DNA of 64,000 nt from assembly GCA_000146045.2 (NCBI GenBank), contig BK006939.2:416001-480000 (forward strand), in the 5' to 3' direction. This stretch comes from TPA_inf: Saccharomyces. Taxonomy: Eukaryota. The notes under the pieces were generated by a model. The model saw nothing but the letters and a program-made list of their open reading frames with translations. It did not search any database and was not told where the DNA came from. How positions within the stretch are numbered: the first letter of the stretch is position 1; each line of letters starts with the position of its first letter. The position numbers were made by a program, and so were the translations under genes. Below, piece after piece: positions 1 through 64,000 of this stretch.

Positions 1-470
1 ATCCACAATTTGTCATTCCCCTCTATAGTACAGAGTATAATGAAGCCGTGGCTCAATTAAAACTAGTAAAGGGGAAAATGGATAGTCTGACATCAGCTCA
101 AACCCAATTAGGGTCCTGGGATGGTTGGGTTACTAAAATATTCTCCAAGAAAGAAAAGGAGACAAATAACTCTAAAGACCCTGATCCAACTACAACCGAC
201 TCTACTGATACATCTCCACAGGCTAAGAACGATGCAGAAATCTTGTCAGAAACAAAGAAACAGTACAGCAAAATACTTGACAAAGTTACAGAACTGCAAA
301 GGAAAAACAGAAAATACGAACTAGCAAAAATCATGTTTGAAAGCAGACTCCTAAGAAAAAGAACAGAACAAGTAAATCGCGAACGATACCTCAAGGAGCA
401 AGAGAATTACTCTAATACGGATCCTGAAGAACTGCTTCGAAAACACGTGTTCCCCTCCGTTCCAAAATAA
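1..470 (+). CDS. VFA1: 3' part of YER128W (Vps4-associated factor). The 5' end lies outside the window and the frame is open from position 3 to the stop at 468-470.
   Basis: The frame is open from the window edge. The gene order and offset match chrV, where YER128W ends 811 bp before the SAK1 ATG. The track ORF start at 48 is a GTG, not a real start. Confidence 0.55.
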   Translation, partial: PQFVIPLYSTEYNEAVAQLKLVKGKMDSLTSAQTQLGSWDGWVTKIFSKKEKETNNSKDPDPTTTDSTDTSPQAKNDAEILSETKKQYSKILDKVTELQRKNRKYELAKIMFESRLLRKRTEQVNRERYLKEQENYSNTDPEELLRKHVFPSVPK

Positions 471-1280
471 GGACGCAACGGTTGGACCGTTCCTCTTCCT
501 ATGGCCTAATACCCATGAACTATTGATTATATAGTATATAAAACTCACCATGGATTATCTATTCATGGTTCGTAACCAAAAGCTAAATGCTCATCACATT
601 CTAAAGATCACAAAATAAAATCAACACGTATCAAGCGACTAAATTGTAGCTAATTTTTTTCTTTCTTTCCAGGGAAGGCAGAAAGTGTGAGTGATGTTTG
701 TATTTCTGACAAGCTGTTGAGAGCAGGCAAATGGTGCTTCATCAAGTTAAATAATCATCGTTGAACGACTTCAAATTAACAGCGGCTTGTTCCTTCGTTC
801 CCTTCATATTCATCACTGAGCGTAGAAAGCTAACGTATTACTCTTTTTTTTGGAAAGGGAGTCAATTGACGCTTAAAGACTAGTCATTTTGTTTAGAAAA
901 AGTCTTATATTTATTTCTGCAGGTGGCAACATACTAGCATATGGAAAAAGTTTAGGTAACGAATTTTGATCAAACTAAATCTCACTTCTGAACTGACTAC
1001 ATATTCTTTATTTAAGGAGTTGACATTTTTCATTTATCCAGTCACAATTTTAAAAGCACTTCGTTAACACGTTTGGTTGTCCTTATTTTTGCATTGTGAT
1101 TATATCAGGCGGCATTAAGTGAAGTATACCTTGTGACCTGAAGATTTACTTTGGAAAGTAATTGATGTTTTAAGACAGTACCGGTTTCCTTTTTTTTTAT
1201 TTGGATTTTTTGTCAGTAAGAATTTGTAATTATAGATTAAGATAAAACGAAAAGAAGCATATTAATAAGGAGTTTTGAAC

Positions 1281-4200
1281 ATGGATAGGAGTGATAAAAA
1301 AGTTAACGTCGAAGAGGTCAATGTACCTTCAAACTTACAAATAGAATTAGAAAAATCAGGCACCAGTAGCAGTGTATCACTCCGAAGCCCGACTAAGAGT
1401 AGCGCTACCAATTTGGCGGGCATGGCCGAAGGTGCAAGAGATAATGCATCAATAGCGTCTTCATCGGTAGATTCCCTCAACATGCTATTAGAGCGGCAAA
1501 GAGTAAGGCAGTTAAACCATCCACAGCACCAACAGCATATAAGTAGTTCACTAGCTAAGACCCCGACAACGACTTCATCATTTTGTTCGAGCGGGAGTTC
1601 TAAGAATAAAGTTAAGGAAACTAATCGAATATCTCTAACATACGACCCGGTGTCAAAGAGGAAAGTTTTAAACACTTATGAGATCATCAAAGAATTAGGC
1701 CATGGACAACATGGAAAAGTAAAATTAGCAAGAGATATATTGAGTAAGCAATTAGTAGCGATTAAAATAGTGGATAGACATGAAAAGAAACAGAGGAAGT
1801 TTTTCACGTTTATCAAATCAAGTAAAATATCCGAAAATGATAAAATAAAACGAGAAATTGCCATTATGAAAAAATGCCATCACAAACATGTCGTACAACT
1901 GATAGAAGTTCTGGATGATTTAAAATCAAGAAAAATTTATTTAGTTCTAGAGTATTGTTCTCGAGGCGAGGTAAAATGGTGTCCACCGGATTGTATGGAA
2001 TCAGATGCTAAGGGTCCCTCTTTACTAAGTTTTCAAGAAACGCGAGAGATTTTAAGAGGCGTTGTGCTCGGCTTAGAATATCTCCATTACCAAGGAATCA
2101 TTCACCGAGATATTAAGCCTGCCAACTTATTAATATCAGGAGATGGCACTGTTAAGATTTCCGATTTTGGTGTTTCTTTAGCTGCTAGCAGCACGAATAG
2201 TTCCGATAGTAGCGAATCCTTAGACGAGTTAGAATTAGCCAAAACAGTGGGCACGCCTGCATTTTTTGCTCCCGAAATGTGCTTGGGTGAAGATGCATTC
2301 ACCAGGTATAACTTAACAAAGGAAAATTTATTTCGTGGTTCTTGCATCTCATTCATGATAGATATTTGGGCTGTGGGTGTGACCTTGTACTGTCTTCTTT
2401 TTGGAATGCTGCCTTTTTTTTCTGATTTTGAGCTCAAATTATTTGAAAAAATTGTAAACGACCCGTTAAAATTTCCAACATTTAAAGAAATACAGTCCAA
2501 CAAAGTATCTAAAGTATCTTGTGAGGAGGAATACGAAATGGCAAAGGACCTTTTATTGAAATTGTTAGAAAAAAATCCCCAAAAAAGAATGACTATACCT
2601 GCCATTAAAAAACATCCTTTTGTTTCATGGGATTTTGACCACGTACCGGAGAACGATGAAAAGTTACTATCTTCTGTCCTTGAGCAAAAATTACGTTTCC
2701 AATGTAACCAAACTGATCAATTTGAACCCATTTCTATTTCAAAGCACGAATTGAAAAACGCTGTCTCCGGTGTCGGGAAAAAAATCAAAGAGTCCGTACT
2801 AAAAAGTATCCCGCTAAAGGATCCGTCAGATCTCTCTAATAAAAACTACCTTCATCCAACGGAAACCACTAGGGGCAGAGGGGATGCCAATGTTATTGTC
2901 AGCGAAGGTTCAGTGTTATCGAATATTAAGGAATTAAGTGCTAATGATGGATGTTTGAACACTGATAGCGACACTAATATTAATATCAACGACGATGATC
3001 ATTATAGTGGTGATGATAACGATGGACATTTAACGAAAAGAGAACTAGAACGAGAATTAAACAAATTCGATGATAAACACGAGGCCGGAAATATGGTTAA
3101 TTTACCTATCAATTCCTCATTTGCATCCTTGGACAGCTTCTACATAGATAATTTTGCGATGGCTAGAATGGGAATGAGTTCTCCAGAAGCGGGAGATTCG
3201 GTTTCGTCTGTACCAAACCTTCCTTCTGCACCGTCTTCAACAAGGCTTGGACGATCACCAGTCTTTAGTGGAGTCACCAACCAACCAAGTCCAATTCGCC
3301 CCGTTTTGCCACAACAAAAGTCATCGTTTTGTGCAACAGGTCGGTATGATAAGAGTCACAATAGTCTTCTTAGAAATTCTTCATCTCATCTAACGTCATA
3401 CAACTCCGGCAGACCATCTTCAAGGACTGGCCGAATGAATTCACGCAACCAAAACTTACCGAAAATACCAAATAGCCTTTCAAAAATCTCAACAACGAAA
3501 TTGACTGAACTAAGAGTTCCAAAGGATTCAGAAATTCCATCACCTGCAAAAAACCCTAACGCTGATCGTTTGAGAAGGTTTCCCGTAAAGAAAAATACCA
3601 AAACACCCGCCATAAAAGATCCTCCGAGAATAAACATTAATAGCAGCGATAAGTCAGGCTCCAAAAATTCTCCTATAAAATCCTTATACCAACGGATGAA
3701 ACAGTCTAAGGATAATTCAAAAACCTTCGAGGTACGTAGAGGAAACTTTTTCAGTCATTTTAATGGAGATGATGATGATAGCAGTAGCCAGTCGTCCGTA
3801 ACCAGTTCTGGTTCAGAATCTGATTCTGAATTATCATCCACTTCATCGTCCTGTACATCTGGAACCCAATCTCGGAATAGCTCCAACAATAATGCATATT
3901 CAGAAACGGAGTCATTACCTTTCGAGTTTGGTGTTGATTCAGAAGATGGAAGTGGAGTATTATTAAGAGATTTACCTAACGAAGATCAAATAAGGCCGTT
4001 TCTGGATATACAACCATGTCGACGCATGAAAGTTAAAAGTTCATTGAACCTCGAACCACCTTCTGTCTCATCTTCTTCATCTTCATCCTCCGACGAAGAT
4101 GAGCTAATTTTAAATGTCGGGACTGCAGGTCATCGAAGAAGGCATAATTCTTCAAAACTTAGTGAACTATCCAATAGTCCGCAGAAGGGATCAAATAATT

Positions 4201-4709
4201 TCATGTATTCCAATGGAAGTGTTCATGACAGTGAGACGACGATAACGCCGCAAAATATGGATGACTTGACGCTGCATCAGGCACTGAGCCGCAGCCAACC
4301 CATTAGTAAGCCTGGCCCATTAGTATTACCAAAGCGTTTAGACCAAAAGAAAGCTACGACGGAAACCTCAAATTTAACAGATATCGTTGAATTTAACGGT
4401 AATAACGATCATCGAAAGGACAAAAATTTCGATAAAGTTCTTTATTCAAGGGACTTGTTAAAAGATGCTCTAAGTTCCACTAATGCAGGCAGAAGGAGAT
4501 CCATACCTTCAAATAAAATAAGAGGACGAAAGGACGCAAGTATTACCATGAGTACTAATGTTGGTAATGATGAACATGCTAGAAATACCAGCTGCCATGG
4601 TGATAAAGGACAAGAAAATGGCGCTATAAAACAAAGGACCCATGAAAGATCGCGATCTTTAACAGTCGCTGAACTAAATGAAGAGAAGAGAAGGAGTGCA
4701 CTTCCATGA
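1281..4709 (+). CDS. SAK1: Snf1-activating Ser/Thr protein kinase, 1142 aa
   Basis: The kinase domain has the GHGQHGKVK glycine loop, HRDIKPAN and DFG motifs, and a long Ser/Asn-rich C-terminal tail. The first ATG is at 1281, because the track start at 1275 is a TTG. This gives 1142 aa, matching YER129W. Confidence 0.9.
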   Translation: MDRSDKKVNVEEVNVPSNLQIELEKSGTSSSVSLRSPTKSSATNLAGMAEGARDNASIASSSVDSLNMLLERQRVRQLNHPQHQQHISSSLAKTPTTTSSFCSSGSSKNKVKETNRISLTYDPVSKRKVLNTYEIIKELGHGQHGKVKLARDILSKQLVAIKIVDRHEKKQRKFFTFIKSSKISENDKIKREIAIMKKCHHKHVVQLIEVLDDLKSRKIYLVLEYCSRGEVKWCPPDCMESDAKGPSLLSFQETREILRGVVLGLEYLHYQGIIHRDIKPANLLISGDGTVKISDFGVSLAASSTNSSDSSESLDELELAKTVGTPAFFAPEMCLGEDAFTRYNLTKENLFRGSCISFMIDIWAVGVTLYCLLFGMLPFFSDFELKLFEKIVNDPLKFPTFKEIQSNKVSKVSCEEEYEMAKDLLLKLLEKNPQKRMTIPAIKKHPFVSWDFDHVPENDEKLLSSVLEQKLRFQCNQTDQFEPISISKHELKNAVSGVGKKIKESVLKSIPLKDPSDLSNKNYLHPTETTRGRGDANVIVSEGSVLSNIKELSANDGCLNTDSDTNININDDDHYSGDDNDGHLTKRELERELNKFDDKHEAGNMVNLPINSSFASLDSFYIDNFAMARMGMSSPEAGDSVSSVPNLPSAPSSTRLGRSPVFSGVTNQPSPIRPVLPQQKSSFCATGRYDKSHNSLLRNSSSHLTSYNSGRPSSRTGRMNSRNQNLPKIPNSLSKISTTKLTELRVPKDSEIPSPAKNPNADRLRRFPVKKNTKTPAIKDPPRININSSDKSGSKNSPIKSLYQRMKQSKDNSKTFEVRRGNFFSHFNGDDDDSSSQSSVTSSGSESDSELSSTSSSCTSGTQSRNSSNNNAYSETESLPFEFGVDSEDGSGVLLRDLPNEDQIRPFLDIQPCRRMKVKSSLNLEPPSVSSSSSSSSDEDELILNVGTAGHRRRHNSSKLSELSNSPQKGSNNFMYSNGSVHDSETTITPQNMDDLTLHQALSRSQPISKPGPLVLPKRLDQKKATTETSNLTDIVEFNGNNDHRKDKNFDKVLYSRDLLKDALSSTNAGRRRSIPSNKIRGRKDASITMSTNVGNDEHARNTSCHGDKGQENGAIKQRTHERSRSLTVAELNEEKRRSALP

Positions 4710-5114
4710 GTGTAAAATTCAAAGTAATTTCCATCGGACTACGATGTTAATCAGATATATGGTAGAAAGCTCTAACTTTTTACCCTTGCCAACATGCACG
4801 CATATATGTGTATGTTAAAATAAGTTCTGTATTTGAAATGCATGTGATTTACAATCCTCTTGCAATGAACTTAATATCATTAACAGGCTAAAAATAATAT
4901 ATGATGTAGATCTTTTTAGTTTAGCATAATATAATCTATAAATCTATAATATTTTTATTCTAAATTATTAAAAGGGCGGCGAGAGAAGTGTATCTGTGCT
5001 TAGAAAACTTTTCGTTTCTTCGTCTCACCCTGAGAAGTGCCTTTTCGTTTCAAAATCATTACTGGTGAGTGTCATTAAACTTTTTCAATTTGCAATTTCC
5101 GTATCTTTAAAATT

Positions 5115-6446
5115 TCATAAGGAAGCGTGAGTTTTAACGTGCTGATTCAAATTATCGCTTCTGCTGAAGTTCTTATTACAGATATGGCATGTAAATGGTT
5201 TTTCGCACATATGTAAAGATCTGACATGCCTCTTCAAATGCTCTTGTCTTTTAAATCTTCTATCGCAAAATTCACAACCAAATTGCTTGGAAGCGTCCGG
5301 AATTAAAGAGGGCTTCCTTCCGCGCGTCTTCTGCATGCTTCCTGTCTTCTTCCTCACCACTAAGCCATGAGAAGAAGAGGAAGATTGTACTGAAGGTGAT
5401 GGTGCAGAAGGAGAAGGAGAAGAGGATGGTTCTGATATGGCAGCCAATAAGTCCTTTCTCGAATCATTGCTGAATTTTGAAACTGGCTCAATCATCTTAA
5501 AATCACTGCCAGACTTAAATGGATTCGTTGTCTTAGCAATGCTTTGAGTAGAGATATCCTTGTTATTTCCCACCAGCTTTAACGGATTTATTATCGCGTG
5601 GTCACTCTCATCACTTTCTTCATTAGAGGAAACATCAAACCCTGAATTTATAAGCACTTCATTTTCTTGCTCAAGAGGAAGAGACTTGATTAGAGTGCTT
5701 TTCCTACTTCTGAAGAATCTATTTTTGAACATTTTCTGCGAGGAAGAGTTTTCGGTCTGAATGGGTTCACAACCAAGGCTATTACTGTTATTATTACTAC
5801 TGCTACTACTGCCGAATATGTTTAATTTGAAATAGTCCCTAACTTTTTTTTTAGATTGGGGCACAGTGGTAAAAGAGTCTTCAAGCTCATCGTCAATGTT
5901 TTCCGTTGGATCTATTATAAATTCATGTATCTCCAGATTTTTCAAGTTATTAGTACTGGAAATCCTGTTCAGCCCGTCAAGAGGCTGTTGCTTGAGAAAG
6001 GAAAATCTTTCATTTACCTCCAACTCGTCGTCGCTAACCATCAATACATCACTTTCATTATTTAGATCGATGTCATCATCATTTTCTACGATGTCGTTAT
6101 TAAATAATGGTTCGTTAAGTTCCCTCCTACCAAAAAACTCGTATTCGTAGTAGTTACCGTTTTCGGTACGATAGTCGGATATCGAAAGCCTTCTCTCCAA
6201 CTGATTTGATGAAGTAGCTGTAGTTACACAATTGTCGACAATAGTATTGCCTGTTAGATCGTTGATAATTTCTACATTATTATTGTCAATTTCCTTGGCA
6301 TTGGCGTTGGCATTTGGTATGAGTTGAAGGGTAAAATGTTGCTTGTCGTTATTGCGGCTTTCGTTAAACAGCTCAGTCTTAGAATTCAAAGTGTAACTGA
6401 AAACCGTGTCATTTGATTCAAATCTTTGTAAAGGGTATAAAGACAT
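5115..6446 (-). CDS. COM2: C2H2 zinc-finger transcription factor (Msn2/4-like), 443 aa
   Basis: Two C-terminal C2H2 fingers are present ([22 protein letters not shown] and [21 protein letters not shown]). The start is an ATG (CAT at 6444-6446). Length and position match YER130C. Confidence 0.85.
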
Positions 6447-7951
6447 GCTTGTCTGTCTATGTTATCGTAAAGCTTTATTTGTCCCTGGATAGTTTATGAA
6501 GTCTAGCAGGCCTACTGTACAAATTCAAAACAGAAAATCATCATCTTGCTCGAAGCCAGCCCATGCTACCTATGGCTCTCAGTCGCCCATTCAGCTATCT
6601 ATATATATCTTGGATGGCCACGCTAGGAACCGCGCCGGGCAACAACTTGGGCAAAAGCCCTCGGAACAGTAAAAGCCACCTTTCCGTGGGTTATCCGCTG
6701 AAATTTTTTGCTCCATTTCCGAAGCGTCGCACTCGTAACCGTAAATGTAAAAAAACAGCACCCAATTGGGCCATGTGTGATTAACGCCGGGCGGCTATGC
6801 ACGTTTGAACAAGTATATCCGCATGGAGCAACAACTGCTATAAGAAATTCCGTCAGAGAAATGGCTTGACTTGCTGCAAGCACAGAGGTGTTTATGGATA
6901 ATATGTATACAATAACCTCATAGGTGTTTGGCAGTGTGAATTCACTGTTCCCTGCGTTCCCGGAATGGAGAAAGGGGTATGACAGGCGCCAAAAAAAAAA
7001 AACACTGAAAAACAAGAGAAAAGAGTAAAGGAGATGGCTTGAATATAATATTTATTCCTTGCTAAGTTTAATAGCGTATTTTCTTATATTAATTCCGTGG
7101 ACGATCAGATGCGGGAATACAATGTTGGCAGTTATCTGTTTCATCGCTCCCTCCTTGCGTAAATATCGAACCTTCTATCATTCGATAATCAAGAATTAAA
7201 ACTGACAGCCGCGCCTTTTCGGCATCTTCTGGGGTTGATCAAAATTATAATAAGAGGACTGCTGCATATTTACCTCCGTACACCTTCTACACCCAACCTT
7301 ATTATGGGGCCTACTAAATTTTCTTTTGAGAAGAATTGCGTTCTTTTCATCGTGTTGTGTTTTTTTGAGATCTTTCGCGCGATGGCATCTCACATTCGCA
7401 GTTTGCATGAAATTTCAGATAGTATTGACAGCATTCGATCGTGCACCGGGAAATAACGCTAGGCGTCTATCGTAACATAACAGAGTGTTTTATTATCTAT
7501 ATAGTGATATTTACCTTAAATTCTTGCTCTTAAGCGTGTCTCAATTTACTTTCAAAAAGAAAGATAAATACACATAATCAAACAGGAAAAGTATGTTATA
7601 AGAGCGAATAATGTGATAAAGGAGCAAAGTGGAAGGAAAGAATTATAAAGAATGACGTTGCCGTAAAGCCAATTTTTCAACCAACAAAATTGCAATAGTT
7701 TCAAGCAAATTATGGTGTGTCCGGGATTGGCGGTAGTAAATTGTAAAACAATAGCTGGTCAATAGTTGATATTCATACCGACACTATAATCCACAAAAGA
7801 TGGGTGACATTGATGGCTGAAATGGTAGAGGCAAGAAAATTTTTTAAAGCAATAAGGCATAGACGTTTCTATTAATCCTTTGTTTTATTCAGTATTTTCG
7901 ATATTTCCTCTTTACTAACTTCAATTTACTGAATTTGTATGTAATTTTTAG

Positions 7952-8311
7952 ATGCCAAAAAAGAGAGCTTCCAACGGTAGAAACAAGAAGGGTAGAGGTC
8001 ACGTCAAGCCAGTGAGATGTGTTAACTGTTCCAAGTCCATTCCAAAGGATAAGGCTATCAAGAGAATGGCTATTAGAAACATTGTTGAAGCTGCTGCCGT
8101 CAGAGATTTGTCCGAAGCTTCTGTCTACCCAGAATACGCCTTGCCAAAGACTTACAACAAGTTGCACTACTGTGTCTCCTGTGCTATTCACGCCAGAATT
8201 GTTAGAGTTAGATCCAGAGAAGACAGAAAGAACAGAGCTCCTCCACAAAGACCAAGATTTAACAGGGATAACAAAGTTTCTCCAGCAGCTGCCGCAAAGA
8301 AAGCTTTGTAA
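7952..8311 (+). CDS. RPS26B: 40S ribosomal protein S26, 119 aa
   Basis: The translation [28 protein letters not shown]... matches eS26 exactly. The ATG is at 7952 and there is no intron. Confidence 0.95.
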
Positions 8312-8697
8312 ATATGATGAGAGAATAATATAAATCAAACGCTCGCTGATTAAGGTGTCATTTATTTTTTTTAATAGAGGCTTTGTCTTTTATAATTGTG
8401 TATTTTAATAATATGATTATAGTATATTTTCAAGAATAGAATTTTTGCGCATGTAACTTCGTTCATACTCAATTCACAGTAGGCAGCTGTATTTGTATCC
8501 GTACTACTGGCGTACGTGCGATGAATTAATCGTATCCTACGGCACCTTGTAAGCAGTCGAGAAATTTTTTTTTCACTTTTTCCTTTTCATACCTATATAA
8601 ATAGAAGTGTTCTTGTCGATTTGAAGAAGGTTTATTTCGTTTCGCTGTAGTTTTTTTGTCATTGATCTTTTCATTTTTTTATTTCAAAATCCCCATC

Positions 8698-8884
8698 AAC
8701 TATTACAGTCGATGAGGATAGGTTATAGTTCATGTGTAACATCTGTGTTTTAAAATAACTCTAGTTATCCGGGGCGTTTTTCACAAAGTTTGTGTAAGAT
8801 GCTTTCCTGGGTCGATGTGGATTGTGCCGTGGCCTTTTTCACCACCTTTATAGCGGTGCTTTAACTATTAATAACTGAGGCTGT
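8698..8884 (+). ncRNA. SNR4: C/D-box snoRNA, orphan type, proposed guide for 18S rRNA acetylation
   Basis: A terminal stem pairs ACAGUC (8705-8710) with GGCUGU (8879-8884) and brackets a C-like box GAUGAGGA (8712-8719) and a D box CUGA (8875-8878). It lies in the intergenic region between RPS26B and PMD1 where I recall snR4 on chrV. The exact ends are uncertain by about 7 nt. Confidence 0.5.
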
Positions 8885-9187
8885 ATTTTGAATTCTTACG
8901 TAAATCTTGGAATCTATGGAGCATCCAGTCTCACCTGGGTTGGCTCTGGTAACGCATGACTTGGTATGAAAAAATTGTTTTAATTTGACGAGGAAATTTT
9001 GGCATCCGTGAAGTTCAATACTTCCTTAAGTATTGGTTTTCAAAAAAAAAAATTCTAAAATTCTAAAATTCTTCTATTATACCAAAGTTATAACGTCTAT
9101 AAATATCTATAACTGAAACCTGTTTTGTCATAATACCTTGTTTTAGTTGTGCTTTTTTTTGCTTTATCTGGATATTATCTAATATGT

Positions 9188-12100
9188 TTATCTTCGTTTA
9201 CCGAAAAAAGGAAATGGGGCAATATTATCGTTATCATTTGTAGTTGCGTCTTCTTTCCTATTTGTTCTGTTGGCAGTCGCTGATCTATCCTCACAATGCC
9301 CTTCACTCTCCTTACGTCCAGTATTCACTGCAGAAGGCATAAAGGCAGGATTCATGAATAGAGCAGATGTGGAATGTGTCGTCTGAGTACTGAATCTTTT
9401 ATTCATATGTTGTCTCCGTTGTTGAGATGCAGTGAAATCTGTAACGGAAGTCCTAGGTGAGATCTGAGTGGAAGGCGCCTGTGAGAATTTGATGGACGAT
9501 TTCCTGAATCCCTCCGAGATCGGGGAACTTGATGCAAATTTTAAAGCTGGTCTTGTATTTTCTTGCTGTTTTAACGGTGTCGCGACATCAGAGTGCTGCC
9601 TACTTAGAGTAGGAGAAGAAGATCCGCGTGCAAAAATTGGTTTTCCAGTCTCTCTCATTTCGTCATCCATTTGTGAAATGTCTTGTAATACCTTTTTTTT
9701 TAACTTTTTCAAGACTTTGGATAATTCGATTGCTTCCTTCGTGCGCGTCATCAAGTTACTGTCATTAACCAATACAGAAGTTCTATAAATAGACTTCATG
9801 ACATAGTCGACAGGTGGTAGTGCATTGGGTGAGACCATATTTTCCAGGCTAGATATATTAACATATTCCGAACCATCTTCTCTTTGTGAATTAGGTCTAA
9901 TGTATTTGGAAAATGATCCATGTAATCTTGAAGAGCCTGGAGTGCTGGATCCTATTTTATATAAAGGATCAATAGAATCATCAAATTCTTGAGATGTCTG
10001 CTCCTGTAATTTTTTATTCATTTTTGTGAAAGGCAAAATACCTAGCTGTGAATCAAGGTCATCAGAATCAGAGCGGAAGGAAGAACCTGAATCACTATCA
10101 AAACTATCACGAATAAACGGGTCTGTCTCTAAATTGGATGAGTTTTGAGGTATTTCTGTTCCTCTGTTCTTCAATGGATCATTAGTGCGGTCTAAATCTT
10201 TCCCATCGTTGCTGTTTCTCTTTTGCAACGTTTCAACCTTGTATTTATCGAAGTTCGAAATGTCCTGGAGCGTAGCTTGTTCGTTTTGTTCCTCTTTATC
10301 GTCCGAAGCTCTGTTTGACTTACTAGAGTCCAAATTTTGGTAATTATATCTCGTAGGTTCTGTGGGAACTGTTTCAGTAAAACTACTACTTCTTCTTGGA
10401 AAGTTCTGTTGCCGGCTGACTGGTCCACTATCAGGAACATCATCAGTAAATTGATCGGAGGTATCTAATGGATCTGTTTCCCTACTTAAGCTGGATTTCT
10501 TCTTCGTCGCTGGGCTAAATAAGGACACAGAGCGGCGAATATTTTGAACACCCGAATTACTGGGGAATGCAATTGAACCAATCGAATTATGGCTGTCTCT
10601 AGGACCACCGGCAAAAACAGTAGGAACAGCCCTATTGGCAAGCGATCCTATGCTAGAAATTCCCGTGTGGTGCATATCTATTTCGGTTTCTCCATTACTG
10701 TCATCCGTGTAGTGTATTGATTGCGCCATTGAAGTGTTTCGCAAAAGATATGAATCAACGTATCCGTTGTCTATATTGGCTAGGGAACGTTTTATCTCTA
10801 AGGTGTCCTGATATGATTCGCTAGAATCCAACTGCTTTCTTATTTTGCCCTCATTTTCATTGCAATATCTCGAAACCTTTTGCTGGAACAGATTTAGTAG
10901 TGCTTCGCAAGTAACTGAAAGACCTTCTTCCTTTTTGCTGATTATCTTATACAGCACTTCTGTAATCAGTTCGTATAAAATTGGAATTTCGTATATTTTA
11001 GCCATGATAAGCAGGTCCAGGGTCACAGGAGCTAATAGCCATTTGCCATTAATTTGTGCGGTGTAAAAGAACTCTGCAAATGCTCTTACAGAGGCGGTCG
11101 ACCAAGGCATATACAATGATCTCGGGGTTAATAAGGGTTCTAACTCGATTATGGCGTTATTGTTCGAATTTGTACTTTCTACACTTTCAGGGTTTGAAAT
11201 GTAAGAAAGTCTTCTACTCTTTTCATTATTAATATATGATTTTGAAGAAAAAAATTCACCTTCTTTGAAATTGCCGTTTATATTGATTGCATTAATGGTG
11301 GAAAAGATGGGCCTTATATTGGAAGGTGAGATACAGCCGTAGTCTTGATTGTCCCCATCTTCCTCTTCATCTCTTCCATTGTTCATGCCATATTCTTGAA
11401 TACTTGCTTCGTAAGGAATGTCACTGCCATAACTATTACTTAGCAGTTGCGAATCTAGAGTATTCCTCAGCAAAGAAGAGTTAGAGATACGCCTTGCATC
11501 CGAGGAGCTCGATTTTCTGGTGGAATGAGAAGACCTTCTTGACGCGACTGGACTATCCCTACCAAATTGAACGTACTCCGCCAAGGAACTGCTTCTTCTT
11601 GAGGGTGCTTTTGGCACCGGCGGTAGTGGTTCTAGTGGGATCTTTTCTTGTGGGGGTAATGGGATATTCAACACAGGCAAGATAGGCGAGTTTGGTAAAC
11701 TTGCAGAGCTTCCTAAATGAGAAATTTGGTTAGAGTTGCGCCTTCTTCCTGAAGTAGAACTTACAACAGAGGCAGTGCTGGCAGTAGATGCAAATGAAGT
11801 CTGTCGCGACTGATTTGGACTTGCTATAAACCTTAATGCGGATGATTTTCTACGTGAGAAAGCTTTTTCCGCGGGACTAGCCTTTGATATACTACTGGGT
11901 GAAGATTTGGCTATAATGTAAGATTGAAGAGGGTGTGAGGCTCTCCGAATGGATGAAAAGCCGTCATCTACCGAACTATTCGTGGTGGTTCCCACTGTGG
12001 AAGCTCGCCTATAAACTAAAGGTGTATTGGAAAGTGTACAATTGCTATCATTACCATCGTTAGTTGATTTTTTATATACCGGAGGAGGTGAAACAGAGCT

Positions 12101-14449
12101 TGCTCGAGTAGAGCGACCAGACTGTTCTGAAAGCCCCAGCTTTGAATTTTTCATGTCCTGAAAGGGAACCCTAAAGACCATACCTGTAGAAGAGCAAGTG
12201 GTGGATATCGGCCTTTTGTTCGAGGTGCCTGTTTCTTTCAGGCCAGTATCTCCAGTTGCATGTTGTTTTAACGTGTTTGACCGACTGTCCTCCTCATCCG
12301 CACAAAGTATCGGTTCTGAAGGAGATAGTTTATTATGCGAGATGGCTCGCTGCTTGGGTGACGATGTTGATGAAGTAAAGTCTACGCTATGTGGTTTCTT
12401 AAGACTTGTATTACTGTTCGATTTACTATTTCCGTTTTTAGAAAAGTATTTTTCTAGGGATCCGTTGGATGATTGACTAGAGTTACCAAACTTGGTAGTT
12501 TTTGAGGCTGTATGAGGTGAAAAACTTATGATATTAGAAGTGTCTCCATTAAACTCATAATTGAAAGATGTATTTGCATAGCCGTTTGATAATAGTGAAT
12601 CAAAATATCTCCCCCATCTTTTTCTCAATAAATATACTGGAACACCGATAGAATCACCATCAGCAGTGATAAATTCGAAATCAGATAAAGTCTTGCCGAA
12701 TATTTCTAGAGCATCTTTACCTAAAACCATAGCATATGGCGGAAATATAGAACTAGTTGATTCCATTTCTAATGGTACAGTTATATATCTGGAATAGTTC
12801 TCAAATTGTGAGGTCGCAGTCGAAGTCAAGCGGGGGATCCCTGAGTCGTCTAAGGAATATCCTTGAGTTACTGTGTATGGATTTGTGTGCTCAATCGTTG
12901 ATGAATTAGAGTATGGAAGATGATCATAAAGACTTAGATTTACGTTTAAGTTATGACTATTAGCGATGCCATTATTAGTGCGTGTGTGTTTGGTATTCAC
13001 TAATTTATTATAGCCGTTTAACATTGGTAAAGAGAATGATAAAATGTGATCGAATTTTTGAACGCTAGGTGAACAAAAATCATCTGTTCTGGTACCAAGT
13101 AATAAAGCTTGATGATGAGACTTCCAAATCAGAAGCTTCCAAAATCTATGCATACTAATACTGCACTCAGTACATGCTATGTTTACTCTTATCCATTTTC
13201 CACTAGCGATATTATAAATGAAACAATGAAGATTGGAAGGTTGGGGGTCTGGATAAAATCCTATTACAACAATGTTATAATTAAAGTAATTACCTGAGGG
13301 ATACTGCAAGTGAAAAGGTACTTGTAAAATAGAGTTTTCTTTGTTGTTTTGTGTAGGGTTTGATGTCATCCTAGCGCCCTGAGAGTTTCCAAGTAGTGGC
13401 AAAATTACGATAGGCGACATAAGTGTTTTTACTGCGTTTTCATCTGCATCATCGCTTTCAAAATACTTAAGATCGCCATGATGGTGATGGTGATGTTTTG
13501 GTAGTTTGGATTTGTCGTCTAGATCATGAGCGTAAGTAGAGAAACTACCATCGTCGGTTCCCCTTCTGGACGTGTTTGCCTCGCGTTGAGGGTAATATAA
13601 TGCCAATGTCGGAATTTCTGCCTGATTATTTTCAATCAGAACTGAGAAGTTGGAATCGTGAGATAAAGAAATTGGCATCCCATCAATATTAACCAGTATT
13701 TTTGACGACCCCTTTGAAGCTGGGTTTTCGTCCGATTTCGATTCTGACTCCCATAAACTTGTACGTAGGTTAAATATATCAATTTTTTTAACAGGAATAT
13801 CCATATTATCTAACCCACCTACAATGATTAGCTTCGTATCTTGATTTTCGTTATTTTCATTTAGGACGTGCATACTATGATTAAAACGTCTTGTAATTTG
13901 AGGGTTTTCACTTATCAAAGACCAGCACTTTGTTTTAAGATCTAATTTCCATAATTCGTTTGTTGCTATCAGCTCATAGCCGTTGTGAGGCGACACCATA
14001 AGCCCACCGAAAATGTAAATGTTGGATTCTGTGAAGCACATCGAATGAAACAATCTCTCTTTAAAGCTTAAGCCGTTATTCAACTCATTTTCTGATGTAG
14101 TATCTATTGTAGTATTTATTCTTTGCCATGTTCTGGAAATTAAATCAAGGAAAAATATCTCAGGGCTTATCCAATCAGCTAATGTTTTAAAATCAGCATT
14201 TCTATCCTTCTGTTTACCAAAATATAGAATTAGCTCCTTTTGCAGTTGTAATGAATTTATAATAGTCAGATTTAAAGGTAGTGTGAGCCCACCATGGACA
14301 AAAACACCTGAACGGGCTAGTTCTACTGCAGCTCCAGTTCTGCATTCCAAAGTGAGCTTCTTCCTTGTTGCTTCATCCAGATTGGGATTCGGTACAATAG
14401 GGAGGTTGAGCGGATAACAAACACTAGATGGTGGTTGTAATACGGTCAT
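9188..14449 (-). CDS. PMD1: Kelch-repeat negative regulator of early meiotic genes, 1753 aa
   Basis: A 1753-aa ORF starts with ATG (CAT at 14447-14449). It has N-terminal kelch-like repeats and long Ser/Asn-rich low-complexity regions. Size and position match YER132C. Confidence 0.9.
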   Translation of the reverse strand: MTVLQPPSSVCYPLNLPIVPNPNLDEATRKKLTLECRTGAAVELARSGVFVHGGLTLPLNLTIINSLQLQKELILYFGKQKDRNADFKTLADWISPEIFFLDLISRTWQRINTTIDTTSENELNNGLSFKERLFHSMCFTESNIYIFGGLMVSPHNGYELIATNELWKLDLKTKCWSLISENPQITRRFNHSMHVLNENNENQDTKLIIVGGLDNMDIPVKKIDIFNLRTSLWESESKSDENPASKGSSKILVNIDGMPISLSHDSNFSVLIENNQAEIPTLALYYPQREANTSRRGTDDGSFSTYAHDLDDKSKLPKHHHHHHGDLKYFESDDADENAVKTLMSPIVILPLLGNSQGARMTSNPTQNNKENSILQVPFHLQYPSGNYFNYNIVVIGFYPDPQPSNLHCFIYNIASGKWIRVNIACTECSISMHRFWKLLIWKSHHQALLLGTRTDDFCSPSVQKFDHILSFSLPMLNGYNKLVNTKHTRTNNGIANSHNLNVNLSLYDHLPYSNSSTIEHTNPYTVTQGYSLDDSGIPRLTSTATSQFENYSRYITVPLEMESTSSIFPPYAMVLGKDALEIFGKTLSDFEFITADGDSIGVPVYLLRKRWGRYFDSLLSNGYANTSFNYEFNGDTSNIISFSPHTASKTTKFGNSSQSSNGSLEKYFSKNGNSKSNSNTSLKKPHSVDFTSSTSSPKQRAISHNKLSPSEPILCADEEDSRSNTLKQHATGDTGLKETGTSNKRPISTTCSSTGMVFRVPFQDMKNSKLGLSEQSGRSTRASSVSPPPVYKKSTNDGNDSNCTLSNTPLVYRRASTVGTTTNSSVDDGFSSIRRASHPLQSYIIAKSSPSSISKASPAEKAFSRRKSSALRFIASPNQSRQTSFASTASTASVVSSTSGRRRNSNQISHLGSSASLPNSPILPVLNIPLPPQEKIPLEPLPPVPKAPSRRSSSLAEYVQFGRDSPVASRRSSHSTRKSSSSDARRISNSSLLRNTLDSQLLSNSYGSDIPYEASIQEYGMNNGRDEEEDGDNQDYGCISPSNIRPIFSTINAININGNFKEGEFFSSKSYINNEKSRRLSYISNPESVESTNSNNNAIIELEPLLTPRSLYMPWSTASVRAFAEFFYTAQINGKWLLAPVTLDLLIMAKIYEIPILYELITEVLYKIISKKEEGLSVTCEALLNLFQQKVSRYCNENEGKIRKQLDSSESYQDTLEIKRSLANIDNGYVDSYLLRNTSMAQSIHYTDDSNGETEIDMHHTGISSIGSLANRAVPTVFAGGPRDSHNSIGSIAFPSNSGVQNIRRSVSLFSPATKKKSSLSRETDPLDTSDQFTDDVPDSGPVSRQQNFPRRSSSFTETVPTEPTRYNYQNLDSSKSNRASDDKEEQNEQATLQDISNFDKYKVETLQKRNSNDGKDLDRTNDPLKNRGTEIPQNSSNLETDPFIRDSFDSDSGSSFRSDSDDLDSQLGILPFTKMNKKLQEQTSQEFDDSIDPLYKIGSSTPGSSRLHGSFSKYIRPNSQREDGSEYVNISSLENMVSPNALPPVDYVMKSIYRTSVLVNDSNLMTRTKEAIELSKVLKKLKKKVLQDISQMDDEMRETGKPIFARGSSSPTLSRQHSDVATPLKQQENTRPALKFASSSPISEGFRKSSIKFSQAPSTQISPRTSVTDFTASQQRRQHMNKRFSTQTTHSTSALFMNPAFMPSAVNTGRKESEGHCEDRSATANRTNRKEDATTNDNDNIAPFPFFGKRR

Positions 14450-15126
14450 TTTTAAAAACTTTATGCTTTCACCTAATTATAGAAACGCGTACTAATGTTT
14501 TTTGTTATTGAAGAAACTGGAAATGACTAAAGAATACTCAGGCAACGATGAGCATAGCCAAAAAAAAAAAAAAATTTGTTAAAAGTGATACTGGTAACTT
14601 TAATACAATATCCAAAGTTTATGATATCAAGTTGGAAACGGTGTCGATGTGGACTTTGTTAGAGGTTAATCTGTATTTGTGACTGGGCTCTGCCAAACTT
14701 ACTATCTTCTATTATCTAGGCTCAAGTAAGTAAGATGAAAAAAAGAAAAAGAAAAAAAAGCAGAAAAAAAGCAGAAAAAACAGTAAAGTGGGTGTGAGTG
14801 CACTGGAAAGCCTGTGTAATAAGTTTTTGATGTACTGTATTCCTTGCGAGTATTATCACAAAGCTCTACTGTGTTTGCACTGTGGGCGTATAGGGATATC
14901 GCGAGGGCAACGCAAAACTAGCAAGATACACATATTCCATACATTAAAGCGGTAATTTTTAGTAGTTAATTTCGAAATTTCAAACCCGGCAATGATACGC
15001 ACATTAAGAAAAGGGAAAAAAAAAAGAATAAATTGGCCATAGAAAAATTCTGTTATCCACTAGACAGAAGTTTGCGTTCCATACTGTCAGAGGTGGCATT
15101 TTACATAACAATAGTGACAAAAAATA

Positions 15127-15218
15127 AATTTCAGAAGGAAGGCAACATAAGTTTTTCTAATCCTAAAATCTTTCGATTTTGTATCAGAGATTGTTCACGC
15201 TAATGTCATTCATCATAG
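15127..15218 (-). ncRNA. SNR52: C/D-box snoRNA transcribed by Pol III
   Basis: The minus-strand RNA reads ACUAUGAUGAAUGACAUUAGCG...CUUCUGAAAU. It has a C box AUGAUGA, a D' box CUGA and a D box CUGA. A B-box-like GGCGTTCGAAAC sits in the leader just upstream (plus strand about 15245-15256). The position matches my recollection of snR52 between PMD1 and GLC7. Confidence 0.55.
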
Positions 15219-15507
15219 TAGATCATTTATCTTTCACTGCGGAGAAGTTTCGAACGCCGAAACATGCGCACCAACTTTCACTTCTACAGCGTTTGACCAA
15301 AATCTTTTGAACAGAACATTGTAGGGTGTGAAAAAATGCGCACCTTTACCGCTAGCCCAAGAGGGCACTACAAAATCTAGAGTTGTACTTCAAACGTACA
15401 TGTAATCACCTTGTATATACTCGAAAGAAAACATCAAGTTTCTGTATAAATATGAGTGAAAGCATAATCATACATTATCTTTTCAAAGATGAAGAGTGGG
15501 TGAATTT

Positions 15508-15822
15508 TGAGATAATTGTTGGGATTCCATTTTTAATAAGGCAATAATATTAGGTATGTAGAAAGTACTAGAAGTTCTCCTCGAGGATTTAGGAATCCAT
15601 AAAAGGGAATCTGCAATTCTACACAATTCTATAAATATTATTATCATCATTTTATATGTTAATATTCATTGATCCTATTACATTATCAATCCTTGCGTTT
15701 CAGCTTCCACTAATTTAGATGACTATTTCTCATCATTTGCGTCATCTTCTAACACCGTATATGATAATATACTAGTAACGTAAATACTAGTTAGTAGATG
15801 ATAGTTGATTTTTACTCCAACA
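15508..15822 (-). repeat. Solo Ty1/Ty2 delta LTR
   Basis: It begins TGAGATAATTGTTGGGATTCC and ends ...GATTTTTACTCCAACA. It is about 315 bp with no matching 5-bp target duplication. It lies about 290 bp upstream of the snR52 Pol III unit. Confidence 0.85.
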
Positions 15823-16494
15823 AAAGAATTACAGTCAGTGGCTGTTTGCTGACATTTCATTGCTTCCCTTACAACCTGATTTCCATTCGAGTTGAAAGGT
15901 TGAGAAAAATTGCAAGACTTCTCTCTCATCTACCTTCCCCTTTTCTTGAAGACAAGGTGAGAGACAATTTAGTACTAAAGCTTTTGCGGTTGTTATTCAA
16001 TTGAGGTAGATACCTGGCAAAACATTTCTTGTGAGCACAACCTCAATTAAAGTTAGACAAGTAGGTGCACTATTGGTTGCTTGTTGGCTCATCTCGTTGA
16101 GGAATGTAATAACTACTTGTTATTAACCTGTTTTTGTGCCATCTATAGTGGAGAGCTTATTGCAATTTGTTTTTTATTTCTTGACTGCATATATCAGTCT
16201 TTGACAGGCTGCATGGGGATGACAGTTAGAAACTAGCCAAATTACCCCTTATGTAGATAACAATCATTGCTTATTCGCTCTTCCCCCATTTTTTTTCTTG
16301 CTCTTGCTGTTTTTTCTTTTAGCGTTCGTTTCAAGGAACAAGAGAGGGAAAAAAAAATCAAAAGTAGAAAAGAAGAAGAAAAAAACAACGTAACACAAGT
16401 TAACACCACAACTGAAAAAAAAAATAAGAGGTGAACGAACGAGTAACTGGGGAGAGGAAAGCAGATTACCACAATATACATTCAAATTAAAGAA

Positions 16495-16671
16495 ATGGAC
16501 TCACAACCAGTTGACGTTGATAATATCATCGATAGATTATTGGAAGTAAGAGGATCTAAACCTGGTCAACAAGTTGATCTAGAAGAAAATGAAATCAGAT
16601 ACTTATGTTCGAAAGCCAGATCTATATTCATAAAGCAACCCATTTTACTAGAGTTAGAAGCCCCAATTAAA
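16495..16671 (+). CDS. GLC7: Protein phosphatase 1 catalytic subunit, exon 1 (59 codons)
   Basis: The translation [59 protein letters not shown] is followed directly by a GTATGT 5' splice site at 16672. Confidence 0.95.
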
Positions 16672-17196
16672 GTATGTTAATGTTGAACTTCGCAGTCAAG
16701 AGATAGAATGCCTAGAGCTTCAGGTGTTTTATGTGTTCTACTCCTGTTGCGGCAGTAAGATAGTTACAGCAGTTATTTCCGTTTGACTGAAAGAATTTAC
16801 CAAGCATCTGATGTTAGCCTACTCATATGTCGAGATAGCCGAGATAATGTGTGTGTTTAGCTCTTCATTTTTCTATCTTATTAGGCATTTTTTTACCAAG
16901 ATTTCCTTATGTTTTGTATCATCATCCGGCCGGCGCCTCCCATATTCAGAAAAATCCCCCTTGCTCACACTAAAAAAAGAAGGCATTTTTTCGTTATGAA
17001 GAAAACGAATCTTTTTTTTTTTTGAGCCCGAGAGAAAGGTCGGACGAAAACCAAGAAATGTGGATTTGCAGAAGGCATTGGGAGAAATGAAGCGTTTTTG
17101 ACAGCAGTAATTGTTCTCTTAAAGTCAACGGAATGAGCTAGATTTAGTGACAAATTCATTTACTAACTTATTTTTTTCTATTTTTTTTTTTTTTAG
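16672..17196 (+). other. GLC7: GLC7 spliceosomal intron, 525 nt
   Basis: The intron has GTATGT at 16672, a TACTAAC branch point at 17161-17167, a poly-T tract and a TTTTAG 3' splice site ending at 17196. Splicing joins ...APIK to [20 protein letters not shown], the conserved PP1 sequence. Confidence 0.95.
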
Positions 17197-17958
<762 letters not shown>

Positions 17959-18540
17959 ATAGATTCACGTCCTAAATCAAAGTTTAAAAAGGAAAATACT
18001 TATTAACAAGAAGAGTAGTAGAAGAAAAATACAAGAAACATAAACGTAGAAAACTTTTAGTCAATTCTTTAAGCGAAGAATACGAAAGAAACATCAAGAA
18101 AACAAAGGAAGATGCAATCATCACTCGTCATATACACAAATAATTCCCTTTAGTGCAACAAACCGCGAAAAAGCATAAGAAACATAAAAAAAATATAAAA
18201 AAAAGGAGATAATAATAAGATGTGAAGGATTTGAATTAGTGGAAAAATGATAAGTCTACACTATTATTATTAACGAAATGCAATTTTTCTTTATTTTCTT
18301 TTATTACTATTATCATTACTATTATTATTAGTATTATTATTTTTTTACTTATTTTTATATTAAACTATGTTAAATTACTATATTATTATTTTGTCTAACT
18401 CTATATTGAGGCTGTCTTTCGTTGCACTGTTAAGAATGGTCACGTCTTCCTTTGGCTTTGAACCCTTTTATAAACAAGTTGGCCAAATCATTTAGTCAAT
18501 CACGTCAACCTGTCTAAAATAAGACAGGTAAAAAAGAAAA

Positions 18541-18612
18541 TGCCATCTCCTAGAATCGAACCAGGGTTTCATCGGCCACAACGATGTGTACTAACCACTA
18601 TACTAAGATGGC
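18541..18612 (-). tRNA. tH(GUG)E2: tRNA-His (anticodon GUG)
   Basis: The minus strand reads GCCATCTTAGTATAGTGGTTAGTACACATCGTTGTGGCCGATGAAACCCTGGTTCGATTCTAGGAGATGGCA. It forms a cloverleaf with a GTG anticodon and contains A and B boxes. Confidence 0.9.
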
Positions 18613-18630
18613 GACTTTTCAATGGAGAAC

Positions 18631-18971
18631 TGTTGTATTACGGGCTCGAGTAATACCGGAGTGTCTTGACAATCCTAATATAAACAGTCTTAGGGAAGTA
18701 ACCAGTTGTCAAAACAGTTTATCAGATTAATTCACGGAATGTTACTTATCTTATATATTATATAAAATATGAATCATACTAAGTGGTGGAAGCGCGGAAT
18801 CTCGGATCTAAACTAATTGTTCAGGCATTTATACTTTTGGGTAGTTCAGCTAGGGAAGGCCGGGTTTTATCTCATGTTGTTCGTTTTGTTATAAGGTTGT
18901 TTCATATGTGTTTTATGAACGTTTAGGATGACGTATTGTCATACTGACGTATCTCATTTTGAGATACAACA
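18631..18971 (-). repeat. Ty3 sigma solo LTR (341 bp)
   Basis: It has the TGTTGTAT...ATACAACA termini and sigma consensus sequence throughout. A perfect 5-bp target duplication AGAAC flanks it (18626-18630 and 18972-18976). It lies 18 bp upstream of the tRNA-His 5' end, the classic Ty3 integration position. Confidence 0.9.
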
Positions 18972-19070
18972 AGAACCGTATCCTTATTTTGTACTTTTGT
19001 GTAAATATTTAATGAATTGTTTGAGCAATTACGAAATTGTTTGGAATCCAAAGGAATCTTCAGTAAATTT

Positions 19071-19128
19071 GTTGGAATAGAAATTAATTGGCTTCTATTA
19101 ATCAGTGCGTATGTTACTGGTATATTGG
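19071..19128 (+). repeat. 5' fragment of a delta-like LTR
   Basis: It begins TGTTGGAATAGAAATTAAT..., which is the 5' end of a delta in plus orientation, and is truncated after about 58 bp. Confidence 0.4.
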
Positions 19129-19135
19129 GAATGGG

Positions 19136-19466
19136 TGAACAATTTGAGACAGTTGTTGGATTCCATTGTTGTTAAAGGCTGCAATATTACGTAGAACGAA
19201 TATGCTGCAATTCTCCTCGAGAAAAAATAGGAATCTACAAAAGGCGAATCGATAGCTCTACATAATAATGTTACTTTATCTTCTTCCTTTTATACTTTGT
19301 CATTCTTTTTCTTATTACGTTATCAGTTCTTGCATTTCAGGTGCTATTATATTTGGTGACTATTTCTCAATCTCTATGACATCTTCTTATACCGTACGTG
19401 ATAATATAATAGTGATATGAATACCAGTCGATAGACGATAGTTAGTTGGGTTTTATTTAACAAATA
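19136..19466 (-). repeat. Diverged solo LTR of the delta/Ty1-Ty2 family (older subfamily)
   Basis: It runs GGGTGAACAATTTGAGACAGTTGTTGGATTCC...CTCGAGAAAAAATAGGAATC...GTGACTATTTCTCAATCTC...AGTTAGTTGGGTTTTATTTAACA. It aligns with delta in minus orientation at about 80-90% identity and is about 90% identical to the inverted copy at 26734. Confidence 0.6.
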
Positions 19467-19750
19467 GGTTCCCGAGAAAAAGTTCTAATATTTTCTATTT
19501 ACCCAATAGTACTACCCCATCAAATAATAGAATCATAGTAATTATCAGTAACAAAATATACAGCCCTCATCAGCAATGTAGTCTCAACAACTGCCCCCAG
19601 AATTCACCGCTTTTCTTCGATCGTCAATATGGAAGTGAGGAAACTCGGGCTCACTTAAAACGAACTGCATGTTTTAAAATCATTATCCATGCAAGTGTGG
19701 CATAAAAGCCGTAGTTAGATATATCTCAAACGCGCAAAAAGTTAAAAAGA

Positions 19751-19823
19751 AAGCCCTGTAGGGGGCTCGAACCCCTAACCTTATGATTAAGAGTCATACG
19801 CGCTACCGATTGCGCCAACAAGG
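19751..19823 (-). tRNA. tK(CUU)E2: tRNA-Lys (anticodon CUU)
   Basis: The minus strand reads GCCTTGTTGGCGCAATCGGTAGCGCGTATGACTCTTAATCATAAGGTTAGGGGTTCGAGCCCCCTACAGGGCT. The anticodon is CTT and the cloverleaf is standard. Confidence 0.9.
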
Positions 19824-19945
19824 CTCTTATTGTTGTTTTTCTGATTCTTATGGAGGGATTAGAGAGCAAAGTAAAGTACTTATATGTAATTTAACATTCG
19901 ATGAACCGCGGATAATTAGTAATATGAAATGGGTGATGTTCATAA

Positions 19946-20277
19946 TGTAGAGAATGTGGATTTTGATGTAATTGTTGGGATTCCATTGTGATTAAGGCTA
20001 TAATATTAGGTATGTAGATATACTAGAAGTTCTCCTCCAGGATTTAGGAATCCATAAAAGGGAATCTGCAATTCTACACAATTCTATAAATATTATTATC
20101 ATCGTTTTATATGTTAATATTCATTGATCCTATTACATTATCAATCCTTGCGTTTCAGCTTCCATTGAAAACGATGACTATTTCTCATCATTTGCGTCAT
20201 CTTCTAACACCGTATATGATAATATACTAGTAACGTAAATACTAGTTAGTAGATGATAGTTGATTTTTATTCCAACA
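19946..20277 (-). repeat. Solo delta LTR (about 332 bp)
   Basis: It begins TGTAGAGAATGTGGATTTTGATGTAATTGTTGGGATTCC and ends ...GATTTTTATTCCAACA. It is nearly identical to the delta at 15508 and lies about 120 bp upstream of the tRNA-Lys 5' end. Confidence 0.85.
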
Positions 20278-20605
20278 CATAATTAGAATTTAAAAGGCAG
20301 TATTGGTGAAGATTGAACATTAATTTTCTTATGCTTATATAATAGAGGTATGAACACACGCATATAGGATCATTATATAGTTATGGCTAGTATTATCATG
20401 GCTCTGGTAATTTCATACATTTGATGTCGTCACGACTCATATTATTTGCTCATATATATAACTTCCTCATATATATAACTTCCTCATCAAGTTCAATTAA
20501 TAGATCTTTAGTTCAAATTCAGAACATTCTGAATTTGTCGTTTAACATTTCCTTCTGCAAGAGTACATTCACACTGGAACGTATACGAGGTGTAAATTGG
20601 TATAC

Positions 20606-20790
20606 TGTTGGAATAAAAACCAACTATCGTCTATCAAGCGAGGCGCTGAAATCCTACTATTCGCTCGAAAGACCGCTGAACGCAGGAGATTCTTTTTTGA
20701 TCTTGAATATCATTTGAGTATTTTTGTTCTACATTCTAGTTTTAGGAAAATCATCAATCTATGGCAGGAATCAATAGTGTTGGAATAAGA
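20606..20790 (+). repeat. Fragment of a tau/delta-like LTR
   Basis: It begins TGTTGGAATAAAAACCAACTATCGTCTATCAAGCG... and a second TGTTGGAATAAGAAATG follows at about 20776. It is truncated. Confidence 0.35.
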
Positions 20791-21266
20791 AATGCATATT
20801 TGCCTGCGAAAAAAAGTTATTCTTTTTTTTTGGTTAACGTAGTTAAACTACTCTGTTAAAAATAATGGGTTAAGGTTCATGTTCGTCACATAATGTTTCG
20901 TACACTTAAAATTCAAACGCTATCAGTAGCATTACAACGTGTATGAAGATCATTGGAGAAAAGCAGATGGTTAAGAGCTTCTTGCACTGAAATTTGAAAA
21001 TATTTGTCTGAACTTAGTAGTGAAAAGTGGTGAATGAACCAGGTTTTTATACATAGATATATGGTTAAGTTATGAAAACTCTTTTTGGAAGAACAAATTA
21101 GTACAAAGGCTGAGGCGGATTGGTTAAAGTTTTTAAATTAAAAGTGAGCTTCTATTTTGATAAATCACAAATATATAATTTTTAACAGTGATGTATCATC
21201 TTCCCATAAATGTAATGACTTCTTCTTATGCTCAGATGATGCTCTGTGAACTAAGTGCGCAGTCCT

Positions 21267-21803
21267 TCAAACCTTTCCACTCAGGTAATCTTGATAAAGT
21301 TTCCAAGATGGTCCATTCTCTGGGTCTCTTACATAAACAAACTTCACTCCGTATTTCTCCACTTCTTTGTTTCTACTTTCATCATCAAATAAACAAATCT
21401 TTTTCGATTTTAAATCGCTGGTATTATAAAGATCTTTCAAACCGTCCCTTAAATGGCCAATTTTACTTCTTTCTCCCCACTGAAATTCATCGAACAGGTT
21501 GGCCAACGGGGTTACGACACCAGCATACTTGACCTTGAATATTTTCAGTATTTCCTGGGCAATCTCAGGTGCCCACGTTCGTGACGCGGTCATTAACTTA
21601 ACTCCATTATCTTTAAGATCACCTAGTATACGTGGGATATCTTTGTAGATTGTGAGCTCGTAACCATCTCTACATATAATTGTGAGAACTTCGCCATTAC
21701 TACTTTTAACTGGCTTAAAGGGACCGTGCAAATGGGTATCACAATAGCAGGGCCAAATGGTGTAGTCCAAATCGAAGGCGGCCACGTCAGGGTATCCAGT
21801 CAT
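21267..21803 (-). CDS. YER134C: Mg-dependent acid phosphatase of the HAD superfamily, 178 aa
   Basis: The first ATG (CAT at 21801-21803) gives [19 protein letters not shown]..., which carries the HAD motif I sequence DLDYT and totals 178 aa. The track start at 21845 is a TTG. Confidence 0.8.
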
Positions 21804-21951
21804 AATAAACGCGTTGAGACTATTTTGGAGCAGGATTTGTAACAAAATTGTTCTCTTTGTAAGTTTAAGGACAAAAATGCTTGTTTCTCGAGAAGGTCTC
21901 CTTTTCGGCAGGTCCTTCTTCTAGTGCGTGAAAAATATTCTACTCAATCCC

Positions 21952-22344
21952 TTAGTATTCTTTGTAAACAATACACTTTAAAGAAATATGAATGCTTATC
22001 TGCTTTTCAACAATCATTTTAGAGTTCTTATTCACTGAGGTGCGAATGGGTACGAAATTTGTTTCAGGAGAATTTAGCTTGTTGCACACAAATTTCTGCC
22101 ATTTATATCTGCAAGATCTGTTTCCCTCTTTCCAACTAGCGAGGCATATTAGAAAAAGAGTGAATAGTAACTTGTGTAAGTTTTGATGTAACGGTAGTAT
22201 AGAGTACCTATAATATTCGCCGATTATATTCTCAAAACTTGTAAATAACGCCATGTCACCGTATGGAGAAAGTGCTAACCAAATTGTAATATCGACCAAG
22301 ACCTTTTTCTGTGAATTATGTAAGTTTCTTAAAGTCCATGTCAT
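21952..22344 (-). CDS. YER135C: Dubious 130-aa ORF with no recognisable domain
   Basis: The ORF starts with ATG but lies in an AT-rich intergenic region. The only support is that it corresponds by position to a listed dubious ORF. Confidence 0.25.
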
Positions 22345-22499
22345 GCTTGAAAGATTTTAATCAACCTTGCATTTGTGGTCGTTAAACTCAAAGGGGATAT
22401 TCAAACGACAATCGACAACTAACTTCGAATAAACTAAGATTCACTTTATTGGGATATAATCAATTACCCTTCATTAAGTGGTGTATATGTTCCTGACGT

Positions 22500-22640
22500 A
22501 TTGTCATTTTCGGGATAAGAGGTTTGATGACTATTTCTCGATTTTCATGTCATCCTCTTTACACCGTACGTGATAATACACTAATTACACGATATAACTG
22601 AGCAATGATATTTTAGAGCTTCATCTCCACAATTTCATGT
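22500..22640 (-). repeat. Fragment of a diverged delta-type LTR
   Basis: The sequence GATGACTATTTCTCGATTTTCATGTCATCCTCTTTACACCGTACGTGATAATACACTAATTA matches the 3' portion of the diverged LTR at 19136. It lies about 80 bp upstream of tRNA-Val. Confidence 0.4.
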
Positions 22641-22699
22641 GTAAATCTTAAGAATTGTAGATATATTCTATTTTTTAATGAAACTTTTTCAACAAATTA

Positions 22700-22773
22700 G
22701 GTTTCGTGGTCTAGTCGGTTATGGCATCTGCTTAACACGCAGAACGTCCCCAGTTCGATCCTGGGCGAAATCA
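22700..22773 (+). tRNA. tV(AAC)E1: tRNA-Val (anticodon AAC)
   Basis: It reads GGTTTCGTGGTCTAGTCGGTTATGGCATCTGCTTAACACGCAGAACGTCCCCAGTTCGATCCTGGGCGAAATCA with an AAC anticodon. It is followed by a T-run terminator. Confidence 0.95.
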
Positions 22774-23615
22774 ATTTTTTTTTTCGAAAACGTTATAATT
22801 TACGTTAATTTACAAAGGGCATTCCTTTCATACTAAGCAATGTTTACTTCCAATCTCTTGAGACATCTTCGAAACTAGTTGAAAAGAGACAAATCCGCTT
22901 AATAACTAATAGTTACAAGAATGGCCAATCAAACTCTTGCCAAGCGATACAAGCTTTACAATCCTGTAACAAAAACATACTTTTAGCGGTTCCGACGGTA
23001 TTCTTCTTTTTCTCCATATATTTTGCTTATGTTGGCTACTTTAAAATAATTACCGCTTCCCCCACCAGAAACTAAACATGAGCTAAAGGCGCAAAACTTA
23101 AAAAATTACATAGCCAAGACTGTTTTCAAGAAAAAAATATCAGACCACATTTGATAAAGTACATACCTCTGTTAACTCCCGTAATACACCCATATTCTTG
23201 TACTTTCTACAATCTATCACTCAAACTTCTCTATTATCCAACATCTGCTGTTGCATAGTAAAGTAGGCCGTAAACGCTCAAAACCGTTATCTTTAGGTTA
23301 CCCTTATGTTTGAATCGTTTATCTCACATTGGCGGTGTTTTCCCCTCTCCTGTGGGCTCCAAAATCTTGGCCGTGGGAAGCTTCAGCGAGGGATTGTAGA
23401 TGTAGTTTCAACACGTCGGCTGATTTATCCCGATTTTGTTAGTAGAAAAGGTTCTACTTCATTCTTGCTTGAGACGTCGTCCCATCAAATTTCTAACATA
23501 GTCTTTTTTCAAGGAAGGATATTTTTCAAAGCAGGACTGCAATTAGTCTTTTCCTTTTCTTTACTCCCCTTCCATCATAACTGTTAGTGAATAACCACTT
23601 ATATAGCATAACACA

Positions 23616-24971
23616 ATGGATCAAGAAACAATAGACACTGACTACGACGTGATTGTCTTAGGTACCGGTATTACCGAATGTATCTTATCTGGTTTACTCT
23701 CTGTAGATGGAAAAAAGGTATTACATATTGACAAGCAAGACCATTATGGTGGCGAAGCTGCTTCTGTGACCTTATCTCAATTGTATGAAAAATTTAAACA
23801 AAATCCGATCAGTAAAGAGGAACGGGAGTCCAAGTTTGGTAAAGATAGAGATTGGAATGTCGACTTAATTCCTAAATTCCTGATGGCCAATGGTGAGCTG
23901 ACAAATATTTTAATACATACCGATGTGACCAGATATGTCGATTTCAAGCAAGTTTCTGGCTCCTACGTTTTTAAGCAAGGCAAAATTTACAAAGTGCCAG
24001 CTAATGAAATAGAAGCCATTTCATCGCCATTGATGGGTATTTTTGAAAAACGTAGAATGAAGAAATTTTTAGAATGGATTAGCTCTTACAAAGAAGATGA
24101 CTTGTCCACTCATCAAGGATTAGACTTAGACAAGAATACCATGGATGAAGTGTATTATAAATTTGGGTTAGGCAATTCTACCAAAGAATTCATCGGTCAT
24201 GCAATGGCTTTATGGACCAATGATGACTACTTACAACAACCTGCTAGGCCATCGTTTGAGAGGATTTTGTTATATTGCCAAAGTGTTGCCCGTTACGGTA
24301 AATCACCTTATTTGTATCCTATGTATGGGTTAGGCGAACTTCCACAAGGATTTGCTCGTTTGTCGGCTATTTACGGTGGTACTTACATGCTAGACACTCC
24401 AATTGATGAAGTATTGTATAAAAAAGACACAGGAAAATTTGAAGGGGTCAAGACTAAGCTGGGAACTTTCAAGGCCCCATTGGTTATTGCTGATCCAACT
24501 TATTTTCCCGAAAAATGTAAATCTACTGGTCAAAGAGTTATTAGAGCCATCTGTATTCTTAACCATCCAGTTCCGAACACCAGTAACGCGGATTCTTTAC
24601 AAATTATTATCCCACAAAGCCAACTGGGAAGGAAAAGCGATATATACGTTGCGATTGTTTCAGATGCGCATAACGTTTGCTCCAAGGGTCACTATTTAGC
24701 AATTATTTCTACAATCATTGAAACTGATAAACCACATATAGAATTAGAGCCTGCTTTCAAACTTCTGGGACCAATCGAAGAAAAATTCATGGGAATTGCC
24801 GAATTATTTGAACCAAGAGAAGACGGCTCTAAGGATAACATTTACTTATCCAGATCATACGACGCATCCTCTCATTTCGAATCCATGACTGACGATGTTA
24901 AAGATATTTACTTCAGAGTAACAGGCCACCCATTAGTTCTAAAACAAAGACAAGAACAAGAAAAGCAGTAA
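23616..24971 (+). CDS. GDI1: Rab GDP-dissociation inhibitor, 451 aa
   Basis: The protein MDQETIDTDYDVIVLGTGITECILSGLLSVDGKKVLHIDKQDHYGGE carries the GDI/REP dinucleotide-binding fold. The ATG is at 23616. Confidence 0.95.
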   Translation: MDQETIDTDYDVIVLGTGITECILSGLLSVDGKKVLHIDKQDHYGGEAASVTLSQLYEKFKQNPISKEERESKFGKDRDWNVDLIPKFLMANGELTNILIHTDVTRYVDFKQVSGSYVFKQGKIYKVPANEIEAISSPLMGIFEKRRMKKFLEWISSYKEDDLSTHQGLDLDKNTMDEVYYKFGLGNSTKEFIGHAMALWTNDDYLQQPARPSFERILLYCQSVARYGKSPYLYPMYGLGELPQGFARLSAIYGGTYMLDTPIDEVLYKKDTGKFEGVKTKLGTFKAPLVIADPTYFPEKCKSTGQRVIRAICILNHPVPNTSNADSLQIIIPQSQLGRKSDIYVAIVSDAHNVCSKGHYLAIISTIIETDKPHIELEPAFKLLGPIEEKFMGIAELFEPREDGSKDNIYLSRSYDASSHFESMTDDVKDIYFRVTGHPLVLKQRQEQEKQ

Positions 24972-25372
24972 ATTCATACCTTTACGACTAAAGCAGCAAT
25001 TGGAGGGTAAACTTATTTTTTCCGATAATGTTCTTGGCAAATGAGTTACCAATAAATGACATGAATTACAGAAAACAAGAAAATATTTGCCAAAAAAAAA
25101 CCAATACAAAAATATAGGGGAAAAGATTATCCTTTATTCCTTTCTCATTCCACTTTTTTTTTTTGTTATATGCGTATTCTGATTGATTCATAACTAAGTA
25201 TCTTTCCTTTTCTTTTCTTTCAATTTCTTTTTTCCATATATAAATACATAAATTTACATACCTTATGTAGTATAATATATGGAAGAATGCTACTGAACAC
25301 ATCAGTACACATGCTATGTACTTACAATCTTAGTAAGGTAGATGTAGGTCTAATGCTTCGATGATCCCTTCA

Positions 25373-25819
25373 TTATTTCTTGGGTATAACTGTCAGTCTC
25401 GCACCGCAGTGTGCCCTTGTGTGGCCAGCCTCGTGACAAAATGAACATTTTATCTTATTTTTTTTCTTTTTACTACTCTTTTTGCTGGTTACTCCCTGAA
25501 TAGTGCTCGTAGTTTTATCTGCCTCTTCCTTGGCTTTAATCGGTATCAGGGCATATTTTTGATCGTCTTTTTCCATGATCTCTATTCCATTCCGCAGTAC
25601 CATGTCAAGAACACTAGTATTCATCATACTTCCCACAGTGCTTTCATGCAATCCCAGTAGTAGGTTAATGAATTTCTCTAATTCTTTCAACTTATGCTCG
25701 TACTCAACTTGTAATTGTGATCCATCTTTTTGCTTTGAAATGATCAACTTAGCCAGGACATCCATAGCTTGTGACAATCTGACTATATCATTTTCAGTCT
25801 TATTTGATGATTCACACAT
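25373..25819 (-). CDS. YER137C: Uncharacterised 148-aa protein with a C-terminal CCHC zinc knuckle
   Basis: The start is an ATG (CAT at 25817-25819). The C-terminus has [14 protein letters not shown], a CX2CX4HX4C zinc knuckle, and a Lys-rich stretch. Confidence 0.65.
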
Positions 25820-25986
25820 TCCTTGTTATAACAACCCTCGGTATTCTTTTAACAAACTTACGATGACTATATTGTATTAGTGTCAACCTCATCGCCAGGA
25901 ACTTTTCATTGAAAATCTTCTGACAAATTTTCTGTGTAAAGGAAAGAAAATGGAGTATAAAATCGAAAGTTTATTCCAATTGTGCT

Positions 25987-26508
25987 AGGCTGTAATGGCT
26001 TTCTGGTGGGATGGGATACGTTGAGAATTCTGGCCGAGGAACAAATCCTTCCTCGCGGCTAGACACGGATTGCACGCCCTTTGGGCAAGGGATAGTTCTC
26101 TATTCCGCACCGTGCCCTGTTGTGGCAACCGTCTTTCCTCCGTCGTAAATTTGTCCTGGGCAGAGCTGTCTGCCCGGAGGCGGGAGAGTCCGTTCTGAAG
26201 TGTCCCGGCTATAATAAATCGATCTTTGCGGGCAGCCCGTTGGCAGGAGGCGTGAGGAATCCGTCTCTCTGTCTGGTGCGGCAAGGTAGTTCTGGGTCCT
26301 TAGGGGCTCCACCTTCACCGCTGTTAGGGGAGTTTTATCCAGCGTCAGCAAAGGTGACCCGTGATGGAGGCGGCCGGGATAGCACATATCAGTCGGATAA
26401 TTGTGCAAGTTGATCGCTTCGGCGGTTTAATTTGGCGGTGCCATCAGGATTTACTCGCACATTGTGGCCGTTCCCTCGGGGATGGAGTGTGTCCTGAACC
26501 ATATTTTT
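25987..26508 (+). ncRNA. SCR1: Signal recognition particle RNA (scR1), 522 nt, transcribed by Pol III
   Basis: A GC-rich island begins AGGCTGTAATGGCTTTCTGGTGGGATGGGATACGTTGAGAATTCTGGCCGAGG..., which matches the known scR1 5' end, and ends in a T-run at about 26503-26508. Its structured, GC-rich composition is atypical for yeast intergenic DNA. The ORFs called inside it are artefacts. Confidence 0.9.
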
Positions 26509-26733
26509 TAACATTTTTTTGAACTAATTAACCGTCCCAATGAGGGATGTTGGAAGAGTAAGTTGATTTAATGTCCTATTCTTGTTCTTTTCGAATATAA
26601 ATGACGATTGGAAGGTGCATGTCAATGTTTATCATCATGTTCTTGTTGTAGGTAGTCCTTACCTTGGTTGTAGAGTGAGTAGCGACAGGCGGCAGCGGAA
26701 TATAAGAAGGATAAAATGAGAATACTTAGAACG

Positions 26734-27063
26734 TGTTGAAAGAAGAATAAACGATCATCCATCGACTAGTACTGCTGCTACTAGTGTGCTGTCATACTAC
26801 TAATATATTATCATATACAATATAAGAAGATGTCATAAACATTGAAAATAGTCATCAAATCTAATGGAAGCTGAAATTCAAGGGTTGATAATGTAATAAA
26901 ATAAAGAATGACAAAGTATAAAAGGAAGAAGATAGAGTAACATTATTATGTAGAGCTATCAATTCGCTTTTTGTAGATTCCTATTTTTTCTCGAGGAGAA
27001 TTGCAGCATATTCGTTCCACGTAATATTGCGGCCTTTAACAACAATGTAATTCCAACAATTAT
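26734..27063 (+). repeat. Diverged solo LTR of the delta family, inverted copy of the element at 19136
   Basis: It reads TGTTGAAAGAAGAATAAACGATCATCCATCGACTAGTACTG...CTCGAGGAGAATTGCAGCATATTCGTTCCACGTAATATTGCGGCCTTTAACAACAATG. The 3' boundary is uncertain and could extend to about 27110. Confidence 0.55.
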
Positions 27064-27201
27064 CTTAAAATTTGTCTATATTTTTAAAAAAGTATGAACA
27101 ATTACCAACATGTGGTACATATTGGAGGCCCGCAAAGCTGAGTTGGCATTCATTCATTCTTTAAGTTGAACAAAAAGACAAAAAGATTTTCAAAAAAAAT
27201 A

Positions 27202-27275
27202 TGGTCTCTAGCGGGATCGAACCGCTGATCCCCGCGTTATTAGCACGGTGCCTTAACCAACTGGGCCAAGAGACC
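27202..27275 (-). tRNA. tI(AAU)E1: tRNA-Ile (anticodon AAU)
   Basis: The minus strand reads GGTCTCTTGGCCCAGTTGGTTAAGGCACCGTGCTAATAACGCGGGGATCAGCGGTTCGATCCCGCTAGAGACCA with an AAT anticodon. Confidence 0.9.
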
Positions 27276-27370
27276 AAATTTTAATGAAATACTTTTACTG
27301 GAAAGAAGGTAACAAACCATGGAAGATGCTTTTCTACCACCCATGAAAGTCTGAGATTTTTATTAATGAT

Positions 27371-27396
27371 GTTGGAATAAAAATCAACTATCATCT
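27371..27396 (+). repeat. Left 26-bp remnant of a solo delta that was split by the Ty1 insertion
   Basis: TGTTGGAATAAAAATCAACTATCATCT is delta positions 1-27. It is followed directly by the Ty1 end. It continues at 33321 (CATCTACTAACTAG...) after the 5-bp duplication. Confidence 0.7.
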
Positions 27397-27755
27397 TGAG
27401 AAATGGGTGAATAATTAGATAATTGTTGGGATTCCATTGTTGATAAAGGCTATAATATTAGGTATACAGAATATACTAGAAGTTCTCCTCGAGGATATAG
27501 GAATCCTCAAAATGGAATCTATATTTCTACATACTAATATTACGATTATTCCTCATTCCGTTTTATATGTTTATATTCATTGATCCTATTACATTATCAA
27601 TCCTTGCGTTTCAGCTTCCACTAATTTAGATGACTATTTCTCATCATTTGCGTCATCTTCTAACACCGTATATGATAATATACTAGTAATGTAAATACTA
27701 GTTAGTAGATGATAGTTGATTTCTATTCCAACATACCACCCATAATGTAATAGAT

Positions 27756-30700
27756 CTAATGAATCCATTTGTTAGTTAATAGTTTAAATGTTTTTATCGG
27801 AAGAGGTTTTGTCATCACATCAGCAATGTTCTTCTTGGTCTCGATGTAGTATACGTATAAATTATTACCTGATACTTCATCTCTAAGTCTCATTGCCTTT
27901 GTGCCAAAAAATCTGTTTCTAAATTTCTCTTCATTTGTAGACTTAATTATACTGATCGTTGATCTACTATCAGTAAGTAAGCCTTTAATAATTGGTTTCT
28001 TGTTAAGTTCTTGTATCAGGTAACTTAGATTATTTAATAATGGGACAGATTCACTTATCGCGTGTATTTCTGCTTCCGTAGTTGAAGTACATGTTAATGA
28101 AGCCTTGGTGGACTTTCCTCCAATTACCTTTCCATTAAGTAAATATATGTTGCCAATTTGTGATTTATAATACGGTTGGTTGCCATACGAAGCATCACTT
28201 ATTGCGACTAGTTTATTATCTGGCTCGGTAGGTTTGTTTTTGTGCCATATCAGTTGTTTATCTCTAGTGTCCCACATGAATTGTATCAACTCATATGTCA
28301 TGTCTAAAACTTGCCTAGAGGGGAATAGTATATGTTGAGCAAGTGTGTTGATGTAGTATAGTAAGTCAAATCTAAATTTATATCCAACATATGAAGCTAG
28401 ACCAATCAACTTTTGCATTTCATGTACCTTCTCTTTGTATTCATCTTCATCTATTTCTAGTTCATCCTGGTCTATATAAAGACCTGGTTGACCTGGAGCG
28501 CTAAGTTTTCTTCCTTTTGGATTCAAAGGTACGTTTAATTTGGGTATTTTCTCAGTTAATGAGTTTTCCATACCTAATTTCATGTATTTACCTCTTTGAT
28601 ATTTGATTTCTAAGCCAAGTATGTCGTACTGAATTTCGTTATCACTTTCACCCAGATTTATTATCTTTGTATCGTATTGTTTCTTGAGTGTTGTTATGAT
28701 TTTCTTATTTGCATTTAAGTCTTTGCTGAATAAAATCATGTCGTCAACAAATAAACATATTGTTACTTGACTATTCTTAAATACGCATGACCATCCACGA
28801 ACTTCTTCCATACCACACTGTTTTATCAGGTATGATTTGATAGTTTCGTACCAGTTCGCTCCACTTTGTTTCAATCCATAAAGTGATTTCTTCAAACGTA
28901 TCAACTTATCATTCATTCCTAAATGTGGTGGAGGTCTTATGTATAATTCTTCTTTGATGTCTGCATACAAATATGCCGAAGATATGTCTAATTGTGTAAT
29001 ATAGTAGTTATTGTCTAATGCAAGTGACAGGGATGTCATTAATGCATAGTGATGTACGGTATTGGATTGCATGCCTGAGTCGTAAGTGTCAGGATGCTGA
29101 ATATCACCTCTTGCAACAAATCTAGCTTTATGAGTACCGTCACGTTTCTTGTTGAAGATAAACATTGAGTTTATTACTCTTTTAGGGTCTATTTCTTTTC
29201 TGTCATAATATTCGTCAGTGTCCCAAGTTTTCATCTTCAACAGTTGATTGACTTCTTTGTGGTATGCCTCGATATATTTTTCTTTTTCTTTAATATCTTT
29301 ATTATAGGTGATTGCCTCATCGTATCGTAAGGTTGTCCGTATTGGTTTGATTGATTTTACTGCTTTTACAGCTGCAATCAGGTGAATTCGTTTCTTCGAT
29401 CTCGGAGGTTCTAAACTACGCATATTCTTAGTATTCCATGTGTCTCGTGATACCTTAATTTCAGTTTCATTATCTTCTAATGATCTTTTCTTACTGTTGA
29501 TAGTAGTATAGGCATTAGAGTCACCAATACCACCCAAACTGGAATTAGTTTGATGAGAATTTATCGGTGGGAGTTCTTTAAATGGGTCAGGGAATTCGGT
29601 AGGAGATTCTGGAGGTAGATCAGGGAGTGGGAGATCAGCGATGATAGATTCCTCGGTATTCTGTTCAGAAACAGTAGTTGGCGTTTTGATAGGAACAATA
29701 TTGTGCGATGAATTATTTTCCGGTGGAGAAGCATCGATTGAAGGTGAACGGTGTATAATCCTTTTCTCAGTCTCTTGGTCACTTATCTGCGGAACAGTTT
29801 TGTTGTTGGTACCACCCGTACTGGATATTGGTACGTTTGTATGATTAGTCTCATTTTCACTGTACGAGTCTGAGTGTCTGAAATCTTTAGATTTACTGGC
29901 GTGCGACGACTCATGTGTGTTAGATTGGGACATGGGAGCAAGTAAAGGAACATTTAATTTATGCATACCACCCGAACCGGTACTCTCGATATTGGAAATT
30001 TGGGGGGTGCTAGATCTCTTCTTTGATGGAAGAATATTAGATTCAGATATGTTGGGGTCAACTTCTCTGGGTGCGCGAATATTGGTTTTAGAAACACGTT
30101 TCGAATCTTCAGTATGAGTTGACGGAGGTGTGGAATCGGTTGGACTCACAGCTTTTGAAAGGACATTTCTCGGTTGCTCAGGATGTAGTTCGATGTCAGA
30201 TTGGAAGTCATGGTCAGATTCTATGTTAAGATCATCGGATTGTTGGATCTCATTTGACGCAATGAACGATTGATATGAAGCAGTTAAACGGTTTAAGTCT
30301 TCATCGAAAGTGAGTGCGTCGTAATTGAATTGATCTAATCTGGATTCCTTGCCCTGAAGAATAACATAGTTAGTTGTATCTACTGTCTTCTTTAAGGATG
30401 GAAGATAGATGATATATCCATAAGAGTTTCGAGACGGATGTAGAGCGTAGCCTGGGATGCCACGAGGATGTATTTTGGAGTTAGGGTTGTGATCATTGAC
30501 GATAACAGGTTGACCGAAAGGTAACAAAGTACTGATATCAAGTCCTGCCAAGCCAGCATGTTGTCTTGCAGATTTTTTGCTTTTAGGTGAAGCTAGTGAA
30601 TTTCTCACAATAGTAGAAAATTCGATTGCAGAGAACCATAAATGGTTCGGTAAACCACTACATTGCAGTTGAGTACGGCAGTCATCTAATAAGGTACGGT

Positions 30701-31718
30701 TGAGCCGTTCAGCGACTCCATGTGCTCGGGAATCCGCTGTGGTTGTATAGCATGGAGTTATACCATTTTTTTCAAGGAATTTATGGAGAGTTCTGTTAGT
30801 ATACTCAGAACCACGGTCCATTTGTATAACCAAGACACTGGCCTGAAACTGGTTCTTAATAAAAGCTAGTATCGTAGTAAAAACATCGAGGATAGAGTCC
30901 TCGCGACGGTCGTGTAATGGATAAACCCAACGGAATTTTGTTGTCTCATCAGTAAATGAGATGAAATAGGATGGTGCACTTTTTGGTAGGTTGTGAACTG
31001 GACCAAATATGTCAGTATGTAGGTATTGAAAGGGTTCGTATGAATTTTGGTATTTTAGTCGTGAACCTTTGATATGTCTGTGTTTGGTGCTTTTGCCGAT
31101 TAAACAATCAGGACATTGATAGTCAATAGCACTAGACCAGTCGACATCTGATTCGTTAAAATACGTGATGGTGTTATTTTTAAGTGAGTATCGAATTGTC
31201 TGTGCATTGGCATGTGCAAGCATTCGATGAATGAAAGGATAAGGATATTTGCGTGTACTTTCACTTGTATGGACATTATTGATGGTGGGTACGGAGATAT
31301 TTGATGGAAGCAAGTACTTTTTAGATACCCAGTAAAAGTCTCCATATTTTACGATAGGTGCAAGTACAGTGCCGTCAGATCGTTCTAAGACGTTTTTGGT
31401 AAAGCATGCTGTGATATCTACTGCAGCCAATTCATTCAAACTGAGTAAGTCATAGGCTATGTTAGGAGTGTGCAATACCTTTATTGATGTTTTGGTGTTG
31501 TCCTGGAAGTGAAATTGTAGGTCACCAATAGCGTTAATTGGTATATTTCTTTTTTGAGCATCAACTACGTTTATGTCAGGATTAGATGATGCTGAGTGTA
31601 TGTGATGAGCAGATCTTATAAGGGTTCGTGATGCTCCTGAATCGAGAAGGAGGTGTCCAGGGAGTTCATCATCAGAATGATTAGTGTGATTTACCGTAGA
31701 TTCAGTAAGTTCCTGGCC
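27756..31718 (-). CDS. TYB: Ty1 Pol (TYB), expressed as a Gag-Pol fusion by a +1 ribosomal frameshift
   Basis: The frameshift heptamer CTT-AGG-C sits at 31716-31722 on the minus strand. The downstream frame is open for 1320 codons to the stop at 27756-27758. It contains the protease DSGAS motif, the integrase HHCC and DD35E motifs, and the RT/RNase H YVDDM motif. Confidence 0.9.
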
Positions 31719-33024
31719 TAAGGTGAAGGTCGTGCTTATTGTTCAATTGAATCGGTTCAGTAGTTGATTTACTGATGGAATCGTTGTCCGTGCTGGGAGA
31801 GTTATTAGATGTGGATACATTGTGAGCCCTGGCTGTTTTCGATTTCGAATTATTTGTTTTTTGAGGATTCCGAGCTATAACTTTGGGTTTGGTTGTATTC
31901 GTATAGCTGCGAGAATCATTCTTCTCATCACTCAGATTTCTCCTGTAATTAGGTTTGCTGTTTCTCGATCCCTGTTGTTCTTCATAAATAGCATGGATAT
32001 CTAAGAACAGTTCAGCGACTGTCATATTTAGATGTCGATGACGTGTGTAGCGTAAAAATTTATATTCGCCAGATAGACCTCTCATAATTAATTGGCATGC
32101 GACCTTGTTATTGATATGAATGCCATTATTGTTCAGTCTGTCGATAATGTTTGTGACTTTTGTTTCAAATGCATCTGCAGGTGTACTGCCATTATATTGC
32201 AAATTTGCCAGGGTCACAATGTCGTTTGCCTCTTGGGTATCAGATTGCATTTTTTCAATACTTTTGGAAAGAATTTTCATGATATCCGTATAATCAACGG
32301 ATAGGATGTCTTTGACCCAGGTAGGTAGGAATTGAGAGGGAGCAAATATTTGAAAAGTGTTATACAAGAAGGTGAGTTCATCATCAGTGATCTGACGTAC
32401 GGGTTTTCCGTTTACTGTCGGAATAATACCACCGAGATTCGAGTTTTGTAAAAATTTGATGTATGTTTTAACCCAATTTGGAAAGTCATTAGGTGAGGTT
32501 AACATTGGTGGTGGTCTGACATATTTTTTAGTGGATGTCATATCAGAGTCCGCTGAGGATGAATCAGTAAATGTATTACCTGACTCAGGTGATGGAGTGC
32601 TCAGAGGCGTTCCAACTGATGATGGATACTGCGGAAACTGTGATTGTGGCCCAGGTGGAAAGTACATAGGCGACATTTGATAAGGTGTATACGGAATCAT
32701 AGATGGGTGTCCGTAAAATGACCAACCAGATGGATTGGCTTGGTTTTGGGTCATCATGCACTGCTGTGGGTACGGCCCATTCTGTGGAGGTGGTACTGAA
32801 GCAGGTTGAGGAGAGGCATGATGGGGGTTCTCTGGAACAGCTGATGAAGCAGGTGTTGTTGTCTGTTGAGAGTTAGCCTTAGTGGAAGCCTTCTCACATT
32901 CTTCTGTTTTGGAAGCTGAAACGTCTAACGGATCTTGATTTGTGTGGACTTCCTTAGAAGTAACCGAAGCACAGGCGCTACCATGAGAAATGGGTGAATG
33001 TTGAGATAATTGTTGGGATTCCAT
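31702..33024 (-). CDS. TYA: Ty1 Gag (TYA), 440 aa
   Basis: The protein [42 protein letters not shown]... starts at an ATG inside the 5' LTR (CAT at 33022-33024). This is the typical Ty1 capsid protein. Confidence 0.95.
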
Positions 33025-33320
33025 TGTTGATAAAGGCTATAATATTAGGTATACAGAATATACTAGAAGTTCTCCTCGAGGATATAGGAATCCTCAAAAT
33101 GGAATCTATATTTCTACATACTAATATTACGATTATTCCTCATTCCGTTTTATATGTTTATATTCATTGATCCTATTACATTATCAATCCTTGCGTTTCA
33201 GCTTCCACTAATTTAGATGACTATTTCTCATCATTTGCGTCATCTTCTAACACCGTATATGATAATATACTAGTAATGTAAATACTAGTTAGTAGATGAT
33301 AGTTGATTTCTATTCCAACA

Positions 33321-33630
33321 CATCTACTAACTAGTATTTACGTTACTAGTATATTATCATATACGGTGTTAGAAGATGACGCAAATGATGAGAAATAGTC
33401 ATCTAAATTAGTGGAAGCTGAAACGCAAGGATTGATAATGTAATAGGATCAATGAATATTAACATATAAAACGATGATAATAATATTTATAGAATTGTGT
33501 AGAATTGCAGATTCCCTTTTATGGATTCCTAAATCCTCGAGGAGAACTTCTAGTATATCTACATACCTAATATTATAACCTTAATCACAATGGAATCCCA
33601 ACAATTACATCAAAATCCACATTCTCTACA
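33321..33630 (+). repeat. Right-hand remnant of the pre-existing solo delta interrupted by Ty1 (delta positions about 23-334)
   Basis: It reads CATCTACTAACTAGTATTTACGTTACTAGTATATTATCATATACGGTGTTAGAAGATGACGCAAATGATGAG...CACATTCTCTACA, which is the same delta subtype as the elements at 15508 and 19946. It runs opposite to the Ty1 LTR. Confidence 0.85.
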
Positions 33631-33699
33631 AATGAAGAAACTGCTTATAGTCAATTGAACGATTTACCGGTATTTTAACGCCATTATATATATTAGTAA

Positions 33700-33900
33700 A
33701 AAGATGGCGTATATTGATGGACTAACAGGGTCAAATAAAATCATGAATTGACTAGTATATACTTATAAGTATATCGTTCTACACAAACTAGGAAGATGAC
33801 ATACATGATGAGAATTGGTTATCAAATTCCATGGATGCCGAAACGTAAAAGATTTACTAAATAGTAGGATAATTATTGATAACATACAAAACAAAAAAAA
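33700..33900 (+). repeat. Highly diverged LTR-like fragment
   Basis: The segment GGAAGATGACATACATGATGAGAATTGGTTATCAAATTCCATGGATGCCGAAACGTAAAAGATTTACTAAATAGTAGGATAATTATTGATAACATACAAAAC parallels the delta core AGAAGATGACGCAAATGATGAGAAATAGTCATCTAAATTAGTGGAAGCTGAAACGCAAGGATTGATAATG at about 70% identity. Confidence 0.3.
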
Positions 33901-34562
33901 AAGAGACAATATTATTATCTAGAAGTGTCGACTTCCTTCTGTGGGTTTCCTATGTTCTCGAAGAGAGCTTCAAGTGTATTCTATAAACTAAGAATATTAG
34001 TTTAACGAAAGATCGAAGTCAGACACCTATCTAACTTTCATTAAATTATCACACAAAAATCCCACATACTCTCGTCTTGCTAAACAAATAATAAATTGAA
34101 GGTGAACGATTCTTCTTGCAGCGTCCTAGCTGTTGGGTCGTCTTAGATAAATATCTACTGTTCTGAATTGCCAAATTTTCCTTCTATTGTATCCATTCGA
34201 TGCTGGACGGCCAGTTCTACCGTTATTGCCCAAAAGGAAGGAACGTCGCGATACTTCAACACATTAAATACTTGTTGATTTTCGAACCAAAACTCTGAAG
34301 CAACACTTTCGTATATGGATGGCCCTTCAGAGAAACCAATAGGTATGTAAAGAATTGCTACGTGGTGACTCAAAGTGAATTATAGCAAAGTTATAAAAGC
34401 GCTACATTGTAGAAAATTGAGAACCACATTTTGACATACACGAATAACAGTATTTTTGTCCTGGCGCTGTAAAGTATTTTAAGTTATGATGATGAATTAA
34501 CTATTTTCAGCCAATGAAACGTCCATAATCTGTTCTGAATTTAGGTGCATTGATATAGCCGG

Positions 34563-35243
34563 TCAATCTTCCCTTGTGAAATCACCCAAAATGCTGGGAT
34601 TATCATTCTCAACAATTTTGATTTGTGCCAACCACTTCGATAAATCATCTTCCAGCTCAGTATCATCTTTTTCTGTAGTCCCACTGTCAGGATTTAATCC
34701 TAACTTTTTGAGACCGGATATCAATGATTTAATGTCTTCTTCGGATGCCTTTTCTCTTAGCAACTCTTCAAACAAAGTCACTTTGAAATCTATATCGTGT
34801 TTGTCCTGTTCAGGATCTTCAAATAGGTGAACCCCTGTTCTTGCAAATAAAGCTTCATCAGATAGTTGCACTTGATAAAATTGGGAACATCTAAAATGGA
34901 ACTTACTGCAATAGTGCGACAAATATGCATACGGATTGTTTTCTAATAAAAATTTCTTAGTAGTATCATTCATTGAAAATGGATCACGTATTCTTTCTGG
35001 CGATTTACCGCAAAGAGGATATCCGCATCTTTTGTTTAGATTCCTCTCATCTACTAGGTCTTGATACATATCCGGTGTGAGAAATCGGCCCAAATATTTC
35101 AATGTTTTCTCATCCTTGCATTCTGAATCACATAATAAGCCTATAATCTCTAAAGTTATAACTTCTGCTTCATGCATGGAAAGTTGCCTGTGCTTTTGGA
35201 AAGGGATTAACGCCGTTTCCTTAATATCTTCAATCGTCGCCAT
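34563..35243 (-). CDS. RTR1: RNA polymerase II CTD phosphatase with an atypical zinc finger, 226 aa
   Basis: The protein starts MATIEDIKETALIPFQKHRQ... and carries the CX4C...CX3H zinc-binding motif (CGYPLCGK...YCSKFHFRC). The start is an ATG (CAT at 35241-35243). Confidence 0.85.
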   Translation of the reverse strand: MATIEDIKETALIPFQKHRQLSMHEAEVITLEIIGLLCDSECKDEKTLKYLGRFLTPDMYQDLVDERNLNKRCGYPLCGKSPERIRDPFSMNDTTKKFLLENNPYAYLSHYCSKFHFRCSQFYQVQLSDEALFARTGVHLFEDPEQDKHDIDFKVTLFEELLREKASEEDIKSLISGLKKLGLNPDSGTTEKDDTELEDDLSKWLAQIKIVENDNPSILGDFTRED

Positions 35244-35564
35244 TTCTTATTCTTGTTAACTTCGTCCTAATTTTTCAAACTAAGATGCCGATGTATAGAT
35301 ATTTTAGACTGGGAATGTTTATGAATTGTTCAATTCGCTCCTCAATGTGTCTCTTTCTTCACTTTTCCATTGCTTTTGACCACTTCTGGATGCCAGCTGA
35401 TTTTGTATTGTAGTATTCCTATTTCGGACAAAAATATCGGAAAGAGATGAAATAAGAAAATTAGTTACTTTTAATATCACGATGCTGTCTCTGAATCGAC
35501 CTGATCGATCTATAAGGTGTATATATTATTCTACCGAGTAATCCAAAAAAAAAGCAGCACTCCC

Positions 35565-37235
35565 ATGCAACACAAGGATACGGCAGTAGCGAAGGACACA
35601 GCTAAAAAACGTTTACTGAGAAGAAATAGTGCGCCGTCAGCTATACATATAATTTCACGATTAGACAAAAAGTGGTCCTTCCTATGGAATACTATAGATA
35701 GACACAATATTGTTGAAGAGCAAGATGAAAGTAGCGCTGCAAAAAGCGAAGAAGAACATGAGGATGATTATGAATTGGAACAATTACTCAACATGATAAG
35801 AATACCAATGTTCCTGGAAAAGTTCATGCTCTTTGCACTTTTAACAAGCTTGGACTGTTTTTTGTATTACTTTACTGTATTACCGATACGACTGATAAAG
35901 GGATATGTAAAGCAATTCAAGAGTTATCGTCAGCATTATCGCCTGCAACAACGGTCTGGGCATAAGAATAAAATACCCTTTCGATATAGAATAACTTCAA
36001 GAGAATATAAAGAGAGATGTATGATTTTTATCATCGTGATTTCATCCATTTTGTTGAGCAAACTAGACACCTCAAAACTATATCACAGGATAAAACGGCA
36101 AAGTACGATGAAATTGTACATGCTATTCAGTGTACTGGAAATGGCGGACAAAATGTTGGCAAGTTTGGGCCAGAGCTTATTAACGGTTATGCTTTCTAGG
36201 AAAAACTCGGAACGGATATTACTGCATAAATGTTTGTTAGTGTCAATGAGCTTGACATATGTGACTATACACGGCTATGTATTGGTTTACCAGGCCATTT
36301 CATTAAACATAGCCGTGAATTCGTATTCCAATGCCTTGCTAACTTTATTACTATCCATGCAATTTGCAGAAATCAAATCATCGGTTTTAAAGAAATTTGA
36401 TAAGGAGGGATTTTTCCAAATAACCATTGCAGACGTAGTGGAAAGATTTAAGTTGACCTTATTATTGTCAATAACTGGCCTTAGGAACCTCCAGTCGTGG
36501 TCATCTTCATTATCGAACACAAGCATCAATTTCTGGAGTCCACGTTCCACATTATCAATCGTCATTAACATACTTTGTGGGCCGATGGTAAGCGTGGTAG
36601 GGAGTGAAGTGTTAGTGGATTGGGCAAAGCATGCTTACATCACAAAATTCAATCGGATCCGCCCACAGATATATGATAAGTTCTATTATATAATATACAA
36701 GGATTATTCTACGAGAACGCACAAATTAGAAGATAGATTGGGATTGCCTTTACCTGCATTCGTTGTCCTTTTTATTGTAATGGTGAGGCCAACACTTTTT
36801 AAATCATCGGAACCTTCTTACCTTCCTTCGCTATTTAGGATCCTCTTCATGGGGGCATCCGTGTTTTTACTAGCATTGTTGGCAAAATTTACACTAGATC
36901 TTATTTTAATCAAATGGAGCAAACGGATAGAGCAACGGTTCAGAGACCAAGCTTTCAATACCGTTGTAACTGAAGAAGAATACGTCCCAGGTTTACTCTC
37001 GGGCGGTATGGGTAAAGTCGACGTGTCTACAAGAATTGCATTACATTCTGATTACAATAAAGAGAATCGTATAGAGACCGAAAGTGTATCGCCAATGCGG
37101 AAAAGAAAAACTACTTTAACTGCTGAATGTACTCCTCCTAGCCTAAATGATATTAGAAGACAGAAAGATTCCAAGAATCCACGATCGCTTGAAAATGTCG
37201 CTCGCTATAAAATGGTTTCTAAAAGAATATGGTAA
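35565..37235 (+). CDS. EMP65: ER membrane protein (TMEM43 family), 556 aa
   Basis: The first ATG at 35565 gives MQHKDTAVAKDTAKK... and a 556-aa protein with multiple predicted transmembrane segments. The track start at 35517 is a GTG. Confidence 0.8.
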   Translation: MQHKDTAVAKDTAKKRLLRRNSAPSAIHIISRLDKKWSFLWNTIDRHNIVEEQDESSAAKSEEEHEDDYELEQLLNMIRIPMFLEKFMLFALLTSLDCFLYYFTVLPIRLIKGYVKQFKSYRQHYRLQQRSGHKNKIPFRYRITSREYKERCMIFIIVISSILLSKLDTSKLYHRIKRQSTMKLYMLFSVLEMADKMLASLGQSLLTVMLSRKNSERILLHKCLLVSMSLTYVTIHGYVLVYQAISLNIAVNSYSNALLTLLLSMQFAEIKSSVLKKFDKEGFFQITIADVVERFKLTLLLSITGLRNLQSWSSSLSNTSINFWSPRSTLSIVINILCGPMVSVVGSEVLVDWAKHAYITKFNRIRPQIYDKFYYIIYKDYSTRTHKLEDRLGLPLPAFVVLFIVMVRPTLFKSSEPSYLPSLFRILFMGASVFLLALLAKFTLDLILIKWSKRIEQRFRDQAFNTVVTEEEYVPGLLSGGMGKVDVSTRIALHSDYNKENRIETESVSPMRKRKTTLTAECTPPSLNDIRRQKDSKNPRSLENVARYKMVSKRIW

Positions 37236-37458
37236 TCTAAGATCCGCATTTATCGCGGCTTACGGCTTTCGGATATTTCGTATATTGCAAGGAGCAAAAA
37301 AGAAACCCTGCTTACTAAAAAGCTATTGTTTTGCAGTTTATAAGTTCTTGCCTTTTGAATTATTGATCTTTCCTTTATCGTTTATTTAGTTTCCTATTGT
37401 AACTTGGAACTGTATTATATAATAGTGCACAGCACTGAAGTTGTAACTACTGTACGTC

Positions 37459-38919
37459 ATGCTTTTCAGAAACATAGAAGTGGGCAGGCAGGCAGCTAAG
37501 CTATTAACGAGAACCTCGAGTCGTTTGGCCTGGCAAAGTATTGGGGCCTCAAGGAATATTTCTACCATCAGACAACAAATCAGAAAGACTCAACTATATA
37601 ATTTTAAGAAAACTGTGAGCATCCGTCCATTTTCTCTCTCCTCCCCTGTTTTTAAACCACATGTTGCTTCAGAATCAAACCCTATAGAATCACGTTTGAA
37701 GACCTCGAAGAATGTTGCTTACTGGTTAATAGGTACATCCGGTTTGGTATTTGGTATTGTTGTTCTTGGTGGGTTGACTAGACTAACAGAATCGGGGCTG
37801 AGTATTACCGAATGGAAACCTGTCACAGGTACTTTGCCCCCTATGAACCAGAAGGAATGGGAAGAAGAATTTATCAAGTATAAGGAATCACCAGAATTTA
37901 AATTGTTGAATTCTCACATTGATTTAGACGAGTTCAAGTTTATATTTTTTATGGAGTGGATTCATAGATTGTGGGGTCGTGCTATCGGCGCTGTTTTTAT
38001 ATTACCTGCAGTTTATTTCGCTGTATCTAAAAAAACTTCAGGCCATGTCAATAAGAGGTTGTTTGGTCTCGCAGGTTTATTAGGATTACAAGGATTTGTT
38101 GGTTGGTGGATGGTGAAGTCTGGTCTTGATCAAGAGCAACTAGACGCAAGAAAATCAAAGCCTACCGTTTCTCAATATAGACTTACTACGCATTTGGGTA
38201 CCGCCTTCTTTTTATACATGGGTATGCTCTGGACTGGTTTGGAAATATTGAGAGAATGTAAATGGATTAAGAACCCTGTTCAAGCCATTAGTCTCTTCAA
38301 AAAATTAGATAATCCCGCAATTGGCCCAATGAGAAAGATTTCTTTAGCTTTGTTAGCGGTGTCTTTCCTTACCGCTATGAGTGGCGGTATGGTTGCCGGT
38401 TTGGATGCTGGTTGGGTCTATAACACCTGGCCAAAAATGGGTGAACGATGGTTCCCTAGTTCTCGTGAATTAATGGACGAAAACTTCTGTAGAAGAGAGG
38501 ACAAGAAAGATCTGTGGTGGAGGAATTTGCTAGAAAACCCGGTTACAGTTCAGTTGGTCCATAGGACATGTGCGTACGTTGCGTTTACATCAGTACTAGC
38601 TGCTCATATGTACGCTATCAAAAAGAAGGCCGTAATTCCAAGGAACGCGATGACCTCTTTGCATGTTATGATGGGCGTCGTTACTTTACAAGCAACACTT
38701 GGTATTTTAACTATATTGTACCTAGTCCCAATATCGTTAGCTTCTATCCATCAAGCTGGTGCTTTGGCGTTGCTAACAAGTTCTTTGGTGTTTGCCTCTC
38801 AATTAAGGAAGCCAAGAGCTCCGATGAGAAACGTAATCATTACCTTGCCACATTCAAGCAAAGTAACTAGCGGTAAAATTTTAAGTGAAGCGTCGAAGTT
38901 AGCCTCGAAACCATTATAA
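37459..38919 (+). CDS. COX15: Heme A synthase, 486 aa, with a mitochondrial targeting sequence
   Basis: The protein starts MLFRNIEVGRQAAKLLTRTSSRLAW... and has the conserved COX15/CtaA histidines within multiple transmembrane helices. The ATG is at 37459. Confidence 0.95.
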   Translation: MLFRNIEVGRQAAKLLTRTSSRLAWQSIGASRNISTIRQQIRKTQLYNFKKTVSIRPFSLSSPVFKPHVASESNPIESRLKTSKNVAYWLIGTSGLVFGIVVLGGLTRLTESGLSITEWKPVTGTLPPMNQKEWEEEFIKYKESPEFKLLNSHIDLDEFKFIFFMEWIHRLWGRAIGAVFILPAVYFAVSKKTSGHVNKRLFGLAGLLGLQGFVGWWMVKSGLDQEQLDARKSKPTVSQYRLTTHLGTAFFLYMGMLWTGLEILRECKWIKNPVQAISLFKKLDNPAIGPMRKISLALLAVSFLTAMSGGMVAGLDAGWVYNTWPKMGERWFPSSRELMDENFCRREDKKDLWWRNLLENPVTVQLVHRTCAYVAFTSVLAAHMYAIKKKAVIPRNAMTSLHVMMGVVTLQATLGILTILYLVPISLASIHQAGALALLTSSLVFASQLRKPRAPMRNVIITLPHSSKVTSGKILSEASKLASKPL

Positions 38920-39145
38920 TGGATAAAGGTATTCTTATGAGAATTGACAGTATACTCGCTTTTCCGCTTTGTCGCTCCAATGGTTGGATTGTATGTGTGA
39001 GGCTTTTTCTTATTATATGTTGGTATCCCTACGAGAAGCTGTAAATATGAATTTCTTTAGTAGGCATCACACACAACAATAGGGTGTATTTATTTTTATT
39101 TTTTTTTTTCTTATATAAATGTCAGTAATACATGATATCTTTAAG

Positions 39146-40036
39146 TTAGGATTTCACGAAATTTTCTTCTGCCTTCATCATGGCATCTGTATTTGTGCTC
39201 GCGAGCCTCCAAAGTATGAACATAAACACAGACCTATACGGAGAAAATGTTTCAGAGCATTTTTCCATTATGTCGTCGTCATATATTTTCCAGTTGTATT
39301 TCTTATGCTTAATCTTACTCTTTTTAACTACTTTTCTTTCACGCATTAATTCTTTTTCCAATTCTGGCTTATCTGAAAGGTATTTTGAAAAACCCCTAGC
39401 AATACCTAGATCTTCAGGAGCAAATACATCCATTCTTTTCAATCCGGAGATCAAGAACATTTTGGCACTCCATGGGCCTATACCTTTTACATTCGTAACT
39501 AAACTTTCAATCACTTCCTCATCATTATCTTTTTGACCGAAGAGCTTTTCGATATCCTTATATTTTTCAGTAAAATAGACAGCAAGAGACTCTAGATATA
39601 TCATTTTCCTTTTACTCAATCCACATTTTGCGATTTCTGCACATTTTGCTGGGTCTTTGAAGTCTTCGAAAAGGATTTTGTAATCAGGAAATGCACCGCC
39701 ATAAAGACTGACAACCCTTGCCTTGATGCTTTCAGCTGCTTGGCCACTGATCTGTTGAGACAAAATTGTGCTTGCAAGCCTAATAAAATAATCTTCGAGT
39801 GTATTAGGGACTTGAGTCTCCTTCAAGTACAACGTAAATTCATTATTCTTAAGTATGGGAAAAAGTGATGGATCTTTCTCTAAAATGTGTTCGCAAGCCA
39901 TATTGAACTTTTCTTCATGTCTAGCAATATATTTCTCAGGAAGAGCAACCTCTAGAGGTCGAGACCCTAATTCTTTTGCTATTTCCTTAACAGCGTCTGC
40001 TTTTATTAACTCATCATACTCCCTTTTTAGTTTCAT
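39146..40036 (-). CDS. MAG1: 3-methyladenine DNA glycosylase (HhH-GPD family), 296 aa
   Basis: The first ATG (CAT at 40034-40036) gives MKLKREYDELIKAD.... The HhH-GPD motif is present (LVTNVKGIGPWSAKMFLI...D). The track start at 40045 is a TTG. Confidence 0.9.
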   Translation of the reverse strand: MKLKREYDELIKADAVKEIAKELGSRPLEVALPEKYIARHEEKFNMACEHILEKDPSLFPILKNNEFTLYLKETQVPNTLEDYFIRLASTILSQQISGQAAESIKARVVSLYGGAFPDYKILFEDFKDPAKCAEIAKCGLSKRKMIYLESLAVYFTEKYKDIEKLFGQKDNDEEVIESLVTNVKGIGPWSAKMFLISGLKRMDVFAPEDLGIARGFSKYLSDKPELEKELMRERKVVKKSKIKHKKYNWKIYDDDIMEKCSETFSPYRSVFMFILWRLASTNTDAMMKAEENFVKS

Positions 40037-40318
40037 TGAGACCAATCCCTCTCTAGCTTCTCTTGATTCTCAGTAAAAAATTAAAAAGGAAAAGTACCAC
40101 TTCCATCGTCATATCAGAGGGCAGTGGCCAATTCTCATTGATTCATAGATAACTTAAACTTTATGTAAGAATTCCCGTCGCCACCCCGCCCTGTAAATTC
40201 ATCGCCACCGAAAAGATAATAATACCAAAATGATATATAAAGTAGGTCGAATAAGAAAGTATACTTAACGTAGTTAACAAAGTACATACCAAACATAACA
40301 GCAAAAATATACGTAAAG
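40037..40318. promoter_or_regulatory. Shared divergent promoter of MAG1 and DDI1 (282 bp)
   Basis: The two start codons face away from each other across 282 bp. This pair is known to be co-regulated by DNA damage through shared UAS and URS elements. Confidence 0.6.
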
Positions 40319-41605
40319 ATGGATTTAACAATTTCAAACGAACTTACTGGCGAGATATACGGCCCAATTGAAGTCAGTGAAGATATGGCTTTAACTGATC
40401 TAATAGCATTACTGCAGGCCGATTGCGGGTTTGACAAAACAAAACACGACTTATATTACAATATGGACATTCTAGACTCAAACAGAACTCAGTCTTTAAA
40501 AGAACTAGGGCTCAAAACCGATGACTTATTATTGATTAGGGGTAAGATTTCCAATTCCATTCAAACAGATGCTGCTACTTTGTCCGACGAAGCGTTCATA
40601 GAGCAATTTAGACAAGAGCTACTTAATAATCAAATGCTTAGATCACAACTCATTTTGCAAATCCCTGGATTGAATGATTTAGTAAATGACCCACTGTTGT
40701 TTAGGGAAAGATTGGGCCCGCTCATATTACAAAGACGTTATGGTGGCTATAACACCGCCATGAATCCTTTTGGCATCCCCCAAGATGAATATACTAGACT
40801 AATGGCCAACCCCGATGATCCTGACAACAAGAAGAGGATTGCAGAGCTTTTAGACCAACAAGCTATCGATGAACAGTTGCGCAATGCTATCGAATATACA
40901 CCTGAAATGTTTACCCAGGTCCCTATGCTTTACATTAATATCGAAATAAATAACTACCCCGTAAAGGCATTTGTAGATACAGGGGCTCAAACAACGATTA
41001 TGTCCACCAGGTTAGCGAAGAAAACTGGCCTGTCGAGAATGATTGACAAGAGATTTATTGGAGAAGCTCGTGGCGTAGGAACCGGCAAAATTATTGGGAG
41101 AATTCACCAAGCCCAAGTCAAAATAGAAACACAATATATTCCATGCAGTTTTACCGTCTTAGATACTGACATCGATGTTTTGATAGGACTAGACATGCTG
41201 AAAAGGCATTTGGCTTGTGTGGACTTAAAGGAAAACGTTCTTAGGATAGCAGAAGTGGAGACAAGCTTTTTGAGTGAAGCGGAAATCCCAAAAAGTTTTC
41301 AAGAAGGACTTCCAGCACCAACGTCAGTTACAACTTCGTCTGATAAGCCCCTAACACCCACCAAGACTAGTTCAACTCTACCACCACAACCGGGGGCTGT
41401 TCCTGCGCTTGCTCCAAGGACTGGTATGGGGCCAACACCTACGGGAAGAAGTACAGCCGGTGCTACAACGGCAACCGGGAGAACGTTTCCCGAACAAACG
41501 ATTAAACAGCTTATGGATCTAGGTTTCCCTAGGGATGCTGTGGTAAAGGCTCTTAAACAGACTAACGGAAATGCAGAATTTGCTGCATCCCTCCTTTTCC
41601 AATGA
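40319..41605 (+). CDS. DDI1: DNA-damage-inducible v-SNARE-binding protein with UBL, retropepsin-like aspartyl protease and UBA domains, 428 aa
   Basis: The N-terminus has a ubiquitin-like fold. The sequence FVDTGAQTTIMS contains the D-T/S-G-A active-site motif. The C-terminus has a UBA domain (EQTIKQLMDLGFPRDAVVKALKQTNGNAEFAASLLF). Confidence 0.95.
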   Translation: MDLTISNELTGEIYGPIEVSEDMALTDLIALLQADCGFDKTKHDLYYNMDILDSNRTQSLKELGLKTDDLLLIRGKISNSIQTDAATLSDEAFIEQFRQELLNNQMLRSQLILQIPGLNDLVNDPLLFRERLGPLILQRRYGGYNTAMNPFGIPQDEYTRLMANPDDPDNKKRIAELLDQQAIDEQLRNAIEYTPEMFTQVPMLYINIEINNYPVKAFVDTGAQTTIMSTRLAKKTGLSRMIDKRFIGEARGVGTGKIIGRIHQAQVKIETQYIPCSFTVLDTDIDVLIGLDMLKRHLACVDLKENVLRIAEVETSFLSEAEIPKSFQEGLPAPTSVTTSSDKPLTPTKTSSTLPPQPGAVPALAPRTGMGPTPTGRSTAGATTATGRTFPEQTIKQLMDLGFPRDAVVKALKQTNGNAEFAASLLFQ

Positions 41606-41805
41606 GCAACCACTGATATTGTGATCGGCCTCTACGTATGTAGCCCATAACACAAATAGATAAGTATAAGGATGTACATACTTTCATTGTTTCGTCAATT
41701 GTTGTTTGTATTGTATATGATTGTACTTCTGTTAAGTATATAATATGCAGATTGTATTTGTGCCTCAATGTGCGCCATTCATGTGTTGCAAACCGGTAAT
41801 TTGAT

Positions 41806-44223
41806 TCAAAAAATTCTTTCGTAAAATAAAACATATGCACTGGGTGTGATAAATTCAGTACTAAACGTTATAGGACGATAAAGCGAGTCATCGAAAAAAT
41901 ACCAACCTTTTTTTGGTCCCTTATAAACGTATGAAGTATAGTGTCCCCCATACAAACTCCCCGAATGACATGCAACCCCATACAGTCTGTATCTAAATGG
42001 TGGTACTTGGCCCCTGGTAGGAATGTCCTCATTAACAATAGCTTCATGATTAAAATCTCTCGCCCAATATGGTGTAAGATCTAAGGAGTAAGGATATTGG
42101 ACAAACACATTATTCTTATTCATTTGATTGTCAAATCGTTTCAAATTAATAATTAGTTTCTTAGGCAATCTAGTAATCTTCAGTTGTTTAGTGGAAGGCT
42201 GCTTTTTTAAGCATTTAGGACATGACCATTGTTCATCGACACCTAACCTTTCGCATTTGGTGAATTCCCGGAAACAGTCTAATATGTTACAAGTTTTAAC
42301 GCGTGGGACAGGAACAGAAAGAACAGAGAATGTTTGGTAAGTTGTGGAGGTATGTTCACAAACTTGACATTGTAGCCTAGATGCGTACTGTCCTTGGAAA
42401 AGGTCAATTATCGCACTGAAGTCGGTAAGCAAAAATCTTTCCCACTCGAGAGCACTAGCTTTGCGTATGGACATTTTTTCTCTCATTCGTTCTTCCTCAT
42501 CTGATAACTGTTTAAGATGCTTTTTGCTGCCGTTTTGGTTCAAATCCTCGTGCAAGCCATCAAGCAAAAATTGACAAAATTCTTGACAATCTTGCTGCAT
42601 TGAATCACTATACATGGGGTTGATATGGCCGCAAATTTTTTTAAACTGAATAGTCTGAACTGGTATCGTTCTTACGTTAGGAGGTGTGAATGCACCGTGT
42701 CTGTGCATATTATTGACCAAGATGGCGAAATTTTTAGCTAGCAACCCCTTAGAACCTCTTGAACTATCAAAATTAATAAAATTCAGATATGTGTTATCCA
42801 AAAACATTCGAACCAAATCGTGTGTTCCCACCAAACATTGAAGTATACAGTTCATATAACAACAGTTACCTATATTTTCCAATCCTACTATAAGATCTAG
42901 ATCAAGCACTTGTGAGTTGTTTAGGATGGTCTGCCTCGACGAAGACAAGTTCTGTTGTGGTAAAGGCGGAATACGTGGCGAGAATACATTCGATGCAGGG
43001 GGCAAATAGGCATGGGCTTGTGCAGCGCGGATATCTGGCGATATTCTTTCCACAGTGTTTGCTTTATTTTGAATGGTCGAGGGTGTATTGAGTTTTGAGA
43101 GAGTGGTTGGTGGATGTGGACTAAATTTTTGAACGGTGGGAGAATTTCTGTTGGGGCTTGGTTGCGGTATAATGGGCAAATCTGAATAGTATAAGGGTAA
43201 TTGAGGCCTTTGCACCGTTGTTAGCAAAGGCTGCGTATTCATGGATACCATCGGCATACTCTTATCTTTATTTGGAGATAGAGATTTCTGATTGAACAAG
43301 CCTGTTGGGACTTGCGGACTACCAAAAGCTGGCGTTGAAGACGAGGATGTAAGATGCGCTGTTTCACTGACAGATGATTGATACGCCCCACCTAATTTAA
43401 CCCAGTTTGAGAACCCATTTTCCAAAATGAGTATTTTCGTCCCACTCAGCGGTTTAATTACTGAATTTTGGGAAAGAATCTTCGCAAGGATGCGAGTTTG
43501 CCTTTGCTGGAAATTATTATGCAATTGAGTGTCAGTATATAAAATAATGAACTTGAACTTGTCTCGATTTGAAAAGAAAGTGATATCTGAGTGCGGCGAA
43601 GTGATCAAAGAGACACTTTCAATTTGTTGGTCTGTAAAAGAATCCTTAAATGAGGCAGGATCGATGCATATAATGTTTTTGCATTTGATATGGGCCCTAA
43701 CGAATTCAGACCTGGGCCGTACATCGATAAGCAAGAGAGCGTCACCATGAAAATGCAACATTGAACTTAATTTTCCAGGCTCTATAGTTTGCAACTGTAT
43801 AAATTTAGGGTAATTTTCAATGACATTTCGAATCCGCTCAATATTTGGGTCATTATGCAAAAGCTGGATTCTCTCCCCGTACAAATTTCTAACATTCTGG
43901 TCCTTGTTGCTCGAAAATTCCTTTAGTCTTGGTAGAGTATCCTCCAAGAGCGTATATACGATCATGTAATATAAAAAAGCTGTTTCATTCAATCGGAGAA
44001 ACCCCTTTGACAACCGGTTTGCATCTTCTTTAGGGGCCTGCATGGTTATATCCTGGCATGCGTCCACATAACTAGACCATATTTCTGCGCATTCTTGGAG
44101 CAAAGGCAGACACTCTTGTGGCACGTCGTCATCATCAAGAAACTTCTGAACTAAATGCCTAAGCCTGCCGAACCGCTCTTTAGCAGATTCGACAACCTCA
44201 CTTAAGGCTTGTTCTGAGCCCAT
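41806..44223 (-). CDS. UBP5: Ubiquitin-specific protease (USP/UCH family, Doa4 paralog), 805 aa
   Basis: The first ATG (CAT at 44221-44223) gives MGSEQALSEVV.... It has a rhodanese-like domain, a Cys box GLENIGNCCYMNCILQCL and a His box YRLYGVACHSGSLYGGHYTSYV. The track start at 44508 is a GTG. Confidence 0.85.
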   Translation of the reverse strand: MGSEQALSEVVESAKERFGRLRHLVQKFLDDDDVPQECLPLLQECAEIWSSYVDACQDITMQAPKEDANRLSKGFLRLNETAFLYYMIVYTLLEDTLPRLKEFSSNKDQNVRNLYGERIQLLHNDPNIERIRNVIENYPKFIQLQTIEPGKLSSMLHFHGDALLLIDVRPRSEFVRAHIKCKNIICIDPASFKDSFTDQQIESVSLITSPHSDITFFSNRDKFKFIILYTDTQLHNNFQQRQTRILAKILSQNSVIKPLSGTKILILENGFSNWVKLGGAYQSSVSETAHLTSSSSTPAFGSPQVPTGLFNQKSLSPNKDKSMPMVSMNTQPLLTTVQRPQLPLYYSDLPIIPQPSPNRNSPTVQKFSPHPPTTLSKLNTPSTIQNKANTVERISPDIRAAQAHAYLPPASNVFSPRIPPLPQQNLSSSRQTILNNSQVLDLDLIVGLENIGNCCYMNCILQCLVGTHDLVRMFLDNTYLNFINFDSSRGSKGLLAKNFAILVNNMHRHGAFTPPNVRTIPVQTIQFKKICGHINPMYSDSMQQDCQEFCQFLLDGLHEDLNQNGSKKHLKQLSDEEERMREKMSIRKASALEWERFLLTDFSAIIDLFQGQYASRLQCQVCEHTSTTYQTFSVLSVPVPRVKTCNILDCFREFTKCERLGVDEQWSCPKCLKKQPSTKQLKITRLPKKLIINLKRFDNQMNKNNVFVQYPYSLDLTPYWARDFNHEAIVNEDIPTRGQVPPFRYRLYGVACHSGSLYGGHYTSYVYKGPKKGWYFFDDSLYRPITFSTEFITPSAYVLFYERIF

Positions 44224-44525
44224 TACGCTTGTGCCTATTTGTGTAGAGAGATAATAAAGAAAGGACTCCACATACGTTGGAGAATACCTAGCAACTAAAT
44301 ATAGCTGGTGTTTACTTGATGTGTTGAAGTGAGGCGCAAGGAAAAAAGAAAAAAAATCAATGCCCGGTAGATCAATTGGACCAGGGGTTCTTGTTTTGCG
44401 ACGCCGTACAGACAAGGCCAACTTTATAAAAACGATATTAGAAATTATTGTATATATGTATATAAATGTAGTATTTTTATCAACAGAAAATAGGTGGAAA
44501 ACTCCCACCCTGTGCTAGACTTCAT

Positions 44526-45740
44526 TCAAAGAGAGTCGGCTTTAACGTGGAGGACTTCCTTGTCTGTGGCGACGTTTTGAGACGAGGAATGACTGGTAGT
44601 TTGCTCGGGAAGTTCGTAGTTCTCTTGCACATTGATCTCACCATCTTCATTGAAGTTGATGTTCTCCATCTTGGCAAACAGTTGTCTCTTTTGCTCTTCC
44701 GTCAACTCCTGCTTTTTCTTGTTCTTGATCCAGTATCCTGGGTTCAAGTGTTTCAATTGTAAGTTTTTGGTGAAAGGCAAGTGACCACGCCTTTCTTCGA
44801 ATATCATTAAACTCAACACAATGATAAGAACCAACCAATAGATGTTGTAACAAAGCATGGATGACAAGTAGCCGGTGTTCTGCCATCCAAGCAAAGCATT
44901 GAAGATATCCCACCCATTGTCCAGTTCTGGGTTGCAACAATTGACATGGTAAACGGCCTTTCTGATGTTATAAGACCCATTACCATCACCGCCTTCGGAA
45001 GCATCACCACCACTGGCAAGGTTGAATCTGTAATTTTCAAAGTACCACGCACCACGAGAGAAAAGACCGGCGGAGATCAGGTACAAGATCGAAGTAGACA
45101 AAATCAAGAAAATCTGCAGCGAGGATTTCGAAGCACCATAGTACAACAAATACCCAACAAGACCACCACATATCAAACCAACCACAACGGGCAATGGGTA
45201 AGCAGAGGCGTGCGAGCCCTGTGTGGTAATACCTGCACCGGCAACGAACACAACAGCTTCCAAACCTTCTCTCAAGACAGTAATAAACGGCAAAAGGAAC
45301 ATAGCATATCTTCTACTCAAGAACCCAATCTTGAAATAGTCTCTCTTACGGTGAGGAATCTCCACCAACGACCGCGCAATCTTCACTCTCCACTTACTCT
45401 GCATCTTATTCATTCTCAACATAGGAATACCCATCATCGAGATCATTATCGTCGCAATCATACAAAAGATACCTTCCCACAAGTCTTCCGCGCTTCCGAA
45501 AATATCCTTCTGCAGCGAATAGTACGCACCGATGAAACCTGCACCGATGGCCAGACAAATGATGAACCCGAGTAACACACCGACCCAAACCTGAATCCTT
45601 AATTTACGGTACAGCGCCCGGTCATGTTCCCCGATTGCCTGTTTCAAAAACGATAGCAGCACGGAAATAACAATCACTGCTTCCAAGCACTCTCTGAACA
45701 CAACGAAGAAAACGGCCACGTTAAACACTTTGTTAGGCAT
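44526..45740 (-). CDS. FTR1: High-affinity plasma-membrane iron permease, 404 aa
   Basis: The first ATG (CAT at 45738-45740) gives MPNKVFNVAVFFVVFRECLEAV.... Two REXXE iron-binding motifs (RECLE, REGLE) sit in transmembrane helices. Confidence 0.9.
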   Translation of the reverse strand: MPNKVFNVAVFFVVFRECLEAVIVISVLLSFLKQAIGEHDRALYRKLRIQVWVGVLLGFIICLAIGAGFIGAYYSLQKDIFGSAEDLWEGIFCMIATIMISMMGIPMLRMNKMQSKWRVKIARSLVEIPHRKRDYFKIGFLSRRYAMFLLPFITVLREGLEAVVFVAGAGITTQGSHASAYPLPVVVGLICGGLVGYLLYYGASKSSLQIFLILSTSILYLISAGLFSRGAWYFENYRFNLASGGDASEGGDGNGSYNIRKAVYHVNCCNPELDNGWDIFNALLGWQNTGYLSSMLCYNIYWLVLIIVLSLMIFEERRGHLPFTKNLQLKHLNPGYWIKNKKKQELTEEQKRQLFAKMENINFNEDGEINVQENYELPEQTTSHSSSQNVATDKEVLHVKADSL

Positions 45741-45908
45741 GGCGGGAAGTATATGTGTGATGACCTGCTGAGAGAAGATTTCGACAACGTACAATCCGTC
45801 GTGTTATGTATTTTTTTGCTCACATTGAGCATTTTATATAACTAAAAGCTCAAGGTCGAACTACAGCCCATCGCTTCCACCGGGCCTTGCAACACCAACT
45901 TAGAAATC

Positions 45909-45915
45909 GGGTGCA
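45909..45915 (-). promoter_or_regulatory. Aft1/Aft2 iron-responsive element TGCACCC, about 170 bp upstream of the FTR1 ATG
   Basis: GGGTGCA on the plus strand reads as TGCACCC in the FTR1 orientation. A second TGCACCC lies on the plus strand at 46099-46105, about 360 bp upstream. Confidence 0.55.
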
Positions 45916-46584
45916 TTCATCTACGCTGTGCAGAGAATGAAATGCGCACCTTCTTACTGCTGCGACGGTGCTCGGCACGGCTTACGCGGGCGGGGGAAGG
46001 AAATAGCGGCCTGGCGTGAGTCGGCAGTCAGCGGCGGGCTCACTGTACTCGCTCGTTTAATGCACCAGCAGTATTCGCGCACTTAATAATAGTATTTCTG
46101 CACCCTGGCCTGGAAAGAATGCTCGATGCGCCCTGGTTGATTGGCGCAGAGCGTGTGTCAGTGCCGGACCCGATTTCTTTTTTTCTACACGTTGGTCTGA
46201 TGTCTCAGGAGTTAGTAGTGACCGTGGTCAAGAAAAAAACAGGACGAAAAATTGTTGAGAACGTATACGTATATTGTATTCTTCTTTTTTTTCTTTGCTG
46301 CCCTTTTATTATCTATTTCATTTTTTAACCAGAGGCAATCGTAAGAGAGAGATAATATAGCCCTTTTTGGTCTTTTTTGGCACCTTCAGCCGGACCCTGC
46401 TCTTTTATTACCCGGATGCTCGGGTTTTGTCTTTGCATCCGGGTAGCAAAACAGAATACTTGCTTTCTTATTGAAGTAGAAAAAATACAGAGAAAGCGAA
46501 AAAGGCTTCCTTGGCGGATAGATGGTCTCACAACAAGCATAGCGTATACACGTGCACTCACAAGCATACACAGAAGCGCGCAAA

Positions 46585-46866
46585 ATGAGTCTACCGGAGA
46601 TTTTGCCTTTGGAAGTCATAGATAAAACAATTAACCAGAAAGTGTTGATTGTGCTGCAGTCGAACCGCGAGTTCGAGGGCACGTTAGTTGGTTTCGACGA
46701 CTTCGTCAACGTTATACTGGAAGACGCTGTCGAGTGGCTTATCGATCCTGAGGACGAGAGCAGAAATGAGAAAGTTATGCAGCACCATGGCAGAATGCTT
46801 TTAAGCGGCAACAATATTGCCATCCTTGTGCCAGGCGGCAAAAAGACCCCTACGGAGGCGTTGTAA
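46585..46866 (+). CDS. LSM5: Sm-like protein Lsm5, 93 aa
   Basis: The first ATG at 46585 gives MSLPEILPLEVIDKTINQKVLIVLQSNREFEGTLVGFDDFVNVIL..., with Sm1 and Sm2 motifs. The track start at 46552 is a GTG. Confidence 0.9.
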   Translation: MSLPEILPLEVIDKTINQKVLIVLQSNREFEGTLVGFDDFVNVILEDAVEWLIDPEDESRNEKVMQHHGRMLLSGNNIAILVPGGKKTPTEAL

Positions 46867-46967
46867 AAAGGCAAAAATTAACGCGAATTTGTATAGTGCA
46901 TCTAAAAAAAATAATTAAGTATAAAAATAGATAAAGGAAATCAAGTGTTTCTTTTTTTTTTTTTGGT

Positions 46968-48842
46968 TTATTGTTTGACACTGGTGATTTGCTTAACCAG
47001 CGCCTCCAGCTTCGCGTTCGTGAGAGCGACGTCTTTTCCCCGCATCGCCACCGTACAATTCATTAAATGCCATATTCCGATCACGTATTGGACCTTGCGC
47101 ATGCCGCCCTGCTGGCGGCACATATCGAAACACTTTGCTGAAATCGCATAGATCTCGCCCAGATCGTGTTCGAGCATTCGACCGCCTAAGTAGTTTACCA
47201 GTATTTGCAGCAACAGAGCCTTCTTCAATTTGAAGCGGTTGTCCGCAACGGCTTCTCCGGCAACGAACTTGTTGCTAGAGTAGAACTCGCGGAGCTTCGA
47301 CACGTACTCGGCGCGCTGCTTGTCACTACATGGCAGCGGGTTCCAACTGAACGGCTCGAAATGGCTGAAAAGCCATAGGATCGTTACTGTGCACTCCCAT
47401 ATGGGGTTGAACTGCAGATCCGTTTCTTGTAGCAATTTCTCCACCTGAAGCCACACCTTGTTGCATTGCTCTACGAGTTCGCCCTGTTTGTCCCCCGAAC
47501 ATCGGCTCACTCTTGCCGCCTGCACTGTGTAGCAATTCAGAAGCGATATCATCTTCACCTCGCTGGATGTACCGCCAGATTGTGCAAGCCGCGTGTACTC
47601 TTCTACGGCCCCGCCGCCTTCAAACTGAACCTTCATGGCTTGCAGCAGCCTCACGTAGCCTGGAGAGGGCCCTAACTTAGGTGACTCGGTCGTCACTACG
47701 GCCCCCTTCAAGAGTGTTTGTTCCCACACTTTGTAAAACTCACAGAATTCAAGAATGCTCTTGTATGTCTGGATTCGTGAGTCCAGCTCATTCATCGAAA
47801 CACCGCCAGCGGCAATGTTCTTAATCAGTTTCTGCGTTGTAGAATAGACTTTGGGGAGGAACTTCCTGGAAAAATTGCCCTTTTCGTCATAACAGTTCAC
47901 GATGTAGCTGACACTTTGCAATAATAACAGTATGTTCTTTAATTCTTTGTAGTGGAAAATCATAGGCAACTCTACTTTCAGCGCTATCCTTGGCATGATT
48001 TTGATCACACATCCCTTACCTTCATTAGTGACTAGAGATTGCTTGTTTGTGTCAAAGAAATTTTTGAATTCGTTCAAGTGGTCCGTAATATTCCCGTCTT
48101 TACAAAGCTGGATTACCATCTCTAATGCCAACTTCCATGCATATAGCTCAGGCCCCACCGTGTGCAGCTCCGTGCTTCGCAGCTCCTGCAGAGCATCCTC
48201 GGGGATTGGGAACCTCTCATTTAGCAAGTAATTCACATAACACAGATTTAGAAACCATTTCCATTGTGACTTTTCCCGACATTGCGAGAGTAGCCCATGA
48301 AAACTCGTCTTCACCCTGCGGTGCTGTTTCAGCTTAATGCAAAGCATCACGCCGACATACTGGAATACGGATGCCCAATTTTGATACAACTCATCCTGCA
48401 AATTTACCATGTACTGGACTAATTCATTGCAATTTCTTAGTGCAATCTTATAGTGGAACTTACTGTCTCTCATAAGTGGCAAGTCATGTAACAGCAGAAA
48501 CTCGCAACGCATGATCTCTTCTACCAAATCTGTGTCGCTCTGGTGCGTTTGTAACCGTTCTTTCAAACTGGAAATGTAAAGCTCTGCTAGGTCAAAATTA
48601 TACGTCTCCTGTATCAATAACTCCACCATCTCAAACGTGACCTTACTATCCTCCAGAACTGAAAGCGTACATTTCGTTTTCAATAGCTGAAACATCTGGA
48701 TAGACATGTTCATGAGGCCATAATACTGCTTCAACCCTTCCTCAGAACCGATTTTATTCGCAATTGAATATGCATGGTCTCTGTATTCCTGTGCTAAGTG
48801 GTATACTTGTGAAATACTAAGTTTGTCGCCAAGATTTTCCAT
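46968..48842 (-). CDS. SCC4: Cohesin loader subunit (TPR-like), 624 aa
   Basis: The first ATG (CAT at 48840-48842) gives MENLGDKLSISQVYHLAQEYRDHAYSIANK... and 624 aa. It is convergent with LSM5, with only 101 bp between the two stops. Confidence 0.85.
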   Translation of the reverse strand: MENLGDKLSISQVYHLAQEYRDHAYSIANKIGSEEGLKQYYGLMNMSIQMFQLLKTKCTLSVLEDSKVTFEMVELLIQETYNFDLAELYISSLKERLQTHQSDTDLVEEIMRCEFLLLHDLPLMRDSKFHYKIALRNCNELVQYMVNLQDELYQNWASVFQYVGVMLCIKLKQHRRVKTSFHGLLSQCREKSQWKWFLNLCYVNYLLNERFPIPEDALQELRSTELHTVGPELYAWKLALEMVIQLCKDGNITDHLNEFKNFFDTNKQSLVTNEGKGCVIKIMPRIALKVELPMIFHYKELKNILLLLQSVSYIVNCYDEKGNFSRKFLPKVYSTTQKLIKNIAAGGVSMNELDSRIQTYKSILEFCEFYKVWEQTLLKGAVVTTESPKLGPSPGYVRLLQAMKVQFEGGGAVEEYTRLAQSGGTSSEVKMISLLNCYTVQAARVSRCSGDKQGELVEQCNKVWLQVEKLLQETDLQFNPIWECTVTILWLFSHFEPFSWNPLPCSDKQRAEYVSKLREFYSSNKFVAGEAVADNRFKLKKALLLQILVNYLGGRMLEHDLGEIYAISAKCFDMCRQQGGMRKVQYVIGIWHLMNCTVAMRGKDVALTNAKLEALVKQITSVKQ

Positions 48843-49302
48843 GAATTTGTACTTCTTTCGAAATCGTTCAATTTCTACCAATACTGATTCCCCTCTGATA
48901 GCTGAGATGTCGGGATTCCCTTTGCTGATAGATCTAACTCATCTCTTTACGTATTTTAATTGTGAAGCCGTAAATAGTTATCTTCCAAGTTTCTCTTACG
49001 CGAGCTTTTTGGGAAAAGAAAAAAATTTGAAGATCTACATATAAAACATGGCTTCAAAGGATTACTAATGACTTTTTTTACCTTGATAGGTATTCTTGAT
49101 GGTAAGAGTAAACAAGGGACGTGAAAATTACAGTAGTTACTGTTTTTTTTGGACTATAAGATCGGGGGAAAGATAACACATAAGAAATAAAACGACTACT
49201 AGTTAGACTGCTCTGCGGAAGAAGCAAGGAAGTAAAGGCTGCATTTTATTTTTCTTTTCTAGTCCAACATAAACAGGTGTATCAAGAGAAACTTTTTTAA
49301 TT

Positions 49303-50025
49303 ATGGCCGATGAGGAACGTTTAAAGGAGTTTAAAGAGGCAAACAAGATAGTGTTTGATCCAAATACCAGACAAGTATGGGAAAACCAGAATCGAGATGG
49401 TACAAAACCAGCAACTACTTTCCAGAGTGAAGAGGACATAAAAAGAGCTGCCCCAGAATCTGAAAAAGACACCTCCGCCACATCAGGTATTGTTCCAACA
49501 CTACAAAACATTGTGGCAACTGTGACTTTGGGGTGCAGGTTAGATCTGAAAACAGTTGCGCTACATGCCCGTAATGCAGAATATAACCCCAAGCGTTTTG
49601 CTGCTGTCATCATGCGTATTAGAGAGCCAAAAACTACAGCTTTAATTTTTGCCTCAGGGAAAATGGTTGTTACCGGTGCAAAAAGTGAGGATGACTCAAA
49701 GCTGGCCAGTAGAAAATATGCAAGAATTATCCAAAAAATCGGGTTTGCTGCTAAATTCACAGACTTCAAAATACAAAATATTGTCGGTTCGTGTGACGTT
49801 AAATTCCCTATACGTCTAGAAGGGTTAGCATTCAGTCATGGTACTTTCTCCTCCTATGAGCCAGAATTGTTTCCTGGTTTGATCTATAGAATGGTGAAGC
49901 CGAAAATTGTGTTGTTAATTTTTGTTTCAGGAAAGATTGTTCTTACTGGTGCAAAGCAAAGGGAAGAAATTTACCAAGCTTTTGAAGCTATATACCCTGT
50001 GCTAAGTGAATTTAGAAAAATGTGA
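49303..50025 (+). CDS. SPT15: TATA-binding protein, 240 aa
   Basis: The translation matches yeast TBP, including the two direct repeats (...[51 protein letters not shown]... and ...[37 protein letters not shown]). Confidence 0.97.
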
Positions 50026-50207
50026 TGGGGAAGGAGTAGACGAAAAGAAAAAAAGGTTTTCTATTTGTTCCATTTTCTCAATTATTAATGGTCCTCAAAG
50101 AAATAAAAGAAAAGGAAGAAGAAGTAATTGTAATATCAAACGGTTTTTTATAGTATATTCTTCTTATTCTATATTTATATATCAATGTTTTATAATAAGA
50201 TGTTTAT

Positions 50208-51470
50208 TCATAGCATATCTGGTGGATCGTCTCTATTAAGCGCCAGCGAGGTGTTTGCCTCTGCATTTTTCAGCAAAGCAAGCTCCCTTTCCAGCTTGAA
50301 TCTATGTTCACGCTCATCCGACAATTCTTTTTCATACTTTCTTTGTGTACTCGTAAGCACTTTTTTAAACTCACTTGTCATTATTGAAAGTGAACGTGAT
50401 CCAGAACCGCTTGTGGGGCTTCCTACAGAGGAAGGTGAACTTGGATCCCAAGTCACCGGCGAACTCGCTGGTGATGACATGCCGAAATTATGTCTGCTTG
50501 AATTCAGCTTGTTGTTGGCTTTTTCAAGTTCTTTATTTTCCTGCTCCAATTCGTGTAATTTCTTTTCAGTTTTACTCAAATTCGAGTGGTTGTTTAATAA
50601 CTTATCTTGTAATTCTCTGTTAGTCCGCGTTAGCTTCTCGATATCTTGTACATATTCGGCACGGTCATTCTCGAATTGCTTAGTCAAGAAATTGTGTGCC
50701 AGTTGCAAATCACTAAATGCCGTTTCTAGTTCTTCTAATTTTTTAGAGGAGTCTTCCTCTTGAATTGCAGCGGCGTTAGGCGAAATAGGTGGTGATGACG
50801 TATTTTTTTCTAGACTGACGCAGGTATCCAAGATAGAATTTATCCCATTTTTCAAGAACTTCACAGGGTCATCTAATGGTATTGGCTTGATATCAATGCC
50901 TTTCTGAATGGAGTTTGACATCAAGAAGGACGTTAATTCTTGAAGTATTTCATTTTTATCGTCATCAGCTTTGTCAGTATGGTAAGCACCCTTGTTAAAT
51001 TTATCTGTGCCACCCATATTAGTGGAAGACCTCGCTCTTTTAGAATTTGGGAAACTGTTGTTGTTTTCCTTCGTAAGCTGGTCTATCCCTGTAGTGTTAA
51101 TGGATTCAAGGATCCTCAGCATCATTTCATACCAATCCGCAGACTTCGGCTGCAGCTTCAGCAACTCATTGAGTGTGGGATTTAGATCATCAGAGTTCAA
51201 GTGCTCTTTTTGAACGTAGTATAGGGCGAACTCAGACACTAGCTTTTTGTCAAGGTCTATTTCTGACTCGTCATTTTTACTTCTATACAGAAGATAGTCA
51301 AAATAGTCAATGGAAGTGTATGGTCTACTATTGTGATGCGGATGTGACGGATTTTGGGAGAGAAGGTACTGTTTCAATTCATCGTATTTCAATGGATACT
51401 CTTCGTATCGTTCTGCACTAAAAAGCAAAGGGTTCGCTCTTCTCGAGAGCTCTAGATCAAATTTATGCAT
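50208..51470 (-). CDS. PEA2: Polarisome coiled-coil protein, 420 aa
   Basis: The first ATG (CAT at 51468-51470) gives MHKFDLELSRRANPLLFSAERYEEYPLKYDELKQYLL... and a coiled-coil C-terminal half. The track start at 51488 is a GTG. Confidence 0.85.
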   Translation of the reverse strand: MHKFDLELSRRANPLLFSAERYEEYPLKYDELKQYLLSQNPSHPHHNSRPYTSIDYFDYLLYRSKNDESEIDLDKKLVSEFALYYVQKEHLNSDDLNPTLNELLKLQPKSADWYEMMLRILESINTTGIDQLTKENNNSFPNSKRARSSTNMGGTDKFNKGAYHTDKADDDKNEILQELTSFLMSNSIQKGIDIKPIPLDDPVKFLKNGINSILDTCVSLEKNTSSPPISPNAAAIQEEDSSKKLEELETAFSDLQLAHNFLTKQFENDRAEYVQDIEKLTRTNRELQDKLLNNHSNLSKTEKKLHELEQENKELEKANNKLNSSRHNFGMSSPASSPVTWDPSSPSSVGSPTSGSGSRSLSIMTSEFKKVLTSTQRKYEKELSDEREHRFKLERELALLKNAEANTSLALNRDDPPDML

Positions 51471-51989
51471 ATGAAACGTGATATCCACCGTTATTCTCCC
51501 TCTCGAACACAGGACTTCGATAGTATCTTTTGTAATCTGTTCAGCTCAACTATTTGTTACCATACCATCATCATCACTTTACACATACTCATCATGTGTT
51601 TATTGACGCGAGCGCGACTTGCAAGAAAAGGCATAATTGTGGCGAGGTAATGAAAAATTTTTGACGTTTCCCTCATTCATTCATACATAACATTTTGGGA
51701 TTTTGGAACAAGGCGAGAGGAGAACGTCTTTGGACCACTGTAATAGTACACAATGCAAGATATTTTAAGTTTATGCTAAAAATCCAGAAGTGACGCTTCA
51801 TCAACGGTGTCAATATGGACCGAATTTTAGTGTATCTTCAATTGTAACCGTGAGGAGTAGACTCTTTGAATACGGGGGAAGAAGAAATATCATATTCAAA
51901 GCTAATTCATTGAAATTAGTGCTTGTCTCATCTAGCCTTTAGTGCTTAATCTCTGGAGGAGCACATATGGGGTTAAAGCCATGCCGGGA

Positions 51990-52100
51990 CTGGGGGCCCC
52001 TATCGGGGCTCGAACCCGAATCCCGCGAGTATTTATTTGAAGGTCCGGGACGCAAGTTACCTAATCTGGTTAATTGATATCCCATTTAGGCGATGACGTT
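51990..52100 (-). other. GC-rich tRNA-like element with a consensus-quality Pol III B box (GGGTTCGAGCCCC) and a 5-bp T-arm-like stem. It is not a complete tRNA.
   Basis: The minus strand reads ...ATTAACCAGATTAGGTAACTTGCGTCCCGGACCTTCAAATAAATACTCGCGGGATTCGGGTTCGAGCCCCGATAGGGGCCCCCA. TCGGG/CCCGA flank a 7-nt TTCGAGC loop, and there is a GCCCC-GATA-GGGGC hairpin. No acceptor-stem partner or canonical anticodon arm could be found. Confidence 0.3.
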
Positions 52101-52104
52101 CCTT

Positions 52105-52116
52105 CCCCTCACCCCT
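52105..52116 (+). promoter_or_regulatory. Two tandem stress-response elements (CCCCT) in the SPI1 promoter
   Basis: CCTTCCCCTCACCCCTCGG has CCCCT at 52105-52109 and 52112-52116, about 255-265 bp upstream of the SPI1 ATG. SPI1 is a known Msn2/4-dependent stress gene. Confidence 0.5.
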
Positions 52117-52369
52117 CGGCTTGTTAGAAGATCTATTGTTATAGCCTCCTCTGGAAGAATTTATGCCAGATGAAGAAAAAAACTTCTCGAAGTTCCCAGA
52201 TGCCCAAATGAGGGCTTTCCATCCCTGTTAGCTGGAAAAGTGTAAGTATATCTATATAAAAAGTCGGCCTACTTTTGCCAGGTTCGTCTTTCACTTGCAC
52301 TCTCTTGATCTTACTTTCTACTCAAAAAGAATCCAATACACAAAAATAAAATCAGTACTATTACTAATA

Positions 52370-52816
52370 ATGTTGTCTAACGCTAAGCTCCTTCTATCAT
52401 TGGCCATGGCCTCTACGGCTCTCGGATTGGTATCTAATTCTAGTTCCTCTGTAATCGTGGTACCATCAAGCGATGCTACTATTGCCGGTAACGATACAGC
52501 CACGCCAGCACCAGAGCCATCATCCGCCGCTCCAATATTCTACAACTCGACTGCTACTGCAACACAGTACGAAGTTGTCAGTGAATTCACTACTTACTGC
52601 CCAGAACCAACGACTTTCGTAACGAATGGCGCTACATTCACTGTTACTGCCCCAACTACGTTAACAATTACCAACTGTCCTTGCACTATCGAGAAGCCTA
52701 CTTCAGAAACATCGGTTTCTTCTACACATGATGTGGAGACAAATTCTAATGCTGCTAACGCAAGAGCAATCCCAGGAGCCCTAGGTTTGGCTGGTGCAGT
52801 TATGATGCTTTTATGA
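52370..52816 (+). CDS. SPI1: GPI-anchored Ser/Thr-rich cell wall protein, 148 aa
   Basis: The first ATG at 52370 gives [19 protein letters not shown] with a signal peptide. The body is Ser/Thr/Ala-rich and ends in a hydrophobic GPI signal (...[13 protein letters not shown]). Confidence 0.85.
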
Positions 52817-53343
52817 TCGAATAGTCTTTAACTAGAGACTTATTTTAAACAGGACATGTGTTTTTTACTAATATTGTATTCTTCGATGTAGTCGTTATAG
52901 TTCTTTTTCTTCAAATCATTTAAATAAAGAAACTATTTTTTCTTTTTGTGTGTAGAATAATAAATGTAATTCTAGTTCTTCCTTTTTTTTTTTGGCTTTT
53001 TCACAGCTCATCTTTTTTACCCATTTGGTCATGATTATGTTGTTTGCCGTTGTGCAATAGGGAGTTTGTAAATCCTGAGATAAAGTATGGTGCTTCGAGG
53101 TTAGCACTTAATTGGCGTAAGCTGCTTAATGACAAAACCCTCCTTGGGCTTGGCGTATACGAAATATGCTCCTGCGAAGCGCAGTGGCAATATTGAGCAC
53201 TATGTTAACGATAACGTGTTGGACTCATCGTCTGTGCACATATGATTGAAATCGGGAATCCTCTGCTTTTTTTAGGTAAAATCAAACTTTGGCTAAATTT
53301 GGATGATTACTTAAAGTAAGAAATGAATCTTAAGAGATGTATG

Positions 53344-53395
53344 AGTTTTGTGATAATTGTTGTGATTCCATTGTTGCCAAAGGCCATAATATTTT
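53344..53395 (-). repeat. Truncated delta LTR fragment
   Basis: GTGATAATTGTTGTGATTCCATTGTTGCCAAAGGCCATAATATTTTG matches the U5-side end of a delta in minus orientation. It lies about 60-110 bp upstream of the second tRNA-Val. Confidence 0.45.
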
Positions 53396-53456
53396 GAAAT
53401 TCACATTCCTTCTACAAGGTATTTGTTTCTTAAATGTTCATCTCCAAGAAATAATT

Positions 53457-53530
53457 GGTTTCGTGGTCTAGTCGGTTATGGCATCTGCTTAACACGCAGA
53501 ACGTCCCCAGTTCGATCCTGGGCGAAATCA
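53457..53530 (+). tRNA. tV(AAC)E2: tRNA-Val (anticodon AAC), identical in sequence to the copy at 22700
   Basis: The 74-nt sequence GGTTTCGTGGTCTAGTCGGTTATGGCATCTGCTTAACACGCAGAACGTCCCCAGTTCGATCCTGGGCGAAATCA is the same as at 22700. It is followed by a T-run. Confidence 0.95.
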
Positions 53531-53685
53531 TTTTTTAAATATGCCAAGCATAAAGTGTAACTCTGTTTCTCTGTCTGTCTCTATTTCTTTTTTAAAATCG
53601 TGCTCACTATCGTATTGTATTGTATTGTATTGTATTATTGCTATATTATTTTTTATGTATTTTGTCTATAATACCACCCCCCGTC

Positions 53686-56424
53686 TTAATTTCTCTTTTG
53701 ATACATTAAAATATAGGCAGTCCTCGAATCAGAAGCTTCTTCGCCACCTTTCAAAACGTCATCGTCCTCTAGTTCGGTAATATTTACATCATCTATTCTA
53801 TACCATTTGTTGTGCTCGCTATGATAAACATCCGCTGTGTAATGACCGCCATCGGAACTTACCCCATGATGGTATATAACTCCGGTTAGCTTATATCTTC
53901 TATCATCAATCCCTGAGGTGTTGTTTTTCAATGTTATGGAAGACATTGATTCTTCAGGTATGATTAACTCGTGACCATATTTAATTTTTTTCCTGATCTT
54001 CTCAATACGTCCATTGTACGCGTTATAGTTCGTCATTGCGTTGTCTTTGTTCACATTATTTATGAATGAGAATCTTTTGAATTGGATTAAAAGAACTTGC
54101 GGCAATTTATCAATAAAAGTCTGCTTCTTGGCCTCGACATCATTCCCTGACGAGGACTTAAAGGGTAGCAATTCGTATTCACTAAATTTTTTGAATGCAG
54201 TTTCTAGATCATTCACACCAGCATCTGAAATGTCCAATTGAATTGTTTGGAACGGATCGAGTGTAATCGATTGAGATTCCTTATTGTTCGGTATATCTAA
54301 CACAGATCTGAACTGGCCACCGAAAAGTTTGGAGATTGGTGATGGAACAATCTCGACAGTCCTCTTGGCAGCGGTCTTAGTTTTCTTGCCTCTTTTGCTA
54401 GATCCGCTCACTTCATGCCAACCATTTTCTTCGGTAGAGTCATCATTGATCACGCCATATTTTTCTATCAACTCCTTCAGTCTAGGACTAGCATTTTTGA
54501 TAAACTCTGCTTTTCCATAACGTGACAAATTTCTAATAAAGAAAACTTTCAATTGTTCATCATTAATACTTTGCAGCATATTTTGAATTTCATTATCGGT
54601 TAAGCCATCAATTGCAGAAATTAATTCCTCGTGTAATTGGTCCAATAAGTGGGTCAAAAATTCTTCTGCGTCTTCCTGATGGCCCCATTGCAAGTCTTTG
54701 AACTTCGGTATAGTAGACAAAGTTTTGTAAAATTCGTCAGGTTTGACAGCATCGGCAGTGGCGCAGTGTTGGAAACTCTTGGATTTTGATGATTTTTTTG
54801 CATCACTTTCCGTGGTTTTTTCAGCATCATCAGCATTCTCTAGGAATTTTTTCTCATAGGTTTCCTTATCGAATTGCTTATACATAGTCAAACAAGCATC
54901 TAATAATTTACAGGATGATGTGCCGACTCTTGAATTGGTATTCCGTGTACTGAGAACGTTAATTACATCAATAAATGGCTTACAGTAGAGTAACACTTGT
55001 AACACAGAACTCATAAAACAAATGTTGGCTCTGTTAATTATGCCTCTTGGAATAATGGAATGGACTGGTATTTTGTTTTCAACATCTTTATTCCGTAAAA
55101 CGTAACTAATGAAATCGGGATCAAAACACATTCTTAACGCAATCGAACCCAGTGGCTCAATACCCTTTGTAGAAGGTGGAACGTATTTTTTATCCTTTTT
55201 CTGAGGCTGCTTGGACAACAGGGGAGAGCTGGATTTACCTATAGTCGCCGCAGCCATGTTTGTTGATGAAACGCCTGCGGTCGTACCAGAAATTGGTGTT
55301 TTAGTGACCATCGATCCGGAGACTGTTTTGTTACTAGCTTGTCTACTTTTAATCGCATCTGATGCTATGGCGGACCAGGATTTTGCTGCTGGAGGAGATG
55401 GTGAAGGTGAAGATGTCTTGGAAGTATTTTCTTCAACAGATTCCTCTGGTTCCTTCTTATCCACTACAGGTAAAACAGTAGCTTGAGGTTCCTGTATAAC
55501 TTTTTCGTTACGGTCTTGCTTAGCATCCTCTTTCTTTACTTCAGTTTTCTTTTTAAGCTCGTGCGCATCTTTGCTCGCATGTGGTTTTTTATCATGAGCA
55601 TCTTCTTCTTCCCCATGTGTTTCTGTCTTTACTTCCTCATTATGCTTTGGTATACTATGGCTTTTTGTGTGATGATGGGCAGAGCTCTTTTCTACAGATG
55701 AGTTCTCTAAGCTTTCAGAGTTTAGGTTCAAAGCCTTCATGTTTAATTCGTACCTTTGGACACTTGCCGCAGCAAATTCTGCTTCCGTAGTGTTTATGAA
55801 CAGTGGCAATTGAATCAAGTTTGATGAATTTTCCTTGAGATTCTTTAATTTAGTGACATCAAACTTGTATAAATCATACTGTGAAGAAGAGTTGTAGGAA
55901 GAGTACGATGGTGAAGTAGCCGAAGAACCGTTGCCGTTGGAAGAGTTGGTCTGTTTTTTCATGCCCGCATTGCTGCCACTGTTTGGAGAGGCCATCATGG
56001 GGATATGATTGTTAGAGTAATTGTGATGGTAGGTGTGGGATTTGTTGTAGCTCATGCCGCTACCGCTAGAGTTGGCGCCTTGATTACCGCTGCTTCCATT
56101 GTTATTGGTAATGCCATTAGAGTGCCACTTCTTCTTGTTAATGTTGTTGTTATTGGTAGTGCTTCCGCCGTTAATATTGTTTTGCGGAGGCAAGTGATGT
56201 GGGCTGCCACTTTGATGGTAGATTGGCTGGTTTTGGTTGACCATATTAAACGAATAGGCAGGTATTTGTGTGGGGTATAGATATGGGGCCTGAGTGTAGC
56301 CGTACATCTGCAAAGGCGCTTGATAAATAGGAATCTGCATATTGGTTGGCGTAGGTGGTGGTGGAGAAGAGGTTTTCGGGTACATCGAGTACGACTCTTC
56401 TTTGTTAGCGTCTTGCATGTTCAT
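53686..56424 (-). CDS. UBP3: Ubiquitin-specific protease (Bre5 partner), 912 aa
   Basis: The first ATG (CAT at 56422-56424) gives MNMQDANKEESYSMYPK.... The N-terminus is Asn/Ser-rich and low-complexity. The USP catalytic domain has a Cys box GIINRANICFMSSVLQVLLYC and a His box YKLTGVIYHHGVSSDGGHYTADV. Confidence 0.9.
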   Translation of the reverse strand: MNMQDANKEESYSMYPKTSSPPPPTPTNMQIPIYQAPLQMYGYTQAPYLYPTQIPAYSFNMVNQNQPIYHQSGSPHHLPPQNNINGGSTTNNNNINKKKWHSNGITNNNGSSGNQGANSSGSGMSYNKSHTYHHNYSNNHIPMMASPNSGSNAGMKKQTNSSNGNGSSATSPSYSSYNSSSQYDLYKFDVTKLKNLKENSSNLIQLPLFINTTEAEFAAASVQRYELNMKALNLNSESLENSSVEKSSAHHHTKSHSIPKHNEEVKTETHGEEEDAHDKKPHASKDAHELKKKTEVKKEDAKQDRNEKVIQEPQATVLPVVDKKEPEESVEENTSKTSSPSPSPPAAKSWSAIASDAIKSRQASNKTVSGSMVTKTPISGTTAGVSSTNMAAATIGKSSSPLLSKQPQKKDKKYVPPSTKGIEPLGSIALRMCFDPDFISYVLRNKDVENKIPVHSIIPRGIINRANICFMSSVLQVLLYCKPFIDVINVLSTRNTNSRVGTSSCKLLDACLTMYKQFDKETYEKKFLENADDAEKTTESDAKKSSKSKSFQHCATADAVKPDEFYKTLSTIPKFKDLQWGHQEDAEEFLTHLLDQLHEELISAIDGLTDNEIQNMLQSINDEQLKVFFIRNLSRYGKAEFIKNASPRLKELIEKYGVINDDSTEENGWHEVSGSSKRGKKTKTAAKRTVEIVPSPISKLFGGQFRSVLDIPNNKESQSITLDPFQTIQLDISDAGVNDLETAFKKFSEYELLPFKSSSGNDVEAKKQTFIDKLPQVLLIQFKRFSFINNVNKDNAMTNYNAYNGRIEKIRKKIKYGHELIIPEESMSSITLKNNTSGIDDRRYKLTGVIYHHGVSSDGGHYTADVYHSEHNKWYRIDDVNITELEDDDVLKGGEEASDSRTAYILMYQKRN

Positions 56425-56656
56425 TTTTTTTAATGATGATGGAAAGGAAAGCGGTACCTGGATGATGGTAGCAGACGAGTCTGACTTACTATTAAAATGA
56501 CTTTCTTCTCTAGAAACACTTCTCTTCCCTTTCGCTTTTTCGCTGCTTGTTTGTTTTATCACATTATATTTTTTTCCTTCTTTTTCTTTTTCTTCCTTGC
56601 CTTTGCCCGTAGAAAAATTACCCTCTTATTACCGTTCACCTATATACGTATTCCTT

Positions 56657-57988
56657 CTACATAGTTATGTTATTGGTGATCGCATGAGATTTGCAAACAG
56701 CACCAAACAGCTCAATGCCCCTGTCGATATCATCAACTTCTAAGAAACTAATAGAAAGCCTAAAGCATGACTGACCCCAGTTTTTCTCATCGCCGATGAC
56801 CTCGAAATTGGAGCCGTCGGCAAGGATGACATTAAATTTCTTGGCAAGAATAGTGGATATCTCCATGGCATTGTACGCTGGTGGGAGAGTGATCCAAGTA
56901 AAATAGCCGCCCTTCAATGGCATAATCTCGGTTCCTAGGGGCATGTATTTCTTAAGCGCCGAGGTCAAGACAGTGGCCCTCTCGGAGTATACGGATCTCA
57001 GATGTGCAATGCATCTCTGGGCGGCACCACTACGCAGCATCTCACCCACGATCATGGAGTTCAGTTGTGAGGGAGTTCCGCCAGAGACGTTTGCACCACC
57101 TTTAGATAGCTGTCTGGCGAGATTCGCGTTGATTGACTCATGGTATCCAAATCTGAGCCCAGGGGCGATCAGCTTGGAGAAAGTTGCGTTGGACACTGTA
57201 TTCCCGAACGAGTCCTCACCGGAGGGCGCTGTACTTCTGTCTATGTGCACCATCCTTAGGGGCGGAGAGGGCAGCTCATCTGAGGGCGTCGTGTAATCTA
57301 GAATATCGTACACGTCATCAGTGATTATCAGCATGTCGTACTTCCGAGCGATGTCGATAAGTCTGCGTCTGGTCTCAAGCGAGTATGTGTTTCCCGATGG
57401 GTTTGCAAACGTCGGGATGCAGTACATAACGTACCTGTAGACCTTCTTGGTCAACTTTGGCCCCTGAATCATCTCTGTGGTACTATGGGGCTGCGGCTCC
57501 GCCTCGTGCTGCTCAAGGGCAGAAATCAACGACTCGAAATCAATCGAGTCGTGGCCCTGCTCGTTGATGGCGGTCATTTTCCCCTTGAATCCCGCATCTG
57601 TGAAGCAATTGTTGATCAAGAAATATGTTGGCGTGATGATGAACGCCTGCCTGGTATACCCGTTATGTGGCAAGGTTGTTTGCAGAAGGATGTTCAGCAT
57701 GCCATACGAAGCGCCGCTATTCAGATTCAAATAGTCTGCCCGTGTCCTGCTCCGAGCCCCATTTTCGAACTTAAACAGCTGATCATTCAGAAACGTACAA
57801 ATCTGCTCTCGCACCCACAGGGCACCTTCGTCCGAACCGTACGTCAGCGGATGCCTGTTATAGGGGTCGTTATCGTACTCCCTGGTCTCGGGCCCCAATA
57901 TAGCCGCAGTCGCTTGAATTACTGCTTCTCGAGGCAGCAACCTCGAGCTCGGATGGCCCTTGAAGAAATTGATTTCCTTGTATTTCAT
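56657..57988 (-). CDS. YER152C: PLP-dependent aminotransferase, class I/II fold, 443 aa
   Basis: The ATG is CAT at 57986-57988. The aminotransferase signature is present (…FLINNCFTDAGFKGKM…, PLP-lysine region …TFANPSGNTYS…). Confidence 0.8.
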   Translation of the reverse strand: MKYKEINFFKGHPSSRLLPREAVIQATAAILGPETREYDNDPYNRHPLTYGSDEGALWVREQICTFLNDQLFKFENGARSRTRADYLNLNSGASYGMLNILLQTTLPHNGYTRQAFIITPTYFLINNCFTDAGFKGKMTAINEQGHDSIDFESLISALEQHEAEPQPHSTTEMIQGPKLTKKVYRYVMYCIPTFANPSGNTYSLETRRRLIDIARKYDMLIITDDVYDILDYTTPSDELPSPPLRMVHIDRSTAPSGEDSFGNTVSNATFSKLIAPGLRFGYHESINANLARQLSKGGANVSGGTPSQLNSMIVGEMLRSGAAQRCIAHLRSVYSERATVLTSALKKYMPLGTEIMPLKGGYFTWITLPPAYNAMEISTILAKKFNVILADGSNFEVIGDEKNWGQSCFRLSISFLEVDDIDRGIELFGAVCKSHAITNNITM

Positions 57989-58040
57989 TACCGCTTGCTA
58001 GCACGCGTTGTTCCTTGTTACAGCGATGCTCCACCCAGAT

Positions 58041-58805
58041 TTATGTGTTGATTTCAAATCCTCTTCTCTTTATCACTAGTTCGGCATCCAGCAGCGGCAG
58101 CCCGCGATAACTTTGACGGAACTCCGCCAGCACACGTCGCGCCTGCGCTGGGCCGGGAACATGCCAAAGGACACCAGCCAGTAGTAGCGGTAGTGACCAT
58201 TCGTTCTTTATCACTAGGGGCTGTCGTCCAAACAACGCCAGGGCAGCTGCTTGCTCATCTTGCTGCATCAATGCTATGCCCATAGCCTTGGTCATTTGCG
58301 GGAAGTCGCGCAGCCTTAATGGCGGCTGCCCTGGTAGCGTATCCATCTCCTGCAAGAATACCTTCCACTTTTCCCTGAGCGCCGTGGAGTGCATTGTGCC
58401 ACGCGCAAACGCTTCGACTTTAATCCGTCTAAGCTCATACTCAATCAGTTCATCTTCTGGGCTGGTGCGACGATCGCGATTCATCGCCTGGTAGTGCTGG
58501 AGGAACTGCGCGGGTAAGAAGAGCCTGTCCTGGTACAATGCTACGCCAGCCATTTCACATAGCAGGCGGCCCTCTACTGGCAACCGGCGTGGCATCACAT
58601 GCTGATACCACATGTATGCTATAGTGTCGGCATGGGCAAGCGCAGCGGCTCGCGCTAGCATCGTGTGCAGCAGCTCCACATCCACGCTGGTCTGCTGCTG
58701 CTGACGCAGCAGCGCCAGTGCATCGGACATTTTCCCGTTTAAACTGCTTAACAGTATTCGCGACCGCACATCGGTGGTCACCAGTCTTTTCGTGATAGTC
58801 AACAT
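58041..58805 (-). CDS. PET122: Mitochondrial translational activator of COX3 mRNA, 254 aa
   Basis: The start is an ATG (CAT at 58803-58805) and the protein is 254 aa, matching YER153C. Its stop lies only 52 bp upstream of the YER152C ATG. Confidence 0.8.
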   Translation of the reverse strand: MLTITKRLVTTDVRSRILLSSLNGKMSDALALLRQQQQTSVDVELLHTMLARAAALAHADTIAYMWYQHVMPRRLPVEGRLLCEMAGVALYQDRLFLPAQFLQHYQAMNRDRRTSPEDELIEYELRRIKVEAFARGTMHSTALREKWKVFLQEMDTLPGQPPLRLRDFPQMTKAMGIALMQQDEQAAALALFGRQPLVIKNEWSLPLLLAGVLWHVPGPAQARRVLAEFRQSYRGLPLLDAELVIKRRGFEINT

Positions 58806-59019
58806 GACGTGTTCCGTTCTTATGTTCGAGCTAATGCCTCGTCTGCTCTTCCACGTTCAGATGTTCCCTTGATTGCTCAAAACACTCTCAGCAGGCCGAG
58901 ATTTCGATTTTAGCCAGCAGTACGGAAGTAATCCGAGCCATGAAAAATTTAACCAGTGGCTCGCCCTCTATACGTATCTGTTCACGTACAAGCGGAGCCA
59001 CAGAATAACCTCCCCGACG

Positions 59020-60228
59020 ATGTTCAAACTCACCTCTCGACTCGTCACGTCAAGGTTTGCTGCCTCTTCCAGACTGGCCACCGCTCGAACCATAGTATTG
59101 CCCCGGCCCCATCCGTCATGGATCTCTTTTCAGGCCAAAAGATTTAATTCGACGGGCCCAAATGCCAACGATGTCTCGGAAATCCAAACCCAGTTGCCTT
59201 CCATCGATGAATTAACCTCTTCAGCTCCTTCTCTTTCCGCTTCTACTTCGGACCTTATCGCTAACACGACCCAAACAGTGGGCGAGTTGTCCTCCCATAT
59301 AGGGTACTTAAATAGCATTGGCCTGGCCCAAACCTGGTACTGGCCCTCGGACATTATCCAACACGTCTTGGAGGCCGTTCATGTTTACTCTGGGTTGCCT
59401 TGGTGGGGAACTATCGCGGCCACCACCATCCTCATTCGATGCCTGATGTTTCCCCTCTATGTCAAGTCCTCTGATACTGTTGCTAGAAATTCCCATATCA
59501 AGCCCGAGCTGGACGCCTTGAATAATAAGCTAATGTCCACTACAGATTTGCAACAAGGTCAGCTAGTCGCCATGCAAAGGAAAAAACTGCTCTCCTCGCA
59601 CGGCATTAAGAACAGATGGCTGGCCGCACCCATGCTACAAATTCCAATCGCCCTTGGGTTTTTCAACGCATTGAGACACATGGCTAACTACCCAGTAGAT
59701 GGGTTCGCTAATCAAGGTGTCGCTTGGTTTACAGACTTGACTCAAGCAGACCCTTACTTAGGTTTGCAAGTAATCACTGCCGCTGTGTTCATCTCATTTA
59801 CAAGGCTGGGGGGTGAGACTGGTGCTCAACAATTCAGTTCTCCCATGAAGCGTCTTTTCACTATTCTACCGATCATTTCTATACCGGCCACAATGAACTT
59901 ATCGTCCGCTGTGGTCCTCTACTTTGCCTTTAATGGTGCCTTCTCCGTCCTACAGACAATGATTTTGAGAAACAAATGGGTTCGTTCGAAACTGAAGATA
60001 ACAGAAGTAGCTAAACCAAGGACTCCTATCGCTGGCGCTTCCCCCACAGAGAACATGGGCATCTTCCAATCATTAAAACATAACATTCAAAAGGCAAGAG
60101 ATCAGGCGGAAAGAAGGCAATTGATGCAAGATAATGAGAAGAAGTTACAAGAAAGCTTCAAGGAGAAGAGGCAGAATTCCAAAATCAAAATTGTTCACAA
60201 ATCAAACTTCATTAATAACAAAAAATGA
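59020..60228 (+). CDS. OXA1: Mitochondrial inner-membrane insertase (YidC/Oxa1/Alb3 family), 402 aa
   Basis: The first ATG at 59020 gives MFKLTSRLVTSRFAASSRLATARTIVLPRP..., a presequence, followed by five transmembrane segments. The track start at 58873 is a TTG. Confidence 0.9.
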   Translation: MFKLTSRLVTSRFAASSRLATARTIVLPRPHPSWISFQAKRFNSTGPNANDVSEIQTQLPSIDELTSSAPSLSASTSDLIANTTQTVGELSSHIGYLNSIGLAQTWYWPSDIIQHVLEAVHVYSGLPWWGTIAATTILIRCLMFPLYVKSSDTVARNSHIKPELDALNNKLMSTTDLQQGQLVAMQRKKLLSSHGIKNRWLAAPMLQIPIALGFFNALRHMANYPVDGFANQGVAWFTDLTQADPYLGLQVITAAVFISFTRLGGETGAQQFSSPMKRLFTILPIISIPATMNLSSAVVLYFAFNGAFSVLQTMILRNKWVRSKLKITEVAKPRTPIAGASPTENMGIFQSLKHNIQKARDQAERRQLMQDNEKKLQESFKEKRQNSKIKIVHKSNFINNKK

Positions 60229-60344
60229 ATAAAGGCTCTATATCTCTCTGTAAATATAAAAATATAAAACTCAAACCCTCGATAGGCGGGACCAAATTTT
60301 TTCTCTCTCAGCAGTGGATTGTATACATTTACCACGAAAATTGT

Positions 60345-63300
60345 TTATTGCTTGAAATAATCATTTGGATTCTTAATAAAATCTTGCAGGATTGTCTGAA
60401 CTGCACCTAATCTGGACCCCATGCTGTTGGCTAAGTCTTCTTGGTTTATAAAACTCATGGAAAATACAATAGCCAAGTTTGATGCGTCCATTTTATTATT
60501 TACAACATGCTGATGTACTTTATTCAAATGAAATACAATTCTTTTCAAAGTTTGGTAATAGCATGTAGGTAACTTTTGGAGTAACTCATTCATCATTCTC
60601 TTGTATTCTTCATTTACCATTGCATGTGCTTTATACTTAATCGCCAAATCGGTAAAGTCGTTCACCATAGCATGAGAAAATAAAGAATCTGGTAACTCTC
60701 TTAAATACATCTTAAAACAGCCTGCGATCGCATTCACTTCAAACCATCTATCGTCCTCTAATGTAAAGGAATTATCTGTTGCACCTTCTTCGTCAAATGC
60801 GTTCTTTAGTGCATTTATACTGCCGATGGAACCAGGAATTCTGTACAATCCCACTTCATCTAGCCCACGCAGCTCAATCTCTTCCAGCAATTTCACAACA
60901 ATTGTAGGTATCAAGGTATTCTCTCTTTCACAAACGTCTTCTAATGGTACCCCAAATATCTTATTATGAGTTTTACCTTTATATTTTTTCGAATGGAATG
61001 AAAATCTCTTGGAAGCCTTGATCATTTTTATCCATTCTGTGAGGTCACTAGAACTAGCCGTTTGAATCAGATATTCATGGCCATTTTGCATAACTATCTT
61101 GAACGCATAGTAGTAAGCCGGAATGTTTCTGTGATTGATTATTTCCATTATTGACTTGATTTCAAAGGTCTTCAAACTATAACTAGGTTTTAAGTCGTGT
61201 AGTTGCATGGAATCAACCTCTGGAAGTATACTTGGTAGAATGGATTTGTTACTTGAAACTTCTTGCGATAATATACTGTTGAGTGAATAATTAGAACTGG
61301 ATGTGTTGAATCCACCGATTGAAAATGGTCTTCTGAAAAATCCACCTATTTTTTTACTAACACCATTATGGCTGGAATTTGACACTACTGATGATCTATT
61401 TGTGGAAAAGGAGGCCCTTGAATCTCTTCTATTCCTTGCTGAATTATTGCTTTCCATAACACTACCTAGAGAAGGCGTTTGACCGGTGTTCTTATTGATA
61501 TTATAGCTATGATCGTTGTCACTATGAGTACCTGAGATAATAACAGACTTCCTATTCTTTTTCGGAACGGCCTGATGTAAAGCAGCAGAGTTCTTCAAGA
61601 TCTTTTCTTGATCGAGTAAAACCTCTAATTTTCTGGCTTCCCTCTTTATTTTTTCAATTTCATTGACTAGTATTTCATTAAATACTCCCTGCTCTTGAAA
61701 TCTCTCCGATATGGCTTCTGATTCTGATACTTTTTTAGTCTTCTTTCTGTATACTTTATTAACATCTTCAAAATTATTGAACAGAATGCGGCCAAATGTA
61801 GTTCTTTTCGAAGGATTTTCGTCACTCATTTCAATATCAAGTGGAAACTCCCTTTCGTTCGGAATTAAATCCAAGACATTAGATATTATGTTGTTAACAA
61901 ATCTCCTTTTGTCAAAATTAATAAGTTTCGAATTAGTGATACTCATGTTAGGGACAAACTGAGATATTTCTAGTAACCTTGAAATGAACCAACCAGGGCA
62001 GGGGCATAAATTCTTGCAGTTTTTGCTGAATACATCATCAATCTCAATGAATCTCTTTATATGTATGTCATCTATCTTCTCTAAAACGTTACTAATCGAT
62101 CTTAGATTTTGGGTTCCTTTAGTAGGGTCCGAAAGTTTTTCAGAAGCTTTGATCCACGAAAGTTCATAGTTTCTAGACTCTGGTGATATTATGGCATGCG
62201 CAATAGCAGTTTCAATAAAAGCTGGAATGTGTGGACAAATAGCATGAGGACTTTCATCCTCCTCTGAATCAAATAAATCCAAACTTCCGTTTTTCCAGCG
62301 GATGTAGTTCAAAATTTGTAATATAACTTTACAAGTAGTTAACCTTTCACTACTGCTTTTGTTGACGTTTGAAATTTCCATCACGAAAAACGTAGTTAGA
62401 CTCGTGTGTAACTTTATTAACAATTTTATAGATTGTGGTAGTTTTTCAAAAAAAAGACTCTCCGTACCATTATCATCCTTAAGAATCAATGTAGAAATCC
62501 AAGTAAAAAGATTGGAAATTTCAAACTCGTGCAATTGCAAATATCCGGGGTTTATCAATTTGCTTGACTTAAAATGTAGCGGATAATTGAAAAAAGAGAC
62601 CAGAGATTCCTTTGAAAGCAATTCCAACTCCTGGAAAAGAACTATCCAATCTTTCTTAGAAACTAAATTGAACTTCTTAGAAATAAAGTTATCTAACTGG
62701 TAGATCCATTCTAGTATATCTTCGTAATTGGTTGAGTGTAACTTTTGAAAAGATCTAATCATGTCATCGCTAAAGGAAGGATCATCAATGATGTTGTTAA
62801 GATCTGTAAAAGAGAATGTGTTAAAGGAATTCAAAATGTCAGTTATTCTCTTCTGAGTTCTATTGACACCAATAGGTCTGTATAGTTGCTTTTGGTATGC
62901 TGATTTAATACCATGAAATAGATCAGTTAACGTAGTCAACAAATTTTCTGTTTCAATCACAAAATTTTCTGGTAGGCTTTTTTGTAACTTTGAGTTTGCA
63001 ATTCGCGTAGGCCATTCAGTGGATACTTCTTGTTCCATTATTTTTATAATATCCAATAGAGTAGAGTTGTTACATAAATCGTCAGTAAAGTCAGAGTAAT
63101 GATTTTTCACTAAATGTAGTATAGCTTCCGCGGCGCCGATTTGGATTTTTGCCATATAAATAAGGTTTATGTTTTCATCGTCAGTTACTTTCATATCCCA
63201 AACAGGAAAATTTTGGTCGTATAATGAAGAGGACACTAAATTTGTATCCTCATTTATCTTCATTTTAGAATCATCACTGCGATCTAAAATCTTGGAAATT

Positions 63301-64000
63301 GACACGCTGCAACTCTTTGCACCAACATACCGTTTTGCCATATTTTCTAATACCGTAGTTGTAGTAGTAAAGCTTTTATAAGTGTTGAAGAATGTTTCTG
63401 TGAAAATATCATTGTCCATAGTTAGTTTAACGAATGCATAATCTAGTAGTCCTATGTTATCATCGGAAAGCCCTCTGGTAGAATGACCCCTTTGTCTTTG
63501 ATGATAGTAATAATTCTCAAGGTCTTTAGTGTCTACCAATTTTGAAAAGATATTTGAAGTTAATACCAGTAAATCAAAAATCTTTTCTAGCGACGACGAT
63601 TTCAATACGACACGAATAATCGATTCTTTTAGTGAATCTGATACTTGACCAATATTGTTGAAAAAGTCCATATTTTCTAATGTCTTACTTAGTCTTCCAG
63701 TGGTATCCAAGGAATCTCTCATCTTTTGGTTTGGAGTAGCTGGATTATTAATAAGCATGGAAGAGTGTTGTGAGAATCTCTTTGGTGTTTCTATGACCAT
63801 ACTAGCAGGACGGGATTTACCATCATTATCGTATACCGATTTAAATACTAACTCATCTGATATATGAAACACATCCATGTCAATATTAAAAACATCTCTC
63901 ACAGATTTTAATAGTCTCTGTTTATTTGATTGTTTTGACGACATCTCTTTGATCACAGGTCCGTCAATTTTTCCAACACCTGTAACTTTATTATTATCAT
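60345..64000 (-). CDS. BEM2: C-terminal part (about 1218 codons) of a Rho-GAP protein. The N-terminus lies beyond the window.
   Basis: The frame is open to the window edge. The apparent M at 63956 is a GTG. The C-terminus has a PH domain and a RhoGAP domain (…GLYRIPGSIGSINALKNAFDEEG… with the arginine finger). Confidence 0.85.
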   Translation of the reverse strand, partial: DNNKVTGVGKIDGPVIKEMSSKQSNKQRLLKSVRDVFNIDMDVFHISDELVFKSVYDNDGKSRPASMVIETPKRFSQHSSMLINNPATPNQKMRDSLDTTGRLSKTLENMDFFNNIGQVSDSLKESIIRVVLKSSSLEKIFDLLVLTSNIFSKLVDTKDLENYYYHQRQRGHSTRGLSDDNIGLLDYAFVKLTMDNDIFTETFFNTYKSFTTTTTVLENMAKRYVGAKSCSVSISKILDRSDDSKMKINEDTNLVSSSLYDQNFPVWDMKVTDDENINLIYMAKIQIGAAEAILHLVKNHYSDFTDDLCNNSTLLDIIKIMEQEVSTEWPTRIANSKLQKSLPENFVIETENLLTTLTDLFHGIKSAYQKQLYRPIGVNRTQKRITDILNSFNTFSFTDLNNIIDDPSFSDDMIRSFQKLHSTNYEDILEWIYQLDNFISKKFNLVSKKDWIVLFQELELLSKESLVSFFNYPLHFKSSKLINPGYLQLHEFEISNLFTWISTLILKDDNGTESLFFEKLPQSIKLLIKLHTSLTTFFVMEISNVNKSSSERLTTCKVILQILNYIRWKNGSLDLFDSEEDESPHAICPHIPAFIETAIAHAIISPESRNYELSWIKASEKLSDPTKGTQNLRSISNVLEKIDDIHIKRFIEIDDVFSKNCKNLCPCPGWFISRLLEISQFVPNMSITNSKLINFDKRRFVNNIISNVLDLIPNEREFPLDIEMSDENPSKRTTFGRILFNNFEDVNKVYRKKTKKVSESEAISERFQEQGVFNEILVNEIEKIKREARKLEVLLDQEKILKNSAALHQAVPKKNRKSVIISGTHSDNDHSYNINKNTGQTPSLGSVMESNNSARNRRDSRASFSTNRSSVVSNSSHNGVSKKIGGFFRRPFSIGGFNTSSSNYSLNSILSQEVSSNKSILPSILPEVDSMQLHDLKPSYSLKTFEIKSIMEIINHRNIPAYYYAFKIVMQNGHEYLIQTASSSDLTEWIKMIKASKRFSFHSKKYKGKTHNKIFGVPLEDVCERENTLIPTIVVKLLEEIELRGLDEVGLYRIPGSIGSINALKNAFDEEGATDNSFTLEDDRWFEVNAIAGCFKMYLRELPDSLFSHAMVNDFTDLAIKYKAHAMVNEEYKRMMNELLQKLPTCYYQTLKRIVFHLNKVHQHVVNNKMDASNLAIVFSMSFINQEDLANSMGSRLGAVQTILQDFIKNPNDYFKQ

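Follow-up and report, generated by a model that had tools for sequence, protein, structure and literature searches.

A full-length Ty1 nested in a solo LTR upstream of a tRNA-Ile gene: two successive integrations at what is almost certainly the YERCTy1-1 locus of Saccharomyces cerevisiae S288C

Nested clusters of Ty elements and LTRs upstream of tRNA genes have been described before (Kim et al. 1998; Carr et al. 2012), and in these clusters repeated integration into the upstream window of Pol III genes has placed newcomers inside old LTRs. Using REannotate, Carr et al. (2012) reported several cases termed "1-nested" on chromosome V alone. Files S2 and S3 of Carr, Bensasson and Bergman (2012) contain the element chrV_i5-_TY1, which is YERCTy1-1, at 443393-449316; it is given there as "1-nested", full-length and belonging to an active clade. 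Its host is chrV_st71+_TY2, an LTR in two fragments (443366-443392 and 449317-449626 in File S3), which File S2 labels as TY2, solo and of an active clade. According to the same authors the Ty1 and the host LTR are each present in 2 of 13 strains, both are polymorphic, and their presence/absence patterns in the published table are identical. The 310-bp part of the host LTR was unannotated at the time of the work of Chan & Kolodner (2011) and received from them the name YERWdelta20B. The canonical Ty1 elements of S288C (Ty1-H3, Ty1-JR1, GR2, JR2 and LR1) have in common LTRs of ~335 bp, a tRNAiMet primer binding site (PBS), the frameshift heptamer CTTAGGC and a Gag-Pol protein of 1,755 aa, and the copy Ty1-ER1 shares this architecture.

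In this work we have analysed a stretch of 64,000 nucleotides, referred to here as the window, in which an initial annotation made from the letters alone had described an intact Ty1 nested inside an older solo delta. The region is almost certainly YERCTy1-1 (YER137C-A/YER138C) on chromosome V of S. cerevisiae S288C, carrying two successive integrations upstream of a tRNA-Ile gene. The translated Gag-Pol matches NP_011064.3 (UniProt Q03612, "Transposon Ty1-ER1 Gag-Pol polyprotein") exactly over all 1,755 residues, the genes flanking the locus are GDI1 and RTR1, again by exact match, and the order of Pfam domains in the neighbouring genes is consistent with one chromosomal locus. The chromosome V coordinates of Carr et al. 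(2012) are offset by +415,996 from those of the window, and once this is allowed for we found no difference between their YERCTy1-1 and ours in coordinates, orientation, nested status or the splitting of the host LTR. The nested structure is already known: the published 2012 re-annotation of S288C contains the element, its nesting and the host LTR, together with their population frequency.

The tRNA gene next to the insertions is a tRNA-Ile with anticodon AAT, identified by ARAGORN at 27201-27276 on the minus strand, so that its upstream side lies towards higher coordinates. Going upstream from the 5' end of this gene, the edge of the host LTR is reached after 93 bp. The host LTR lies on the plus strand and consists of a left stub at 27370-27396, which contains LTR positions 1-27, and a right part of 310 bp at 33321-33630, which contains positions 23-332. 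The sequence CATCT, native to the host LTR at its positions 23-27, forms the last five nucleotides of the stub (27392-27396) and the first five of the right part (33321-33325). After removal of one CATCT, the 27 bp at 27370-27396 and the 305 bp at 33326-33630 join without a gap into one LTR of 332 bp. The rejoined LTR aligns end to end with an independent LTR at 19946-20277 of the window (97.6% identity over 332 nt, E = 3e-163), and this bears out the earlier suggestion that the two flanks are one contiguous LTR. The left stub had been given as 26 bp starting at 27371; a stub is indeed there, but it starts at 27370 and is 27 bp long, the string quoted for it having already contained 27 nt. On the outer sides the LTR is bounded by two copies of AATGA, at 27365-27369 and 33631-33635, a motif which occurs only once in strains with an empty site. 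The host is a solo LTR: complete, bounded by its own target-site duplication and without any internal Ty sequence belonging to it.

To which family does the host LTR belong? The independent LTR at 19946-20277 is chrV_st66-_TY2 in the nomenclature of Carr et al. (2012), and the host LTR is of the same class by their label; unlike chrV_st66-_TY2, it is split by the Ty1, directly after position 27. A 1-bp deletion relative to Ty1 LTRs is diagnostic of Ty2 LTRs according to Kim et al. (1998), whom Carr et al. (2012) quote on this point. The length of 332 bp and the full-length identity to the TY2-labelled copy are consistent with the Ty2 class assigned by Carr et al. The first 175 nt of the host LTR differ from the Ty1's own LTR by three mismatches and the 3' half is only ~80% identical to it, because the two belong to different families and not because the host is old. 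The host LTR is "older" only in the sense that it was inserted first; the LTR itself is young, polymorphic and, per Carr et al. (2012), of the Ty2 class. Of the initial description of an older solo delta invaded by a Ty1 in opposite orientation, the nesting and the order of insertion thus hold, but the old age does not.

The full-length Ty1 of 5,924 bp that had been proposed was confirmed at 27397-33320 on the minus strand; it is a Ty1/copia LTR retrotransposon (Pseudoviridae). Its two direct LTRs, the 3' LTR at 27397-27733 and the 5' LTR at 32984-33320, are each 337 bp long, which is within the range of about 334-338 bp expected for Ty1, and both have TG...CA termini (TGTTGG...TCTCA). They are 99.1% identical, with three mismatches. 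Between them lies an internal region of 5,250 bp (27734-32983, minus strand), in which the PBS TGGTAGCGCC adjoins the 5' LTR and the polypurine tract GGGTGGTA adjoins the 3' LTR. We take the PBS to be complementary to the initiator tRNA-Met. No second copy of the internal region was found within the window. The CATCT target-site duplication of 5 bp, which had been called perfect, abuts both ends of the Ty1 exactly, and the point of integration lies 120 bp from the 5' end of tRNA-Ile(AAT), in the upstream window of a Pol III gene.

A search for an empty site in other strains had been proposed as a check, and it was successful. We compared ten other S. cerevisiae assemblies, retrieved via the RTR1 protein, and six of them (L001, L003, L004, L007, L008 and L009) have an uninterrupted site with a single AATGA, lacking the LTR as well as the Ty1; for L001 and L003, 270 bp of flank on either side of the empty site match the window at 100% identity. 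The four other assemblies have unrelated insertions nearby. L006 has an intact target site and is grouped with these four since its match to the left flank starts only at window position 27151, beside a different LTR inserted at 27151-27155. An allele with the host LTR and without the Ty1 was not found among the ten assemblies. The Ty near the site in L005 has an LTR 99.7% identical to the host LTR, and we considered it as an independent Ty2 reference; it was dropped, since no ORF of more than 176 aa is present in its internal region.

The coding capacity of the Ty1 largely agrees with what had been read by eye. The TYA (gag) ORF has the expected 440 codons plus stop (31702-33024, minus strand); its ATG, at 33024, lies within U5 of the 5' LTR, its stop ends at 31702, and the product matches Pfam TYA with E = 1.8e-232. 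The +1 ribosomal frameshift heptamer CTTAGGC is intact in gag frame 0, as stated, at 31716-31722. The TYB (pol) frame had been given 1320 codons and in fact has 1,328 plus stop (31742 to a stop ending at 27756, minus strand), in the copia-type order PR-IN-RT-RNase H. Translation with the +1 shift (reading CTT, skipping A and resuming at GGC) gives a fusion of 1,755 aa, and neither Gag nor Gag-Pol has a premature stop. Pfam detects, in this order, Pol_BBD (residues 459-533), rve (663-763), SH3_retrovirus and RVT_2 (1281-1487). The catalytic residues are all present, namely the protease DSG (461-463), the integrase HHCC (599/604/637/640) and D,D35E triad (D671, D736, E772), the RT motif FVDD (1425-1428) and the RNase H residues D1610, E1652, D1685 and D1735.

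These residues are invariant across the six S288C Ty1 copies covered by our protein comparison, a set which the sequence of Ty1-H3 itself lies outside. The named S288C Ty1 Gag-Pol proteins are 97-100% identical to that of ER1, which is thus a Ty1 and not a Ty2 coding sequence. ER1 differs from Ty1-JR1 at 8 amino acids and from the other compared copies at 20-89. Within the element, the differences between the 5' and 3' LTRs are clustered in U5, at 27413, 27414 and 27416, where the 3' LTR carries the variant "NY" and the 5' LTR the variant "QH". This patch shows that some recombination took place, either after integration or during reverse transcription. We rejected the 0.9% LTR divergence as an estimate of age, since the three differences sit together in a single patch, which corresponds to a Ty1 variant that already exists.

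The events at this site can be put in order. A Ty element with Ty2-class LTRs would have integrated 93 bp upstream of tRNA-Ile, duplicating AATGA; LTR-LTR recombination, the standard origin of solo LTRs, would then have shrunk this element to the 332-bp solo LTR; and a Ty1 cDNA would finally have integrated in the opposite orientation between LTR positions 27 and 28, duplicating CATCT. The structure and the order of the first and last of these steps, LTR first and Ty1 second, are shown by the nested duplications. It is from these duplications alone that the order is read, because in the empty alleles LTR and Ty1 are both missing and no LTR-only intermediate was seen. Is it possible that the arrangement arose instead by an inversion or a gene conversion between the Ty1 LTR and the neighbouring inverted solo LTR? 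The Ty1 5' LTR and the LTR remnant beside it do make up a long inverted repeat on which such events can act, and the 3-nt patch in U5 indicates that some recombination touched the Ty1. However, a rearrangement of this kind would not account for the direct repeat of five native LTR nucleotides, perfect and placed exactly at either end of the Ty1, nor for two pieces which add up to a single 332-bp LTR, with nothing lost and nothing overlapping, that is bounded by AATGA, and we regard this origin as very improbable. Even harder to credit is a nesting produced by misassembly of the repeated LTR sequence. Such errors do occur readily where Ty elements abound, and the Ty of L005 with its short ORFs lies near this very site, but the annotation of the finished S288C reference by Carr et al. 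(2012) has the same structure at identical coordinates. Moreover, Chan & Kolodner cloned and sequenced junctions of YERCTy1-1 with adjacent unique sequence, and array-CGH breakpoints also map to this element. Two successive integrations, the second inside the product of the first, explain both duplications.

Judged by its sequence, the Ty1 has lost none of the cis and trans features that a further round of retrotransposition is known to require, and it is probably active; because it is intact, it is reasonable to call it competent, as the initial annotation did. It may be that the Ty1 is structurally intact and nevertheless disabled by a missense or cis change, or silenced at this locus. Our search of the literature yielded no direct activity assay of YERCTy1-1, between 8 and 89 residues separate its Gag-Pol from those of sister copies, and its LTRs differ by the U5 patch. 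Against this, every catalytic residue is conserved, Gag is identical to several other S288C Ty1 Gag entries, and the only residue private to ER1 among the six compared copies is residue 11, in the N-terminal part of Gag. For Carr et al. (2012), YERCTy1-1 is a polymorphic member of the young, active clade. In addition, a long-read assembly of the strain YMV80 contains an extra Ty on chromosome III whose closest match is YERCTy1-1, and its authors read this as a retrotransposition event. On this evidence we consider a non-competent Ty1 unlikely, and a competent one remains the reading that we prefer.

The nesting has a further consequence for the structure of the locus. The Ty1 5' LTR and the 310-bp host LTR remnant now stand head-to-head, and their inverted junction, at 33146-33473, is a quasi-palindrome with arms of 153 nt, which are 99% complementary and separated by a spacer of 22 nt, and it extends imperfectly to about 300 nt. 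Breakpoints of chromosome V right-arm rearrangements map to YERCTy1-1/YERWdelta20b, and the literature invokes this pair as recombination substrates. Could the inverted junction be a natural fragile site, prone to form hairpins or cruciforms, which initiates these rearrangements beyond providing passive homology? We hold this to be possible, if doubtful. If it were true, YERCTy1-1/YERWdelta20b would initiate the rearrangements and not serve only as passive homology.

Compared with the other nested clusters, YERCTy1-1 shows no substantive difference, except that it is unusually clean, with both duplications perfect. The nested target-site duplications could here be recovered accurately by eye from the sequence. 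The locus has little discovery value, and what it offers is a clean textbook case of layered Ty insertions upstream of tRNA genes.

In this work we have examined a minus-strand Ty1 which lies inside, and in opposite orientation to, a plus-strand solo LTR. By direct reading of the window the element runs from 27397 (TGAGAAATGGG...) to 33320 (...TTCCAACA), and CATCT stands directly outside each end (27392-27396 and 33321-33325); both the full length of 5,924 bp and the perfect target-site duplication described in the initial annotation were thus confirmed. To the left lies TGTTGGAATAAAAATCAACTATCATCT (27370-27396), correctly recognized earlier as LTR sequence but counted as 26 bp from 27371 instead of 27 nt from 27370, and on the right LTR sequence runs on to 33630. 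When 27370-27396 is joined to 33326-33630, the resulting 332 nt align end to end with an independent LTR copy at 19946-20277 (97.6% identity, E = 3e-163) and without a gap at the join. The gapless join and the alignment to single LTR copies therefore show that the flanks are one LTR, as had been proposed; the Ty1 cut it between its nucleotides 27 and 28 and duplicated positions 23-27 on insertion. The rejoined LTR is itself bracketed by a perfect target-site duplication, AATGA (27365-27369 and 33631-33635), which the initial annotation did not contain.

Could the host LTR be the old delta it was taken for? It did insert earlier than the Ty1, but it is not old by age, since Carr et al. 2012 (PMC3511429) label it as Ty2 and place it in a young, active clade, and since it is polymorphic. 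Compared with the LTR of the Ty1 itself, it has three mismatches in the first 175 nt and about 80% identity over the 3' half; the latter is a difference of family, not decay. The copy at 19946-20277 is likewise a Ty2-labelled solo LTR. Ten other S. cerevisiae assemblies were retrieved via the neighbouring RTR1 protein, and in six of them (L001, L003, L004, L007, L008 and L009) the flanks meet at the same site with a 5-bp overlap, leaving a single AATGA and neither LTR nor Ty1; L003 reads ...TTTTTATTAATGAAGAAACTG... there. The reconstructed empty site aligns unbroken across the insertion position in other assemblies (98.2-99.8% identity), and L001 and L003 lack the host LTR, although in both the 270 bp to either side of the site match the window at 100% identity. 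These alleles confirm the host LTR boundaries and show both insertions to be polymorphic. No allele with the host LTR and without Ty1 was found among the ten assemblies, and the order, LTR and then Ty1, therefore rests on the logic of nesting: CATCT is native LTR sequence, duplicated only around Ty1.

The translated Gag-Pol matches NP_011064.3 (UniProt Q03612, "Transposon Ty1-ER1 Gag-Pol polyprotein") exactly, and its neighbour ORFs are likewise identical to Gdi1p and Rtr1p. Around it, Pfam gives a gene order of kinase, zinc-finger, kelch, PP1 and GDI, followed by Rtr1, DUF747, Cox15, Ddi1-like and UBP, which fits one chromosomal locus. Taken together, these matches and the gene order identify the element as YERCTy1-1 on chromosome V of S288C. 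The Ty sequences of S288C were all re-annotated by Carr, Bensasson and Bergman (2012; PMC3511429), who used a tool for defragmenting nested insertions; their Files S2/S3 list the Ty1 as chrV_i5-_TY1 (chrV 443393-449316, minus; "1-nested", full-length, active clade, polymorphic, 2/13 strains) and the host as chrV_st71+_TY2 (443366-443392 + 449317-449626, plus; solo LTR, active clade, the same 2/13 strains). Window coordinates plus 415,996 give every coordinate of both entries. The 310-bp piece had already been noticed by Chan and Kolodner (2011; PMC3102749), who described it as a delta missing from the annotation and gave it the name YERWdelta20B, and YERCTy1-1 serves as a recombination partner in other papers. 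In view of the entries in Carr 2012 and Chan and Kolodner 2011, the structure is already known in every respect. The observation of a nested Ty1 is confirmed, and its interpretation as a nested insertion is supported with minor corrections.

Is YERCTy1-1 still able to move? Its gag runs from an ATG at 33024, inside U5, to a stop ending at 31702 (440 codons), and the +1 frameshift heptamer CTTAGGC is intact at 31722-31716 in gag frame 0, both as first read. When CTT is read, the A is skipped and translation resumes at GGC, the product is a Gag-Pol of 1,755 aa that ends at 27756; as claimed, pol is an open frame, but over 1,328 codons and not 1320. The PBS TGGTAGCGCC borders the 5' LTR and the PPT GGGTGGTA the 3' LTR, and the Pfam domains TYA, Pol_BBD, rve, SH3_retrovirus and RVT_2 follow in copia order. 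The protease DSG, the integrase HHCC and D,D35E, the RT FVDD and the RNase H acidic residues were all found, and these catalytic motifs are invariant in all six S288C Ty1 proteins compared. In a long-read assembly of YMV80 there is an extra Ty whose best match is YERCTy1-1, interpreted by its authors as retrotransposition. Intactness, active clade, polymorphism and this extra Ty make it plausible that the element is retrotransposition-competent. Both its LTRs are exactly 337 bp in a length scan, with three mismatches between them, and the repeat finder independently gave a 300-nt core at 99% identity. The three differences cluster in U5 (LTR positions 318, 320 and 321; window 33000-33003 versus 27413-27416) and turn Gag codons 8-9 from QH in the 5' LTR into NY in the 3' LTR, a variant also present in Ty1-LR1 and Ty1-H. 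They look less like three separate point mutations than like one patch from recombination or conversion, so that LTR divergence is unusable as a clock; an age estimate from it was dropped, the differences being clustered and matching that variant.

The two integrations lie 93 bp (host LTR) and 120 bp (Ty1) upstream of the 5' end of tRNA-Ile(AAT) (27201-27276), each with a 5-bp duplication. From established Ty biology, the region upstream of the Pol III gene would have been the target of both elements, and the first would have become a solo LTR by LTR-LTR recombination. The cluster is flanked at 26798-27072 and 33740-34005 by degenerate relics of deltas, which share about 68-76% identity with the Ty1 LTR; the matching LTRs are inactive and fixed in the species according to Carr et al. 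2012 (PMC3511429). Half of the ten assemblies (L002, L005, L006, L008 and L010) have other Ty elements or LTRs inserted at most about 400 bp from the site, at window-equivalent positions 27151-27155, ~33640, ~33698-33706, 33720/33765 and 34043-34047. Because relics lie on both sides and different insertions occur in these five assemblies, we regard the tRNA-Ile site as a recurrent integration hot spot. In L005, the LTRs of a Ty2-like element at 11400-18200 show 99.7% and 98.5% identity to the host LTR of the window, but the element contains no ORF >176 aa; it is either an assembly error in a repeat or a decayed copy.

A second LTR cluster (19130-20637) adjoins tRNA-Lys and may be another nested site. 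It comprises a diverged delta (19130-19443), the 332-bp Ty2-class solo LTR (19946-20277), a Ty4 LTR (about 20279-20605, from Carr's GFF) and a 28-bp delta stub (20606-20633). A further solo delta at 15497-15822 shares 96% identity with the host LTR, and a delta fragment of 61 bp (53333-53393) is found a short distance upstream of the second tRNA-Val (53456-53531).

Lastly, nesting in opposite orientation sets the 5' LTR of the Ty1 head-to-head with the host LTR remnant. The repeat finder detected a quasi-palindrome with 153-nt arms (33146-33298 and 33321-33473), 99% complementary around a 22-nt spacer, which continues imperfectly to arms of about 300 nt (33000-33630). The fold computed for this region as single-stranded DNA has an energy of -259 kcal/mol, with z = -43 relative to shuffled sequences. 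Published breakpoints of chromosome V rearrangements map to this same pair of Ty1 5' LTR and host LTR remnant. Perhaps the inverted junction is fragile by itself, the sole reading of this locus with some novelty left, albeit modest.

Follow-up and report, generated by a model that had tools for sequence, protein, structure and literature searches.

The locus lies on the right arm of Saccharomyces cerevisiae chromosome V, within a window of 64,000 nucleotides (the whole stretch of DNA that was analysed). Subtracting 415,996 from sacCer2 chrV coordinates gives window coordinates, and all the published boundaries that we compared agree with this offset. The inverted repeat described here is flanked by open reading frames that we recognised from their translations and take to be Gdi1, Rtr1, Cox15, Mag1, Ddi1, Ubp5 and Ftr1. 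The locus itself comprises a tRNA gene, a Ty1 element of full length and a solo LTR that the Ty1 splits in two, and its features are listed here in window coordinates.

27201-27276, minus strand: tRNA-Ile(AAU) gene (ARAGORN), the Pol III gene with both insertions upstream
27365-27369, no strand: left AATGA target-site duplication of the Ty2 insertion, with its second copy at 33631-33635
27370-27396, plus strand: left 27-bp fragment of the split solo LTR assigned to the Ty2 class, LTR positions 1-27, the last 5 bp being CATCT
27397-27733, minus strand: Ty1 3' LTR, 337 bp (443393-443729, "1-nested LTR", in File S3 of Carr et al. 2012)
27734-32983, minus strand: Ty1 internal region (gag, pol), chrV_i5-_TY1 = YERCTy1-1 in File S2 of Carr et al. 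2012
32984-33298, minus strand: left arm of the inverted repeat, Ty1 5' LTR positions 23-337, 315 nt
33146-33298, minus strand: near-perfect core of the left arm, 153 nt, matching its partner at 151 of 153 positions
33299-33320, minus strand: spacer, 22 nt, the first 22 nt of the Ty1 5' LTR, minus-strand sequence TGTTGGAATAGAAATCAACTAT
33321-33473, plus strand: near-perfect core of the right arm, 153 nt, beginning with the 5-nt right-hand CATCT copy of the duplicated Ty1 target site
33321-33630, plus strand: right arm of the inverted repeat, the 310-bp right fragment of the solo LTR assigned to the Ty2 class = YERWdelta20B
33631-33635, no strand: right AATGA target-site duplication of the Ty2 insertion, matching the left copy at 27365-27369

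A repeat finder returned the two core arms, 33146-33298 and 33321-33473, as 153 nt of 99% complementary sequence with 22 nt between them, together with three weaker outer segments that extend the symmetry of the core. Across the 64-kb window this pair was the sole short-spacer inverted repeat of at least 25 nt. When the full arms, 32984-33298 (315 nt) and 33321-33630 (310 nt), were compared in a gapped alignment, 283 of the 317 columns matched (89.3%), with identity falling from 59/60 in the innermost 60 nt and 151/153 (98.7%) in the inner 153 nt to 80.5% in the outer 164 columns. The core contains two mismatches, one (A vs G) at 33277/33342, 22 nt from the spacer, and the other at 33159/33460, 140 nt from the spacer. 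GC content is 29.6% in the core, which is AT-rich, and 6/22 in the spacer. A sequence-only reading of this DNA had proposed an inverted LTR repeat of about 300 bp with a 22-bp spacer, and both the repeat finder and the gapped alignment bear this out; the overall identity lies above the floor of 75% that had been set for a self-alignment, and the central core looked for is there. The same reading had put the outer arms at about 80-85% identity, in agreement with the value measured, and had noted a single difference in the innermost 60 bp, which is correct, although it understated the size of the core by stopping at 60 bp of a stretch that is near-identical for 153 nt. The left edge that it gave for the LTR, 32987, was wrong by 3 bp, the Ty1 5' LTR beginning at 32984.

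The Ty1 element, YERCTy1-1, occupies 27397-33320 on the minus strand (5,924 bp), with gag at 31702-33024 (440 aa) and pol at 27756-31475, and its 337-bp 5' LTR matches the 3' LTR at 334 of 337 positions, the LTRs having TG...CA ends. It is flanked by exact 5-bp copies of CATCT at 27392-27396 and 33321-33325, which correspond to positions 23-27 of the host LTR. With one CATCT copy dropped, the host fragments 27370-27396 and 33326-33630 join into a 332-bp LTR that is bounded on both sides by AATGA (27365-27369 and 33631-33635). The start of this LTR lies 93 bp, and the Ty1 insertion point 120 bp, upstream of the 5' end of the tRNA-Ile gene; the region upstream of Pol III genes is the usual target zone of Ty1 and Ty2. 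An empty site was present in two public metagenome contigs (ERZ794947 NODE-22 and ERZ794946 NODE-105, our L001 and L002), in each of which 27369 runs straight into 33631 across one AATGA, at ~99.9% identity; when reconstructed, the empty site aligned to public contig sequence over 1,935 bp without gaps. The locus thus carries the marks of a nested insertion: a full-length inner Ty1, a CATCT duplication derived from the host LTR, a host LTR that can be rejoined and an empty allele. These results, with both duplications intact, uphold the earlier proposal that the repeat was made by a Ty1 nested in opposite orientation within a pre-existing delta, and they confirm the boundaries on which it was based, a minus-orientation Ty1 5' LTR ending at 33320 and a plus-orientation delta directly after it.

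LTR repeats are a classic source of misassembly, and the juxtaposition of the two arms might be an artefact of assembling repeated LTR sequence. We give this explanation almost no credence: both 5-bp target-site duplications are exact, the empty site falls base for base at the boundaries predicted, Chan & Kolodner independently amplified the junction region by PCR and sequenced it, and the element has been scored as present in both S288c and W303.

The nested structure and its origin are already known and annotated in the literature. Carr, Bensasson & Bergman 2012 list the host LTR in File S3 as chrV_st71+_TY2, consisting of fragments 443366-443392 (27 bp) and 449317-449626 (310 bp), and list YERCTy1-1 (chrV_i5-_TY1) in Files S2 and S3 at 443393-449316, minus strand, as "1-nested" between the Ty2 fragments. 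All four of their boundaries map to the window with the one offset of 415,996, in base-exact agreement with ours. The right arm was described by Chan & Kolodner 2011 as an "unannotated partial delta", YERWdelta20B (ChrV 449316-449625 and 449317-449626), and Yadav et al. 2014 described a Crick-oriented Ty1 and a Watson-oriented YERWdelta20b at the locus. In the available text of these three papers the structure is treated as nesting or as homology in two orientations, and an explicit description of a quasi-palindrome with a 153-nt core and a 22-nt spacer was not found in that text. The inverted-repeat survey of Strawbridge 2010 reports only one reverse-orientation Ty/LTR pair within 76 bp; the YERCTy1-1/YERWdelta20B locus is not named in that survey, and the one-pair statement overlooks it. 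A bioRxiv paper that mentions YERCTy1-1 36 times deals with a transposed copy carried by strain YMV80 on chromosome III and not with the chrV locus.

The anatomy of the locus suggests the order in which it was built. A Ty2-class element integrated 93 bp upstream of the tRNA-Ile gene, duplicating AATGA, and would later have collapsed to the 332-bp solo LTR, probably by LTR-LTR recombination and probably before the Ty1 arrived. YERCTy1-1 then entered LTR positions 23-27 in the opposite orientation and duplicated CATCT, which put its 5' LTR head-to-head with the 310 bp that remained of the host LTR. The repeat has a 22-nt spacer because, in the host LTR, the stretch corresponding to the initial 22 nt of the Ty1 LTR was moved by the insertion to 27370-27391. 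Since the spacer is the start of the Ty1 LTR without an adjacent partner, its length equals the distance into the host LTR at which the Ty1 integrated.

At its 3' end the right arm reads ATGGAATCCCAACAATTACATCAAAATCCACATTCTCT, which encodes MESQQLHQNPHSL, a peptide that we take to be the start of a Ty2-type Gag. Along its entire length, the reconstructed host LTR shares 97.6% identity with YERCdelta16 and 95.2% with YERCdelta14. These are two other Ty2-class solo LTRs in the window (at 15490-15822 and 19946-20277), and they show the same mosaic when compared with the Ty1 LTR, with ~99% identity over LTR positions 1-168 and much lower identity beyond. YERCdelta14, YERCdelta16 and chrV_st71+_TY2 are all labelled as Ty2 LTRs by Carr et al. 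2012. Judged by its nearest relatives and by its own label, the right arm is a Ty2-class LTR. Carr et al. 2012 place the host LTR in an "Active" (young) clade and score it and the nested Ty1 as each occurring in two of the 13 informative strains; by the order of their columns, we read the two carriers as S288c and W303, with absence in RM11-1a, SK1, Y55, K11 and others. The right arm, which had been called an old delta remnant from its sequence, is thus a young, polymorphic solo LTR of the Ty2 class.

The identity of the two arms switches abruptly from 98.7% to 80.5% about 153 nt from the spacer, as might be expected if gene conversion or hairpin-templated correction had acted between the adjacent arms after insertion, and inverted-repeat survey work has suggested that perfection-increasing mechanisms exist in yeast (Strawbridge 2010). 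However, the unlinked YERCdelta14 and YERCdelta16 switch at the same LTR position relative to the Ty1 LTR, the similarity of the reconstructed host LTR to YERCdelta16 holds at 97.6% throughout, and the left 27-bp fragment, which lies outside the short-spacer repeat, is equally similar (26/27). Local homogenisation is unnecessary, since unlinked Ty2-class LTRs in the window carry the same mosaic; we consider it very improbable and, given that shared mosaic, rejected local gene conversion as the source of the core. On these alignments, the 99%/80% mosaic is a difference between the Ty1 and Ty2 LTR classes and not a product of events at this locus.

When the 647-nt region was folded as single-stranded DNA, we obtained -262.9 kcal/mol, compared to -49.4 +/- 4.5 kcal/mol for shuffled sequences (z = -48); the core hairpin alone gave -169.1 kcal/mol, and the two strands were equivalent in hairpin folding. 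Relative to the duplex, in contrast, two hairpins cost +31.5 kcal/mol at nucleation (opening of the spacer), +44.6 kcal/mol for the core and +229 kcal/mol for the whole arms, all of these being pairing-energy differences only, before any junction penalty. These costs would limit any cruciform to the core, and its formation would call for substantial negative supercoiling. Of the structures suggested, the hairpin is very stable on the single strand, whereas extrusion in the duplex DNA of wild-type cells is predicted to be weak, at a cost of at least +31.5 kcal/mol. According to this folding, formation of a hairpin or fold-back is plausible where the DNA is single-stranded, as in resection or under replication stress.

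It has been proposed from sequence that the quasi-palindrome is an active break-initiating fragile site, at which cleavage of a cruciform, or of a hairpin formed on the lagging-strand template, sets off rearrangements. Such a site could also add to the chrV-R hotspot. We regard this as unlikely. The stability of the single-strand hairpin (z = -48) speaks for it, and the LTR promoters diverge, which by the twin-domain model would generate negative supercoiling at the centre of the repeat. The duplex energies speak against it, as extrusion is costly from the outset and does not spread beyond the core.

The engineered Alu quasi-palindromes of the Lobachev laboratory provide benchmarks, for which all figures given here are secondary statements in the available text of Ait Saada 2023 and Zhang 2013. 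These constructs have 320-bp arms, a 12-bp spacer and 100, 94, 86 or 75% identity between the arms. According to that text, lengthening the spacer from 12 to 20 bp reduced recombination ~40-fold, lowering the identity to 94%, 86% and 75% reduced wild-type GCR ~15-, 58- and 1,087-fold, respectively, and a single mismatch near the centre of the repeat also lowered activity. By these measures the 22-nt spacer, the mismatch 22 nt from the centre and the 89% identity of the chrV pair would each lower its activity, which argues against break initiation. Other statements in the same text favour it. The at-risk class of inverted repeats is said there to have arms of ~100 bp or more, a length exceeded here by both the core (153 nt) and the arms (310-315 nt); the 94% Alu repeats still yield a GCR rate of 5e-6 (41e-6 at 100%), and replicative polymerase depletion raises Alu GCR rates 6-34-fold; and in long single-stranded DNA, where divergence to 75% and spacers to 30 kb hardly matter, divergent repeats turn potent.

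The chrV pair resembles the Alu constructs in its ~310-bp arms, short spacer and imperfect identity, and the same two routes would be available to it, breakage of a cruciform or hairpin and fold-back annealing in single-stranded DNA. It differs from them in having a spacer of 22 nt instead of 12, in being AT-rich (core GC 29.6%) and in the placement of its divergence, which is concentrated in the outer half (core 98.7%) and not evenly spread. The distal arm here, unlike that of the Alu constructs, presumably bears essential genes, such that its terminal loss would be lethal in haploids. From our analysis, we predict that the repeat is a weak at-risk motif in unstressed wild-type cells and that its likeliest mode of action is by fold-back annealing once the region has become single-stranded. 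The fragility ascribed to the repeat by the sequence-only reading is a generic extrapolation, plausible but probably overstated for wild-type cells.

Among natural inverted repeats, HS3 and HS4 on chromosome IV are inverted Ty2/Ty1 pairs that act as spontaneous hotspots (St. Charles & Petes 2013), and FS2 on chromosome III is an inverted Ty1 pair (Lemoine et al. 2005). Their spacers measure 25-66 bp at HS4, ~100 bp at HS3 and ~280 bp at FS2, and HS4's activity as a hotspot was established by deletion and spacer expansion (St. Charles & Petes 2013). Since HS3 and HS4 are active with spacers of 25-100 bp, a spacer of 22 nt would by itself be no bar to activity at the chrV locus. Like these three sites, the chrV pair is a natural, strain-polymorphic inverted repeat derived from Ty elements, near a tRNA gene and with a short spacer. 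However, FS2, HS3 and HS4 each pair two full 6-kb elements, whereas the chrV locus has one full-length Ty1 opposite a 310-bp LTR fragment, so that its arms are 0.3-kb LTRs of which 153 nt are near-perfect; the 6-kb arms of the known sites count against extending their behaviour to this one.

The role for which the locus is documented is different. In the Ty912 assay, 18 of 27 chrV-R duplications target the YERCTy1-1/YERWdelta20B region, and its standing as the main chrV-R rearrangement site might be taken to favour break initiation there. In isolate I15, the Ty912 5' delta was joined to the YERWdelta20B partial delta by a crossover within Ty912 positions 44-162, inside the near-identical core (Chan & Kolodner 2011). 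In isolate I14, Ty912 was fused to YERCTy1-1; the authors inferred an initial dicentric and proposed its resolution via YERWdelta17 or YERWdelta20B (Chan & Kolodner 2011). Three G4-induced GCR clones had a right-arm duplication boundary at the Crick Ty1/Watson YERWdelta20b (Yadav et al. 2014), and a spontaneous V/XIII translocation at the locus and a UV-induced YERCTy1-1 x YERCTy1-2 deletion have also been published. In all of these mapped events the initiating lesion lay, or may have lain, elsewhere and the locus is the homology template; every one of them is explained by a break elsewhere, which argues against the repeat as an initiator. With delta homology present in both orientations at one point, the locus can serve monocentric as well as dicentric outcomes. 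What it is documented to do is act as a repair template in homology-driven events.

We conclude, with a probability of roughly 0.85, that the quasi-palindrome is a by-product of two successive Ty integrations that has no selected function, that it matters mainly as a repair template, and that its hairpin potential is predicted to be weak in the duplex DNA of wild-type cells. As such, it is a clean textbook case of inverted LTR pairs arising by chance from repeated Pol III-targeted Ty integration. The locus is already familiar to geneticists as a chromosome V rearrangement site, and the finding matters little alone. It seems to us distinctly unlikely that the repeat pauses forks or exposes single-stranded DNA enough to explain the approximately two-thirds of Ty912-assay chrV-R duplications that fall here, as a strain-specific (S288c/W303) fragile site of LTR size would. 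To our knowledge, an LTR-sized fragile site has not previously been described for delta elements. If the repeat did initiate breaks, the natural fragile inverted repeats of yeast would range from 6-kb Ty pairs down to LTR-sized arms, and this would bear on how chromosome V GCR assays, which use the S288c background, are interpreted.

The nearest precedent of LTR size is T-403IR-C on chromosome VII (Paek et al. 2009, Beyer & Weinert 2016), where inverted Ty3 sigma LTRs of ~200 bp form a dicentric by fusion. Both sites have nearby inverted repeats of solo-LTR size within a tRNA/LTR cluster, and both take part in rearrangements; they differ in that the chrV repeats are delta and not sigma LTRs and in that dicentric fusion has been demonstrated for T-403IR-C alone. 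T-403IR-C was later argued to be a "collection site" for events begun elsewhere and not an initiator. This outcome at an analogous inverted-LTR site weighs further against break initiation on chromosome V, and the "collection site" caveat applies equally to the chrV pair.

Besides the pair with the short spacer, insertion of the minus-strand element YERCTy1-1 into the Ty2-class solo LTR generated two more inverted pairs:

27369-27396 and 27707-27734, inverted: 27-bp left fragment of the split host LTR and start of the Ty1 3' LTR; 28 nt, 96% identity, 310-nt spacer (repeat search)
27397-27733 and 33321-33630, inverted: Ty1 3' LTR and the right arm (the larger host LTR fragment); ~5.6 kb between them

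Since the Ty1 3' LTR, like the 5' LTR, is inverted relative to the right arm, the latter would have two possible partners under a single-strand fold-back model.

The two LTRs of a Ty element are identical at integration. When the 3' and 5' LTRs of YERCTy1-1 were compared, only three differences were found (27413, 27414 and 27416 vs. 33000, 33001 and 33003), all of them clustered within 4 bp of U5. Read on the minus strand, the 5' LTR has ...TCTCAACATT... and the 3' LTR ...TCTAATTATT... at this site, which in the 5' LTR encodes Gag residues 7-9 (SQH). Because the LTRs start out identical and the differences are so tightly clustered, this pattern suggests a short conversion tract, with another element as donor, rather than independent point mutations.

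Two contigs from separate ENA metagenome assemblies, ERZ794947 NODE-22 (121,695 bp) and ERZ794946 NODE-105 (45,317 bp), are long S. cerevisiae sequences with 99.7-99.9% identity to the region. Both lack the 6,261-bp Ty2-LTR/Ty1 block and are therefore non-S288c alleles of the locus. Both also carry a third delta, situated ~110 bp past the right arm and sharing ~69% identity with the Ty1 LTR:

33740-34039 (chrV 449736-450035), plus strand: highly diverged delta remnant, chrV_st72+_TY1

This remnant, which was labelled inactive and fixed in 25 of 25 strains by Carr, Bensasson & Bergman 2012, is the genuinely old delta of the locus.

In their genome-wide survey of inverted repeats with spacers of <77 bp, Strawbridge et al. 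2010 (PMC2908449) gave YGRCTy1-3/YGRWTy2-2 as the sole pair of Ty elements or LTRs lying in reverse orientation ≤76 bp apart. That statement is contradicted both by the chromosome V inverted LTR pair, with its spacer of 22 nt, and by HS4, an inverted Ty pair on chromosome IV (25-66 bp).

Upstream of the inverted LTR repeat is a dense Pol III/LTR cluster (15490-27276), in which solo LTRs of the delta, sigma and tau types (YERCdelta14-17, YERCsigma3 and YERCtau3) are interspersed among tRNA-His, tRNA-Lys, tRNA-Val and tRNA-Ile genes. The cluster has been described as the secondary translocation target in chromosome V's right arm (Chan & Kolodner 2012). A second composite occupies 19946-20637 within it:

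19946-20277, minus strand: YERCdelta16, Ty2-class LTR (published annotation)
20279-20605: YERCtau3, Ty4 tau LTR, between YERCdelta16 and the delta fragment
20606-20637, plus strand: 32-bp delta fragment, head-to-head with YERCdelta16

Here, the repeat search of the window found that YERCdelta16 and the 32-bp fragment share an inverted repeat of 28 nt, its arms separated by a spacer of 328 nt.

Follow-up and report, generated by a model that had tools for sequence, protein, structure and literature searches.

The divergent intergene between PEA2 and SPI1 (YER150W) on chrV of Saccharomyces cerevisiae contains a short GC-rich element that looks like part of a tRNA gene and carries a close match to the Pol III B box. 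This locus raises the question of what such an element represents upstream of a stress-induced gene. A preliminary description of the stretch of DNA analyzed here (64,000 nucleotides, hereafter the window) considered a tRNA relic, an extra-TFIIIC (ETC-like) site, or an unannotated Pol III transcript. We regard it as likely, with a probability of roughly 0.7, that the element is a candidate ETC-type DNA site for TFIIIC tauB at the PEA2-side edge of the SPI1 activating region, where it may serve as a boundary. To this reading, the present analysis contributes the match in sequence, the way in which the site is conserved, and the lack of features typical of a tRNA gene. Published work contributes a Tfc3 ChIP enrichment that was assigned to SPI1, what is known of ETC sites, and the DNA contacts of tau138 and tau91.

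The genes that frame the element in this chrV window are as follows.

49303-50025, plus strand: SPT15
ATG at 51470, minus strand: PEA2
52371-52816, plus strand: SPI1 (YER150W), with its ATG at 52371
53456-53531, plus strand: tRNA-Val gene tV(AAC)E2
minus strand: UBP3

PEA2 (minus strand) and SPI1 (plus strand) diverge from an intergene of ~900 bp, and this intergene carries the 23-bp sequence at the center of the analysis (hereafter the 23-mer). The 23-mer is found about 350 bp upstream of the SPI1 ATG, between the activating region of this gene and the PEA2 promoter. The SPI1 start is taken to be chrV 468,370, which would place the 23-mer at roughly chrV 467,995-468,017. Around the element, the minus strand reads ...ATTAACCAGATTAGGTAACTTGCGTCCCGGACCTTCAAATAAATACTCGCGGGATTCGGGTTCGAGCCCCGATAGGGGCCCCCAGTCCCGG..., and the features listed below were recognized. 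GGGTTCGAGCCCC, the inverted repeat, and the GCCCC-GATA-GGGGC motif were read from the sequence.

51996..52018, minus strand: 23-bp extended B box of ETC type, CGGGTTCGAGCCCCGATAGGGGC
52017..52005, minus strand: GGGTTCGAGCCCC
52006..52016, minus strand: B box proper, GGTTCGAGCCC, tRNA positions 52-62, one mismatch to GGTTCGANTCC
51996..52005, minus strand: 3' extension CGATAGGGGC, with all three ETC-invariant bases
52003..52019, minus strand: T-arm-like inverted repeat TCGGG-TTCGAGC-CCCGA, with a 7-nt loop
52009..51996, minus strand: GCCCC-GATA-GGGGC
52071..52058, minus strand: A-box/D-arm-like ACCAGATTAGGTAA, 41 nt from the B box
51997..52001, plus strand: third STRE-type CCCCT (AGGGG on the minus strand), overlapping the ETC extension

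The 10/11 match to the B box reported in the preliminary description is correct; the sole mismatch of GGTTCGAGCCC to GGTTCGANTCC is T60->C, and C56 is present. The perfect 5-bp T-stem (TCGGG/CCCGA; 52019..52003) and the letters of the GCCCC-GATA-GGGGC hairpin (52009..51996) are also where they were said to be. In addition, the PEA2-SPI1 intergene was described as free of LTRs, and this holds, since the colinear intergenes of 891-924 bp in six species indicate that no LTR insertion took place. In tRNA numbering, the 23-mer corresponds to positions 50-72, i.e., the T arm and the 3' acceptor strand, with the extension covering positions 63-72. This extension may resemble the 3' end of tRNA-Gln.

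By itself, the B-box match is unremarkable. Matches with at most one mismatch occur seven times in the window compared with 2.3 expected, and three of these seven belong to real tRNA genes; the 23-mer is the sole match between PEA2 and tV(AAC)E2. What exceeds chance is the combination of the B box and its 3' flank. The yeast sites ETC1-8 reportedly go back to work by Moqtaderi and Struhl in 2004. All eight 23-mers are printed in Table 1 of Hiraga et al. (2012; PMC3395662), and these were turned to the B-box sense and aligned on TTCGA. Every one of the eight has G at +10, G at +13, and C at +14 after TTCGA, and the element, CGGG-TTCGA-GCCCCGATAGGGGC, carries all three of these ETC-invariant bases. 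Its extension CGATAGGGGC is identical to that of ETC2 (CGATAGGAGC) at nine of 10 positions and to that of ETC7 (CGAACGGGGC) at eight of 10. The minimal B-box consensus is GWTCRANNC (PMC4228148), and the strict pattern GWTCRANNC-N6-G-NN-GC is found twice in the window against an expectation of 0.19.

A log-odds matrix was derived from the eight published ETC 23-mers, and only these eight sequences underlie it. The 23-mer scores 18.7 bits on this matrix and ranks first among 127,956 window positions, with about 0.05 positions expected in the window at this score. The value is within the range of leave-one-out scores of the real ETC sites (10.0-21.9 bits) and above those of all five real tRNA genes in the window (12.2-15.4 bits). 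The extension alone scores 9.42 bits, which is attained by 19 of the 127,956 window positions and exceeds every leave-one-out ETC extension score (0.9-8.7). Other high-scoring positions, at 42535 and 47415, were dropped as they lie within coding sequence. Genome-wide, ~10 matches are expected at the score of the 23-mer under an independent-base background, such that sequence alone is insufficient as proof. The location in a divergent intergene is shared with six of the eight ETC sites (PMC3395662), which is a tendency of these sites and not a strict criterion. With the 10 bases 3' of the B box fitting the ETC-specific extension, the ETC-like reading is supported and stands on firmer ground than the preliminary description could see.

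The same letters may be read as part of an ordinary Pol II promoter module, bound by Msn2/4 at AGGGG or by a GC-box factor, in which case the likeness to a B box would be coincidental and the ChIP signal considered below would be spill-over from tV(AAC)E2 or non-specific enrichment at an expressed gene. This explanation is in line with the near-chance level of the B-box match alone and with the STRE that overlaps the extension. However, the extension fits ETC-invariant bases that no STRE model demands, and together with the conservation and ChIP patterns described below, this makes such a module rather unlikely.

For the tRNA-like appearance, ARAGORN with default settings called the five real tRNA genes of the window and no tRNA at the element. 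At the 90% threshold there were 13 calls in the window and none at the element; at 80% there were 118 calls, and the sole one at the element has a nonsense 145-nt "intron". The Rfam tRNA model (RF00005) gave no match at E <= 10 on queries of 701 nt or 101 nt. By inspection, an acceptor stem is absent, and D-stem-like pairing is limited to three of four bp. These results agree with the earlier statement that no complete tRNA fold can be made, and the relaxed tRNA-detector scan and tRNA covariance model that had been proposed as checks found no tRNA. The element is not a tRNA gene.

The A-box/D-arm-like segment of the preliminary description is present at 41 nt from the B box, but its A-box score is at chance level. 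Such readings agree with 6-7 of the nine specified positions; 6-7 is the median of random sequence, and 26% of random 110-nt windows reach 7. A further sequence, TAGGTAACTGG, agrees at seven of nine positions and is located near the spacing typical of tRNA genes in five of the six species compared. Neither ACCAGATTAGGTAA nor TAGGTAACTGG was retained as an A box, their scores being not above chance. A conserved terminator of five or more T residues was not found downstream; the first T5+ run is 95-365 nt away, and its position varies between species. The suggestion of an unannotated Pol III transcript is thus not borne out, given no tRNA call, an A box at chance, no conserved T5+ run, and no covariation or folding signal. 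In RNA-seq tables of a tfc6 mutant (PMC4228148), a low-count Crick-strand segment between YER149C and YER151C is up 4.4-fold, a non-significant rise (padj 0.80) of a segment that these tables place only within that interval.

A decayed tRNA gene of the ZOD1 or YGR033C/ETC9 type may in principle recruit TFIIIB and some Pol III and yield a weak or conditional small minus-strand transcript, perhaps one of the tRNA-like transcripts TLT1-6. The perfect T-arm-like repeat, the correspondence of the extension to tRNA positions 63-72, and the 7/9 A-box-like TAGGTAACTGG at about tRNA spacing are compatible with this origin, and known yeast relics behave in this manner (PMC5356446). Nevertheless, a Pol III-recruiting relic of this kind appears improbable given the ARAGORN results at default, 90%, and 80%, the lack of a match to the Rfam tRNA model even on the 101-nt query, the chance-level A-box score, the missing acceptor stem, and the distant and unconserved T5+ runs. 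Moreover, no tRNA gene is present at this position in three outgroup loci (Naumovozyma castellii, Nakaseomyces bracarensis, and Torulaspora globosa).

Another RNA-based explanation invokes a mascRNA-like RNA, composed of an acceptor-type stem and a T arm, that would be embedded in a Pol II transcript running toward PEA2 and processed by RNase P or RNase Z. It derives from a weak match to the Rfam mascRNA-menRNA family (RF01684), with a stem GTCCCGG/TAGGGGC plus the T arm and an E value of 9.6 on 701 nt and 1.4 on 101 nt; a few substitutions are compatible with pairing. However, the score of 13.8 bits is far under the gathering threshold of 42.5 bits, the Rfam family is vertebrate, and one of the stem pairs never forms. 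As conserved RNA, the T arm with acceptor-like helices is not supported; on the six-species alignment, 156 of 500 shuffles of the pairing partners reach the observed pair value. In addition, the minimum-free-energy fold does not contain the T arm, and the folding z-score is -0.77. Taken together, such an RNA is highly improbable. A combination of the T arm and an anticodon-like stem was likewise set aside; the 3' strand of this stem is broken in S. arboricola. The T-arm-like inverted repeat is a by-product of the B-box sequence, and an RNA folding signal is absent.

Conservation was assessed in orthologous intergenes of six Saccharomyces species including S. cerevisiae, obtained via PEA2 orthologues. 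The other five are an S. paradoxus-like genome (PEA2 90% identical), S. mikatae, an S. kudriavzevii-like assembly (PEA2 80-82% identical to both S. cerevisiae and S. mikatae), S. arboricola, and S. uvarum. Invariant columns account for 17 of the 23 positions in the 23-mer, compared with 26% of the whole intergene. Persistence of the B box in sister species, which had been set beforehand as a test, is observed throughout these six species, with GGTTCGA invariant and GWTCRANNC kept in all of them. The degenerate B-box positions 59 and 60 read GC, GG, AA, GG, GA, and GC across the six species, and at least four of the ~5 substitutions in the B-box 11-mer sit at these two positions. The sole change at a specified position of the B box is C62->A in the S. 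kudriavzevii-like assembly. Substitutions that are mostly confined to free positions are what selection on the B box itself would be expected to leave.

In four orthologues, the position of the 23-mer has the top ETC-matrix score of the locus (S. paradoxus-like, 16.1 bits; S. mikatae, 19.4; S. arboricola, 17.5; S. uvarum, 14.3), whereas the S. kudriavzevii-like locus reaches only 7.6 bits (C62->A and G68->C). The site of S. uvarum has lost the invariant G at +13. These changes in the S. kudriavzevii-like and S. uvarum sequences indicate that the extended consensus is not strictly kept everywhere. Outside of these six species, no comparable site was found upstream of PEA2 in Naumovozyma castellii, Nakaseomyces bracarensis, or Torulaspora globosa, and SPI1 is not the neighbor of PEA2 in Naumovozyma castellii and Torulaspora globosa.

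The surroundings of the 23-mer are conserved as well and contain the following sites.

52093-52099, plus strand: CRE-like ATGACGT, with ACGTCAT invariant in six species
52105-52109 and 52112-52116, plus strand: two STREs (CCCCT), mostly conserved
52056..52074, no strand assigned: block GTTACCTAATCTGGTTAAT, invariant in six species, containing the A-box/D-arm-like segment of the preliminary description

The two STREs are those that had been noted about 260 bp upstream of SPI1, and the plus-strand interval 52093..52116, which lies between the 23-mer and SPI1, is the core of the upstream activating region of this gene. A conserved block of ~160 bp (52150..51991) includes the SPI1 STREs, ACGTCAT, and the CC(N6)GG block, with the 23-mer at its PEA2-side edge; beyond the 23-mer toward PEA2, conservation falls to background. 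This continuous block, full of STREs, the CRE-like ACGTCAT, and a P-box-like site, is the kind of context that a Pol II promoter module would have, and because the whole block is conserved, the conservation of the 23-mer could partly reflect neighboring or overlapping Pol II factor sites. However, the overlapping AGGGG is broken in two of the six species (AGGGA in S. uvarum and ACGGG in the S. kudriavzevii-like assembly) while the B-box core is intact there, such that GGTTCGA is invariant in 6/6 and the variation falls at the N positions of the B box. A plus-strand CTCGA of Xbp1 type was rejected from the sequence alone, as S. mikatae has TTCGA while the B-box reading is kept.

TFIIIC occupancy at this locus can be examined in published data. 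A 2025 preprint (bioRxiv 10.1101/2025.01.30.635671) reported Tfc3 ChIP-seq in S. cerevisiae with 446 sites, and its Table S2 includes "SPI1 YER150W" among the non-tRNA features, as a gene assignment only and with no coordinates or summit. The gene rows of this table were equated with ETC sites through the published ETC intergenes. The relevant log2(ChIP/input) values from Table S2 are as follows.

SPI1: 2.44 in Sc-TFC7, 1.79 in Kl-TFC7
ETC6 (TFC6 row): 2.43 in Sc-TFC7, 1.97 in Kl-TFC7
ETC2 (PPM2 row): 1.31 in Sc-TFC7, 0.95 in Kl-TFC7
ETC4 (RAD2 row): 1.24 in Sc-TFC7, 0.36 in Kl-TFC7
ETC9 (TIM21 row): 3.26 in Sc-TFC7, 0.55 in Kl-TFC7
ETC10 (YOR289W row): 3.67 in Sc-TFC7, 1.58 in Kl-TFC7
tV(AAC)E2 (own row): 3.20 in Sc-TFC7, 0.81 in Kl-TFC7

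The Tfc3 signal of SPI1 matches that of ETC6 and exceeds those of the rows equated with ETC2 and ETC4. Spill-over from tV(AAC)E2, as the Pol II module would have it, must be considered for a table that gives no coordinates and that lists many highly expressed Pol II genes; the ChIP fragments were 150-1000 bp long, and the real tRNA gene is 1.45 kb from the 23-mer. Table S2 repeats tRNA values exactly for genes that are mere neighbors (e.g., PCL5 has the values of tF(GAA)H1), whereas the SPI1 values of 2.44 and 1.79 are each present once in the table. Given these unique values and the separate row of tV(AAC)E2, the SPI1 peak is not the tRNA-Val peak. Furthermore, the SPI1 value is lower in the Kl-TFC7 strain, a trend shared with TFIIIC sites, while highly expressed Pol II genes rise in that strain, including PMA1 (2.06 to 3.01), HSP150, and the SPI1 paralogue SED1 (1.21 to 2.07). 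This behavior argues against non-specific signal of the Pol II type. With regard to the TFIIIC occupancy check named in the preliminary description, the table lists a separate Tfc3 peak that is assigned to SPI1 by gene name and may correspond to the 23-mer. We infer that the ChIP summit coincides with the 23-mer and that TFIIIB and Pol III are absent there.

SPI1 is not mentioned in the main text of this preprint (10.1101/2025.01.30.635671). In the literature searched, which excludes the original array surveys, no main text links TFIIIC to PEA2 or SPI1, and the sequence of the 23-mer was not found in print there. Later additions to the ETC list are ETC9 (YGR033C) and ETC10 (MPD1-YOR289W) (PMC4228148; PMC5356446), and the number of ETC sites in yeast is still put at eight in a 2025 review (PMC12409998). 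The 23-mer is absent from ETC1-8, ETC9, and ETC10, none of which is on chrV. It is thus probably a previously unlisted ETC-type site that is new to the published lists.

The structural literature suggests how an ETC-type site of this kind could bind TFIIIC. The B box provides nearly all of the TFIIIC affinity (nanomolar), with little added by the A box; winged-helix domains of tau138 read the B box; and residues K591 and N628 of tau91 contact specific bases beyond the 3' end of the B box, bases that are conserved in the eight ETC loci (PMC11724288). By analogy with the solved tauB-DNA structure, the winged-helix domains of tau138/Tfc3 would read GGTTCGA..CC of the element, and tau91/Tfc6 would read the downstream ...G..GC in the extension. 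With no usable A box, tRNA body, or terminator, TFIIIC is expected to sit at the element without assembling a productive TFIIIB-Pol III complex. The bound TFIIIC may then shield PEA2 from the stress-driven activating region of SPI1, as a boundary or an enhancer blocker. Alternatively, it may block read-in transcription, and a role of the element in nuclear positioning is also possible. As the 23-mer borders the SPI1 activating region on the side that faces PEA2, a boundary is the most economical function, and the 23-mer possibly acts as a boundary or insulator, as judged from its position.

The AGGGG STRE within the extension contacted by tau91 also allows for a more speculative arrangement, in which TFIIIC and Msn2/4 would compete for the DNA that their sites share, giving SPI1 a switch that responds to nutrients or stress. 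In growing cells, TFIIIC occupancy would shield PEA2 from the SPI1 activating region and dampen this region; under stress, TFIIIC would be displaced or remodeled and the activating region released. We regard this competition as doubtful. If true, it would be a natural example of a Pol II stress promoter under the control of a Pol III factor, and ETC sites would gain a physiological role.

Compared with known systems, the proposed ETC-type site is most readily placed beside ETC1-8, with which it shares a B box followed by a 10-base 3' extension ending in G..GC. These ends are ..TTCGAATCCCGATAGGAGC for ETC2 (PPM2-ARG8), ..TTCGAACCCCGAACGGGGC for ETC7 (YOR228C-WTM2), and ..TTCGAGCCCCGATAGGGGC for the SPI1-upstream element. 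Conservation among sensu stricto species, the divergent intergene, and a nearby Tfc3 enrichment of the size seen at ETC6 are further likenesses. Set against ETC1-8, the SPI1-upstream element departs in further respects: two of the six species have a weaker extended consensus, its extension shares bases with an STRE, and a stress-responsive activating region lies directly alongside it. Another close relation is ETC6 of the TFC6 promoter (Kleinschmidt et al., 2011, summarized in PMC3334521 and PMC4228148). According to these summaries, it too is a TFIIIC site within the promoter region of a Pol II gene, and TFIIIC bound there can influence the adjacent Pol II gene; the ChIP values are nearly equal (2.43 for ETC6 and 2.44 for SPI1). 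However, ETC6 as summarized there is near the TFC6 start and autoregulates the gene of a TFIIIC subunit, whereas the candidate is distal to the SPI1 activating region.

ZOD1 and YGR033C/ETC9, described as an ancient tRNA-Ile and an ancient tRNA-Arg, respectively (Guffanti et al., 2006, cited in PMC5356446), resemble the element as non-tRNA loci that keep a tRNA-type B box. As far as that citing account goes, these two loci keep homology to their tRNA families and recruit TFIIIB with or without Pol III, whereas the element has no detectable tRNA body, acceptor stem, or A box and no assignable parent tRNA family. Finally, tRNA genes can act as insulators or barriers, as exemplified by the HMR tDNA and by tDNA effects on neighboring Pol II genes (PMC4228148). 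The proposed mode, in which a stably bound TFIIIC complex keeps adjacent Pol II units from communicating with or reading through into each other, is shared with these tDNAs. The difference is that they are full, transcribed Pol III genes, while the SPI1-upstream element is a tauB site alone.

The physiological role of ETC sites is still described as undetermined in the field. Adding a site that combines a near-ideal extended B box with deep conservation in Saccharomyces and support from ChIP would enlarge this small class. The position at the edge of the well-defined and strongly inducible SPI1 activating region, facing the constitutive PEA2, makes the proposed insulator function of ETC sites testable at the native PEA2-SPI1 locus with one point mutation. 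In addition, the ETC matrix is able to single out candidate sites that may have escaped the surveys of the array era.

Within the conserved block on the SPI1 side of the 23-mer, the invariant GTTACCTAATCTGGTTAAT has two mismatches to TTACCNAATTNGGTAA, a similarity that is not above chance by itself. With its CC(N6)GG form, this segment probably represents a Pol II factor site of the Mcm1 P-box type in its own right, located outside the TFIIIC site.

The candidate ETC-type TFIIIC site in the PEA2-SPI1 intergene, a 23-bp extended B box at 51996..52018 on the minus strand, is accompanied by the following elements:

52056-52074: GTTACCTAATCTGGTTAAT block, invariant in 6/6 Saccharomyces species, with a P-box core at 52057-52072
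52045-52051 and 51985-51991, minus strand: two copies of a GTCCCGG direct repeat, flanking the B-box region
52126-52140: AACAATAGATCTTCT (minus sense), invariant, HMG/Rox1-like ATTGTT when read on the plus strand
52093-52099: CRE-like ATGACGT, invariant, adjoining two STREs
~51597-51622: GCAAGTCGCGCTCGCGTCAATAAACA (minus sense), conserved block that precedes the PEA2 ATG by ~130-150 bp

Within the P-box core, CCTAATCTGG on the plus strand matches the Mcm1-type core CCYWWWNNRG. The P-box core differs from TTACCNAATTNGGTAA at two positions, a match that, taken alone, is not above chance. A literature search for Mcm1 at SPI1 or PEA2 found no report. The GTCCCGG copies lie within GTCCCGGAC and AGTCCCGGCA, and their TCCCGG part is largely conserved in both. 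The blocks at 52126-52140 and 52093-52099 are two further invariant blocks of the SPI1 activating region. On the PEA2 side, the conserved block combines CGCG repeats with a forkhead-like ATAAACA and has 13 of 20 columns invariant in one bin; it may represent the PEA2 promoter core.

The log-odds matrix built from eight published ETC 23-mers also gave high scores in the following coding regions of the window:

42535-42557, plus strand: TTGGTTCAAATCCTCGTGCAAGC, 14.3 bits, antisense within a 900-aa ORF
47415-47393, minus strand: GCAGTTCAACCCCATATGGGAGT, 13.3 bits, inside the cohesin-loader gene

The latter was found again in three orthologous loci, either unchanged or with one or two differences. 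Both were set aside as coding-sequence coincidences. In the outgroup Torulaspora globosa, the B-box-like CGATTCGAACCTC (locus L011, position 3818, plus strand) is separated from the downstream PEA2 orthologue by 183 bp. It is located in the short intergene between this gene and a metallophosphatase gene. It scores lower than the top five ETC-matrix matches of that locus and may be due to chance.

Finally, published Tfc3 ChIP-seq data (bioRxiv 10.1101/2025.01.30.635671, Table S2) include, besides SPI1, several non-tRNA peaks with values that equal no tRNA row and are lower in the Kl-TFC7 strain. These peaks could be additional unlisted TFIIIC sites. Alternatively, they could be tRNA-adjacent, with the tRNA itself lacking a score in the table. 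The log2(ChIP/input) values (Sc-TFC7/Kl-TFC7) are:

YHR020W: 2.47/1.01
YOL106W: 3.24/1.81
MFM1: 3.76/1.80
YCR015C: 3.84/2.35
HIP1: 1.58/0.27
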